This document shows, one piece after another, positions 1 to 64,000 of a DNA stretch of 64,000 nucleotides. Below the pieces are notes generated by a model, which worked only from the letters and a program-made list of their open reading frames with translations, was not told the DNA's origin and made no database searches. Positions within the stretch are counted from its first letter, which is position 1, and every line of letters begins with the position of its first letter. The translations under genes were made by a program, and so were the position numbers. The DNA is from Octopus vulgaris (lineage: Eukaryota), in NCBI GenBank assembly GCA_951406725.2, contig OX597815.1:79236001-79300000 (forward strand). The letters are read 5' to 3'.

Positions 1-390
1 TAAACAATCATTAAAAAGAGGTACTAAATTTTGTGAAAATTTAAAACAGAATACGTGATAGCCGAATAAAAATTATAATGCATGCCAGAAAACTTTGCTT
101 TTTGATCAGGACGCAGTCTGAGCCAAGTTGTTTTCTTCGGCTGGTTCATTTAACGTAAGAATGGGATCATTCGCTAGTACAGAGATCTGTGCTCTCATAG
201 GGTCGTATATATTAGATACCTTAAATTTTTAAAAAATCACTCTTGCTATTTTTAATCACGTGATAGCTCGAAACCCGCAAATGAGCACACTATAGATAAG
301 CTAAGGAAGGACACAATACAAACTTTCGGATTTTTTGACCTTTAAATCAGCATAGAAATCAACAATAATCGATTTCTTAAATGTTATACA
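1..390 (+). mobile_element. Degraded Penelope-like reverse transcriptase fragment
   Basis: Translation near 150-215 gives FNVRMGSFASTEICALIGSYILD, resembling the PLE RT motif DVxMGSxDGAEICELVGLYIL; stops and frameshifts are present. Confidence 0.6.
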
Positions 391-1548
391 AGCTGATGTA
401 GACAAAAGTCGAAAAGAGATTAATCCTGAAGAACTAATGTCAAATCGGACACGTTCGGTGGTTGCAAACACACCCATTCAAAGTGGTTACGAATACCTTA
501 AATGAAATGTGCTGATGTTCTGGCAGATTCGAATGATGATAGAAGTTGTCATGTGTGGGCTGAATTCATCGCTGTCATCGTCGAATTCCGCAGCCGAACT
601 TGAGTGCCGTAAATTCCTACACAGTGTTCTTGGCTGTTTTACGGAAAATGGTGAACTAGCAGAAAAGCAAACTATATATAGCTACTGTCTGTTTCAGAAA
701 AGGAAGCCAAAGACAAAATTATTAATGACAATCCTATATGTTGTTTGTCCCAAAAAGTGATTGTTTACAACACCGGAATTTAATGAGTTAAGCATCAGCT
801 GGATCTGTTGATCTGATTGTTCAGTTTTTTGTTGATGTCATCAATCCTTAGCAACATCGTGTTATTTGTCCATGTGAATACATTGATTCAGGTTCGATTC
901 CCAAGCAGTGAGCTGCTGTTTGGTACTACCAAATAATCCTGCTACAAAGAGAAGTTATCATTTAGAAAAGTGCACCCGCACCAGCAAACGCTTTGTTGAG
1001 TGTTATAAAAGAATATGCAATAAAATAAAATAAAATTAAAAAAAAAAAAAAGATTAATAAGAAGCTTCCCTATTAACCGTAAAACGATCCAAACAAGACA
1101 TAAAAGCATATCTATTAGTGGCAGCAAAGCAGAGAGAAGAGGTAACAGGTGTTAATAGAGGAGGTAACCAGGGTTTGAGGGCGAATATGATTTAACGATA
1201 AAAGGCTATGCATAATATTTATGTTATTAACACTAACTTACAAAAGAAATTCTAATTTTTCAAATGTTATTGAAGCTAGTAGCTTTAATAATATACCGTA
1301 AATTCTGGGCTATAAGCCGCTACTTTTTCCCCACACTTTGAACATTGCGGCTAATACTATGGTGCGGCTAATGCATGTTCGTTTTTTTTTTGTCATGCCG
1401 CGAAAAACCTTTTGCCTCGCAACAGTAGACCAATCAAATTGATGAGTAGGTCAAAGAGGTCCAATGAAATTGTGCGATAAATCAAGAGCACTTTCACAAT
1501 CCAATTACCGGTATTGTAAAGCTGTCATTTGTATTCACCCTCATCAAC

Positions 1549-2824
1549 ATGGAAAACACTCGAAGAAAAGCATATGATGCAGCTTTTAAGTTGAAGGCAA
1601 TCAATCTGGTGGTTGAAGAAGGAAATCGAGCTGCTGCACGTAAACTTGGCATAAATGAATCGATGGTGAAACGGTGGAGACGCCAGCAGGAAGAACAAAA
1701 AGACGACGAAAGTTTTCAGAGGTAACCATAGTATATGACCCGAACTTGAAAACTTTCTTGAAGACAGGGAGAGCAAGCAGCTACGGTGTTTCCACTGTGC
1801 AGATCAGACTGAAGGCGAAAACAATCACCACCGAAATGAAAATCGAAGATATTAGAGGTGGGCCATCGTGGTGTTTTGTATTTATGAGAAGAAAATCTAG
1901 TCCGCCAAGCACGCACGACTTTGTGTCAGCAGCTCCCACCCCGTCTATGAGGAAAAACTTGTTAACTTTCGCACATTCACTCAAATAAAGATAGCGGAGA
2001 ATTCCATCGGACTAGAAAATATCATAAATACGGATGAAGTACCTTTGACGTTTGACCTGCCTCTCACTCGGACTGTTAATAAAAAAGGTGACTCGTCCTT
2101 CGCACTGAAAACAAGTGGTCACGAGAGAACGCATTTTACCTGTGTTCTAAGCTGCACAGCATCCAGACTAAAGCTTCCACCGATGGTGATTTTTAAGCGG
2201 CTGACAATGCCAAAGGATAAATTCTCAAAAGAAATCTTGCTGAAAGTCAATAAGAAAGATTGGATGATGGAGAACCTAATGAAGGATTAGCTTAGAGAGT
2301 GCTACGCCAAGCGACCTGGGGGATTTTTTCACACACACACAAAAAAAGCATTGGTCGTTATGGACAGCATGAGGGCCCATATAACAGATTCAGTGAAAGC
2401 TGCCATCAATAGTATAAACTCAATTCCAGCTGTGATTCCTGGGGGTACCACTAAGTATTTGCAGCCACTGGACATCAGCGTGAACCAGACATTTAAAGTG
2501 GCACTGCGCCGTGAGTGGGAGGATTGGATGATGAGCGGCGAGAAATCCTTCACTAAAACAGGCTGCATGTGAAAAGCATCTTTCACTCAAGTCTGCCAGT
2601 GGATCTTAAATGCGTGGAGCCGTGTCAAAACACCCACCACCACCAACAGGTTTCGAAAAGCTGGACTGCTGCGTGATGAAGAGGACCGGGTGCGCTCAAG
2701 TGAGAGTGACAATGAAGAGGCTGAAGTGAGTGACGAGATCCTGAAGCTGTTCAATTCGGACACTGAAGAAGAGGACTTTGATTATTTCCGTGCGCAGGAA
2801 GAAGATGAAGAAGGCGATCAATGA
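1549..2824 (+). pseudogene. POGK-like pogo transposase pseudogene (Brinker-type DBD, CENP-B HTH, DDE_1)
   Basis: MENTRRKAYDAAFKLKAINLVVEEGNRAAARKLGINESMVKRWRRQ; DEVPLTFDLP; TSGHERTHFTCVLSC...KLPPMVIFK; VMDSMRAH; IPGGTTKYLQPLDISVN; acidic tail; several stops and frameshifts. Confidence 0.9.
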
Positions 2825-2880
2825 CTTTTGACCTGGTAGGCTGCAGTGTTTGTGTGTGTGTATGTATATATATATATATA

Positions 2881-3252
2881 GGCAAGGAAAAATTATAAAA
2901 AGGCAGAATGCTAAATTAAAGGTAAATTTTAATGAAAATGGGTGCATGGAAAAAAAAAAAAAAATATATATATATATTAGTTCTGCTGAGGGCGAGGTGC
3001 GTTTGCCCGTCTCTGTCGGTTAGCCGTGCCTGCGCTTTTCGTGGAGCGACGGGCCCGGTCGAGAGAAGCGCGTGGATCCCGACGCCGACCAGCCGCGAAG
3101 TCGGCGGCAGTGGCGGGGCGCTCGTCTGCGACCTGCGGACGCCGCGCGCCTACCGGCCCGACGGGAAACGGATCAAGACGACGGCATCCGATGCCGGCGC
3201 CCCGGAAATCGAACGCCGACGAGGCGGCAGACGACTATAATTTTTCCTTGCC
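2881..3252. mobile_element. Small TIR element (MITE) with GC-rich cargo, nested in the pogo element
   Basis: Perfect 19-bp inverted repeat TAGGCAAGGAAAAATTATA (2879-2897) / TATAATTTTTCCTTGCCTA (3236-3254), including the flanking TA. Confidence 0.75.
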
Positions 3253-3920
3253 TATCATTTCTCCACGTGCGGTCAACACAACCCCACCATTTATTGATTT
3301 ATATATATATATATATATATACACCGGTTGGTTAGGAGGAATGTTGTTCGTGCACTGTTCAGTAAAAAAGCATAAGCAATGTAATTTGTGTGTTACTGAT
3401 ACGTACGTATATTTAAAGATAGCCGTGTTACAGGCACTGTTCGAAAAAAAGCATTTGCAATATGTGTTTGTGTATGTCACCATACGGATTAAATTAAAAG
3501 TTAAAAAATCCCCACGTGTAATATCTTTCCGTGTAAATATCTCATATTACAATGTTGGACACCTGCAGCTTAAAATCCGGTGCGGCCTGTACATGTACAA
3601 AATTGATTTTCTTTCTAAAATTAGAGCATGCTGCTTTTAATCAGGTGCACTCTGTAGTCCGGAATTTACGGTATATATCTTTAATATTACGAAACAACAC
3701 TGTGAAAATACATAAATTCATACATAAAAATAAGGAAAGCATGAAATTTATCCGTTTTTAAAAAATTCCTATCTCTCCTTTTTCTTTGTCTCTTTGTTTG
3801 TCTGTCTGTTTGTCTATCTGTCTGTCTGTCTCTCTCTCTCCCTCTCTCCACACAAATATATGCGTGTGTGTGTGTGTGCATGCGCGCACGCTCGTATGTA
3901 TACACGTGTATGTATGCAGC

Positions 3921-3987
<67 letters not shown>

Positions 3988-3997
3988 CACACACACA

Positions 3998-4035
<38 letters not shown>

Positions 4036-4748
4036 TACATAAATGTATGAAAGAGAAAGAGAGAGAGAGATGGAGATGTCCCATTAGTAGATGTTATTGA
4101 ATTTCATCAATTTGTGTAGTTCTGTTGGACTAATCGACTACAAATAATTTGGATTTAATCTGGAAACTTTATAAATGGATTAATCTATCGAGATGCCTTT
4201 GCTACTCTGTTGCTATATTTCGGTTTCAGATATTAACTTTTTGTACAATGAATATCTGTATTATCTGAAGTTGGATCATTAAATTTTTCTCCGGGAGGAT
4301 TAAATACTGTATCAGTAAATAGATACGAACTTTCTACCCAACAGACATAGTTATCCTCCCCCACCCCTTCTTAAAAACATAAATTTAAAAAAAAAAATAT
4401 CTGCAATTATTTAACCGCTACGTTTACAAGCTTTAATAATTCTGTTTATAAACTTCGTGCATGCAAGGGCAATAATTAAAAGCAGATGTTTACAAGCAAA
4501 GAAAAAAAAAAATGACAGAAAGTTAAGATTAAAAAGCAGGGAGATAACTTCTACATTAATTTTTAAATATAGAGAATCCTTTTTTATTTTGGCACATGGC
4601 CGGCAATTTTGAGAGGTGTTGAAGTCGATTACATTGATCCCAGTGGTCAACAGGTACTTATTTTATCGACCCCGAGAGAATGAAAGGCAAAGTCGACCTC
4701 GGCAGGAATTTGAAATTTTTAAAAAGAGATAATGACAAATGTTTATTT

Positions 4749-4968
4749 CGTTTTTGGATTTGGTTTGCAAGATTCTTTACATGAGTTCGTATGTTGAAGC
4801 ATATTCTGTTGTGTCTGGGGAGAGTCATTTTCTTTTTGTGCCTTATAATATAACATATTCACACTCACAATTTTAGGAAAATAAAAATAAGAAATAAGTG
4901 AAAATTTTACCGGTGAGAGTGTTACGTTATAAGGCACAAAAAGAAAATGACTCTCCCCAGACACAACA
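4749..4968. mobile_element. Short foldback retro-insertion (probable Penelope inverted pseudo-LTR pair), copy 1
   Basis: Internal inverted repeat (TCTGTTGTGTCTGGGGAGAGTCATTTTCTTTTTGTGCCTTATAA and its reverse complement); 15-bp direct repeat GACAAATGTTTATTT at 4734-4748 and 4969-4983; second copy near 50121. Confidence 0.7.
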
Positions 4969-4993
4969 GACAAATGTTTATTTTAGCAATTAC

Positions 4994-5278
4994 AGGCATA
5001 CTTCAACTTATGTCAGTTATTGCTTCAAAGACATGCAATATAACGAAAAATGAGTCAACTTGAAAAAAAATATTTGCTCATATCTGTTTTAATAAATGAT
5101 GTGTACATATTTTTACATGTACTTTATTTAGGTGTTTCTTAATTTTTTATCTTATATATTTTCGCTGTAACCGACGTAAAGTCCGATAAATCGATTAATG
5201 TTCTTAACCCCACTCCACCAAGATCACTTTATGTCGAAAAAGACGTAATCTGAAGTGACGTAAGTTAAGATATAATTG
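4994..5278. mobile_element. Tigger-like MITE
   Basis: Imperfect TIRs CAGGCATACTTCAACTTATGTCA / TGACGTAAGTTAAGATATAATTG flanked by TA. Confidence 0.5.
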
Positions 5279-6909
5279 TATTTAATTATTCTTCAACAAC
5301 TCAAAAACTGTTTGCCAAATTGGACATTAACACTACATATTGGTGGGAGTTCTGGTAAAGTGGAGCTGTTTTTCCAGTGTCATTCACGCTCAGCTATTTT
5401 GCTCCTACCTGTCTGGTTACAAAAATTGACTCTACTTTCAGAACATGTAGGCTTCACTTTGCTTCCATCTGAACACGATTCAAGTATTTTTCTGCCTTTT
5501 ACTTCACCGAAATTACCCAAGAAATTACATTCGGTCTTTCAGTGTATTTGGAACACGTATTTCTTAATCCTCTAAGTTTTCTAGCTTCACATTCACCGTC
5601 TCGTCATCGCGCGTGAAGCTACTAGAAGTTAAATAATATATCTAACTGAAGGTTGATGATTCTACGATGTTATTTTAGTATTGGATGTAGGATACAAATC
5701 AACCGCATGAAGAAAAGCAAGACCCAATTCAAATGGAAAAACTGAAAGAAATAACTCTAGGACTCCGGTCTTAAATTCAGTATTGGAGCGTTGTGCTGAT
5801 GCTTCAGCCATAATCATCTTACTCCTATTCACTATTAAGATACTCCTAAATTACACAATACTCTCATTCTTTTCGTATGGAAGCTAGCTAGGCATAGGTT
5901 GTGTTCTCGCAGTGAATATACGAATGAATATACGTGTCATCTATTCTCTGAAGTCAATAAGGGTTATCAGAATTGATGGTTACTTTTGATCAAGAGAGGG
6001 AAATTGACTTCAGTATACATTAATTTTTTTCAACATGGTCCACCACGCTTTCAGAGAAAATCCTTGATGTATGTTCTGTGGTTACAGCACAGAGCTAAGT
6101 TTCACAGCGAGACGTTTGAGATGACACTGTGCACATGTATTTTCATTACCCACATTGTATTGGTATTCCAGCTATTAGAGAAATGTTAGCTATACGAAGG
6201 AAAATATCTCTCTCAACAGCTTTATACCTTGATAACTGGGATGTGTTCCACAATAACATATTTCGATAATGCTGGTGATTGAGAAGAGAAAAAAAGGTAA
6301 ACATCTTCAATCAGGTTAACTGGTTACATGGGAAATAACTCTTACAATATAAGATTTTTAACTGAAGCTAAGCGACAATATTTTGTTTAGTAGATATTTA
6401 ATTGTTCTTCTACTAATCAGTACTTATTTTATAATGGGGTAAAACTAATCGATCATAACACTTACCTTTATAAAAGCGTACATAATCACCGAGATAAAAT
6501 TTTCTAATTTATTTAGAAGAATAATTTCTGACTGACCACATGAGAGTAAGATGCGTACAAATATTTCTTTCTACCTTATACACAAGGCCTGAAATTACAG
6601 GTGGGCGTTGAGGCTAGTAGATTACATCAACCCCTGTATTCAACTGGTACTTTAAGATAAAGTAAGGTAGGTGTAATTTGAATCCAGAACGTAAAGTCGG
6701 AAGAAATGCCGCTAAGTATTTTGCCCTCGTGCTAACAATTCCGCCAGCTCACTGCCTTATGCGTGCAAATAATAGACAGACTTTTGACTTGCTTGACAGT
6801 CAACGATTATCTTATAACTGATGTTTTGCACATGCATGTAGATTTGGATTTACAGAGGAAGTGACGGAATGAAATAGTTACTTCATGTATTTTTTAAAGA
6901 GTTTTAGCG

Positions 6910-7110
6910 ACTTGAATGACATAAAGCTGTACCTCGAAATAAAGAGGACAGATCCAGTACACTATAGATCTTTATTGCAATCAGACCTGGACACAATGCA
7001 GCAATGGATCATGGACTGGCAACTTAAGCTGGCTGTGGACAAATGTACCTCCATGCATTTTGGGAGGAAAAACCCAGCGTCCACTTACTCCCTCCACAAC
7101 ACTAATCTCA
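6910..7110 (+). mobile_element. LINE (CR1-group) RT fragment
   Basis: NDIKLYLEI...LQSDLDTMQQWIMDWQLKLAVDKCTSMHFGRKNP matches the RT region after the FADD motif. Confidence 0.8.
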
Positions 7111-7129
7111 AAAAGATAATAATAATAAT

Positions 7130-7400
7130 AGTAAAACGCATAGCTAACCATCTTTCTACATTTGAATAAATTAACAAACGTAATACTACTGGTCTTAGCA
7201 AATTAATTTACTTTAGACTTGAAAATTTTGTCAAGATCGTCCCCTTATGATAAGGGCAAATCCTTTTGCCCTCTTTGTACGGATGAACAACTGTTTATCC
7301 TTTTTCCAAACACACACTTCTCAACACCTATAAAGAATGTGTTTATAGGCGTTTACGTTGGAGAAAACACACTTTCAGCTATTTCAAATAATATCTGCTC
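7130..7400 (+). mobile_element. Penelope-like GIY-YIG endonuclease C-terminal fragment
   Basis: KRIANHLSTF...NTTGLSK...KILSRSSPYDKGKSFCPLCTDEQLFIL is typical of PLE C-termini (WxILxxxxPY...CxLCxxEKxxI). Confidence 0.65.
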
Positions 7401-7674
7401 CCCTTTGCCTTATTATATCTGTATTTTTCACTTTATTCTCTTCAATCCACACGTCCTATTCTTTCCTTTATCGTTTCTATCAATTTGTCATTCACCTTTC
7501 TATTTGTTTAGTCCTCCATTACTTCTTTAATTTTTTTTCTTTCCTCTTTCTCTTCCTCTCTCGACTAAGACGTCAATTTTCTTGACGGTATTTTAAAAAC
7601 TACTAGCGTTCTCTATCCACTTTTTTTATATATTATAATTTCTTACATTTGTAAACATGGTTTATTAATTCTTT

Positions 7675-8330
7675 CTTTATCTTTATCTTTATCTTTATCT
7701 AGTTTCAGCTCACAAGCTGTGGCCATGCTGGGGCACCGCCATTTGGTGTTGCTACATGATTTTACTTCACGAATGCTTTTTAGCAATTGCCATTTGGTGC
7801 ATGAGAGAGTTCGATGCAGCTGCCCTCATCTGCACCTCCTGCAGTGAAGTTGGTTCATCTGGGACACCTGACAGGAAGAGATCCAGTTTTATTTTAAAGA
7901 CATCTGCATCCACCCCATGCAAGTCTCTTAGGTTCTTCGCCAGGATATTGAAGAGCTGTGGGCCTCGGAAGCCCAGGCTATCACAGTATCTTGTCCTACA
8001 TCTTGATGGCAAATTTGGAGTCCTTGGCACTATGCAGTGGCGCCCAGTTCTGGCATTTGTGTAACTCTCGATGCCAAAGTTTGGGACAAGTCCTTCTAGG
8101 ATCTTCCAGATGTATATTATGGTATATCTTTCTCGCCTACGCTCTAAGGAATAGAGTCTCAATCTCTTGAGTCTTTCCCAATAGCTTATATGCTGCACAG
8201 AGGCTATCTTCGTGTAGCTTCGTTAGATCGCCTCAAGTTCTGTGATTAACTTGACACTGGATGGTGACCATAGCTGAGAGCAATAGTCAAAGTGGCTTAG
8301 GACAAGTGTCCTCCAGAGGACCATCATGAA
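7675..8330 (-). mobile_element. 5'-truncated LINE 3' end (CR1/L2/Jockey group)
   Basis: TLVLSHFDYCSQLWSP...SYWERLKRLRLYSLERRRERY...RGPQLFNIL...FKIKLDLFLSGVPDEP; 3' UTR GGCGGTGCCCCAGCATGGCC...GAAACTA followed by a (GATAAA)n tail. Confidence 0.9.
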
Positions 8331-8503
8331 CACTGTTATTTATATTATCCACCTTGATGAGATTGATACACTATTCCACCTTATTTTTCCCTTCCATATT
8401 AATTTAATGTATCCATCGAAACATATATGACGGTGATATAAATGATTTAAATATCATCTTGTTCGTTTGTTTTCATTTCTCTTATATATATTCTATCTGT
8501 CTG

Positions 8504-8591
<88 letters not shown>

Positions 8592-8639
8592 ATAGACACA
8601 CGCATATGTATGTATGCATATATATAGGCGCGCACACAT

Positions 8640-8995
8640 GAATGTGTGGCAAGAAGTTTGCTTCCTAACCTCCTGATTCCAGGTTCAGTCCCACTAGATG
8701 TGTCTTCTTCTGCTATAGAGGCCTTGTGAATGGATTTCGTGGACGGAAACTGAAAGAAGCCCGTCGTGTGTGTGTCATTGTGTCAGTGTTTGTCTTCCAC
8801 TACAGCTTGACAAGTGGTGCTGATGTGTTTATGTCCCCATAATGTAGCGGTTCGACAAAAGTAACCGATAGAAAAGGTACCAGACTTTAAAAAAGGGGTG
8901 GTGGAAACGTACTGGGATCGATTCGTTCGACTAAAATTCTTCAAGGCGGTGCCCTAGCATGACCCAAGTCTAATGACTGAACAAGTAAAAGTTAA
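8640..8995 (+). mobile_element. tRNA-derived SINE
   Basis: Matches the family at 14122, 16165 and 23105 (GGTTCAGTCCCAC, GACGGAAACTGAAAGAAGCCCGTCG, AAGGCGGTGCCC..GCATG, TGACTGAAACAAGTAAAAG). Confidence 0.85.
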
Positions 8996-8996
8996 A

Positions 8997-9037
<41 letters not shown>

Positions 9038-9097
9038 TTGTGTGTATGTATGTATATATATCTATGCATGTTCGTATGTATGTATATGCGTGAGTAT

Positions 9098-9166
<69 letters not shown>

Positions 9167-9767
9167 CACATAGTGTTCGTCCACCAAATAGTATTCACGA
9201 AGTATTACCTAACTTGAGACACTTGCCCAAAGTCTCGCTCAGTGGGATAGAACTCTGGCACCATGTAGTTTCGAAGTGGACTATCCACACGATTATGCGT
9301 ACGCCCTTGAATCCTTCGTTCGGCAGCCTGACACATTGCCAGCCACAACAATTAATGTCTCTATTTATAATAATAAACAAGATCATTAGATAGTTTATAA
9401 GATTAAACATATAAATCTCTTATCTTGGAAACATATTTCTTCTGCATTTACAGTCTTCTACATGTATTCTTAATTACTCATTTACGAATGCTGGAGCTTT
9501 GGAAATATGCCAAGACAAGAATTATAGTAGGTATTTTTCTCTTATATATTCTCTAACAATTACAGCTTGAATTATATAGTCAAGGTTTTTTATTGTTTTA
9601 TTGATTAAATAATAAATCAACTAATTAATAAATAACAAATGCTTAATATTTAACTTGTTATTTCTTATTCCAAGTAAATTAAAGACTATCAGCAGATGCT
9701 TCTGTTAGCCATTCCATTTACCAGTACTTCACCAAAATTTAGATACCTCGTGCACTTTTATAAACAA

Positions 9768-10160
9768 CTAGCAGTATCGCCCGGCGTTGCTCGGGTTTGT
9801 AAGGGAAATAACTATAAAGCATTTTTAGAGAGTTATAGCCAAAAAATAGCAAAAAATGCATTAAAAATGGAAAAAATATGATGGTAAATTTTTTTTAAAT
9901 CGTTGACTCATCGTAGACATTTTTAGAGAGTTACTTCACTTATATTTAAAAAAATATGCATTAAAATGGAAAAAAATTATGGTAAATTATTTTTAAAATC
10001 GTAGACTCATCGTAGACGCGCACTAATACCCAGAAGGGCTCGATATGAATCACGACTATAATATACCCGGTTTTGGTTAAACTGCACCGCAAAATGTGGG
10101 AGTAGTTAGGAATCTAAATCGGAGTAGACAGACACACAACCTTACTTTTATATATAAAGA
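9768..10160 (-). mobile_element. Non-autonomous Helitron
   Basis: On the minus strand: A|TCTTTATATATAAAAG at the 5' end, and hairpin CCCGAGCAACGCCGGG plus CGATACTGCTAG|T at the 3' end; inserted between A and T; several copies in the window. Confidence 0.85.
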
Positions 10161-10481
10161 TTTCAACAAATTGTTTGGGGAGGCAGAACAGAGTTTCCAC
10201 GGTGCATGGTAAATATATAAAAAGAAAAAATATCACAGATCAATATTTCCTGGAATCAGTACGATGAAAATAGACGAATACCGTTAAGAAAAATATTAGT
10301 TGATTTATTAAACCACCAAATGAATTTTGATTATATAAAAAAAGCTCATCGAATAAACTTTATTCTCTTTATCAATGCATTTAAGATGAAAAATTATTGA
10401 AATATATTCTAACTTTGAATATAACTTTTCCATAAAGTTCTGAAAAACTCAGAGATAGCTTTTAATTATCTCTTTTTAAAT

Positions 10482-11272
10482 TCACTGCCTCCCAAGACTC
10501 AAACCTCCATCAAAAGGAATGGTAGCACCGGTGAGAAAACTTGCTTTAGGAGAACATAAATATGAAATAAAATCTCCTATTTCTTCAGGTTGACCCCATC
10601 GACCCATCGGTGTTCTCTGGCAACCAACATCAGGACCCAAAATGCTTTCTCTCAGTTTCCAAGGTTTCGTTTGTATGTATCCAGGAACAATGCAATTACA
10701 AGAGATTCCCCTCTTTGCTAACATTTTAGCATAATGACGAGACAGATACTCAAGTACACATTTCCCTGTACCTGGCATCATATAACCTAGTCGAACATGG
10801 TCATTGATATTACAACCAGGGCTTGACAAGCAGACTATATAGCCATGACCATCTTCCATAAACTTCATTCCCGTTTCTACTAAACGTATGAAACACTTAG
10901 GATAGATATCTTGGTAGTAGTCGTAGTATTCAAAAGTACTAAAACAAGTATTCGGGTCCTTCGAAAAAGAATTTGGTTTAAAAAGTCCAGCAGTGTGAAC
11001 AATAGCAGTGAGCTTGCCGTTCATTTCATTCAAGCAGCTAAAATACGAATTCACAGTGCCTTCTTCACAAACATCTCCGCTAATCGTCCGAACTTCGATG
11101 TTGAAATCTGTCTCCAATTCCTGTAAGCATTTCTTGGCATTTTCACTGTCAGAAAGATAACCAAGAATTAAATTATAACCTTGAGAAGCAAGAGCTTTGG
11201 AAGTTGCAAAACCTATGCCACCTGTTCCTCCAGTAATTATGGCAATTTTTTGCCGGTCTTCATTATGGTTAC
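10482..11272 (-). CDS. Short-chain dehydrogenase/reductase, FabL/ChcA-like (enoyl-thioester reductase type); main and terminal coding exon
   Basis: Uninterrupted frame with the TGGTGGIG Rossmann motif, GDV, VHTAG, LSSPG, YMMPGTGK (Y-x6-K), NCIVPGYIQT, TPMGRWGQPEEIG and LTGATIPFDGG. Acceptor ttgtatttgtatattctag precedes 11272; AATAAA (tttatt on the plus strand, near 10358) lies downstream. The true start is uncertain. Confidence 0.92.
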
Positions 11273-11407
11273 CTAGAATATACAAATACAAAGAGAGTAT
11301 TAAAAGTTTATACGAACAAAACGACAAATGCAAACACACAGAAAGAAAACCTTCCTATGTTGTCTCACTCTACATAATATAGATAATGGCTAAATATATC
11401 AACGTAT

Positions 11408-11650
11408 GTGGAGGCACGTGAGCTTTGTTGTTAGAGCGTTGAATTCATGAGCGTAAGAATGTGGTTTCGTTTCCTGGACCGGGTGACGCGTTGTGTTCTT
11501 GTGTAAAACACTTTATTTGACGTTGCTCCAGTCCACTCGGCTGGCAAAAATGAGTCATCTTGCGACGGATCGGTGTCCCGTCCAGGTGGTGAATATATAC
11601 GGCATGGAAACAAGGAAATCGGTCCTATGAGTGTATACGACTCAATAAGA
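11408..11650 (+). mobile_element. Degenerate tRNA-SINE
   Basis: GGAGGCACGTG...GTGGTTTCGTTTCCTGGACCGGG head similar to the copy at 22602, followed by a core-like segment. Confidence 0.7.
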
Positions 11651-11818
11651 GTCTTTATCCCGTATGTCAACGTATACCTGCCTTATTGTCTTTTAGTTTG
11701 ACATCAATTATAACTGATGACATTGATGGTCACAGACAGAATGATTTTTGCCAATAATTCTCAACCATGGTTCAAAAACAAAAAGAAACAACAACAATAC
11801 ATACACATACATTGATAT

Positions 11819-12851
11819 TGTTACGCCGTCGCTCAACTCAACTCAACTCAGGACCCTAAGACCTTCCGGGTCGATAACGGGCCCTAAGTCAACGACGACG
11901 ACTACGCTCAGTCAAACGGAAGTCCATCACAGAAAGCGGGAGTGAACAGCGAACGCAAACCAGAAACCGAAGACAACAACAAAGGATAGAGACAGCGGAG
12001 GCAACGTACAATTTAACAATTTATATACTTCACAAAATCAATTAAAACATTTCAAATACATTTAACTACAAGGTTAACAGACATTTAACAGACCGTGCAC
12101 AGAGTAAAAAAACAATTAGCAAAATACAACGTCCGACTTTTCTAAACAAATCAATTGGTTGACATGCAACAAAATACAGAATCAAAACAATCGAAACAGT
12201 CTTTCTCTTTCTTTTCACAGTTTACAGTCTCTTTCACTTTCCTTTCCTCCTCCTTCCAACTCAATGTTGTTTTTCTTTTAGAAACACATCTGTTACAGTT
12301 CTTTTAAAATTTCTTAATTTTCTTTTCAGCAGATTATGTCACAGATTCCCCATATTTTTACAATCAAAACATCAAAGTTCAAAACACAAAATCGAAACGT
12401 AAAGAAACAATACCGGCACAAATTCCATCCGCAACACTTTCTGAGCCTACTACAAATTTTCATCTCGCTGTCTGACCGTCTCTCGTACCTGTCCCTTCAC
12501 TGTCATCTACCTTCTTTACTACCTCTATCTGTCTCTCGCGGTCTTCATCTCTTGGCTGCTGCCTGTCTTCCTCGCCTCTTGCCAACTCAACTCTTTTCCG
12601 GCCTCTCGTTGTCTGACCCACTAACACCAGTCCGTCGCATTTAAAGGGTGGAATTTTAATTTTTTTTTCAACTTTCCCTGACCGTGTAGGGATCAGAGAT
12701 CGCTTCCTAAACTCATTATTTTTTACCGTTGCCGTTGACAGGACAAATGATTTTTTTTTTCCCCGTCGTCCTGAAAAACTGGAGCGCCGGTTCAACTCCA
12801 ACCAACGGAACTAGGGCATAATGTTTTCCCGTTAATTTTACCTCCGTAACA
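11819..12851. mobile_element. Probable solo LTR (Gypsy-type)
   Basis: Ends TGTTACG...CGTAACA (7-bp inverted, TG..CA); flanks ATAT/CTAT (3 of 4 match as a 4-bp TSD); about 1 kb, non-coding, CpG-richer than its flanks. Confidence 0.6.
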
Positions 12852-12993
12852 CTATACTGACGTACCTTTATAAAATTTCTATACTTTACTCATAAAAATG
12901 GATCACTTCAAAATTTATGGTATTTAAGTTAACATGCGCATATGATGATTGTCAAACTCATAAAATATGAAAAATTTATTGCACGCACATATA

Positions 12994-13215
12994 CAAGGGG
13001 ACGCTGAAAAGTTCCTGGTTTTAAGGGTGTTGCAAACGGCCTGGCTGGAAGGCCAACCCCCGAGTTCTTTTACAGGGCTTAGAAAAGCTGAAGGATAGCT
13101 GTAATAAGTGTGTGAATCTGAGAGGTAAAAATGTAGAATAAAATCATAATTAACTGATCCCCCCTGTATTTTCTTTTACCCAAAACCAGGAACTTTTCAG
13201 CCCCTCCCCGCCCCG
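12994..13215. mobile_element. mariner-derived MITE
   Basis: TIRs around GCTGAAAAGTTCCTGGTTTT / AAAACCAGGAACTTTTCAGC with TA flanks; the interior resembles a mariner transposase C-terminus. Confidence 0.75.
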
Positions 13216-13432
13216 TATACTATGTACGACATATAACGAATTCTGTACTAAGCATATAATACAGGCATATGTATATGTATGTGCGCATGTGTGTGGGCAT
13301 GTGTGAATATATGTACATGTATGTGTGTGTATATGTATATCTACCTCTTTGTGTATATGTGTATGTGTGCTTGTGTGTGCGTGTGTGTGTGTGTATGTAT
13401 ATCTACCTCTTTGTGTATATGTGTATGTGTGC

Positions 13433-13505
<73 letters not shown>

Positions 13506-13895
13506 TGATTTATTGATACTTGGGTTTCCCCTGTCACTACTATGACTTTTCCGTTTTCGTTTTTCATAGTTATTAGTTGCTGTGAGCCATTTGCTCTTAT
13601 TTATTTGCTATAAAAAAAGCGCTAAGTCATTTCTGTATTGGCATTCGTAACTGTATTTCTCTCAAGTATACTCATGTCTTTATTATGCCGTTTTTTATCC
13701 TCAGGTCAGCTCTGATTGCACAGACCTATGGTGAAAGGCAACTACTTCAATCGTGACTGTCTACTCTTTTCTTTTACATGCATAATGTATTCCTGAAGTA
13801 TATTGATATACCTATGATCCAATGTAATTTTGCCTTTTACAAGACATGATTTAGATGCTATTTCGAGCAGGTCTGTAAAGACGCATGACCTAGTG

Positions 13896-14607
13896 CAGGC
13901 CTAGCCAACTCGAATTACACTGCGGGACACTTTAGTCACAGAAAGTCTTTTGAGGGCCGCTTGAATACTGAGAGTTGAAAGCATTTCTCATGCTATTATT
14001 ACAATAATGAATGAATGAGCGTTGATTCAACATGAAATTTTATCGTTACAAAAACAGTAGTATTTTTCTTTTTTACTTTTCATTAATTTTGATAAAATTT
14101 TTTAAATGTTTGTTTAAAATTATAGGCGTGTGGTAAGTAGCTTGCTTACCAACCACATGGTTCTGGGTCCAGTCGCACAGCGTGGCACCTTGGGCAAGTG
14201 TGTTCTACTATAGCCTCGGGCCGACCAAAGCCTGGTGAGTGGATTTGGTAGACGGAAACTGAAAGAAGCCCATCGTATATATGTATATATATTTGTATAT
14301 GTATGTGTGTGTTTGTGTGTTTGTGTGTTTGTCCCCCCCCCAGAATCGCTTGACAACCGATGCTGGTGTGTTTACGTAACTTAGTGGTTCGGCAAATGAC
14401 TCCGATAGAATAAGTACTAGGCTTACAAAGAATAAGTCCTGGGGTTGATTTGTCGACTAAAGGCGGTGCTCCAGCATGGCCGCAGTCAAATGACTGAAAC
14501 AAGTAAAAGAGTAAATAAATCCATTTCAAAAAAGTATCAAGCGGGGGCCGCAAGATAAAATTCTGCGGGCTGCATCCGGCCCGCAGGCCTTACGTTGGCC
14601 AGCCCTG
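13896..14607. mobile_element. hAT-family MITE
   Basis: TIRs CAGGCCTAGCCAAC / GTTGGCCAGCCCTG; perfect 8-bp TSD ACCTAGTG (13888-13895, 14608-14615). Confidence 0.9.
14122..14515 (+). mobile_element. tRNA-SINE nested in the hAT MITE
   Basis: Full family structure with internal microsatellite and 3' tail AAGGCGGTGCTCCAGCATGGCCGCAGTCAAATGACTGAAACAAGTAAAAGAG. Confidence 0.9.
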
Positions 14608-15493
14608 ACCTAGTGCTTAGGAACTTGGAGTCACGATCATAAGGTCGTGGATTCGATTTTTGAAGCGGGTGCTGAGATGTGCCCCTAAGTAAGGCGCTTA
14701 ATTTCATATTTTTTTTTGTCAGCTCAGCTGAAAATGAATACCAGTCGAGAACTGGCGCAGTCTTATTTCTTTCCGGCTGGATGTTCCACAGGGTCAAGAG
14801 GGTTGGGAGATGGACGAGACGGTGCTTATGTCTGTTCGAGACATACTTAAAATAATTAACGCCAGCATCATTATGCTGTCAAGTCATACTCTCTTGCGAG
14901 TGATAGCTGTGGTTTTCTAGCCATAGAGGCATAGTTTGATAATTCTTGATATAATTATTGATATTCATATGGGTACAAGTATTATTGTTGTTGTTGTTAA
15001 TTGTGTTCTCACTATGCGTACAATAGCTATTATTAATAATGTTCACGCTACCTTCACCAATAGAAGTATTACCTGCAGTAATGGTATTATTAATATTAGT
15101 GGTATACTTTACGTTCTCCGTTATATTTCTGTTCCCCCTTTTTAGGTTTTTTAGGGTTATTGCCGTAAATATTGTAATAGTTCATATTTCCCAAGTGATT
15201 GTTACGGAGGTTGTTGTTGCTGTTAAAAGTGATATTAGCCACATCTATATCAATACTAATACCAAGGAAACAATTACGAGAACCCTTGTTGTTATAAAAA
15301 CTATAGCGGATGCCACGACGGGATTTATCAATGCTGTTGTAGTAGAGATCCAAGCTCTTGTCTATTCGATGCAGATCTTCAATCTATCCAATTCGAGCAT
15401 TTACAGTCGTTGTTCCTGCAGACTTTTCTCCCACTAAACGGCTTCACCCAAATGAAAGATGCAGTTTTTTATTATCTGATCTCTCTCGGGGAA

Positions 15494-15980
<487 letters not shown>

Positions 15981-16164
15981 CTATCTATCTATCGATCGAT
16001 CGATCGATAGATAGATAGATACACATTTACATGTATGTATGTATGTATGTATGTATGTATGTATGTATGTATGTATGTATGCATGTATGTATGAATGTAT
16101 AATGCATGTGCGTGTTGTGCGCACGCCTTCACTTATATACAGCAACTATTAACATTATGGTGCG

Positions 16165-16900
16165 TGTAGGCGTGGCTGTGTGGTAAGACGCTTGTTCCCA
16201 ACCACATGGTTCTGGGTTCGGGGCAAGTGTCTTCTACTATAGCCTCGGGTCAACCAAAGCCTTATGAGTGGATTTGGTAGACGCAAGCTGAAAGAAGCCC
16301 GTCGTATATATGTATCTCTCTATATATAAACGGCAGTTTGTCTGTGTGTGTTTCTGTGTGTCTGTTTGCTTGTACCCTCACCCTGACCACGGCTTTCAAC
16401 CGATTCTGATGAAACTTGACACACACATAGCCCAATGTCATAATTCAAAACTAACGCAGCGAAAATTTTGAAAAGTTCCCCCAGTTCTGAAAAAATCGAT
16501 AAAATCGACATGGGGTCGAGAATCAGAAACAAACCACAGACTGTCTAGGGGACGCAACTCAACCTTTTTTAACTCAAAAAAATTTACCATAATTTTTTTG
16601 CTATTTTTTGGCTATAACTCTCTAAAAATGCTTTATAGTTATTTCCCTTACAAACCTGAGCAACGCCGGGCGATACTGCTAGTATGTATGTATTTATGCG
16701 TGTCATTGTGTCAGTGTTTGTCCCCCACCGTCGCTTGACAACAGATGTTGGTGCGTTTATGCCCCTGTAACTTAGCGGTTCGGCAAATGACTCCGATAGA
16801 ATAAGTACCAAGCTTACAAAGAAGAGGTCCTGGGGTAGATTTGTTCGACTAAAAGACGGTGCTCCAGCACGGCTGGAATCAAATGACTGAAAAAAATAAA
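16165..16900 (+). mobile_element. tRNA-SINE interrupted by a Helitron
   Basis: Head 16165-16310 and body/tail 16690-16895 match the family at 14122. Confidence 0.85.
16315..16682 (+). mobile_element. Non-autonomous Helitron (chimeric ends)
   Basis: A|TCTCTCTATATATAAACGGCAG at the 5' end; CCTGAGCAACGCCGGGCGATACTGCTAG|T at the 3' end. Confidence 0.85.
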
Positions 16901-16969
16901 ATAATATATCTTCTTTTTTTACCGTTTTTTTTTTACTTATTTCAGTCATTAGACTGCGGCCACGCTGGG

Positions 16970-17066
<97 letters not shown>

Positions 17067-17524
17067 TTTATATATGTTTAGAAGGTTGCTTGGTATGGCC
17101 GGTCAGAGAGTGGCCGTTGGCTGTATAAGCGACTGGTGAGACTCGAGTGGCTGGAAGCACATAACCTCTCTACAACTTCTAAATATATTATTGCTCTAAT
17201 GTTTGAAAGTGTGCTTCTCTTTCGGATATATGAGCTACTGACGATACATACATACATACATACATACATACATACATACATACATACATACATACATACA
17301 TACATACATACATGCGTAGTACATACATGCGTAGTACATACATGCGTAGTACATACATGCGTAGTACATACATACATATATATATGCATGTATATATACA
17401 TGTAGATGTAGGTACGTACATATATGTATGTATGTATGTATGCATATATTTTATTTATTACATTACTGTATGACTGAGCGCCCTCGCGTCGTTTCGTTTC
17501 GTTTCTTTCCTTTCTCCCAGTATG

Positions 17525-17584
<60 letters not shown>

Positions 17585-17608
17585 ATATATATATATACAT
17601 ATATATAT

Positions 17609-17696
<88 letters not shown>

Positions 17697-17809
17697 GTAT
17701 ATATGTATATAGTTAATCCAAACATGAACAAAGAGAAAACACAACGTCGCAAAGACGTGGAACAAATATAGTGTTATTGGACGCTCAGGAAAGGAAAGAA
17801 AGAAGGAGG

Positions 17810-17844
17810 ATTTAACGTTTCGAGCGGAGCTCTTCGTCAGAAAC
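17810..17844 (-). ncRNA. Minimal type I hammerhead ribozyme motif (Penelope-type)
   Basis: Minus strand GUUU-CUGACGA-A-GAGC-UCC-GCUC-GAAA-CG-UU-AAAU has both core boxes, helix II and a palindromic loopless helix III (AACGUU). Confidence 0.65.
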
Positions 17845-18555
17845 ATAGAAAAAGGAAAGGTCCAAAAAAGGGAAGATGGAGAAAGAAAATCGTCAACGAT
17901 ACACACGCGGTCACACACACACACACACATATATAGGTATGTATACATACATACACATGTGTGTGTGTGAGTGTATGTACATCCCTAGATGCATAAATAT
18001 ATACATACATTCAAACATACATACATACATTCATACATACATACATACATACATACATACATACATACATACATACATACATACATACATTCATACACTC
18101 ACACACACACAAGAATCTATAGTTAGTGTTTGAAAATTGCATTCGTCTTCACTCTGTTTTCAGCATTATGGATGTACATGTGTGTGTGTGTACATGTTGA
18201 GTCAGCATATTCACACACACACAACACATACATTTATACATTGATCACTATTTATAAATGTTCTCTGTTGTCGGTTGTTTTTTGTTCTTCATACAAAAGC
18301 ATTTAAAAGCGCCCGCACATTCGCACGCTTACACATACACACACACATCTCTTTAATACAACAATGCTTTATTCAATACCGGCTTCGTTTATCATTCATA
18401 CATCGCCAGAACTCCCACTTCTCTTAAATTTCTGCCGCACCACTTCGTAGTTTTTGCAGTAAACTACCATACATATCACTACCATTTAATCATGCAGCAA
18501 CATGTTCAGAATTTCATTTGTATTACTATGTGTTAAACAATAAAGTAACAAATTC

Positions 18556-18570
18556 GTTGCGGTTAGCAAC
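18556..18570. promoter_or_regulatory. RFX X-box-like palindrome in a candidate promoter
   Basis: GTTGCGGTTAGCAAC versus consensus GTNRCC-N0-3-RGYAAC (one mismatch), in a repeat-poor island about 85 bp upstream of the strong donor TAG|GTAAGC (18654/18655). Confidence 0.45.
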
Positions 18571-19339
18571 GATATGGAAGGCTTTTAACTACGACCCAAA
18601 CAAACCTACTTTCGTTAGACAGTTTTTTTTCCTTCATTTTTACGAGTCTGGTAGGTAAGCAACATATCTGACTGGGTTATCTTGTAGGCTTGGTTGAACG
18701 GGCTTTAAATTCATATATATATATATATATATACATTTAACGACCTAAGTTTAATGTCAAGATGCATCGGATAAACGAATGGGTGAAGAAGAATATCAAT
18801 TAATTATTAAAATGGTCATTTATTTATATGGCTATAATGTTAGTCGTTACAATATAGAAAGTACAGCTTCTTCGATAGTTTGTGTACACGGCTTGTTTGT
18901 TGTGATTGTAAATAAATTGACTTTAGTACCGTGTTCATTGTGTATGATAGGTAGCTTCATCTGTGAGTTACTACTAAAGAGAAATAGAGTAATAAAGTCT
19001 AGTTGATCAGCATACTGCGAGATTTGTTTTTCGACTAAAGATGGGTCGACCCAAAAAAGAAAGTAAGCTATTTGGTTTCACGTATTTATATTCTTCGTAA
19101 CTAAATTAGATCAAGCGAAAACAAAGTATCTTTCCTTTCTAATCAAATTTGAGTGATGAATACCTAGAGAAAGAGCAAGAGATTAGCTTATACTCATAAA
19201 TGTCTTAGCGCAACAGGCTAAAACAATAGGCCGAGGACTCGTAGTTAAATGTGGATTCGATTTCAAATCCTAGCTTAGAAACTTAGAAAGTTGGTAGCTG
19301 TTTGCCACACACACACACACACACACCCACACTATTCAT

Positions 19340-19530
19340 TAAAGCGAAAAATATTCACAAACTCTTACTCAGAGTTTCGTGTGACCATTCGTAGCAACTG
19401 TCTGACGAATGGTAGCGTGAAACCCCGAGTAAGTTTGTAAAGATTTTTTCAGCTTTAGTAAACAGCACATTAAGCTACCTTCGGTATTCGAGTACTATTT
19501 TTCCATCTTGAGTTGCATCTACGTGCTTAC
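19340..19530. mobile_element. Penelope-like inverted pseudo-LTR pair with degenerate hammerhead motifs
   Basis: Imperfect palindrome 19340-19460; plus arm CUGACGA-AUG-GUAG-CGU-GAAAC-CCCGA-GUA; the minus arm is a decayed copy of it. Confidence 0.55.
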
Positions 19531-20023
19531 TTGTGTGTATGTGTGTGTGTGTGTGTGTGTGTGTATATCTATATATGTGTGCGTGTGTACGTGCCCACGC
19601 GTATTCAGATTATGCAATAGAAACAGCTCTATAATGTAAACATAGTCAGTACCATGTATTTACATGTCTTGTTTTTGACGCCTGAAGCTGCTGTTCTTTA
19701 TCCGGTAAAAATCACTTTAAAGACGTCTATATGTATGTGTGTGTGTGTGTTTGCAGATAAGGTTGACTGGGTGTTCGGAGTGCCGCCTTATTTGCCGTCG
19801 TTAGACAGTCTGACGACGGTAGGTAAGCTACAGTTTCAAAGTCACTGTTAATCTTTTCCTTGTAAAAATAAATAAATATGTGTGATTTTAAAAAATTTAA
19901 CATTCTACTAATAAATAATTATTATCAACAGAAGCGGTATTAATACCAAAGGTAATCTTTATGCGAAGCTTAAAGTGGATATTTTGTTAGAATACCGAAT
20001 ACTGCATCATTTACCGAAAGTCT

Positions 20024-20065
20024 GTCACTGAGGAGAACGAGTAGGTCGAAATAACGGGATCTGGC
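20024..20065 (+). ncRNA. Type I hammerhead-like motif
   Basis: GUCA-CUGAGGA-GAAC-GAGUA-GGUC-GAAAU-AACGGG-AUC-UGGC; helix I GUCA/UGGC; helix II has one mismatch. Confidence 0.45.
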
Positions 20066-20487
20066 TGTTCCAGCGCTTGTAGCAAGATGACTCCCGTCGG
20101 TCAACGATATACATACGTATGTTTTTATGCACCATGCGTCCGTATGAGGCGTCCTCTCAATATAGATAACGCAGCATTCAGCATTCAAACAAAACATTGA
20201 CGTTAACTTGGATGTAAAGATTGCCACGTGATATTTGATTGTGATATATATATAGCTTTACACAAAAACATTGATGTCTATATCTATTTACCTATATATA
20301 CACACGCACATAGATACTCGCACACACACACACATATGTGTGTGTGTAAATATACATATTTATGTATGTATATATATATGTGTGTGTGTATGTATGTATA
20401 TATATATATATATGCGTGTATTTATGTATATATATATACATATACATACACATATTTATACATATATATGTATATATATATATATGC

Positions 20488-20519
<32 letters not shown>

Positions 20520-20930
20520 CTTTACGCACACACACATATGTGTATATACACACGCACCCACACATATACGCACACGCACTCACACATATACGCACAGGCA
20601 CACGTGTATGCACATATCGATCACATATATGCACATATCGATCACCGTCAGTTTTGACGAGGATAATGTTATCTGCAATCAACTATTTTACTTATTCATT
20701 GAATCAGCATGTCAGTGGCTGAATATACCACTGACACGAGTGCTATTAATGTAATTCTCAGCAAGAATCGGCATAGGACAGTGTGTAAAACAAGGTCACA
20801 CTTTTGAATTACAGATTCAACCTATTTGACGGCTTCTGTACAGTTTCCCTCACAAAGCTATGGGTCAAGCTGCCATGGAGTGTGATCCAGCCTGAGTATT
20901 TATAGTTGCGAAGCAAACTCCTTAACCATT

Positions 20931-21016
<86 letters not shown>

Positions 21017-21164
21017 TCACACACACACACACACTCACCTTGTATGTATGTGTATTCACTCGCCACTAGGTGAATACATAATAACATCAAATACTAATTA
21101 CTATCTTTATCTACACAGCCAGGATTCATCCAGTTGAAGATTTACCGCTGTTTAACACAGACTA

Positions 21165-21600
21165 CCGTAAATCCTCGAGTATAATCTGCATTTTCCCCCC
21201 ATAATTTAAAGGTCAAAATCCCTCGTGCGTACTATATACGATGTTAAAAATGAAAAATATTTTCTAAGCAATGTCCGAGTCTCTATTTGCTGTCCGGTAA
21301 TGTTTATTCAGACACATTTTGTGATGTCGGGCGCGAAAATACATTAAGCTAAGCCTGAAAGCAATGAAGTCATAAAAGAATCATCCATAACTTGCAGTAA
21401 GCAACATTTGTTAAAATAAAAGTATACAGAACACAGAATAACATGTAACAAAAACAATTTGCAAACATATTTACATTCCCATATAACAGTTGAGAACATC
21501 CTTATTGTATTACGCATGCGCGGAAGTGTTTGTTCGACTTACCAGCTTAGCAATTGTCACCCAACAACTTTCAACAAAGAATTTACCGTCAAACCAGAAG
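21165..21600. mobile_element. pogo/Tigger-type terminal fragment
   Basis: Begins TA|CCGTAAATCCTCGAGTATAATC, similar to the TIR at 1296; no partner TIR found. Confidence 0.55.
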
Positions 21601-21752
21601 ACAGTTTTTTACCATGATTTTCTTTCTGCTTTCACGCTATAAATATTTGGTTTCTTCCTCTCCTTCTTCTTCGTCTCACCTTCACTCTCTCTATACTTCC
21701 ATTTCCCTATAACCTCTTTTTTTCTCGTTTCATCCAATGAAACTACCCGTAA

Positions 21753-21868
<116 letters not shown>

Positions 21869-21937
21869 CGTCCGTCTGTCTGCCTGCCTGCCTGTCTGTC
21901 TGCCTGCCTGCCTGTCTGTCTGACTGACTGCCTGCCA

Positions 21938-21973
<36 letters not shown>

Positions 21974-21995
21974 GTCTCTCTCTCTCTCTCTCTCG

Positions 21996-22033
<38 letters not shown>

Positions 22034-22130
22034 TGTTGTGAATTTATGGAAGGAAATCCCATAAAATTCAACAATTTTGTTAAAAATGGATAAGAGAAGA
22101 TGTTAAAATATATAAGAGAATTTTCATTCA

Positions 22131-22241
22131 TGCAGACAATCGTTTCGTACAGCGATATAAAAACAATCATGCAAATTCAAGGTTGAATTGAATTAATTAA
22201 ATTAATTAAATTAATTACATATCACTGTACTCTTCAGTGCA
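22131..22241 (-). ncRNA. Type I hammerhead ribozyme (intact core)
   Basis: UGCA-CUGAAGA-GUACAGUGAUAU-[60 nt]-AUAUCGCUGUAC-GAAAC-GAUU-GUC-UGCA: all conserved core nucleotides, a 12-bp helix II, a 4-bp helix I and a GUC cleavage triplet. Confidence 0.8.
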
Positions 22242-22601
22242 AGAAGTATAAACAAAAGTTTTACAAAGGACTTGAGAAAGGAAATAGCTGATTTCTCAAT
22301 TTCTTGGAAAATCCTATCTTCTCTTATAGATATAATAATTAAATTTGTCGGTTATGTTTGGAAGAAAGCTATATCATAAGGAGAATGAATGGAAATCTGG
22401 TTAACGCTCGGAATGAAAGAGTTTCCTCATGTAAACATATGACCAAATTCCTTTTTATCAATTATTATCTTAAATAATTCTTCACTACCCGTTTGCTTAG
22501 ATTTGCTTTTGGTGTTTTTTTAAAAAATATTTCTATATATTATCTGTTTCTATGGAATACGATTACTCATCACATCCATTGTACATCACTATATCTTACA
22601 C

Positions 22602-22993
22602 AGTGGAGGCGCAATGGCCCAGTGGTTAGGGCAGCGGACTCGCGGTCGTAGGATCGCGGTTTCGATTCCCAGACCGGGCGTTGTGAGTGTTTATTGAGCG
22701 AAAACACCTAAAGCTCCACGAGGCTCCAGCAGGGATGGTGGTGATACCTGCTGTACTCTTTCACCACAACCCTTCTCTCACTCTTACTTCCTATTTCTGT
22801 TGTACCTGTATTTCAAAGGGCCGGTCTTGTCACTCTCTGTGTCACGCTGAATATCCCCGAGAACTACGTTAAGGGTACACGTGTCTGTGGAGTGCTCAGC
22901 CACTTACACGTTAATTTCACGAGCAGGCTGTTCCGTTGATCGGATCAACCGGAACCCTCGTCGTCGTAACCGACGGAGTGCTTCCATCCATCC
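22602..22993 (+). mobile_element. Young full-length tRNA-derived SINE
   Basis: A box TGGCCCAGTGG, B box GGTTTCGATTCC, (TCCA)n tail, 9-bp TSD ATCTTACAC (22593-22601, 22994-23002). Confidence 0.92.
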
Positions 22994-23104
22994 ATCTTAC
23001 ACTATCTTGATATATTCTTTTATTTAACTTTTCCTTCTAACAATTGCATGGGCAAACACTTTATCTACCTCTTCCTACACCTCCTTTTCTCTCAATATTA
23101 CTCC

Positions 23105-23301
23105 TTTACTTGTTTCAGTCATTTGACAGCGGCCATGCTGGAGCACCGCCTTTAGTCGAGCAAATCGACCCCGGGACTTATTCTTTGTAAGCCCAGTACT
23201 TATTCTATCGGTCTCTTGTGCCGAACCGCTAAGTGACGGGGACGTAAACACACCAGCATCGGTTGTCAAGCAATGCTAGGGGGACAAACACAGACACACA
23301 A

Positions 23302-23351
<50 letters not shown>

Positions 23352-23495
23352 GACAGGCTTCTTTCAGTTTCCGTCTACCAAATCCACTCGGCCCGGGGCT
23401 ATAGCAGAAGACACTTGCCCAAGATGCCACGCAGTGGGACTGAACCCGGAACCATGTGGTTGGTTAGCAAGCTACTTACCACACAGCCACTTCTG
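23105..23495 (-). mobile_element. tRNA-SINE
   Basis: Reverse complement of the family at 14122. Confidence 0.9.
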
Positions 23496-24976
23496 CGCTA
23501 AAAGATAAAATATCTTTCTTTAGTATATTATACCTATATTTTTATATTTTATTTTATTTGTATAATGTGTCCTTTTAAACCCCACCAACATACCCATTCA
23601 AACTAATAATGTATTTTTTACTTGTCACTCTACCTGATAATTAAATATATTTTACTGCTGATGTATGCAAACATATACAGTACTTCTTCGTGTCCTACAT
23701 GCCTACAACCATGTGTGCATACCTAGATGTGGACCTCATATGTCATCTCTGTGTGTGCATATCTATTATTATTGTGTTTATTCACTGTATGTTGCCACTA
23801 ACATGTATTTTTTAATATGAACGTATGCACATATACGTATATTTCGCATACACACATATATATACTTATATTTTTTTATGTGTCTGTACTTATATCTATA
23901 TGCGTGTGCCTTTTTTCTCGCTTTGTACTGGTATGATTATGTATATTTTTGTACAGTGTTCCTTCCTTTATGTATTCCTTAATGAAAAAAATGGAATTCC
24001 TATATCTATGCATACTAATGTGCAGATATGCCTCTACTCACGTATAAGTAAATATACTAACAATTTTTTCCTTATAAGTTTTTATATGACACGGTGTATA
24101 ATTTTTTTTGAATACTTATGTGCACCCCTAAACTCGTAATTTCTCTTATATTCATAATACACAATAATCTACTATTACTTTATTATTAATACTAACCAAA
24201 TACCACTATATATACCTCTCACATTATGCCAAGCTGGTTCCTCACCTCATATTTTTATTTATACTTAAACATAGTTACATATCAATACATATAAATTAAA
24301 CCCTCTATTTTCTTTTTTTTTTTTCCAGCTCATTTATCTCTCCTACATTGTTAGTTATCCGTATTCCTACATGCAATAATAAATCCCTGAGCGCTCTTTT
24401 TTTATCTTTATAGCCCCAGCAAGTATTTACTATCTAAATTGTAATATTAACTATTTTTTCTGTTTTTACTTATTTTTCTGCCTTATATTTAATACATACT
24501 AACGAATATAGGTTCTTATGCAAACACTAGTGCATTTTACACATCTTATTCTCTCTAATATTTGTTTACGTTAACCACCCAGTAGCTCTTTAAACTCTAT
24601 CTCCTCTAGATTAATTTCATTCTTATGTATTAAAATTTTTTAAATTATATACCATACTAAGTATTGTTTCTAACTGTCAAGTCATATCTTAATTCAAATA
24701 TAGCCATGTCTTTCCACCGGACATTTTTCTATACAATCTTTTCCCTACGCGACTTATTTGGAGTTAGAATTTCTAATCTCTTAACTCATCTAAAGAGGGA
24801 CAGTCTCTGAAGCCTCTATTACTTATATTTTCAAATAACCGTTACTACCTTTAGCTTTAGTTAATACCTAACTGGACTCACATCTCTTTTTCTCATAAAG
24901 GTAAATATGAATCTCCTAGATCCTATTCTGCTATTTCCTTTCTTAAGTCCTTTGCAAAAATTTTGTTTATACTTCT

Positions 24977-25085
24977 TGCTCTGAAGAGTACAGTGATATA
25001 TAATTAATTTAATTTAATTTAATTAGTTCTATTCAACCATGAATTTGCATAATTGTTATATCGCTGGACGAAACGATCGTCTGCA
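24977..25085 (+). ncRNA. Type I hammerhead ribozyme (second pseudo-LTR copy)
   Basis: UGCU-CUGAAGA-GUACAGUGAUAU...AUAUCGCUGGAC-GAAAC-GAUC-GUC-UGCA; palindromic helix III ACGAUCGU; one mismatch each in helices I and II. Confidence 0.75.
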
Positions 25086-25301
25086 TGAATTAAAATTCTC
25101 TTATATATTTTAATATCTTCTCTTCTCCATTTTTGTTGAGTTTTATGGGATATATTTCTATAAATTCACTACACACCATATACAAGTATTATTTTCATAT
25201 TCGCAGATTTACGCCAGTAAGCTACCAGCAAAATATGAAGAATCTATATTAGAAATATTTTTTGGGAAACCTCCAAATTAAAGGACGAATCTAATTCAAC
25301 C

Positions 25302-25459
<158 letters not shown>

Positions 25460-25918
25460 ACAAAGTTTGGAAACCCCGCTTAATCACATGACGGCTACTA
25501 TACCGAAACTTCGAAAAGACTGCTACCCTTTTCCAAGTCAAAATAAAGCAAATCTGATACTCTATTGAAAGGTATTGAATGATCCTTCACTTTAATGCTT
25601 AAATGTTTTTTTTTTTATATATAAATGTATAACTATACATAAATACACATGCACACTTGCATACAGAACATCTAGGAAAGGTGCAAGAGTTGCGATCTCT
25701 GGAGGTTCTCCCAAACTGATAATATTGTTGCAAACAATGATCAATCCAAATAATAGCGTGGTATTGTCTGCAGGCAAAAGATGAGCAAAGAAGGAACAGT
25801 GTTTGGAATGAAAGCCTAGCAGCAGATCTAACTCTGTTAAAGGCAACAAAAGATCAAGTGGTGGTGTTAAACCAAATAATTGACTTATGTGATAAATATG
25901 CACTCATATGTGTACGTA

Positions 25919-27211
25919 CGAGGGGCGTTCAATAAGTAATGCCCCTGACCCACTTCCCATAGCAGTAGAGCAACGAAACTTGGCACAGTTATTAGTCTTT
26001 TTCTACATAGGAATCACCGAGAGTTACGCATTTCTCCCATCGTTTGATGCGGCTCTGGAGACCGTTTTTGTAGAAGAGCCCAGTTTGGTCCTCCAACCTC
26101 AACGTGACTTCAGAAATCAAGGCTGCAGCATCTGGGAAACGCTTTCCTTTCAAAAACAACTTCATGATTGGGAAGAGGTGAAAATCAGAGGGTGCAAGGT
26201 CAGGAAAGTAGGGGGATGGGGAGGAGTTCATAGTCATACGCCTGTGCTTCTGATCTGGCGACAAGCGAGTTATGGACCGGAGCGTTGTCCTGCAGGAGGA
26301 GGATGCCTTTGCTGATCTTGCCCCGCCTCTTGATTTTGATAACTTCTCTTAATTTCCTCAAAAGTGAAGCATAATAGGCTCCTGCAATTGTGGTACCCTT
26401 TGCCAGGAAATCTGTCATCACTACTCCGTCCTGGTCCCAGAAGACTGTGAGGATGACCTTGCCAGCGGAGGGCTGCACTCTTGCCTTCTTTGGAGGGGGT
26501 GAGTCACGGTGCTTCCACTGCATTGACTGGGCTTTGGTCTCTGGATCATCGTGATGGACCCAGGTTTCATCCTGTGTAATCAGTCTTTTGAAAAATTTTG
26601 ACTCATCTTCTTGGCAGATCTCCAAATTCACCCTCGAGCACTCGACGCGTTCTTGCTTCTGGAAAGGTGTGAGCAACCTGGGAATCCATCTGGCAGACAC
26701 CTTTTGCATATGCAAATGGTCATGAATGATAGTTTCCACAGACGACCCGGTAGTAATCTTGACCTCATGGGCTATTTGGCGAATAATTATGCGTCGATCT
26801 TCCAAAATGGCAGCCTCAACTTGACGGACAGATGCCTCATCAATGGCAGAAGGGGGCGACCAGATCTGGGAGCTGTTTCCACAGAGTTCCGACCATGTTT
26901 GAATTCACGATGCCAGCGTTTTACAAGGTCATATGATGGGGCATCAATACCATAAGTTACTTTCATTTCATCAAAAGTCTCCCGTGGTGTGCGTCTTTTC
27001 AAATACAAAAACCGGATCACTGCTCGACACTCAACAGGCTCCATTTCACACTTGACTCGGTTCAAACACCTGTAAATCAGAAACCACAATTAATTCAGAG
27101 CTGTAATTTGCCACTTACTCTATAGAGATATAGATGATTGCACATACAAAATTTCAGCAAGATCAAACAACTGCAAGTGGGTCAGAGACATTACTTATTG
27201 AACGTCCCTCG
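25919..27211 (-). mobile_element. mariner (DD34D) transposon, full-length copy 1
   Basis: TIRs CGAGGG(G/A)CGTTCAATAAGTAATG with TA flanks; transposase MEPVECRAVIRFLYLK...WIPRLL...TQDETW...QDNAPVH...PDLAPSDFHLF in three frames. Confidence 0.97.
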
Positions 27212-27387
27212 TACGAGTACATATATCCAGAAATATATATATCTATTTTAAAGATTTTTTTTCACGCGTAATCGCTTCAAATAAGTATACACAAAGGAAA
27301 TCTATTTATCGATCTGTGAACCAAACTACCTGCTAGCTACTTCCATACCTACTTAGCCAACTACATTTCTGTCTGTTTGTCTGTCTG

Positions 27388-27466
<79 letters not shown>

Positions 27467-27557
27467 GTCTGTCTGTCTGTCTGTCTACACACACAACCAC
27501 ACACACACACACACACATACACGCACTCACACACACATGCACATAATATATAATATA

Positions 27558-27627
<70 letters not shown>

Positions 27628-27717
27628 ATCGATTCAAATAAACAAACAATTCAAATAAACGACAATATGAGGACATGCATAAAAAATGTATTTGCTTGAC
27701 GCTCAGTGAAGGAAGAG

Positions 27718-27753
27718 AGTTTGACGTTTCGAGCACAGCTCTTCATCATAAAG
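27718..27753 (-). ncRNA. Degenerate minimal hammerhead motif (same family as 17810)
   Basis: UUU-aUGAUGA-A-GAGC-UGU-GCUC-GAAAC-GUC-AAAC; core C3 is mutated. Confidence 0.45.
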
Positions 27754-28005
27754 GGGAACAGGAAAAGTCCAAAGAAGGAAAAGAAATCACCAACGGCACA
27801 CGTGTAGTTACATATATATATTGGTTAACCTACATTACTCCGTAAGGAGCATAGGACCGGTTTCCTAGTTTTTCTGGTGTTTATATTCTTCTCTGGACGG
27901 GACGCCGGTCTGCGCAGGATTACTCTTTTTTGCCAGCTGAGTGAATTAATATATGTGTATGTGTGTGCGTGTTTAAAACTATCTGTCTCTCTATATGTAC
28001 GTACG

Positions 28006-28054
<49 letters not shown>

Positions 28055-28055
<1 letters not shown>

Positions 28056-28475
28056 TTTTACTGGTTTCAGCCGCCGCCATATGGCTGCGCTCATGCTGGA
28101 ACATCACCGTAGTCTTTCTGATTTTCTCAGCCTGGGGTGTTTCACATCACCACTCCTGTATGTGCCTTTTTCCTAGGTTCATTTAGTGTGTAAGGGAGTT
28201 TGATTCCGCTGCCCTCGTCTGCACCTCGTGTCGAACTGTTAGTTCATCCAGGATTGTGGAGAGGAGGAAGTCTAGTTCCTTTTTGAAGACATCTACTTCT
28301 ACCTTATGCAGATTTCTTCCTTTTTTTGAGCAGAGTATTGAAGAGCTGTGGGCCTTTGAACCTGAATTTTGAACCTGAATTTAGGAGTGGATGATACATT
28401 TGGTACAATACAACAGCAGTTAGTTCTGGCATTTGTATAACACTCAATGCCGAAATTAAGTACTAGCCCTTCTAG
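28055..28475 (-). mobile_element. LINE 3' fragment (family of 7675-8330)
   Basis: Shares GTATTGAAGAGCTGTGGGCCT and GTTCTGGCATTTGT..AA..CTC.ATGCC.AA, plus the same 3' tail. Confidence 0.8.
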
Positions 28476-28476
28476 C

Positions 28477-28529
<53 letters not shown>

Positions 28530-28530
<1 letters not shown>

Positions 28531-29412
28531 CGTATATACCCGAGTAATAGTCGATTGCATGTAAAATTTGAGCCCCTATTGTTAGCCCAAAAATTGGGAA
28601 TTTTCCATAGACCCCGTATAAAAGTCAACCCTAAAATTTCACGAACAACAGGACAACATTTGTGGGTTAAGGTAGCGTATCCTCCTGTCCGTGGAAATAA
28701 CACAGTTACAAAATTGTGTGGCTACTTTACTGTAGCCTACTCTATAGATAGAATACTTGGTGCTTATAATGGAATGCGCGGTGCTTATAGTAAAACACCG
28801 TTTAATAGCGAGCACTACAGACCTATTGATGGGTGCTACATCACCATTACTAAAATGTATGCACAGGATATGCTGCAAGCCTGCATGCATTATGAAGCAC
28901 AACAAAGACGTTTACGAGGTGAGAAACGTCTTTCACAGACAGTACCATCGGCGAACATTGGCAAACGCCAGTTTGAATTTGTACAAAGGCATGACTTTGA
29001 TTAGCCTAAAAAACATTCAAGTAATCGCTAGATCAGTGGCTCCCATGCGACCTTTATATCTTCCTCATCTCCAAATACAATAAACATATGCGTCATACAC
29101 TCGTCTGTTTACATGACGAGAAACATGTTTCAATAGACTTCGGTAAGCCTAAAAATATTTAGTTAATCGCTAGATCAGTGGTTCCCAAACTTTATTTTGC
29201 CGCGGAATCCTTTGACATTATTTTTAAAAACGTGGAACCCCTGATAACTTTCAGAGAACCCCGAGGTTTTGCAGAACACATTTTGGGAATCCCTGCTCCA
29301 GATTAACAACTCTACACCATATTATGGACATTTGCTGGTAACTGCACATGACATCCTACAACTTTTGTTGAAACAAGCCCCGTAGGTATCAGCTGTATGC
29401 ACCGTATTACGG
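28530..29412. mobile_element. Non-autonomous Tigger-like element with an internal hAT-type mini-element (29176-29295)
   Basis: Ends CCGTATATACCCGAG / TATTACGG|TA; internal TIRs CAGTGGTTCCCAAA...TTTGGGAATCCCTG. Confidence 0.5.
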
Positions 29413-29619
29413 TAAGTAGTGGCATGCCGGTACCGGATAGATATGTTACCGGTGGTAACATATACATGCACTGCATATACATATACATACAGTCATATAA
29501 TTATTTCTTTCTCTTTTTATTTATCCGTCTGTCTATCGCTTCGTATATCTACCTGACTGTTAATCTCTCTACGTTTATACATGTTTAACTACTTGACTAT
29601 CTATTTCTTTCTCCCGAAA

Positions 29620-30440
29620 GCAACATTTGACAGAACGGTAAGCCACAATAACAAAATGCTAGGGGATAGTGGATTTCATGATAAAATTATATTTATCCCC
29701 AAACTAAAACCCATAAAAAAAACTATTATCAATAACATATCCTATTTCTGCTCTCTATCTAGCATCGATGTAAAAATCTATTATTATCATTCCTAAAACT
29801 TATTCAGAAAATTTTCCCAAAGAATACAAGTATTTCAAAAATATTTAACTGGAAAATTTGAAACGTGCACTATAGTTGAATATTGGATCTGGAGAGCTAC
29901 ATCACGTATAGGAAATGCTCCAAACCATATAACAAACTCGGGAACCCGCAAACTAATTTCATAGGCATTCATCAGCAGGCCTACAGAAATTCTGTTAATC
30001 TGCGAGACAGGAGAGATAACAGTAGTTTGTAAAATTGAGGGTTACTTTCTGTCAGTAATTTATGTAAAACCAAATCCCCAGACCACCGAGCCATTGTCTC
30101 AGTTCCTCAAACACATGTAACCCCTAAATCATGTACTCGAATGTGCGGGAGGAGTTTCAAGAACCGCTACTTAAACCTTAAGTACACCTTTAATCCGCAA
30201 AAGAAATGCTATAATAGTCTTATGATGCTTGAAAGATCACGGCATTGATAACTTTATTGTCAGCTGGTCTATAATGAACTTTTGCAATAAGTACATTTTT
30301 TTGTATACTACAATCTCTACGATTACGAGAAGTACTTCATCTTCACTGAAACAAGAGATACGTTAAAAGAATATAGAATTAGAGATAATTTCTTAATACC
30401 ACCAGGGGAGTAATTAGTAACTTGTAAGTTTTAAATAAAA
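29620..30440 (+). mobile_element. Highly degraded Penelope-like RT/GIY-YIG region
   Basis: Fragmentary motifs (QKIFPK..KIFN; SFKNRYLN; ITLLSAG; EKYFIF..) appear in PLE order, with many lesions. Confidence 0.45.
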
Positions 30441-31099
30441 CCACTGTGTACAATTAAACGTAAGCGACCACACAATTGTGAGTATGGAAATCACAGCACA
30501 TCCGCAAGCCAAAGATGAAATGAACACAAAGTTAAACCACACCGATAAAAACGTCTAGACACTCGAATAGCCAAAAACTAAGATTCAATTATTTCTCTGT
30601 AACCATGTACAAAATGGAACTGAAACGGAAGGGATGTCGACTCTTGACGGTAGATGATATTCAGGTAGAATTTGCAGGCGGTATGGAATGGCTTTCAGGA
30701 AGAGGATATCTACAGTGGTCCTGAGGCGTGGGAAATGCGATATGATGACAGAGTATATTTGAAAAGGATCTTTACAAAGAGGATTTTACTCCAATATTTA
30801 AAATAGGAAATTCATTATTTGCTGACGTATCCAGCAGGTCATGCCTTCGTGCGGATAGCATTGTAAATAGTTTTTGCAACTATGACTCAAGAGTAGATAA
30901 TATCTTGTAGACATTTTAGGGCTAGTACACGAAAATATGGCGGCATCTTTATCTCTCTTGTTTATGAGTTATTTTGTAGCTATCCTATGTTCTGTTGGCG
31001 AAGACATATTCTTCTATGCGGAATGAAGGCATATTCTTCTAGGTGGGGTGAAGGCATATATCGGTCTCATAACGTTCGATCTAGCAACACTGCGGGGTT

Positions 31100-31883
31100 C
31101 CCATTTACGGTGTTGCCACATCAACGTACCCTAGAGCTTCAGTTCAGCATTAACCACGTGGCGTTAACAGGTGAACTGTGAGTGCACATTTTGCGAAGAG
31201 ATTTTGTTTTGTGTGTTCTGAAAATGAGCGAGCACAATTACGAGTAACGCTGTGCGATCAAGTTTTGTTTCAAACTCGGATACAATGCCACACCGAAACT
31301 TACACAAAGCTTCAACAGGTTCACGCGGAGACTGCTTTATCAAGCTCACAGATTTTCAGATAGTTCAAAACCTTTTTTTAGAAGACCAAGAATCCGTTGA
31401 AGATGACCCACGATCAGGAATGTCATCAACTTCAAGAAATGACGAAAATGTGGAACGAATCAGAAACCTCGTGCAATCTGACCGTCTGTTAACCGTCAGA
31501 TTGATTAGAGAGAAGCTGAATTTAAACCACACGACCTTTCATTAAGTTTTTGACCAATTTCTGTGCTTTCGATCACAGAATTGTCCTTCAGACCCCGTAT
31601 TCGCCTTACGTGAGTCTGTGTGACTTCTTTCTCTTCCATGATTGAAAATTCATCTCGAAGACCATATTTTTGGCACGTTGGAAAAAAAAAAGCTGAGACC
31701 GACTAACTTAAGGCCATTTCGATTCCTGAGCTCTAGCATTGCTGTGGAGAGAGGGATCAACATTTTGAGTGCTGTGTGGCTTTCAGAGGGAACTATTTTG
31801 AAGGAAACAAAGTTGATTTGTAGTTTAATTGTAAATAAAAGTGCTTCCTGAAAAAGTCTCTTTACTTTATTTATAAACCTGCT
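31100..31883 (+). mobile_element. Internally deleted, degraded mariner
   Basis: RCAIKFCFKLGYNATETYTKLQQV...ESVEDDPRSG..STSRNDENVERIR..VQSDRLLTVR; PYSPYVSLCDFFLFP. Confidence 0.85.
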
Positions 31884-31890
31884 ATACACG

Positions 31891-31937
<47 letters not shown>

Positions 31938-32314
31938 TGAGTAAAATATTGCACGGAAAGACGATGAAGGAACATGCAGAAAACAGAAAAAACACACAAA
32001 GTACGTGAACTCGTTCATACCTCATCAGTTATCGACCAAAAATCACAGTTTCGACACCTAGATACCTTATCGATAACATTGTTCAATTTGGTGGCGTCAG
32101 CAGGAAAACGCTGCTGAGGGGGTATGAATGAGCGAACATGAAGGAGAGAATGAGACAAGTTCAAATTCTGCCGTGGTCGACTTTTCATCCTTTCGGGGTC
32201 GATAAATCAAGTACCAGTTTCGTACTGGGGTTGATTTAATTAACTGGCCCTCTCCCCAAAAATGTCGGGATTTGTGCCTAGAGTAGAAAAGAATGAGACA
32301 AGTACAAAATAAGA

Positions 32315-32387
<73 letters not shown>

Positions 32388-32820
32388 GTATGTATGAATG
32401 TATGTATGTACGCATGAATATTTTTGTTTGGTCGTTTGTTTGTTTGTTTGTTTGTTTGTTTGTTTGTTTGTTTGTGTGCGTGTGTATGCGCGCGCGCACG
32501 TGTGTGTGTGTGCATGTGCGTGCGTTTGTAGATACACACATGGACATTATGAATACCTATTGTTTGTCTGAATTATGAATCGCACCGAAGAGAATTCCAG
32601 ATCTCTGATTGGAAAGCAAAAGAGAAACGGTTACTGGGTGGATCGGTGATAGAAATACGAGTAGCAGGGTTGGTTATAGCGGTAGTGGTGGAAGTGGGGA
32701 AATATAGCTTCATGGCAGATCTGCCTACTTAGTTAAGTCATTGATTAACATTGGTCAACTCTGCAATCATCGTCAACCACGCAACACCACTCCCTTCCTT
32801 AGCAACCGGTTCTCTGCGGC

Positions 32821-32876
<56 letters not shown>

Positions 32877-32967
32877 GTAGGGGGGGGTCAGAGTATCACA
32901 GTGTAAGTATATATGTATTGTATGAGAGTATATGTATGTACGTATGTATGTATATATAACGTACATC

Positions 32968-33002
<35 letters not shown>

Positions 33003-34063
33003 AAATTATATACACGCGCATATACGTACATAAAAATGTATGTGTATATATAGCTATTTATACATATGTGTGTGCGCACGCGCGACTGAATGTATACATA
33101 CAAAAACATGCACGTGCACGCACGCAGACACTCACACACACATACATACACACACACACACATACAAAATAATACATGTGTGTGCTTGTGTGCGCGTAAT
33201 ATAAGAGAAAAAGGAGAAAGAGATAAATAAATGCTGAGAAAGGCAGACTCTTGTCGCAAAACCAGACGACACTTTAGAATACTGAATCACTAAATCAATC
33301 AATCAATATATTAATCAATCAGCAGTCTTATAACTTTAGAATAAGCAACAAAAAAAAAAAAACTAATAATAAATATCGAAGAGAATTTTTCATGAGTGGA
33401 AAATATTTTGTTTCAATGACAGCAAAAACAAAAACAAATAGCATGAGCAACAGAAGAGAATTGCATTCTGGGATTGACCTGTTCATTCAGCGAGTGATAT
33501 AGTGTTTCTAACTCATTACGTACGTTCACTGATACGTACGTGCAGGAAATCGTTTCTTCGGTGTAACATTTTAGACACAAATTTAAGTTTTTCAAAGAAA
33601 CATATTCACACAAACCCACACACATATACAGTCATACACATCACACACTTTTTTTGTTTATTCTCACACGTACATGCACACACAGTTGTTTGTAAACACA
33701 CACATATACATATATTTTTACAAGAGCAACATAAGCGTGTGTAAACACACATTTGTGCAGTAGTATATATATACATGTGTGTGCATAATTTATAGGCATG
33801 TGTACATGTAAATATAATTATAAATTCGCATATAAAGACTATGAATCATACTACAAATGATTGCTGTATAGATGCATGAATATTATTTACCTTCAATTCA
33901 AGTTAATACACTTTTGTTGTCAGTAAATACAAAACAGTCATAGCGAAACTTAGTAAGAGGAAGACAAAGCAAGGAATATAACCATTTTGTGCATACATAC
34001 ATACATACATACATACATACATACATACATACATACATACACACATACATACATACTAAATAC

Positions 34064-34094
<31 letters not shown>

Positions 34095-34232
34095 CATACA
34101 TACATACATACATACATACATACATACATACATACATACATACATACATACATACTTACATACATACATACAAACGAACAAATATACATTTATTAATATT
34201 TCACGAGTCAGTCTCTTCATCCCGAACGAAAC

Positions 34233-35469
34233 ATGAGTTACGCCAAATTCCGGGAAAATGGAGAGTTCTCAGATATTACCATCTGGGTTGGTAACACAGA
34301 ATTTAAACTTCACAGATTTCCTTTGCTAACCAAGTCCGATTACATTTGCAAGCGTGTGAGGGAATTGTCTGAAGGAATTATTGGAAACGTTCTAAGTTTA
34401 GAACTGAAAGACTTCCCGGGTGGTTCAGATGTATTTGGTCTTATTGCAGATTTTTGTTATGGAATCAATATAAGTTTGATCGTCGATAATGTGGTTGAAC
34501 TTCGACTGGCAGCAGCTTACTTGGAGATGATGGGTACAGATAATTTAATCGAAATGACTGAAAAATTTATTGAAAATATGGTAATGTCTTCAAAGATTAG
34601 TCGGTCTGCTGACACTATCATTAAGCTTTTGCAGAACTGTTGCAACGTCAGGGAAATGGCCGAGGAAATAGGTTTGGTTGATAAATGCACGGATGCACTG
34701 GCGAGATGTTGGTCTACACCTCCGACAAGGTTCAGCAACCCCAATCGGAAGAAACTGATCGATGTATATGACAGTGGCGTTGTTGAACAGTTGTATGAAT
34801 TACCCATAGCTTGGATAATTAAAGTTATAGCATGTGCCAAAGAGAAAGGGGTCCAAAAAAACTGCTTGTCTGAGCTGATACTGTCACTGATGCGCCTTGG
34901 AATGGAGAACAGCTTTGTTGAAAAGGGAGATTTCGAGAATTTGAAGAAAAATGACGATCAATCAGGAAAACCACACATAGTTCGTGACTGCGATTTAATT
35001 AGAGACACTAAATATGTTAATTCCGAAGAAAACGAACCTGGACGTATCAAGCGTAGTACTATTGTGATGGCTACCATGTTGGAAGAACTACCCCCAGAAA
35101 CATTTGAAAATGATTTCTTTTCTGTAGATAATATTCTAACAATTTTGCCTGAAATAATTTCCTGTGAACCCCAGCAAAGACAAGCAGTTTTGAAAAAAGT
35201 GATTAGTCCACTTTTTAATCGGTTATCCTCAGGCGAAATATCCCTCATAAATCCAGATGTAATGTATGGAATTGTTACAAGTTCCTTTGCAGCAGATCCG
35301 TCGATGGTGAATGAACTTTGCAAAATTATCAATGTTTATGTGATCGAAAGATCACAAAGGAATAGTCTGAAGAAAGAAACATTTAAGATGTTGCTCACTT
35401 CCATTCCGCTTGTTCATCAACCCAACTCCGATAAGATTCTAGAGGTCTTGGAATGTCTGATCGATTCAG
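34233..35469 (+). CDS. BTB/POZ + NPH3-domain (NRL-like) protein, coding exon 1
   Basis: 1237-nt open exon with SDITIWVG.TEFKLHRFPLL.KS, DFPGG.DVF.LIADFCYG, NVVELRLAAAYLEM, AEEIGLVDKCTDALA and EQLYELPIAWIIKVIACAKEKGV; phase-1 donor TCAG|GTAAGA. Confidence 0.93.
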
Positions 35470-36211
35470 GTAAGATTACAGTTTTTAACAAAATTAATGC
35501 ATCAAAAAAAAAAAAAAAACTGCTATTCCTGGTCATTTAGACTTCGAGAAATAATAGAAACTAGTCATTTAACTTTGTGGACGTTGCATGATGTTGATGT
35601 ATGCCATTATTGTAGCAGTAAATTCTTTACGAGTTGAGTCAGTTTTGGCTCCTTGAAAAAATCGTTTCAGTTTGAATAGATATGAATGTTATAATACCGA
35701 ATCCTATTTTCTCTTCATCTATATTTAAGTTTATATCTTCTCTAAGAAAACATTCTTTTACAGGGGTACTCTTTATTTCTTCCCAACGAAACTTTTCAGA
35801 AATAGCTGATCAAAAAAGCATGTAATCAACCCTTCTTTGGCGGCACAGTCGATTACATCGATTTTATCTGGTCCCAACCCCATTACTTGAATAAGACCTT
35901 ATCCTATTGAGTTCATAATGATTATTGCAAACTCAGAATGTAAAAAATCATCAGTTACTACATATTGTCAGGCAATTTGTCCGACGTTCTACCAATTTTG
36001 CTTTTCACTGACCTCGCTAATAATTATGTTTTCGAAATGGTAGCCAAACCTCCCTCAAATATACACCTTGCTATCTTAAAGAAAGGACACTTGGAACAAT
36101 CTATTCTTGGGTTTCCTGGACAGAAAAAAAAAAGATGGTCATGGGTAGAATATATTTGATCATAAGTTACTCGCTTAGGACTGATGCGCGGTGAAATAAA
36201 AATAGCATGCA

Positions 36212-36296
<85 letters not shown>

Positions 36297-36299
36297 ATG

Positions 36300-36376
<77 letters not shown>

Positions 36377-36804
36377 CGTATCTGTCAAGACCTACCAAAA
36401 ACTGAGCAAATATAAAGATCTTGAAATAGAAATCAGCAAAATGTGGAACCTAAAGACTAAAACAATACCTGTTGTCATAGGTGCTCTGGAAATGATAGCG
36501 AAAGGGGCTGATTGCTACCTAACTCAGATACCAGGAAACCCCAAAATGGCAGAAATTCAAAAGATAGTGCTCATGGGAACTGCTCATATCCTACGCAAAA
36601 TACTCTCTATGTAACCTCAAGGTTTAAAACAGACAATTTTTTTAAAATTTATTTATTAGACATTCACTAGTACAACGCCCCCAAAAAGCCCAAATATATG
36701 GCACACTAGGCATAACAACAACGTGAACTTCCAACCTGTTGTCTCTTGAGGTCTCTGGGTGAGACTTGGAGCCAACTTGTACAAACATAAAGCAAAAGTC
36801 AAAC

Positions 36805-36901
<97 letters not shown>

Positions 36902-37053
36902 TATAATAATAACAATAATTAATAATAATAATAATAATAAATAATAATAATAATAATAATAATAAATAATAATAATAATAATAATAAATAATAATAATAA
37001 TATTAATAATAATAATAATAATATTAATAATAATAATAATAATAATAAAAATA

Positions 37054-37115
<62 letters not shown>

Positions 37116-37140
37116 ATGATAATAATAATAATAATAATAA

Positions 37141-37196
<56 letters not shown>

Positions 37197-37268
37197 TAAA
37201 TAATAATAATAATAATAATAATTAATAATAATAATAATAATAATAACAATAATAATAATAACAATAAC

Positions 37269-37303
<35 letters not shown>

Positions 37304-37475
37304 TAACAATAACAATAATAATAATAACAATAACAATAACAATAACAATAACAATAACAACAACAACAACAATAATAATAATAATAATAATAACAATAAT
37401 AATAATAACAATAACAATAACAATAACAATAACAATAACAATAACAATAACAATAATAATAATAATTATAATTAT
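36212..37475. repeat. Large (ACT)n/(AAT)n/(AAC)n trinucleotide field
   Basis: Directly visible; interrupted by a LINE fragment. Confidence 0.97.
36377..36806 (+). mobile_element. R4/Dong-clade non-LTR retrotransposon 3' end (restriction-like endonuclease)
   Basis: KLSKYKDLEIEISKMWNLKTKTIPVVIGALE...IQKIVLMGTAHILRKILSM*, then a 3' UTR; both junctions lie in (TAA)n. Confidence 0.85.
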
Positions 37476-37479
37476 TTCT

Positions 37480-38480
37480 GATAGAGGTACAAGGCCTAAC
37501 ATTTGTGAGAGGAGGTTAGTCGATTACATCGACTGCGGTATTTGACTGGTATTTTACTTTATCGACCTGCAAATGATGAAAGGCAAAGTTAACTTAGACG
37601 TGAGTTGAACTCAGCACATAAAAGAGCGGGGACAAACATCACAAAGCAAATTTTCGTCCGACGCTTAAACAATTCCGCAAATTAATCACCCAGGGGTTAA
37701 TCGATACCATCGATTCCAGTACTTGGCTGTTATTTTATTTTATCAACCCATGATGATGAACTCTGAGTGTAAAGAATCGGAAGTAATGCTGCAAGGAATT
37801 TAAACTGGATGGAAAGCTACAAGGAATCTATTCCAACGCTCTAACGATTTTGACGGTTCGCCACTTGTAACAGTTTTTAATTTAGGCACAAGACCAGCAA
37901 TTTTGAAAGGAGGGATTAGTTGATTAAATTGACTCTAGTACTTGACTGGAACTTTTATTTTATAGACTCCGGAGGGAGGAAAGTCAAGGTTGACTCTGAC
38001 ACGATTAGAACTCAGTGCATAAAGGTTTGGCTGAAATTCCCCGAGGCATACTGTCTGACGCTCTAATAATGCTTGCCAGCTAGCCGCCTTTATAATCATA
38101 GCTTCAAATTTAAGCTCAATGCCAACAGTTTTGAGTGATAGATGTTTCAATTAGGGTTAGGGCTAGGGGTTATCTAATTAACTATACCCTCTCGCTAAAG
38201 TTGTGCCAATGTTAGAAACAATTATGGGTTTGAGAACTTGCTCAAAGGGTGTTTATTGAGATTAAGATTACTGGCACCTGAGGACTGGCAGAGTCATTAA
38301 AACGTCGGTCAAAACGTTTTGCACTATTTGCTCTGAGTTCAAGTTCCATCAAAGTTAGCTTTGCATAGGGTAGGTCAAATATTGGGATCGAATTAATCGG
38401 CAAACCCTTTCTCCAAATTCCGGGCTCTGTGCCTTTGTTAAAAGCAATTACTTGAAGATGAGAGACAAAGTAGACCTCGG
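37480..38480. mobile_element. Cluster of degenerate SINE core fragments
   Basis: Repeated ACAAGGCC...GATTACATCGAC...GACTGGTA...TATCGAC...GAAAGGCAAAGT...GAACTCAG modules, also seen near 4590, 6580, 32160, 49260 and 59200. Confidence 0.65.
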
Positions 38481-38761
38481 TGGGATTCAAAGTCGAACAA
38501 GAAAATGCGTAGCAAAATATCGCAATGTATTCAATCTATTGCTCCACCGATTCTACCTATGATTTTTAACTTTAGTATTAAGCCACAAAGTTGAATGGGA
38601 GGACTGTAGTCAATTAATCGATCGCGGTGCGAGTGTCATTTAAGTCTGAAAAAAAAAACCCCATTAAAAGATGTAGTAATCATACACCTATGCACTGAAT
38701 AAGTTTGGGACTGACATTGTCTTTAATCACACCCATGTTGACAAAATATATTAGTGATTTT

Positions 38762-38838
<77 letters not shown>

Positions 38839-39330
38839 GAGAAAGAGAGAGAGAGAGAGAGCCTTGAATTATTAAACGTCTTGGATTAGCAGAAATGTTA
38901 GATTGTTGAAGTTAAAATCCAGCTAATATCAACTTCTTTCATTCTTTCGAGATCGATAAAATAAATTACTAGTCAAATACTGAGTTGATTTAATGATTTA
39001 ATCAATTATACTATAATACCATCAAACTAAAAGCCTTGTGTCAATGCTAGAAATCAATATTATAGCTGAAGATGAGGTGAAGAAACGACAGAGAGGGTAG
39101 TTCGTTATGTTTTTATATTTATTTTATCGATAAGAAAAATACACACAAAACGAAAATAAAGTCAAGAACTTGATGCTTAATGCGATGCCATTTGGACAAG
39201 GAAATATCAGAACCGATTTTCTCCGAAGTGAATCATGTGGAGGATGCTTTGCCAAAATGCATAACGCAAACTGATATAATGTAAAATTGCTACATTTTTT
39301 CGCTTACTTGTCTACAGTATTGTTTATCTA

Positions 39331-40618
39331 CGAGGGGCGTTCAATAAGTAATGCCCCTGACCCACTTCCCATAGCAGTAGAGCAACGAAACTTGGTACAG
39401 TTATTAGTCTTTTTCTACATAGGAACCACCCAGAGTTACGCATTTCTCCCATTGCTTGATGCAGCTCTGGAGACCGTTTTTGTAGAAGACCCCAGCTTGG
39501 TCCTCCAACCTGAACGTGACTTCAGAAATCAAGGCTGCATCATCTGGGAAACGCTTTCCTTTCAAAAATAACTTCATGACTGGGAAGAGGTGAAAATCAG
39601 AGGGTGCAAGGTCAGGAAAGTAGGGGGATGGGGGAGGAGTTCATAGCCATACGCCTGTGCTTCTGATCTGGCGACAAGCGAGTTGTGGACCGGAGCGTTG
39701 TCCTGCAGGAGGAGGATGCCTTTGCTGATCTTGCCCCGCCTCTTGATTTTGATAACTTCTCTTAATTTCCTCAAAAGTGAAGCATAATAGGCTCCTGCAA
39801 TTGTGGTACCCTTTGCCAGGAAATCTGTCATCACTACTCCGTCCTGGTCCCAGAAGACTGTGAGCATGACCTTGCCAGCGGAGGGCTGCACCCTTGCCTT
39901 CTTTGGAAGGGGTGAGTCACGGTGCTTCCACTGCATTGACTGGTCTTTGGTCTCTGGATCATCGTAATGGACCCAGGTTTCATCCTGTGTAATCAGTCTT
40001 TTGAAAAATTTTGACTCATCTTCTTGGCACATCTCCAAATTCACCCTCGAGCACTCAACGCGTTCTTGCTTCCGGAAAGGCGTGAGCAACCTGGGAATCC
40101 ATCTGGCAGACACCTTTTGAATATGCAAATGGTCATGAATGATAGTTTCCACAGACCCGGTACTAATCTTGACCTAATGGGCTATTTGGCGAATAATTAT
40201 GCGTCGATCTTCCAAAATGGCAGCCTCAACTTGACGGACAGATGCCTCATCAATGGCAGAAGGGGCGACCAGATCTGGGAGCTGTTTCCACAGAGTTCCG
40301 ACCATGTTTGAATTCACGATGCCAGCGTTTTACAAGGTCATATGATGGGGCATCATCACCATAAGTTACTTTCATTTCATCAAAAGTCTCCCGTGGTGTG
40401 CGTCCTTTCAAATACAAAAACCGGATCACTGCTCGACACTCAACAGGCTCCATTTCACACTTGACTCGGTTCAAACACCTGTAAATCAGAAACCACAATT
40501 AGTTCAGAGCTGTAATTTGCCACTTACTATAGAGATATAAATGATTGCACATGCAAAATTTCAGCTAGATCAAACAACTGCAAGTGGGTCAGAGGCATTA
40601 CTTATTGAACGTCCCTCG
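39331..40618 (-). mobile_element. mariner transposon, full-length copy 2 (intronic)
   Basis: Same TIRs with TA flanks; nearly identical to 25919-27211; one nonsense codon (CAT TAG near 40175) and homopolymer frameshifts. Confidence 0.97.
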
Positions 40619-40944
40619 TACATAGTGATTTTTGTCATAACAACTTAGGCAAACACGGGTAAGTGTATCCTTCGCTAAGACCGAAACAGGTCTCAAGTTA
40701 CTGTCGTACTTGCCAAAAATGGTAATGAAATATTAGTTTTCGAGATAATGCCATTTCTTCATCGTCTGAGTATTTCCAGTTAAATTTTGTTAGTGATGCA
40801 AGTTACGAATTAATCTGACACAACGTTGTCATGTCAATAAAACTCAGAAGTTAGATTTTTTTTTTTGCTATGTTCACAATAACTGATTTCTTTCGTTCAT
40901 TTGCAAGGTTCTGTGATATGTTAAAAATTATGATGAGGAATATA

Positions 40945-41096
40945 ATGGTGTGTGGTAAAGAGCATGCTTCTCAACCACATGATTCTTGAGTCAGTTCCAT
41001 TACGTGGCACCTTGGACAAATGTCTTCTACTATAGCTTCGGGCCGACCAAAGCCTTGTGAGTGGATTAGATAGACGGAAACTGAAAGAAGCCTGTC

Positions 41097-41100
<4 letters not shown>
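40945..41100 (-). mobile_element. SINE 5' half
   Basis: Head of the 14122 family up to the (TA)n tract. It reads in the same orientation as that copy on the plus strand, so the strand call is uncertain. Confidence 0.6.
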
Positions 41101-41143
<43 letters not shown>

Positions 41144-42337
41144 TTTCTGTTCAAATACATCCATGAAAGACACTGGAACACCACTACTTTTCTTTTCTCC
41201 TAAATAAAAGATTTTGAGCATATGTCAGTAATCATTGCGTACCAGTGACTGTGAGGCGTGCTGCAAGCTTGGGGGTATTAATTTAAACCCTACTTCCCAT
41301 TAAAAACGATGGTAATGTATAGAGTAAGAATATTTAATGTCAATGTAACAGGCTTAACATTTTGTATTGATTAGAGCGTAATAGATGAGGGTTAGTGATG
41401 TATCTACAGGCAGGCATTAAATCATTTCCATAAAAAGCAACAATAAAGTACAGAAGAAAATATTTATGTTGGGTAACTAGGTGATTAGGTTTAATGTGTT
41501 GTATAGATTAGAGCCCAAAAGTTAGGCCATAGTGTAGTATCTATAGATAAAGGAATTCAGGGATTAGTAATGTTTACATATGTTACACAGGACACTCATA
41601 TTTGTCACATACATACAGACAATTTATCAAAGTCACTTCAAGTAGGCAAATGCTGTCAACAGGTGGACAGAGGGTGATTGAAATTACTAATATTTTGAAA
41701 TAAATAAGTAAAAACGAAGATTTATTTAACACCCACCATGATGATGTTGTATAGAATACGTATTACAATGAAGGCCAAAGATCTATAGAATAATTGAATT
41801 AGCAGTTTCTAGCCTCGTTATTGTATGCGGTTGCTCTGCTTACGATATTCTAGGTTATGGAGACACTTTTATTTCAGCCATGCCTTAATTTCTAAACGTG
41901 AAAGAGTTAGAATTCTCTTCGTCACTCGACCTGAGTGTCTGTACATATTGATCATATCTGATCTTAAAAGTATATCCCGTAAGTCGTGTATAAATTCTAT
42001 CGATGCCGTAGGCATTTGATAATGCTATTATGCAGAACCTGTATTACAACAGAAAAGAAATTCCTCGCAGAAAAACTTAAATGGGAAATGAAAAAGATAC
42101 ATTTCTGTCTACAGCACGAGACCGTTACGGACAAGTGCATTTTAAGTCCAAAGATACAATAGTCGTTAGAAAGCTTTGACGCCTTAATCAGCGAGTTATA
42201 GGATATTTATACAAAGCTGGCGACGTTGCTTCTATATCTTCAGTCAAGAATGACAAAAAACAAATAAGATTCTCTGATTAGACTTTCTTATATCATACTT
42301 TCATGCCCATAGCTAATATCCACTGTTAATATTAATT

Positions 42338-43770
42338 TCACTTAAACAAAATACAATAGCCTAGGAAATGACAAGTAATTCCAATGTATAAAAAAAACTT
42401 GGTGGGGCTCAATGACTTCAAGGTGTTTTTTAAAAGTTCGAGGTTAGCCATTTTGGATCTAAAGATGGATTCGATAGCTAGGTCAGTAATTGGGTCTCCA
42501 AGGGAACACCTCACTGATGAAGGAGGAATCGCGATTGAGGGGAGGGAGTCAACAAATAGTTTAGTAGTCTGCTCATGCAAAGCTGGGTGGTTGAGGAGCC
42601 AGAGCTTGCAGTTGGAGCTGTTAACGCTAAGACCTCTATGACCAAGTTCCTCGATCATCGTCCTAGCAGTTGTAAGCACCTTGTCAGGAAGGCCTCCCAA
42701 ACAAACATCATTGAGGTGCCAGACATTTAGATCTAGGTCGGTTCCCATCTTGGTAACATCATCAATAGCCAATGCGAATAGGGCAGGACCAAGTGGATCA
42801 CCCTGTTGGACTCCAGAGGCAGATGGGATGAGGTGGTCACTAAACGAGAAGAAGGAGGGCTCCTGATAGGCTTGCCAAACGAAGTGATAAAATGGTGGGG
42901 AATTCTCCCTTACTGTGTGGTGAGTGATGGAGTTAAAAGCATTCTTAAGGTTAAGTTTGAGGATGACCTTTGGGGACTCAGAGGCCAAGTTGGTGAAAGC
43001 CCTGGTGGAATGAGTGACAACCTCACAATCTAGCTTAGTACCTATTCCTAGCTGCACAGGGGAAAATTCCTCGGTCAGGCAGTTTGAAACTGAGGACAGG
43101 CACACTCTTGTTGTGAGCCGTCGCAGAGAACAACCAACTGCTTTGGGGCGGAGGTCACCGTTGGGCTTGGTGAGACCAAATAGTTTGGCCCCAAAGAACA
43201 GGGGACGAATGTAAGCAAGAACACTCTCGGACGAGAACAAGTTTATGAACTGTGTTAGGTTCTCCAAGAGTTCGAGTCCAGCATCACCAGCTGACAAGGA
43301 GATACCATCCTTGAGATGCTGAGGTCGTAAGCCATCGATCCCAGCGCCAGAACCTACTGGAAAAGAGGCAATTGCTTTCTTGACATTGTCAGGGGTGAAG
43401 ATGGGTTGTAGAAAACTTAATGGGTAGGGCCAGTGTAGACAATCACCTGGAGTGGACGGAGGATGTTTCTCCTTCAGTTGGTTGAGGGAGTCTGTGGTAT
43501 ACGCGACGAGAGAGGACAGAGAGGAAAGAGAGGAAAGAAGGCGAACAGCCCCATTTAATGTCAAATGCGCTGAATTTGGGCGTCAACAGCCTTCTTTAAG
43601 TTACGTTGTTGACCATTGTTCGGGGTTGACCTGAGATGAACAGTTGTTGAGGTAGATTCGAACAACTCGAATTGCTGTTTCAGGGAAGAAGTGAGGGATC
43701 CACTATTCCCATTCGTTACGTGGAGGGAGTCCAAAGGGAACAGGAACATATTTTTCCAAGGGTCTTATAA
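42338..43770 (-). mobile_element. CRE-clade non-LTR retrotransposon RT fragment
   Basis: 408-aa ORF with SGAGIDGLRPQHLKD, LTKPNGDLRPKAVG..LRRL, QLGIG, KLNLKNAFNS, GVQQGDPLGPALFAL and WHLND; catalytic Asp residues are changed to Asn. Confidence 0.85.
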
Positions 43771-45942
43771 TAGAACTTTAACAAGTGATATACGTATCTC
43801 AATCTGAGATACAGAAACACTTAGTTTTCAATATAGATCCGATATGGATTGTGACTAAATATTTGAGCCTCTAATCTGAAGCTAAGTATCAAAACAGAAT
43901 CTCCCCTTGTGTCACCCCGTCATTAATTAGAAACAACAACTCACTGCGATAACGATATTATAAACAAACTTTTCAACCTTTAGCTACTATAATCACTTAA
44001 ATCATCTGAGCTCTGAATTTAGAGGATTTTAAGAATTAAGCCATGTTTGTTTTTTTGCCATAATATCCCTAATCAGCTTTGCAATTGTAAATTTATTTAG
44101 CTTGACACTTCGGACACGAGGCAGGGATTTTTACTGATAACTTTTCTACTTGTTGAAGCAATCGATATGTCAACGTATGCACTTGTGATAATATTTACAA
44201 TGTTGTTGGGAATTGAGTGAGGTGTGGATTTTTTCCTAGCTTTTAAATAAACTGTTTATTCGATCTTTCTAACACATTATTTAAAATAAACCTTTCGATC
44301 TTTCTAACACATATACACCCAACAATTACTTTTGAATGGGTGTAAGCTGAGATTTTTTCTTGTAAAGAGAATGTTAGTCAATGGAATAAATCCAAACACA
44401 TCATATATTTATTAACTTACAGAGACAAATTTAGTTGAGTTGAGATTTTGAACCTAAAAGAAGGAGTTGAGTCAAATGCCATAAAAGACCAGGTCGGTGG
44501 AGTTCTTAGACTTTAAAAGGATGTGTGTTCTTTCAGTTTTACAAAGCCTGTACTTCCTTGACCCATTAATGTGTGGCGTAGATCTCTCACCGATGTTCCA
44601 CTCGATGCTGTGTGGTGGGTATTTTTGGCCTTCAATACACCGATGTAGCTAGCTAGCTTAGTGTCTGTCTTCTTGCCTACGTGTCAGAAAAAAGACTGAT
44701 GGTCGGCGTATCTTTTTCTTTTCCACATTGTCCGATACATTTTTCCTTTCAGTTTCTTATTTGGCAGAAAAGAGCTGACCTCGGTTTCGTATACAATTGA
44801 ACTAACCATGCAAGCCTGAATAGTTTTTTTCAGGAGGAGAAATGAAGAATTGCAATATGTCTATAACACAGAACCTGTCTACATGACAGATTAGTTGAAC
44901 AAGACCAGGATATAAGTTCCATTCAAAATATTTCATATTACCAATATCTAAGCCTCATATTTAACGATTTCAAATCCTACCGCGGTCAACTGTGTTTTCA
45001 TTCAATAGTATCTGGTGAGAAAATACAAACTAATAAGGATCTTCCCTATTTCCTCATCCCTAAATTTCATAGTCATCATTTTAGCGAAGGAAGTCGCTAA
45101 TGAAGATATCACCACTTTAACGACTGCACTGCGTCATTAATTCAATGGCTGTATTATTCCTCTGCTGCAGTAAGTGAACAACTTCGTATCCAATGTTTTA
45201 TTCAGATGCGTAATAAACGAATTCGTACTGTGAGTACACAATGTTCAATCAGGTTATCTGGGATTGACGTTAAAGATTCTGAATATCTTGCCATATTCTA
45301 CGATGACAGTGAAAAAATTGGAGGAATTCAAACTACAAAAATTACTTCCAGACAGGCACTAGGTGAAGAATACCATAGGGAGTTGCTGATGAGAGAATAT
45401 CGAATCATTATGCTTGGCTCTCTCTCTCTCTCTCTGATGTTGACCTCGCCGCGTCTTAGAGAAGAAGCGATTCAATTGGAATACGCTCTTAAGAAGTAGA
45501 CGATATTGCTCCGAACATCCTCCTGTGTGAGGTTTAGCAGTTATGGCTTGTATAGCAAAAGGGGAACTAAACACTGTTGCTTGGAACGCTCTAGAACATT
45601 CGACAGGGAAGATAACTGCAGTTGAATCCCAGCTAATATTTTGCGAGCGAAACGAACCTGTTTCACATAGCATTGCCTACATCATCATCACCATCATCAT
45701 CTTCTTCTTCTTCTTCTTCTTCTTCTTCTTCTTCTTCTTCTTCTTCTTCTTCTTCTTCTTCTTCTTCTTCTTCTTCTTCTTCCTCCTCCTCCTCCTCCTT
45801 CCCTTTTGCGTCTTTCTTCTTCCTCCTTTTCCCCCCTTAATCATTCTTCTCCTTATTTCTCTTTATATTCTCCAAAGTCTTCTTCAGACTTCCCTTCCCC
45901 TCACCGTTTCCTTTCTTCTCACTTTCTCTCTTCTCTTTCCAG

Positions 45943-46209
45943 AACAAGGGATGCCTAAAGAGGAACGCACGTCGCTTATCAAATCAGTTGACTGGAGTGC
46001 CTTCAGTGAAGAAGCATTAGAAAAATCTTTGGACAAAAGCATCATTCCCTCAAAGTACATTGCTAGAGCTGCAGTTAACCTATGTAAAAGACTTCGGCAG
46101 ACTTTTGAACACCTTGAGAAAAGCAGAAAGGCTGAAAACGACAGAGTTCTGGTAACCAGCGCAAATGGTTCGTTTATTGCCGGGGATTATTTAAGGGTCC
46201 AGTCATCAG
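45943..46209 (+). CDS. NRL-like protein, coding exon 2
   Basis: Long polypyrimidine tract plus CCAG acceptor; donor TCAG|GTAAGT; phase 1 to 1; EQGMPKEERTSLIKSVDWSAFSEEALEKSLDKSIIP matches the end of the NPH3 domain (L...ER..LC..MDCQKLS.EA..HA..N..LP). Confidence 0.9.
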
Positions 46210-46263
46210 GTAAGTAAAATGTGTATGTATGAAGGTTAAAGTGTGTAATGTATACGAGAACGG

Positions 46264-46301
<38 letters not shown>

Positions 46302-46699
46302 CAGTCACAGACAAACACACAGAAGAAGAGAGAGAAAAAGGACGGGAGAGAGAAAGAAAAGGAAAGAGAAATGTCAAGAAAGGAAGAAAAGAGTTAGTAG
46401 GAACAGGGAAACCCAAATTAAGTTGATACATGAGGAAATACTGCAACTATTCTAGCAGAAATGATCGGTGAGCATCGCAGACGACACGAAGAATCTAAAA
46501 GCTATTCTCTTGACATTTACAGTCCACAGATATTCTCTCTCCATCTCATCAAGCGTTTTAGTATGTATTTATGTAAACTTCATTTCCTTCTGGGAATGCG
46601 ACTTTTGACTCGAGTCATGTCGAAGAGATCCATATTTATTTTTTAGAAGCTTGGCACTATGAATCGAAAAATAAAGGAGCTTCTTGGCAGTCTTTTGGC

Positions 46700-48200
46700 C
46701 AGGTCGAAATAATAGCCAGATTTCTTCCAAATCTTTTAAGTGGGTGAAATTGTTTTGCTAATTTTTAAAAATTTGAAATTTGGATAAACACTTCAAGAGC
46801 GCACCCCCACCCGATTATTCGTCCTCATGGAGCAAGGTAAGTGGTCGTCCCCACTTTTTTCTCAACGTAGCCCGTCGCTGATGCAAAGAGTTAGTTCCAT
46901 GTGGCCTGGAACCGGCTTGGAATTCAAATCACTAGTTTAATGATCAGTAGATATAGATGTTGATAGCCGTCAGTGAAACTAAGAAGTAATGAAAGAGAAC
47001 AATAGATTGGAGGAGGAGAGAATGTAGACCGTTTAGAAGAGGCTGTTAGAAAAAGCGTCGCAATCGATGTGCTTGTTACTGAATTATCACTCGATCATTT
47101 CATTAACATGAAACATGAAAGCTGCGTTATTGGAGTAAAGATACATGTTCTTAGATACATGAGGGCGAAAACCGTTGGATAAATCCGGCAGACTCTACCC
47201 ATATGGGAAAAAATTCAGTCTTTCACAGACAACAATGGATGTCAGACAGGTGAGTGTAGTTTATTTAGTGACACTTCGCGACTGTTTTAGGGAAGCGATT
47301 GAACGAAGAAGGTGAACTTAGTGCCTACCTTGATGGTTGTCACGAGTTGGAGTATTGAGAAAAGTCGATATCAGCCACTAGAATTCGTGATGTGTGATAC
47401 CTAATATCTCAGCAGATGTCCATTGCAACTGGCCGCGATCGAGGTGAATTCCCCAAAAATATAGAGCGGTGAGTGGTAGAGCTACCGAGGAAGGACGTCA
47501 ACAAGAAAGACATCGTTGAAGATTTTTAATCTATCACTCGGCTGAATGCAAAGTTAAATATTTTATCCGTCATCGACACCACTCATAATAGTGATTCCTG
47601 CGGATCCATTCCATTTGTAACTCAAGCTACACATTAGTAGAGAAGGTTGGTGATAGATCTGTCTTGTGTAGGGTTGTGATAAATTAAGGTCATTCTAAAG
47701 CTTTCGACTGGGTCACCATTACACTTGTAGGTCCAGGATAAATTCTATAGGCACGTCCGGAGTGATGAAATCTTTCTACATGCACTCGTTATGTGTCTGA
47801 GCATTGTTGAGTTGTGGAGTTATGTCGGATAACTGTTGTCACGTGTCATCCATCATCAAGATCGCTTTACCATCTTTTGTGATGAGTACAAGGAAGGAAA
47901 TGTTGTTTCCTCTCTAATATCTATAGTGAAAATGCTTGTGTGAAGGACAAAACCGAGAGGTCTGACGACAAGAGCCTTCGTCTCCAGTCAAGTTCTCATC
48001 AACGTTTTCGAGTACCACAAAGAGAAATGTGAAGTTGGTGTAAAGGGTCGTCCTTACTTACTAAAATGTTGAGAGGGTAGCAAGTGAAACCTAGATGATT
48101 GGGGCTTCTGCTCTCAGTAGGCTGGAGTCTACGACTGAGAAAAAGAGAGAATTTGTCCTTGGAAGTCAGAGTAATCCTGAATCTGTAAAATTTCATGGTT
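46700..48200 (-). mobile_element. Very old LINE remnant (ORF1 zinc knuckle / APE region)
   Basis: Only scattered motif traces and a more balanced GC content; no ORF. Confidence 0.3.
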
Positions 48201-48357
48201 GGTCATAGATATATGCTTCTCTAGTGGAGTTTTTCCTTTTCATGTGCATGCTTATATTATTTTCTCATGCCTGTTTTTTTTTTCAAACTGGTTGTAACCC
48301 CATCATAGAAATTTGTGCTCAATCCTTGTAATTCCCGCTCATCGATCTCGTGGCGAA

Positions 48358-48424
<67 letters not shown>

Positions 48425-48717
48425 TTACTACTACTACTACTACTAGTTCGTGTTCGCATCTACTGTTACTGCACTTACCACTCCTTACATTAAATTTTTT
48501 AGCATGGAAACCAATAATCATTAATCATTTCAACACTTGGAAGATGAAAAAACAAAATGTAGGTCGAACAATCAATCCTGCAGTAATTTTATATTCTAGT
48601 TTTCACCACCTGTACGTCGTCATATTGTCGGTTGCAGATCAAAATTATTCTTAGAAATAACGTTGAACATAGAAATAGTCATGCGTTTTAAATCTTAAAT
48701 TTAATATAATTTTCCAG

Positions 48718-49022
48718 ATCGAACACGTGAAGAAGAACTTCAAGCTGAAGCAAATGATTCAGAAGAAGAACTTTCGAATGTCAATCACATGAATACAAAT
48801 CTAATTTTGAGTACTGATCCCTTGGAAACAACCGGATCTCATGTTTTGCCCAGCAACTACACGTTTCGAGCTCTTAATTTCGACGAGTCCAGCTTAGATG
48901 AGGATTTCAGTGTCAAATATGATGATCTGAATATCAGGGACCTTGACCACAGACTGAAGATACAAGCTCCAACCTCAAACTATAGTTTCAAACCATACAA
49001 CTATTATGTTAAACCGTACTGA
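48718..49022 (+). CDS. NRL-like protein, terminal coding exon 3
   Basis: TTTTCCAG acceptor; phase 1 gives DRTREEELQAEANDSEEELS..., in frame with the ORF ending ...KPYNYYVKPY*; AATAAA at 49071. Confidence 0.8.
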
Positions 49023-50121
49023 TTAATAATGTCCTCTGTTTGAAAATGTTCGACACATATTCGATTTTTGAATAAATACGCACTATGATTAAAATGAAAA
49101 GATTATTTCTGTATCACCAACGTCAAGGTTAAATTCGTAGATATTTGCAGTAATTTCTTACAGTAAATAATAAAAGAAAACATATTGAAATAACGTGTGT
49201 AGTATTCTTTCAATCTAAGAAATTTATTACGTTGATTTGTTTACTTATTCTTCATACATTCTTCAAATTCCGCCGAAGACGACTATGTCTTTCATCCTTT
49301 CGGAGTCGATTAAATAAGTACCAGTTACGCACTGGGGTCGATGTAATCGAATATCCCCCTCCTCCACAATTTCAGGCCTTGTGCCTACAGTAGAAAGGAT
49401 TCTTAATACGTTCTAATAGACTGAAACGCAAATACGCTAGTTGCTGCTGTGTACGTCAAAGGAGAACAACTTTTCACTTTGACGACGGCAGTATGTTCAT
49501 AAAACACGTGGCTTATTCGTAAAAGGGATTCTGGGACACCTAGAACTGATAGGACAGAGCGCAAAGTATCTTGTTTGCCACATATACCAGACCTCATCAT
49601 CACTAAGGATTTCTCCGGACGAATACTCCTCTTCATAGAGTAGCAAAAACTAGCCTTTCTACTCAGAACCAGAAAACAGTTTAGTCCTCAACAACTACGA
49701 ACACTCAGTTAATATGCAGTTTAGGGATTTAAAAAAAAATGGAGGTAAATTGACTGGGAGCGACGACGGTTGCATCCCATAATTTCATTAAGAGAACATA
49801 AAGAGAACTTATGAAATCCCTTACTTATATTATCAGAAGTCGTTCATTAGGTGGCGTCCACAGGTAACTACATGTGAAGTGCTTCCACGTGATAGCTTCT
49901 GAAATTGCAGCCGAGGTACACTAAGGTACTATATCAACAACGAACACTACTGTAAAGGCAATTCGGTGGCTTGTATGTCAACGCATGATGGCCAATATAG
50001 TTACATCTGAGCAATGCAGTAATCCTGCACGACTGCGGAGCTGTAAAGAAAGAATCGACGGGAAGCAGTGGCGTTGTTCTTATCGATTCATGTTATATAC
50101 ATTGATAATATTACATAAATT

Positions 50122-50359
50122 TCGTTTTTGGATTTGGTTTGCAAGATTCTTTATATGAGTTCGTGTGTTGAAGCATATTCAGTTGTGTCTGGGGAGAGTC
50201 ATTTTCTTTTTGTGCCTTATAATGTAACACACTCACCGGTAAGGTTGCAAGACGCAACGAAAATTTTAGAAAAATAAGAAATAAGTGGAAATTTTACCGG
50301 TGGGTGTGTTACATTATAAGACACAAAAAGAAAATGACCCTCCCCAGACACAGCAGAAG
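50122..50359. mobile_element. Short foldback retro-insertion (probable Penelope inverted pseudo-LTR pair), copy 2
   Basis: Same family as 4749; TSD TTACATAAATT (50111-50121, 50360-50370); carries GTTGC-AAGAC-GCAAC-GAAAATTTTA, a hammerhead 3' half. Confidence 0.7.
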
Positions 50360-51011
50360 TTACATAAATTATCTATATTAAAAGTATCGGATTTCCCTGT
50401 TGTCATTTCCGGTTAATTTCCGTTCATTTTTAGTTTAAGCTCTTAAACTTGGTGAACGCAATTGAAACACAATAGCATGTATATGAAAAGATTTTCTCTT
50501 AGATAAAATCCATAGCATTATGCCTTTCAATTGTGTACATATATTTAGTGTAAATATATATACATTCTAAGATGGTGTTTTAAATTTAAAGCTGTTTCAG
50601 ATGTATCCATTAATTTGCTTTCAAAGCTCGGTAAGCTTTCTGCTATACCAGTGAATGTATTATTCACTGTTTCCTACGCATCGAAGAATGAATTTCGTAT
50701 TAGCAAGTGACAAACAGTTGCACGGGATTGATGAGACCCAATTAGGGCGAAACACGTCAGTCGTCCTCATGAGTCACAGTTCCAACGTTGTTCGCTTCAC
50801 TCCGATATCTATATTGTGTTTTCAATACAATATGTTTATGAAAGGATTTTTTTCTTTGACAAAACCACGGCATCCTGCCTTTGAACGGTGTGTCTAATAC
50901 ATTTAGTACGATACGCAGGTTGTGAATTTGGTTTAAAGTTATTTCAAATGCGTTCACCGAATATGTATATAAACGTACATGCATACATAGAAGTGCGGCG
51001 CCCGCGCCCGT

Positions 51012-51043
<32 letters not shown>

Positions 51044-51361
51044 CGTATGTGTGTGGTGTGCTGGCCTCTTGAGACCGACGGATGCCAGCTACTGTTCTAA
51101 ATTTAAATCGCATGACAAATAACCATTATTTTGAATACCAGATGTATTCCTGCATATTCAAAAGGAAAAACTGCGAGAAGGACTCGTATTATACCCCGAG
51201 TTCTATTTGGTTGGACTCCGTAGTTGGGTAGGTCTCAGTGTACTAATAGTAAGCAAGCCAAAACAGGGGAGTTTGTTCGTTAAATAAATTTTTAACTATA
51301 TATTTAGTAATAATCACTAGTAACTAGATATTTTACGAAGTAACTCTCCTGCTTTGTTTCG

Positions 51362-51485
<124 letters not shown>

Positions 51486-51626
51486 GTAAAAACGAATGTG
51501 TGCGCGCGGTTGCGTGTGTGTGTGTGTGTGTGTGTGCATTAGGATAGGAAGACATATGAGTGAATTTTTTTCCTGACTTATGGACTCTTAGACGACTTAC
51601 GCAAACACACACACACACATGTATAT

Positions 51627-51713
<87 letters not shown>

Positions 51714-51975
51714 TTGGATTTATGGAACAACACCAGGCTTGAAAAATTGAAAGTCTATTGGGAAAAATACACCTAATTACCGTATTAAATGGACAAATAA
51801 ATATTTAGTCTTTGCAGAGAACATGTTTTCAGTACTTAACTCCAAAAAGAATTTATAATTTAAACTTACAAGGTAAAACTACTATTACAAAAGAAACTAC
51901 TCCCAAATACTTTATGAGTTATCCCCCTTCCCTAATTATAAAATCCAAGCAAATGTATTCTTTTTTTATCGACTA

Positions 51976-52272
51976 CTAGCAGTATCGCCCGGCGTTTGTA
52001 AGGTAAATAACTATATAAGCATTTTTAGAGAGTTACTTCCCTTATATAAACCGAGCAAAAAATACATTAAGAATGCGGAAAAATGATGGTAAAATTTTTT
52101 TTTTAATCGAAGACTCATTGTAGACGCGCGCTAATACCCAGAAGGGCTCGATATAAATCACGACTATAAGATACCCGCTTTTGGTTAAACTGCACCGCAA
52201 AATGTGGGAGTAGTTTGGAATCTAAATCGAAGTAGACAGACTCTCACACAACTTCACTTTTATATATAAAGA
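51976..52272 (-). mobile_element. Non-autonomous Helitron
   Basis: Same ends as 9768-10160, with a partial hairpin deletion. Confidence 0.85.
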
Positions 52273-52429
52273 TTTTCTACTTGTGAGATTACAGGTTTTA
52301 GTCAGACAGAATGTTGCTATGTAACACTCCTGCCTAGTTTCTTAAAGCAGTGGGTTACTTTTCTGACGAACGCAAAGCCGGGTGCTAATGAAAGGAAGTT
52401 TTACACAGTACACGCGCACACACGTGGGC

Positions 52430-53165
52430 TGCACACAAAAAAAATGCAGAAGTGGACATAACTTTTACTAAAATTAACATTGGTTGTTCAAATAGTGCAT
52501 GATGGGAGAGTAACTCTTCCTCTATGGTAAATCGCCTTTTTATTCTTCTTTATTGCAGGAAAATAATGGGTTCCAAGCAGAAGTAACTTGCTGTTATCGA
52601 ATTGTTAAAGAAAAAGGGTTGCAGGCTGTCCGAAAGCCACAAACAACTACAAGTTGTTAACGGAGATAACTCCATTGTCATGAACAACGTGCAGAGATGC
52701 TTGAAGAAATCCAAAGAAAGAAAGAGAAAAAAACCTTGTATACAAACCACGCAGTGAGAAACCATTAATTGCGACCACTAACAAAACCCGCTAGAGTTTG
52801 GACGAAATGATTTGCGCGAACAGATGAGTTTGTGAAATCGCGGTGCAATTGGAATGTTTGGCAGAAACGTTAGCACGCCGAGCGAAATGCTTTGCGGTAT
52901 TTCGTCCGCCGCTGCGTTCTGAGTTCAAATTCCGCCGAGGTCGACTTTGCTTTTCATCCTTTCGAGGTCGATAAATTAAGTACCAGTTACGCACTGGGGT
53001 CGATGTAATCGACTTAATCCATTTGTCTGCCCTTGTTTGTCACCTCTGTGTTGAGCCCCTTGTGGGTAGTAAAGAAATATATATATAACCGGAAATGGTG
53101 GAATACTTTAGATATCGGAGAGTGTGTGCAAAGAGGGCTCCTCAGCAGTTGACACTCGACTTGAA
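52430..53165 (+). mobile_element. Degraded mariner 5' part split by a SINE (52858-53080)
   Basis: Transposase traces (AVIELL..., VCEIAVQLEC | MVEYFRYRRVCAKRAPQQLT) on both sides of a SINE. Confidence 0.6.
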
Positions 53166-55579
53166 GAAGCACACGCACATATATACATACCTATATGTGT
53201 GTGAACGCATGTGCAAGTGCTTGAAATGGAATAAATTTCGACTTACTTGTCATTTTTTTCAACAAAAGATCGGAAATACAACTCTATGTTTGCAATGGGC
53301 ACCTAAAAACAGAAAGCATATTTATTTAATGATAATGAATTACCTATACAGGCATTATCTATTCGCACGCGCGCGCGCATACACACACACATAAAGTCTA
53401 TTTCTACTGGCCTGTTTCTCTGTTAATCTGGAGCATCCTTTCATTTAGACGATTCATCAGACAAAATAAACTCGATGAGAGCAGATTAGTTCGCGTAAAA
53501 TTAGATAGACAGACGCATACGCTCGGTTTAACGATTGCCTTGCCTGCCGACAGAAGTTTATGATTAGCTGGCCATTTACAGCACAGAAAAGGACGAAGTA
53601 AACTAACGTTTCGGGTGAAAACCTTTAACAAAGTAGACTAAGAAGGGAATAAGCAAGAAGAGAAACTAAACCTGTTTAAAACACTTGTGTACCTTTCTAC
53701 TACATGTTATCATATTAAACCGTTAATCCCAACACATTGTTTTCTCACCCCCACCCACCCATTTTACTCTCTCGTCCCTTTCTTCCCGAGAGTCAAACAA
53801 ATACACCTGTTTGTTGTTCCCTCACCTGTCTGTCTTTTGTTTTCTGCACATTTGAACCTCATGTATGTATGTATGTATGTATGTATGTATGTATGTATGT
53901 ATGTATGTATGTATGTATGTATGTGTGTGTGTGTGTGTGTGTGTGTTTGTGTGTGTGTATAGTTATGGCATATTCTGTTAAGAACGTAGTAGAGTACAGT
54001 ATAAAGCTCGGCCACCTTTATATTTCAGGCTACTAAATTCTAGCCACGACAGACAGAGAGGATGATCTTGAAGCAGAGAATCATATCGCCTGAGGAAACA
54101 CTAAATTTCATAATGCAGAGAACAGTTGCATAATCAAGTACCTGCACGCCTGAAGAACTACATTGCATAGAAATAATTGTAGTGATTAAAAAAATAATGT
54201 CCAACCGTACTCCCTCTTGTTGACTCCAAAATTTTTCAATTATCTATTCACACACGACAGAAGCCCAAACGCAAACACGGAAGTACATGTAATACTACTA
54301 CTGGATAGAAAAGGGTGAAATATGAAGGTGGATGAGCTTTATACTGTACTCTACTGTGCTCGTAACAGAATATACTATTACTATATACATATATGTGTGT
54401 GTGGAGAGAGAGACATACATTCATGCATACTAAACATGCGGACAGGCACGCATATGTATATATAGAAATGCAATCTGACACACACATACACATATGAATA
54501 GGGGGAAGGAGAGTGGGAGAGAGTTCGCCGAATTATTATCATTATTTAATTGTGTTGTATCTTGAAAATGCATATTTTGCGCAGTGGCAATATCTTGGTA
54601 TTTTCTCAGCATGCTTGTTAACCAAGTTTTCGTTACTTAACAGAATGCACAAGGCACAAGGCACAAGTCACATACGCCGGATAGTTTATTATATTGGTGT
54701 GCATTTTTTTTATTATTGACCATTCTATTCCATATTTAATTTTACTTCTTTTAATCTCCATATTAGGTCCACTAGTGATGTTGCATGTCACTTGCTTAGC
54801 TTTCGGAATGAGGAGATATGGTTGCGATAACGAACTTTAAATTGGTTTTTGGAGGCTCCTATATATGTGTATTTATGTTATGGTGTTGTGATTGTGCATT
54901 TGTATACGTTGTTTTTTTTGCATGCATTGGTTCCTGAGTGGACATGCAGATTTCTTGTGACAGCTCCAATAAGTTGCACTGTTATAATTTTTGCAGTTAT
55001 TTTTTCAATTATATATATATCATTAATTAAATATATTCTGTTAGAATATTATACACTGAATTTATAATGAGTACTCTTTGTATAAAATGTCAAAAAATAT
55101 TAATACTATAAAGTATTTAGACATTAATATGAGCGATTATATATATACTGTATTTTGAAATAATAGCATGAAATTCAATATCAAAAATATTCCTCACGAA
55201 GATGTATATGTCTAAAATAGTATTGTATTAAAAATATATGTAAATATATGAAACTTGACAGTTTAAAAATTTGTAAATTAATGCATCATACGATCGTATC
55301 ACGAGTCATTATAATGGAATCCATTGTTAATACACATTGATAGACAATACTTCTGCTCGTCAGAGACGGAGAAGATAAGGTTTTTATAATGTATCGAATG
55401 TTGTTTTCCAGAGAAAGTTTTTTTCAAAATAGATTAAAATTTACTAGTTTGATTTATGCAGGTCGACTTTAGTAATAAAATTTAGAGTTTGTGTATATAT
55501 ATCCTTGGTAAGTTCATCTCAGTAATCTATGACTGGTTTTCATTTATGCAGATAGACTTTGGTATGAAACTTTCGAGTT

Positions 55580-55644
<65 letters not shown>

Positions 55645-55671
55645 TTGTTAAATTCATCTTGGTAATCCATG

Positions 55672-55763
55672 ACAATTTTGTGTAAACAGTACCTTATCCT
55701 GCATTCTCTATCTGAGATTGGACCACCAAGGTACAAGATAAGGTACTGTTTACACAAAATTGT
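55672..55763. other. Perfect 27-bp hairpin
   Basis: ACAATTTTGTGTAAACAGTACCTTATC (55672-55698) and its exact reverse complement (55737-55763), with a 38-nt spacer. Confidence 0.95.
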
Positions 55764-56443
55764 GTTGTTAGCCTTGAGAGATCCTCTCATTTAGGTGTTT
55801 GGTGTATAAAAGCAAACATTTCAATCGTAGCAGAAGAAATGTGTCTGCCATGTTCGCTAGAATTCCCATATTATGTGATTTTGGTCTATTGGTCACCTCA
55901 TACCAGTCAGATTTCGGTACTACAATATATAGGATATAATCATCTTTTCAGGTGCTGATGTCACAAACACCCTGCAAGTTTATTAAAAATTATCAAATTG
56001 TTAAAGAGGTTCTCTCAAGGATAATTATGCAATATTGGGTTTTCTAACAAGGCATCCCATTTTAGTTGGATATAAAGATTATCTTTTGGTACTAATACAG
56101 CTTCTGTGACTGATAATTAATTTTTAATAAGGCTGCTGCTTATTTGTGACATCAAACTATTGGATATTGTTAAACATAGCTGGTTGCAATGCGTTTCGCA
56201 TTGTTTTATTTTTCGAAAGATGCTACCTTGCTGGCTAGCTGGGCTGGACAACATTCATCCTCATCAGAAGGCTAGTCCATCACACCGTTATCTATTTACA
56301 GCTGAGTGGACTGGAGCAACATGAAATGAAGTCTTTTGCTCAAGATTACAATGCGCCACTCGGTCCAGGAAGTATCAAAGCTACAATCTTGTGATTGTCA
56401 GTGTAACACCCTGACCACTAAGTCACACGCTTTCACACAATAC

Positions 56444-56504
<61 letters not shown>

Positions 56505-56509
56505 TACAT

Positions 56510-57236
56510 TTGTGTATGGATGAGGACAACTATGTGAAGTTTCACACCCTAACAGTGGAGGGAACCTGTAGAAGTGGTAGACCCAGGAAGACCTAGGATG
56601 AGGTGGTGAACACAACCATCGAATGTTGGGCCTTACAGAGGCAATGACAAGTAACCGACATCTTTGGAGATATGCTGTACTTAAGAAGATCCAGCAATCC
56701 AAGTGAGATTGTAGCCATGGCCGATACCAGTGTCGCATAACCAAACTGTGTAAAAGTACCCTTCAATCGTCGGGCAATATGCTGTGCTTGAGAAGACTTG
56801 TTGAGTCAAGCGAAATCGTTGTCATGGCTGATACCAGTGCCGCTTGACTTGCACCCATGCCAGTGGCACGTAAAAAGCACCATTCGAGCGTGGCCGATGC
56901 TAGTGCCAGTGGCACGTAAAAAGCACCATTTGAGCATGATTGATGCCAGTGCCGCTTGACTGACACTCGTGACAGTGGCACGTAAAAAGCACCATTCGAG
57001 CGTGGCCGATGCTAGTGCCAGTGACACGTAAAAGGCACCATTCGAGCATGGTTGAAGCAAGCACCCACTACAATCTCGGAGTGGTTGGCGTTAGGAAAGG
57101 CATCCAGCTGTAGAAACATTGTCAGAACAGATTGGAGCCTGGTGCAGCCTTCTGGTTTGCCAATCTTCAGTCAAACCATCTAACCCATGCCGTCATGGAA
57201 AGTGGACGTTAAACGATGATGATGATGGTGATGATA
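56510..57236 (+). mobile_element. RTE-clade LINE 3' end with tandem repeats in the 3' UTR
   Basis: LTVEGTCRSGRPRKT*DEVV C-terminus; four units containing CAGTG(G/A)CACGTAAAA(A/G)GCACCATT; (GAT)n tail. Confidence 0.8.
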
Positions 57237-57237
57237 A

Positions 57238-57314
<77 letters not shown>

Positions 57315-57315
57315 G

Positions 57316-58731
57316 CTAGCACTATGATCCGGCGTTGCCGGATCTAGTTCTTGTGCTTGTTGTTCGTTGCTGATTCCGGCGAAAAGCCAGAGCAATTAGA
57401 GCACAAAAAATAGCATTCAAAGTGATTTTATGAGTATGACGCATTGAAACAAGTAATGCAGTAAGGTCAATAGTTAAACGTTCATGACGCATAGAGGCAC
57501 GTAAGACATTAAGGTTAACTAAGGTATAAATAATAGGTATGCCTTTTCGTCGGAAGGCTAATTGGGCTCCCGATTCACTGAAACGGAGGAGGTTAGGTTA
57601 GGAACACAACTAAGCCTCTAACTAAAACCTAGACAAACCTTACGGGAGGGGGCTCGGGCGCCTCTAATAGGCAGCTTTTAATCCCGATCTATCACTAATC
57701 CATTGTAGGGGTTCTAAATGACAAAGCTGTTGAGGAAATTGGCTGTGGAGATGTGCATGGCGGGTTTGTTTCGGAGGAGAACGACTGCATTGGATTAAGG
57801 ACTATTGAAGAATGTAGCTTTAGAGATCCTAACTCGTTTATTATTCCCTGCATTTCTCAAATAAAAAAAGCGTGCACTTTTGAAAGCCAAAACACTTGAT
57901 AACGCGTTTTTGCAAAACACAAAAATGCGCTGAGACATTCAGACTATCTGCAAATGAGCACGCGCATTCAACTGTCATGGGTAAAATTACCTCCGTCTAA
58001 TAAAAAAAAAAAACAGCTGGCAGTCTATTGGCCTATCTAGCTGTACGCACGCACCGCGTACAAATTTTTATATGTTTTAGCGATTTTGAATGGATATGCC
58101 CATAACTTATGGGCATAAGGGGTCGGTTTATCGATTTTTTAATGGCTTTCTGGGGTGACTGGGGAAAAGGAAAAGATCTTCACGACCACCCTCAGACAGT
58201 TTTGAAAGTCCATAGAAAATGCAAACCTTTTACGTGAAAAACTGTGTATTTGTATAAAGGACACACAGACACAGAGATATTTTGCCGTTTATAGATATAG
58301 AGATTTTAAGCAAACGTTTAGAAATTCTCTGGGAAACTAGAAAATCCAGAAATCTGGGACAGTTCCGGTCATAAAATGGATAAATTGGTCTGGTACAGTA
58401 TTGAGGTGTGATGCATAACAAAGAGAGGGAAATGCAGAGTTTTAAAGAGTTATTTCCCTTGATATGGTTTAATATCTTTATATTAAGCCGCTGGATTAAG
58501 TGAGTTACGTCCCTTGTATTAAAGACTTTCGTTACCTGAAACATAACAGGTAGGTTTATCGATTTTTTTAATGGCTTTCTGGGGTGATTGGGGAAATGAA
58601 AAGATCTTCACGACCACCCTCAGACAGCTTTGAAAGCCCGTAGAAAATGCGAGCCTTTTACGTGAAAAACTGTGGATTTGTATAAAGGACACACAGATAC
58701 ACAGACATTTTGCCGTTTATAGATATAGAGA
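57316..58731 (-). mobile_element. Composite non-autonomous Helitron with two 5' termini
   Basis: Minus-strand 3' end GATCCGGC-AAC-GCCGGATC-ATAGTGCTAG; 5' ends A|TCTCTATATCTATAAACGGCAAAA at both 58303 and 58731; duplicated module of about 180 bp. Confidence 0.75.
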
Positions 58732-59747
58732 TATGTATAGACATCTATACATAAATACACACACATACACACACACACTCACATATATATACATATGCAC
58801 GTAAATATAGAACGTACATACACATACCCCACACTCACTCTCTCTTACCAGCCCCCCACAATTATATTTGTACAAGCAAAAGGTTGACAGTCAATTAAAA
58901 GTTTTCCTTGTGAGCTGACTTCATCCGACCGTAAAATTGATTTGTCTTAGATGCTGTTTATATGCTTGGGTCAAAGTTAAATGGGAGGTCTAGCGTGGCT
59001 GAGTTGAAATGATTGGAATAATTTAAAAACAACAATAACATCATCATTATGTTCTGAGTTCAAGTCCTACCACAGCCTACTAACATTTTCATCGTCTCAG
59101 GAGTCAATAAAATTGATTTTATTTTCTCTCAAAATGTGTGCGGCTTTTTCACTCATCTAAGAAGTCATCATCAGCACAACCAATAATAACAGTTTCAAAT
59201 TTTGCCACAAGGACAGTAATTTTGGGTGAGGGGATGAGTCGATTACACTGACCCCAGTATTTAACTGGTACTTATTTTATTGATCCCGAAAGGATGAAAG
59301 GTAAAGTTGACCTCAGCAGAATTTGAACTCAGAACATACCAATGGGTGAAATACTGTTAAGCATTTCATCCAGAACGTTAATGATTCTACCGACTCGCTA
59401 CCTTACCACTACCGATAATAACAAATTCTTATTTAGGTATAAAGCCACTCTCATCAACTCTAGAAGGATAAAAAGTAAAATCAGCCTTGACAGGATTTGA
59501 ACTCAGAACATACATCAAGCTATTTTTGTTCGTGTGGTTCAACTGATTCTGTTACTCTATCGTCCAAACTACATCAATACCAACGATAGCAATAGCAACA
59601 ACAATAACAAATCCAAGACTGCTATTTCCACATCACTCCCAGATTCTAATTTTCCAATCCATACTTTAAGTGATACACCCTTAACTATCCCATTAGTGCC
59701 AAGTGTGTCCCATGGTCAGTAGTATGATATATTCATCCCATTTTAAA

Positions 59748-59799
<52 letters not shown>

Positions 59800-59831
<32 letters not shown>

Positions 59832-60095
59832 ATTATTGTATACAGTGCTCTGGTGCACCACAACTTATCAAAAGTGCATATAAAGCATATGCAGTAATGT
59901 ACAAATGTCTGGGAAGTGAACAGTGTATGAGTCAGATACATGCTTGCGTGTGTATGGAGGGGAGAAAATCAGGTGTAGTATTGGCGAATCTCAGGAAGCA
60001 TGGAAGTTTTGAAGGATGCAGTGCTCCGACAACTAACAACTGATGCCGGCAGCTTGTTACATACTTCAGCAACTCTTAAAGTGAAAAAATGTTTC
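59800..60095 (-). mobile_element. CR1-type LINE 3' end
   Basis: HFFTLRVAEVCNKLPASVVSCRSTASFKTSML; (ATT)n tail. Confidence 0.8.
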
Positions 60096-61211
60096 CATAC
60101 ACAAAGGAAAAATAAAAATTCTAAGAAGCAGTAAAAATAATCAACTTTGCAATTAAACAATTTAAAAAGCAATTGTAGTTAGATTACTAAAACACCAACA
60201 ATAGATTAAACTTTAAAATTTTTTGACTTACCCAGTAGTAAATAGAAGGAGAAATACAGAAAACAGTTTGATAATTGCTTGTGCGGTGAATGTAGTAGTG
60301 TTTATATAAATACTGTTTATATAAATGCTTGGAAACCAGATATAAGTTTAATTGAAAACCATATATAATCAACAACCACACCTGTAACTGTGATCAAGTG
60401 AATCTGTTCTTTGTTGAGAAGTAGGTTATCTTTGTGTCTGATATTGTCATTATAATGAGCTGAGAAGGGAGGTGGTTGGATTCTCAGATTTGGTGGAGCA
60501 TTGGATAAAATACCTCATGATATTTAATTGCATCACTTTATGCTTCAAATTAAAATTGCATTGGAAACAACTTTGCTTTTCAGCCTTCTGGGGTTAATAA
60601 AATAAAGTAACTGTCAAATACTAGTATTGATATAACTGATAATTTCTTCCCTAAAATTCTAAGTCTTGTGCCCATGTAAGAGATTATTTATTACAATGAT
60701 CTGAAAGGGCAGTGAATACACACAATCAATAAAGTGTTACACAATATACCAATATTTACCAGTCAATGTAATTGATTATAGACTTCCTCCAAACTGTTTG
60801 ACTTTGTGGTAATGTGAAACTCATTATAAGAGCCAAGAAGGCAGTAAGTGCTGTCACAAGCCCTAGGACTGATGCAAGTCCATCCCTCACAGAGTTAATC
60901 ATTTATAGTTGAGTGGTTTATAGCAACATGAAATGAAGTGTTTTGCTCAAGAACATGATATACCAGCTGGTCCAGGAATTAAGACCACAATCTTGCGATT
61001 ATCAGTGCAGCACCTTAACTACTAAACCACACACTGTCTAGAGTCTTTGTTCTCAAACTGGGGTCTGCGGACCCCTGGGAGTTCACAAAGCAATTTTAGG
61101 GAGTCTGCAAAGGGGTCACCGATTTTCATGCTTAAAACCCTAGGTTTTCTGGTATTAGCTAAAACTGGAACCATTGAACATGCACACACTACACAGAACC
61201 CCTAATTTACA

Positions 61212-61611
61212 TCTTTATATATAAAGGTCAAGTTGTGTGTCTGTCTCCTACGATTTAGATTCCTAACTACTCCCACATTTTGCGGTGCAGTTTAACCAAA
61301 ACCGGGTATCTTATAGTCGTGATTCATATCGAGCCCTTCTGGGTATTAGCGCGCGTCTACGATGAGTCTATGATTTTAAAAAAAATTTACCATAATTTTT
61401 TTCCATTTTAATGCATTTTTTCGATATTATATAAGGGAAGTAACTCTCTAAAAATGTCTACGATGAGTCAACGATTCTTAAAAAAATTTACCATAATTTT
61501 TTTTTCCATTTTTAATGCATTTTTTTTGCTATTTTTTGGCTATAACTCTCTAAAAATGCTTATATAGTTATTTCCTTTACAAACCCGAGCAATGCCGGGC
61601 GATACTGCTAG
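61212..61611 (+). mobile_element. Non-autonomous Helitron
   Basis: A|TCTTTATATATAAAG...CCCGAGCAATGCCGGGCGATACTGCTAG|T. Confidence 0.88.
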
Positions 61612-61772
61612 TGTTAAATAAAACTTTACAGATAGAATGCATTTGAGGTAATGCGTCATGTTGCATGCAGGGCATACACACATGTACTTGAATGCAGGCA
61701 TCTCTCTGTGGCTTTATTGACTGGTGCAAGGGTATTGGTACAACAAGTCTAAACAAGATTGAAAATAGGCGA

Positions 61773-62456
61773 TGTGACTGCCCAGAATATACCCCTGCCC
61801 AAACTATACTCAGGGCTAGTCTGGCCTAGCCCAGACTATAACCCCTCCAGACAACAAGGTCAGAATATACTCCTGTCCAGGCTACACCTCATGCTTGTGG
61901 ACAAATAACACAGTTGTACCTCACATATAAAAGTTGCCTCAGAACATATATAAAATTTGATATCACTCGATGAAGAATTAAAAGTTACATATAAATTTCG
62001 ATTTAAACATAGCAATTTAGAATTATCAAATGCAAAATGCTTTAAAATGTACCAATATAAACCCAACATGAATGGCCACATTTGCGTGAGTCCCGGCTAT
62101 GACTCATAGTACAGGTGTGCTGTGCAGCATGTGAGAGTTATTAATTTTTTTCCAATCTACCTATACATTTGGGTTTATATCGGTGCATTGAATATTTGCA
62201 TTTGACAATTCTAAATTGCTGTTTAAATCGAAATTTACATGTAACTTTTAACTCTTCGTCAATTGATATCAAATTTTGTATATGTTCTGAGGCAACTTTT
62301 ATAAGCAAGATGCATTTATGTTATTTGTCTGCAAGCATGGGGTATAGTCTGAACAGGGGTATATTCTGGGCTGGCTGTCTGAAGTGGGTATAGTCTGGGC
62401 TAGCCCAGACTAGCCCCAGGTATAATCTGGGCAGGGGTATATTCTGGGCTGTTACA
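61773..62456. mobile_element. Long-TIR foldback MITE
   Basis: Imperfect inverted arms of about 290 bp (61773 to ~62065 versus ~62165 to 62456); ends TGTGAC...GTTACA; subterminal repeats CCAGA(A/C)TATACCCC. Confidence 0.85.
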
Positions 62457-63591
62457 GCAGCTGTAACACTGGCTCATTGATGACATAGTCCACAAGAGTG
62501 GTTTATGAAGAGGCTGCGATCTGTTTTCACTATCACACATTTACAAATGCCAATATTTTCGACATATCATTGTAAGTTTATTCTTAATTTTACTTTTTAT
62601 GTTTGTATTAAGTATCAATAAGTAGGGACCTAATAAGCCAATAAAAAGACAAGCTAGTAGCGCTGTCAGAATTAAGACATTCATTCTACAAAAAGTACCT
62701 AGTAACTTTTAGTTGAACTTTTTTAAAGTAGCTGCAAAGCGTTACAATGGTAAGAAACTTGACCCAAGTCCAACTGAATGACTAAAATGAGGATATTAAA
62801 GTAAAGCAAAATTAATCAATTTCGAAGTAACTTCTTCATGAATAGGGACTAACCTTTTTTTGATAAAATATCTGACATATATATATATAAATTGAGATAG
62901 GGGTTGTAAATGCAACCTTCCATGGGATAACATATATCCAATATACTGCTAGTGAAGTACCCAACAAAGTTAATACATAAATGTTAATGATTGCGATGCA
63001 ATCAATTCATTTACTGTATTATATGGGCAAAGGTAAAATGATTTACCACAAATTACTAATACAAGATGAGAAAATGGAGAAATACATCTAAATCAAATAT
63101 CAATTACCAGATAATACTCAATCACATACTTTATTAAACCACCACATAAGAGACTGTAGGGTTAAATATAAAAAGCAGAACAAATCAGTGTACATAAAGG
63201 AATGTACATAAAAAAGTGTACATAAAAGAGTAATGTTGTATAATAAGTAGAATATGTATAAAAGAGAATATAAATATATATATATATATATATGGAGCAC
63301 TCCGTTGGTTACGACGATGAGGGTCCCAGCTGATATGATCAACGGAACAGCCTACTCATGAAATTAAGTGCAAGTGACTGAGCAATCCACAGACACATAA
63401 TAAAGTGTCTTGCCCAAGGACACAATGCGTCACCGGGAATCAAACTTATGACCTTACAATCATGAGCCAAATGTCCTAACCACTAATATACTGATAAAAG
63501 TAACAGAATTTTCTGAACAGAGTGAAATAGTACAAAATTCTGTACATTTACAGTACAATATTTACATAATTTTATTATATTTATTTGTAGA

Positions 63592-64000
63592 ATGTCTTTT
63601 ACAAAGAAAAAGAGATATGATGAGTCATATTTGAACTTCAGTTTCACTGTGCTTACTGGTGGTAGAATAGAAAAACCACAGAGTGTTCTATGCTCTTAGG
63701 TATTGGCAGCGTCTTCACTGAAGCCCAGCAGGCTAAAGAGGCATTTGGAAACAAAACATTCCAGTGCAGTCAACAAAGACGAGGAACTTTTCAGATCCCA
63801 AGCTGACAGATTGGTCAAATCCAAACTCGATGACACAGGGATGTGTATGCAGGACGTTGTAGCTGGTCTGAAAGCCTCATACGAGGTTTCAAGGAAAATT
63901 GCTGCTACAAAAAAACCTCATAACATTGGAGGGCATTTAATTCTTCCTTACTGCAAAAATATAATCTTACTTGTGCTTGGAATGTCTGAACTATAGAAGC
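63592..64000 (+). pseudogene. hAT (Charlie/Buster; ZBED5/FAM200-like) transposase N-terminus, disabled, running off the window
   Basis: KKRYDESYLNFSF...KPQSVLCS*VLA..SLKPSRLKRHLETKH...ASYEVSRKIAATKKPHNIGGHLILP; in-frame TAGs; probable left end of the element near 61044 (TTCTCAAACTGGGGTCTGCGGACCCC). Confidence 0.88.

Follow-up and report, generated by a model that had tools for sequence, protein, structure and literature searches.

An octopus gene assigned to the NRL (BTB-NPH3) family points to an old animal branch of these proteins

The gene, its transcript and its surroundings

The window analysed here, a stretch of 64,000 nucleotides from a chromosome-scale sequence of Octopus vulgaris, contains an intact, spliced, single-copy gene with the following features, the protein domains being predicted.

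34233..35469, + strand: exon 1, Met1 to Ser412 plus one base; encodes the BTB, the helical extension and the larger part of the NPH3 domain
34245..34571, + strand: BTB domain of the NRL type, residues 5-113 (Pfam E 2.6e-8, tree and model)
34611..34715, + strand: three-helix extension behind the BTB, residues 127-161, corresponding to alpha6-alpha8 of plant NRLs
34773..46049, + strand: NPH3 domain, residues about 181-448, interrupted by intron 1
35470..45942, + strand: intron 1, phase 1, GT-AG, 10,473 nt
39321..40624, - strand: mariner inside intron 1; inverted ends of 43 bp, transposase interrupted
40947..41138, strand not assigned: SINE-like host repeat inside intron 1; further copies in the window
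42338..43582, - strand: reverse-transcriptase fragment in intron 1 (PF00078, E 8.3e-10)
45943..46209, + strand: exon 2
46210..48717, + strand: intron 2, phase 1, GT-AG, 2,508 nt
48718..49022, + strand: exon 3, acidic tail, predicted disordered, with a Tyr-rich tip at its end; stop codon
49023..49174, + strand: 3' UTR, with contig ends at 49103-49164

The first-pass annotation of this DNA had joined three exons through phase-1 GT-AG introns into a protein of 602 aa, and this gene model proved correct: the spliced translation carries a single terminal stop and is identical at every residue to the database protein P0004, 'phototropism 2-like [Octopus vulgaris]'. The junctions, which the same annotation had proposed to look for in transcripts, are seen in contigs from sequencing runs whose RNA nature was guessed by the tool and is not on record. 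At intron 1, contigs from all four runs (X1, X5, X9 and X10, from four studies) depart from the genome at 35469 and continue with bases 1-30 of exon 2; at intron 2, the 2,508 nt with GT..AG ends are skipped in three of four runs (X1, X5 and X9), and removal of both introns is visible in contigs of three studies. One of the four runs (X15) yielded a contig that retains intron 2 unspliced. A candidate donor at the site of intron 1 is also present in relatives, and none of the plant rows ended there. Hexamers resembling poly(A) signals lie in the 3' UTR at 49071, 49088 and 49169. A protein search of the O. vulgaris genome matched only this locus. The six-frame PF03000 search of the same genome gave no matches and, having missed this gene itself, is uninformative on paralogs.

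The mariner of intron 1 is 96.6% like a copy at 25909-27214 of the window, and the SINE-like repeat recurs in five other loci of the genome (L005, L015, L017, L022 and L026). Host integration, which had been put forward against contamination on the basis of SINEs and mariner in the introns, is thus well founded.

Relationship to plant NRL proteins

Searching the whole protein against Pfam, one of the checks proposed beforehand, recovered both a BTB domain (E 2.6e-8) and an NPH3 domain (27.4 bits, cut-off 27), and no match to BACK (PF07707). The NPH3 score is barely above the cut-off, and exon 1 alone scores 16.4 bits; the Argonauta and sponge members stay under the cut-off. The plant post-BTB HMM scored residues 113-480 of the octopus protein at 64.7 bits, compared with at most 3.7 bits for shuffled controls (159 reported of 200 shuffles), and the 17 named animal members tested all scored between 18.7 and 95.2 bits with this model and no higher than 3.2 bits with the BACK HMM, to which the octopus protein itself scores 1.5 bits. 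Among the 52 aligned non-plant members, NPH3 was detected at E<=0.01 in 33 and BACK in one. The profile of the animal family matched plant NRLs at 100% over 412 columns and, when restricted to the post-BTB part, at 99.8% over 304 columns; the plant rows were selected by the animal profile itself, which favours this match, whereas the Pfam model is independent of the selection. The same post-BTB profile matched octopus BACK domains at only 3.5%. The BTB profile, in turn, scored 236 against the BTB of plant NRLs and 129 against that of octopus BTB-BACK proteins, the Atlas feature score to plant NRL clusters is 0.96, and at 57 positions the most frequent residue is identical between the animal and plant families. 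Collectively, these comparisons bear out the earlier proposal that the similarity reaches beyond a generic BTB domain and, at the level of sequence, indicate that the octopus gene is almost certainly a member of the NRL (BTB-NPH3) family.

The predicted structure continues behind the BTB as an all-helical superhelix that matches the plant model helix by helix, the 18 post-BTB helices following one another in identical order in the AlphaFold models of octopus and Striga (compared by eye); it closes with a long terminal helix and, behind that, a disordered tail. In the predicted models and the profile alignment, the octopus helices 127-137, 140-146 and 148-161 align with plant residues 134-147, 150-153 and 156-168, the alpha6-alpha8 extension that has been described for plant NRLs in a preprint. 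A low-confidence loop (residues about 241-269) lies inside the NPH3 domain of the model. A PDB sequence search retrieved no solved NRL structure, the matches being BTB domains or weak and short ones.

Plant NRLs (NPH3, RPT2, NCH1, NPY/MAB4 and NPT/SIB; PF00651 plus PF03000) are therefore the closest known system, sharing with the octopus protein the NRL-type BTB, the three-helix extension, an NPH3 domain colinear over the 412 profile columns, the helix behind a conserved Pro and the disordered tail. Unlike plant NRLs, the octopus protein lacks the N-terminal beta extension before the BTB, and a Tyr-rich tip takes the place of RxSxS. Towards the end of the NPH3 domain lies a conserved Tyr with a functional role, a typical feature outside the domain definition. 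This Tyr, invariant in plant-labelled rows (63/63), is Leu403 in octopus, the absence of the plant tyrosine motif having been noted in the first-pass annotation; as a refinement, Tyr or Phe is present in 42 of the 68 non-plant rows that have a residue at this position (Tyr 11, Phe 31, with Leu in 12). The reported lack of the C-terminal RxSxS 14-3-3 motif, replaced by an acidic, Tyr-rich tail (21 D/E vs 10 K/R), is upheld. A terminal RxSxS was found in 1 of 43 non-plant and 30 of 64 plant-labelled full-length rows and, being absent from about half of the plant rows, does not define the family.

Distribution among animals and origin

Relatives were gathered by an HMMER scan, word-indexed homolog searches having given only 7-8 proteins. 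Of 20 relative clusters looked up, 15 carry species names, all of animals and from eight phyla; the named relatives come from sponges, a coral, a hemichordate and spiralians. Pattern scans found no relatives in prokaryote genomes and, with pattern A4, none in viral contigs; with pattern A3, one viral stretch was counted, without a locus. In the phylogeny that had been proposed as a check, the octopus protein groups with molluscs (gastropods, SH-aLRT 82), and the branch between animals and plants has a support of 100. Judged by these sequences, the gene is not peculiar to octopus and belongs to an old animal NRL branch, extending from sponges to acorn worms, that has been overlooked so far. The NRL family has been described in papers as plant-specific, and our literature search found no report of animal NRLs; the animal branch removes this plant-only premise and pushes back the origin of the family, whether by deep common ancestry or by transfer between kingdoms. 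Database labels already call animal proteins NRL-like, so that the likeness has been open to anyone looking. The octopus genome holds a single copy versus 33 genes in Arabidopsis, as given in a cited paper, and knock-downs free of this redundancy would be possible in tractable animals with a single-copy gene (flatworms, annelids, molluscs).

BTB trees, built without plant or protist outgroups, placed plant NRLs as sister to the eumetazoan members with the sponges outside (support 97/91 under LG+G4 and 99/99 under a mixture model). The AU test did not reject animal monophyly (p 0.35-0.47), which leaves both an old shared origin and animal-to-plant transfer. It is conceivable, although rather unlikely, that the NRL family originated from an ordinary BTB-BACK-like protein in the animal stem, that the most ancestral BTB persists in sponges and that plants received their NRLs from the eumetazoan side by ancient horizontal transfer; if so, plants would later have made them the basis of phototropism, auxin-carrier polarity and chloroplast movement.

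A divergent but ordinary BTB-BACK protein with convergent likeness to NPH3 might show the fold matches that we obtained. Animal BTB-BACK(-Kelch) adaptors (KLHL11, KBTBD2 and KBTBD4, as well as vaccinia A55) likewise consist of a BTB followed by a helical superhelix and give weak fold matches over 220-330 columns: the octopus model aligns weakly with A55 (TM(target) 0.69 over 223 columns) and KLHL11 (0.52), and for the relative P0175 rows 5-9 of the Atlas structure search are kelch-like proteins (TM 0.32-0.37). However, P0175 has its best structural row in a plant NRL cluster (TM 0.42), and the plant NRL model matches the same BTB-BACK folds (0.58 with KLHL11). Furthermore, BACK and Kelch are absent by sequence, with the BACK values given above, and the BTBs of animal and plant NRLs cluster together in a clade separate from octopus BTBs (support 100/99 and 100/100), which makes this identity very improbable. 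Recent transfer from plants to cephalopods, or plant contamination, would agree with the plant-specific description of the family and is still more remote, given the chromosome-scale location, the host repeats in the introns and the relatives in eight animal phyla. One topology with the animals inside plants could be rejected with the mixture model (p 0.035) but not with LG+G4 (p 0.23). The octopus sequence groups with molluscs, and a recent plant-to-octopus transfer is therefore unlikely; of the two origins offered in the first-pass annotation, ancient and patchy retention fits the distribution within animals and recent horizontal acquisition does not.

Possible functions

The chances are about even that this member of the old animal NRL branch is a self-associating cortical scaffold organising membrane-protein trafficking or polarity. 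The scaffold mechanism, drawn by analogy with plants, appears the most likely of the functional readings, with a probability somewhat short of even. Extrapolating from plant work, the terminal helix would oligomerise the protein, in the way that NPH3 uses its LIP motif and coiled coil, the NPH3 domain may bind trafficking proteins such as RAB GTPases and R-SNAREs, and the Tyr-rich tip could act as a regulated targeting element in place of the plant 14-3-3 switch. RAB GTPases and R-SNAREs exist in animals; the plant partners phototropin, PIN and SOSEKI are plant proteins, which counts against the analogy. Also against a scaffold, the terminal helix (449-486, confident in the model) is short and its heptads are weak (best frame 0.55 hydrophobic at a/d), the sequence at the place of LIP differs from the plant motif, and the tail is acidic. 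No amphipathic basic membrane helix was identified in the octopus protein. Plant NRLs themselves have been described as polar membrane scaffolds that self-associate through LIP and coiled coil and bind RABs and VAMP721.

The ubiquitin-ligase adaptor favoured in the first-pass annotation fares less well. As a CUL3 substrate adaptor, the protein would bind CUL3 through the BTB and helical extension and select ubiquitination substrates through the NPH3 domain or tail, which we regard as less probable than a scaffold. A hydrophobic-x-Glu motif in the BTB alpha3-beta4 loop plays a role in CUL3 binding, and long-form BTBs dimerise through an N-terminal strand. The motif is absent from P0004 and from most spiralian members shown, whereas Glu is present in 15 of 21 ordinary octopus BTBs; because octopus lacks this usual CUL3 motif, the adaptor is the weaker reading. 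Moreover, the protein begins at the end of helix alpha1 and therefore lacks the dimerising strand. In favour of an adaptor, the octopus-A55, octopus-KLHL11 and plant-KLHL11 model alignments link both proteins weakly to BTB-BACK CUL3 adaptors, and sponge, coral and hemichordate members show, on inspection by eye, a Met-x-Asp version of the CUL3-binding loop. CRL3-NPH3 has been described in a review, whereas a preprint reports that CUL3 was not detected among the NPH3 partners in plants.

Compatible with a scaffold, although by itself improbable, would be an atypical GTPase whose NPH3 domain hydrolyses GTP as a trafficking switch, again by analogy with plants. We know of no catalytic residues for the NRL GTPase activity. 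Polar residues common to the animal and plant families occur at octopus positions 367 (Asp), 369, 396 (Arg), 400, 429 and 434, but octopus itself has Asn367 and Gln396 where the families share Asp and Arg. The activity was reported for NRL5, six other NRLs and NPH3 of Arabidopsis, in only one of the cited papers (PMC11313873). Residues kept in both kingdoms provide a short mutagenesis list for the function of the NPH3 domain.

Gene structure and transcription

The spliced reading frame of the octopus NPH3/RPT2-like (NRL) gene (34233..49022, plus strand) is made up of three exons:

34233-35469 (+), exon 1
45943-46209 (+), exon 2
48718-49022 (+), exon 3

Joined through phase-1 GT-AG introns, these exons translate into 602 aa without an internal stop, and the product is identical to the database protein P0004, which carries the source names 'phototropism 2-like [Octopus vulgaris]' and 'BTB/POZ domain-containing protein At1g30440-like [Octopus sinensis]'. 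A protein search of the octopus genome matched a single locus (3 matches, the three exons), which resides on a chromosome-scale contig; intron 1 harbors a mariner, a SINE-like host repeat and an RT fragment. In all four sequencing runs covering exon 1 (classified as RNA by the tool's guess only), the contig breaks off at 35469 and resumes with the start of exon 2, and three of the four runs covering exons 2-3 include a contig from which intron 2 (2,508 nt, GT..AG ends) has been removed; the fourth retains it. Because both introns are precisely removed in contigs of three studies, we conclude that the gene yields a spliced transcript; the exon junctions and intronic host repeats proposed in the first-pass annotation are borne out. 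Three spliced runs carry G>A at position 46055, which leaves Lys450 unchanged (third codon position, synonymous) and is probably an allele.

Assignment to the NRL family

The Pfam search with the octopus protein yielded BTB (E 2.6e-8) and, beyond it, a marginal NPH3 match (27.4 bits, cut-off 27), with no BACK domain; the Argonauta protein (26.8) and two sponge-type proteins (24.0 and 22.6) fall below this cut-off. NPH3 was detected at E<=0.01 in 33 of the 52 aligned non-plant members and BACK in one. The animal and plant NRL profiles matched at 100% over 412 columns and, with the BTB domain removed, at 99.8% over 304 columns, although the plant rows were taken from the match list of an animal profile, which favors such matches; the animal post-BTB profile compared with 20 ordinary octopus BTB reading frames reached 3.5%. 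The plant post-BTB HMM scored 64.7 bits on P0004 (shuffled sequences, at most 3.7) and 18.7-95.2 bits on all 17 named animal relatives tested, whereas the BACK HMM gave at most 3.2 bits on the octopus protein and its animal relatives. Both the Pfam results and the Atlas score of 0.96 to plant NRL clusters are independent of the choice of plant rows. Judging by these sequence comparisons, the octopus gene is a genuine member of an animal branch of the NRL family.

In the AlphaFold models of the octopus and Striga proteins (pLDDT 78 and 83, respectively), the 18 post-BTB helices follow in identical order when compared by eye; the N-terminal strands of the Striga model are missing from the octopus one. 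A confidently predicted octopus helix (449-486) occupies the place of the plant LIP motif and coiled coil and precedes an acidic tail, predicted to be disordered, whose tip is rich in Tyr. The RxSxS 14-3-3 end, noted at the outset as absent from the octopus protein, is indeed rare outside plants (1 of 43 non-plant rows against 30 of 64 plant rows), and over the final 15 residues the Tyr content is 10% in the former and 0.4% in the latter. The octopus model (m4b4a0771c249) and a plant model (m0a2d70b1ad7c) can each be aligned with the BTB-BACK structure of KLHL11 across ~300-330 columns (TM by target, 0.52 for octopus and 0.58 for the plant). From these models, NPH3 and BACK may be distantly related in structure, although the profiles give no sign of kinship.

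Distribution among animals

The HMMER scan returned 1,494 representatives at E<=0.001, of which 150 were listed. Of 157 rows inspected by eye, 66 were judged plant-like and 91 not, with Striga (P0010) the single plant row with a checked name. Species names were available for 15 of the 20 non-plant clusters looked up, and all 15 are animals. The relatives include a first set from Haliotis, Physella, Littorina, Bulinus, Tubulanus, Ptychodera, Owenia, Adineta and Macrostomum and a second from Oscarella (two), Corticium, Paralvinella, Dendronephthya and Schistosoma, in addition to Argonauta and Octopus. They span eight phyla: Porifera, Cnidaria, Hemichordata, Mollusca, Annelida, Nemertea, Platyhelminthes and Rotifera. 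NPH3 was found in 60% of an 81-member, mainly rotifer Atlas cluster. There was no vertebrate, arthropod, nematode or protist among the 15 named clusters (20 looked up, from 150 listed of 1,494), a sample too small to mean absence. Stogios 2005 recorded BTB-NPH3 in Arabidopsis only, of 17 genomes, which fits NRL loss in model animals.

Corticium candelabrum has several NRL paralogs, some truncated (P0009, P0028-P0030, P0037, P0054), for all of which the longest contig measures 9,047,904, as expected of a likely tandem expansion. A rotifer-near clade (P0112, P0114, P0123, P0129, P0142, P0157, P0175) does not align across the NPH3-domain end and is perhaps an expansion whose members have diverged or been truncated.

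Descent of the family

In a tree of 40 rows and 380 columns, cephalopods with gastropods (82), flatworms (94) and sponges (99) were recovered and the branch splitting animals from plants received 100; coral, hemichordate and nemertean grouped oddly, and the rotifer was unplaced. At the octopus intron-1 site, a candidate phase-1 donor is present in 4 of 7 metagenome loci, one codon later in 2 and absent in 1; that site is also where read-through products from the Haliotis and Paralvinella clusters break. The mollusc-wise grouping and the candidate shared intron site fit vertical descent within animals, in agreement with the ancient origin that was one of the two alternatives initially proposed. 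In two metagenome relatives (L044, L045), the BTB region lies in several pieces, which suggests extra introns.

In BTB trees rooted with octopus BTBs (~120 columns, animal-only outgroup), the NRL BTBs of animals and plants group as a single clade (100/99; 100/100), in which plants are sister to the eumetazoan members and sponges branch outside this pair (97/91; 99/99, the latter after thinning 81 rows to 54); rejection of animal monophyly was not reached (p-AU 0.47 and 0.35). Under a mixture model, one arrangement with animals nested inside plants could be rejected (p 0.035); under LG+G4 it could not (p 0.23). An ancient common source followed by many losses has, in our estimate, an even chance of being correct; a stem-lineage transfer from plants to animals, or one via a third party, is rather unlikely, and acquisition by plants from the animal side, the direction that the BTB branching order would imply, appears improbable.

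Possible function

On mechanism, the present analysis establishes architecture only. Plant NRLs are described as scaffolds of polar membrane domains (10.64898/2026.08.17.745151, 10.64898/2026.08.17.745269) that trimerize via the LIP motif and coiled coil (10.1101/2024.06.17.598829) and that both bind RABs and VAMP721 and act as GTPases (PMC11313873). By analogy, the octopus protein would self-associate as a cell-cortex scaffold coupled to trafficking machinery common to both kingdoms, a tentative proposal to which we give slightly less than an even chance.

The main rival is the CUL3 adaptor role, the ubiquitin-ligase function originally suggested for this gene. The octopus and plant models do weakly resemble BTB-BACK adaptors, and the Met-x-Asp loop is kept in sponge, coral and hemichordate members; however, the octopus protein lacks this loop and the plant evidence for such a role is mixed, so that we consider it unlikely. 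A putative GTPase activity like that of plant NRLs is more doubtful still; at two positions with a polar residue common to the animal and plant families, octopus has a substitute (Asn367 for Asp, Gln396 for Arg).

Novelty of the animal branch

Previous studies term the family plant-specific (10.1101/2024.06.17.598829, 10.64898/2026.08.17.745151, PMC11313873, Stogios 2005), place NPH3 at the origin of plants (PMC4327156) or date NPY/NRL proteins to the land-plant ancestor (PMC8774072). No report of animal NRLs was found in the full-text literature searched; domain tables in supplements or in paywalled studies (Christie 2018, Suetsugu 2016, Bonchuk 2023) could list animal NPH3 hits. Automatic database names already point to NRL likeness; as far as searched, the animal branch of this known family is previously undescribed.

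Other features of the window

25909-27214 and 39321-40624, two mariner elements 13 kb from each other and 96.6% alike, each bounded by 43-bp inverted ends
1468-2824 (+), 7767-8222 (-) and 63700-63996 (+), transposon-like frames: DDE_1 (pogo-like) transposase fragments (E 0.0024); two further frames without Pfam match
10482-11354 (-), 290-aa open frame encoding a short-chain dehydrogenase/reductase (adh_short_C2, E 4.6e-37)

The transposases of both mariner copies are interrupted. The dehydrogenase/reductase frame, the start of which is not defined, contains the complete domain in one exon.
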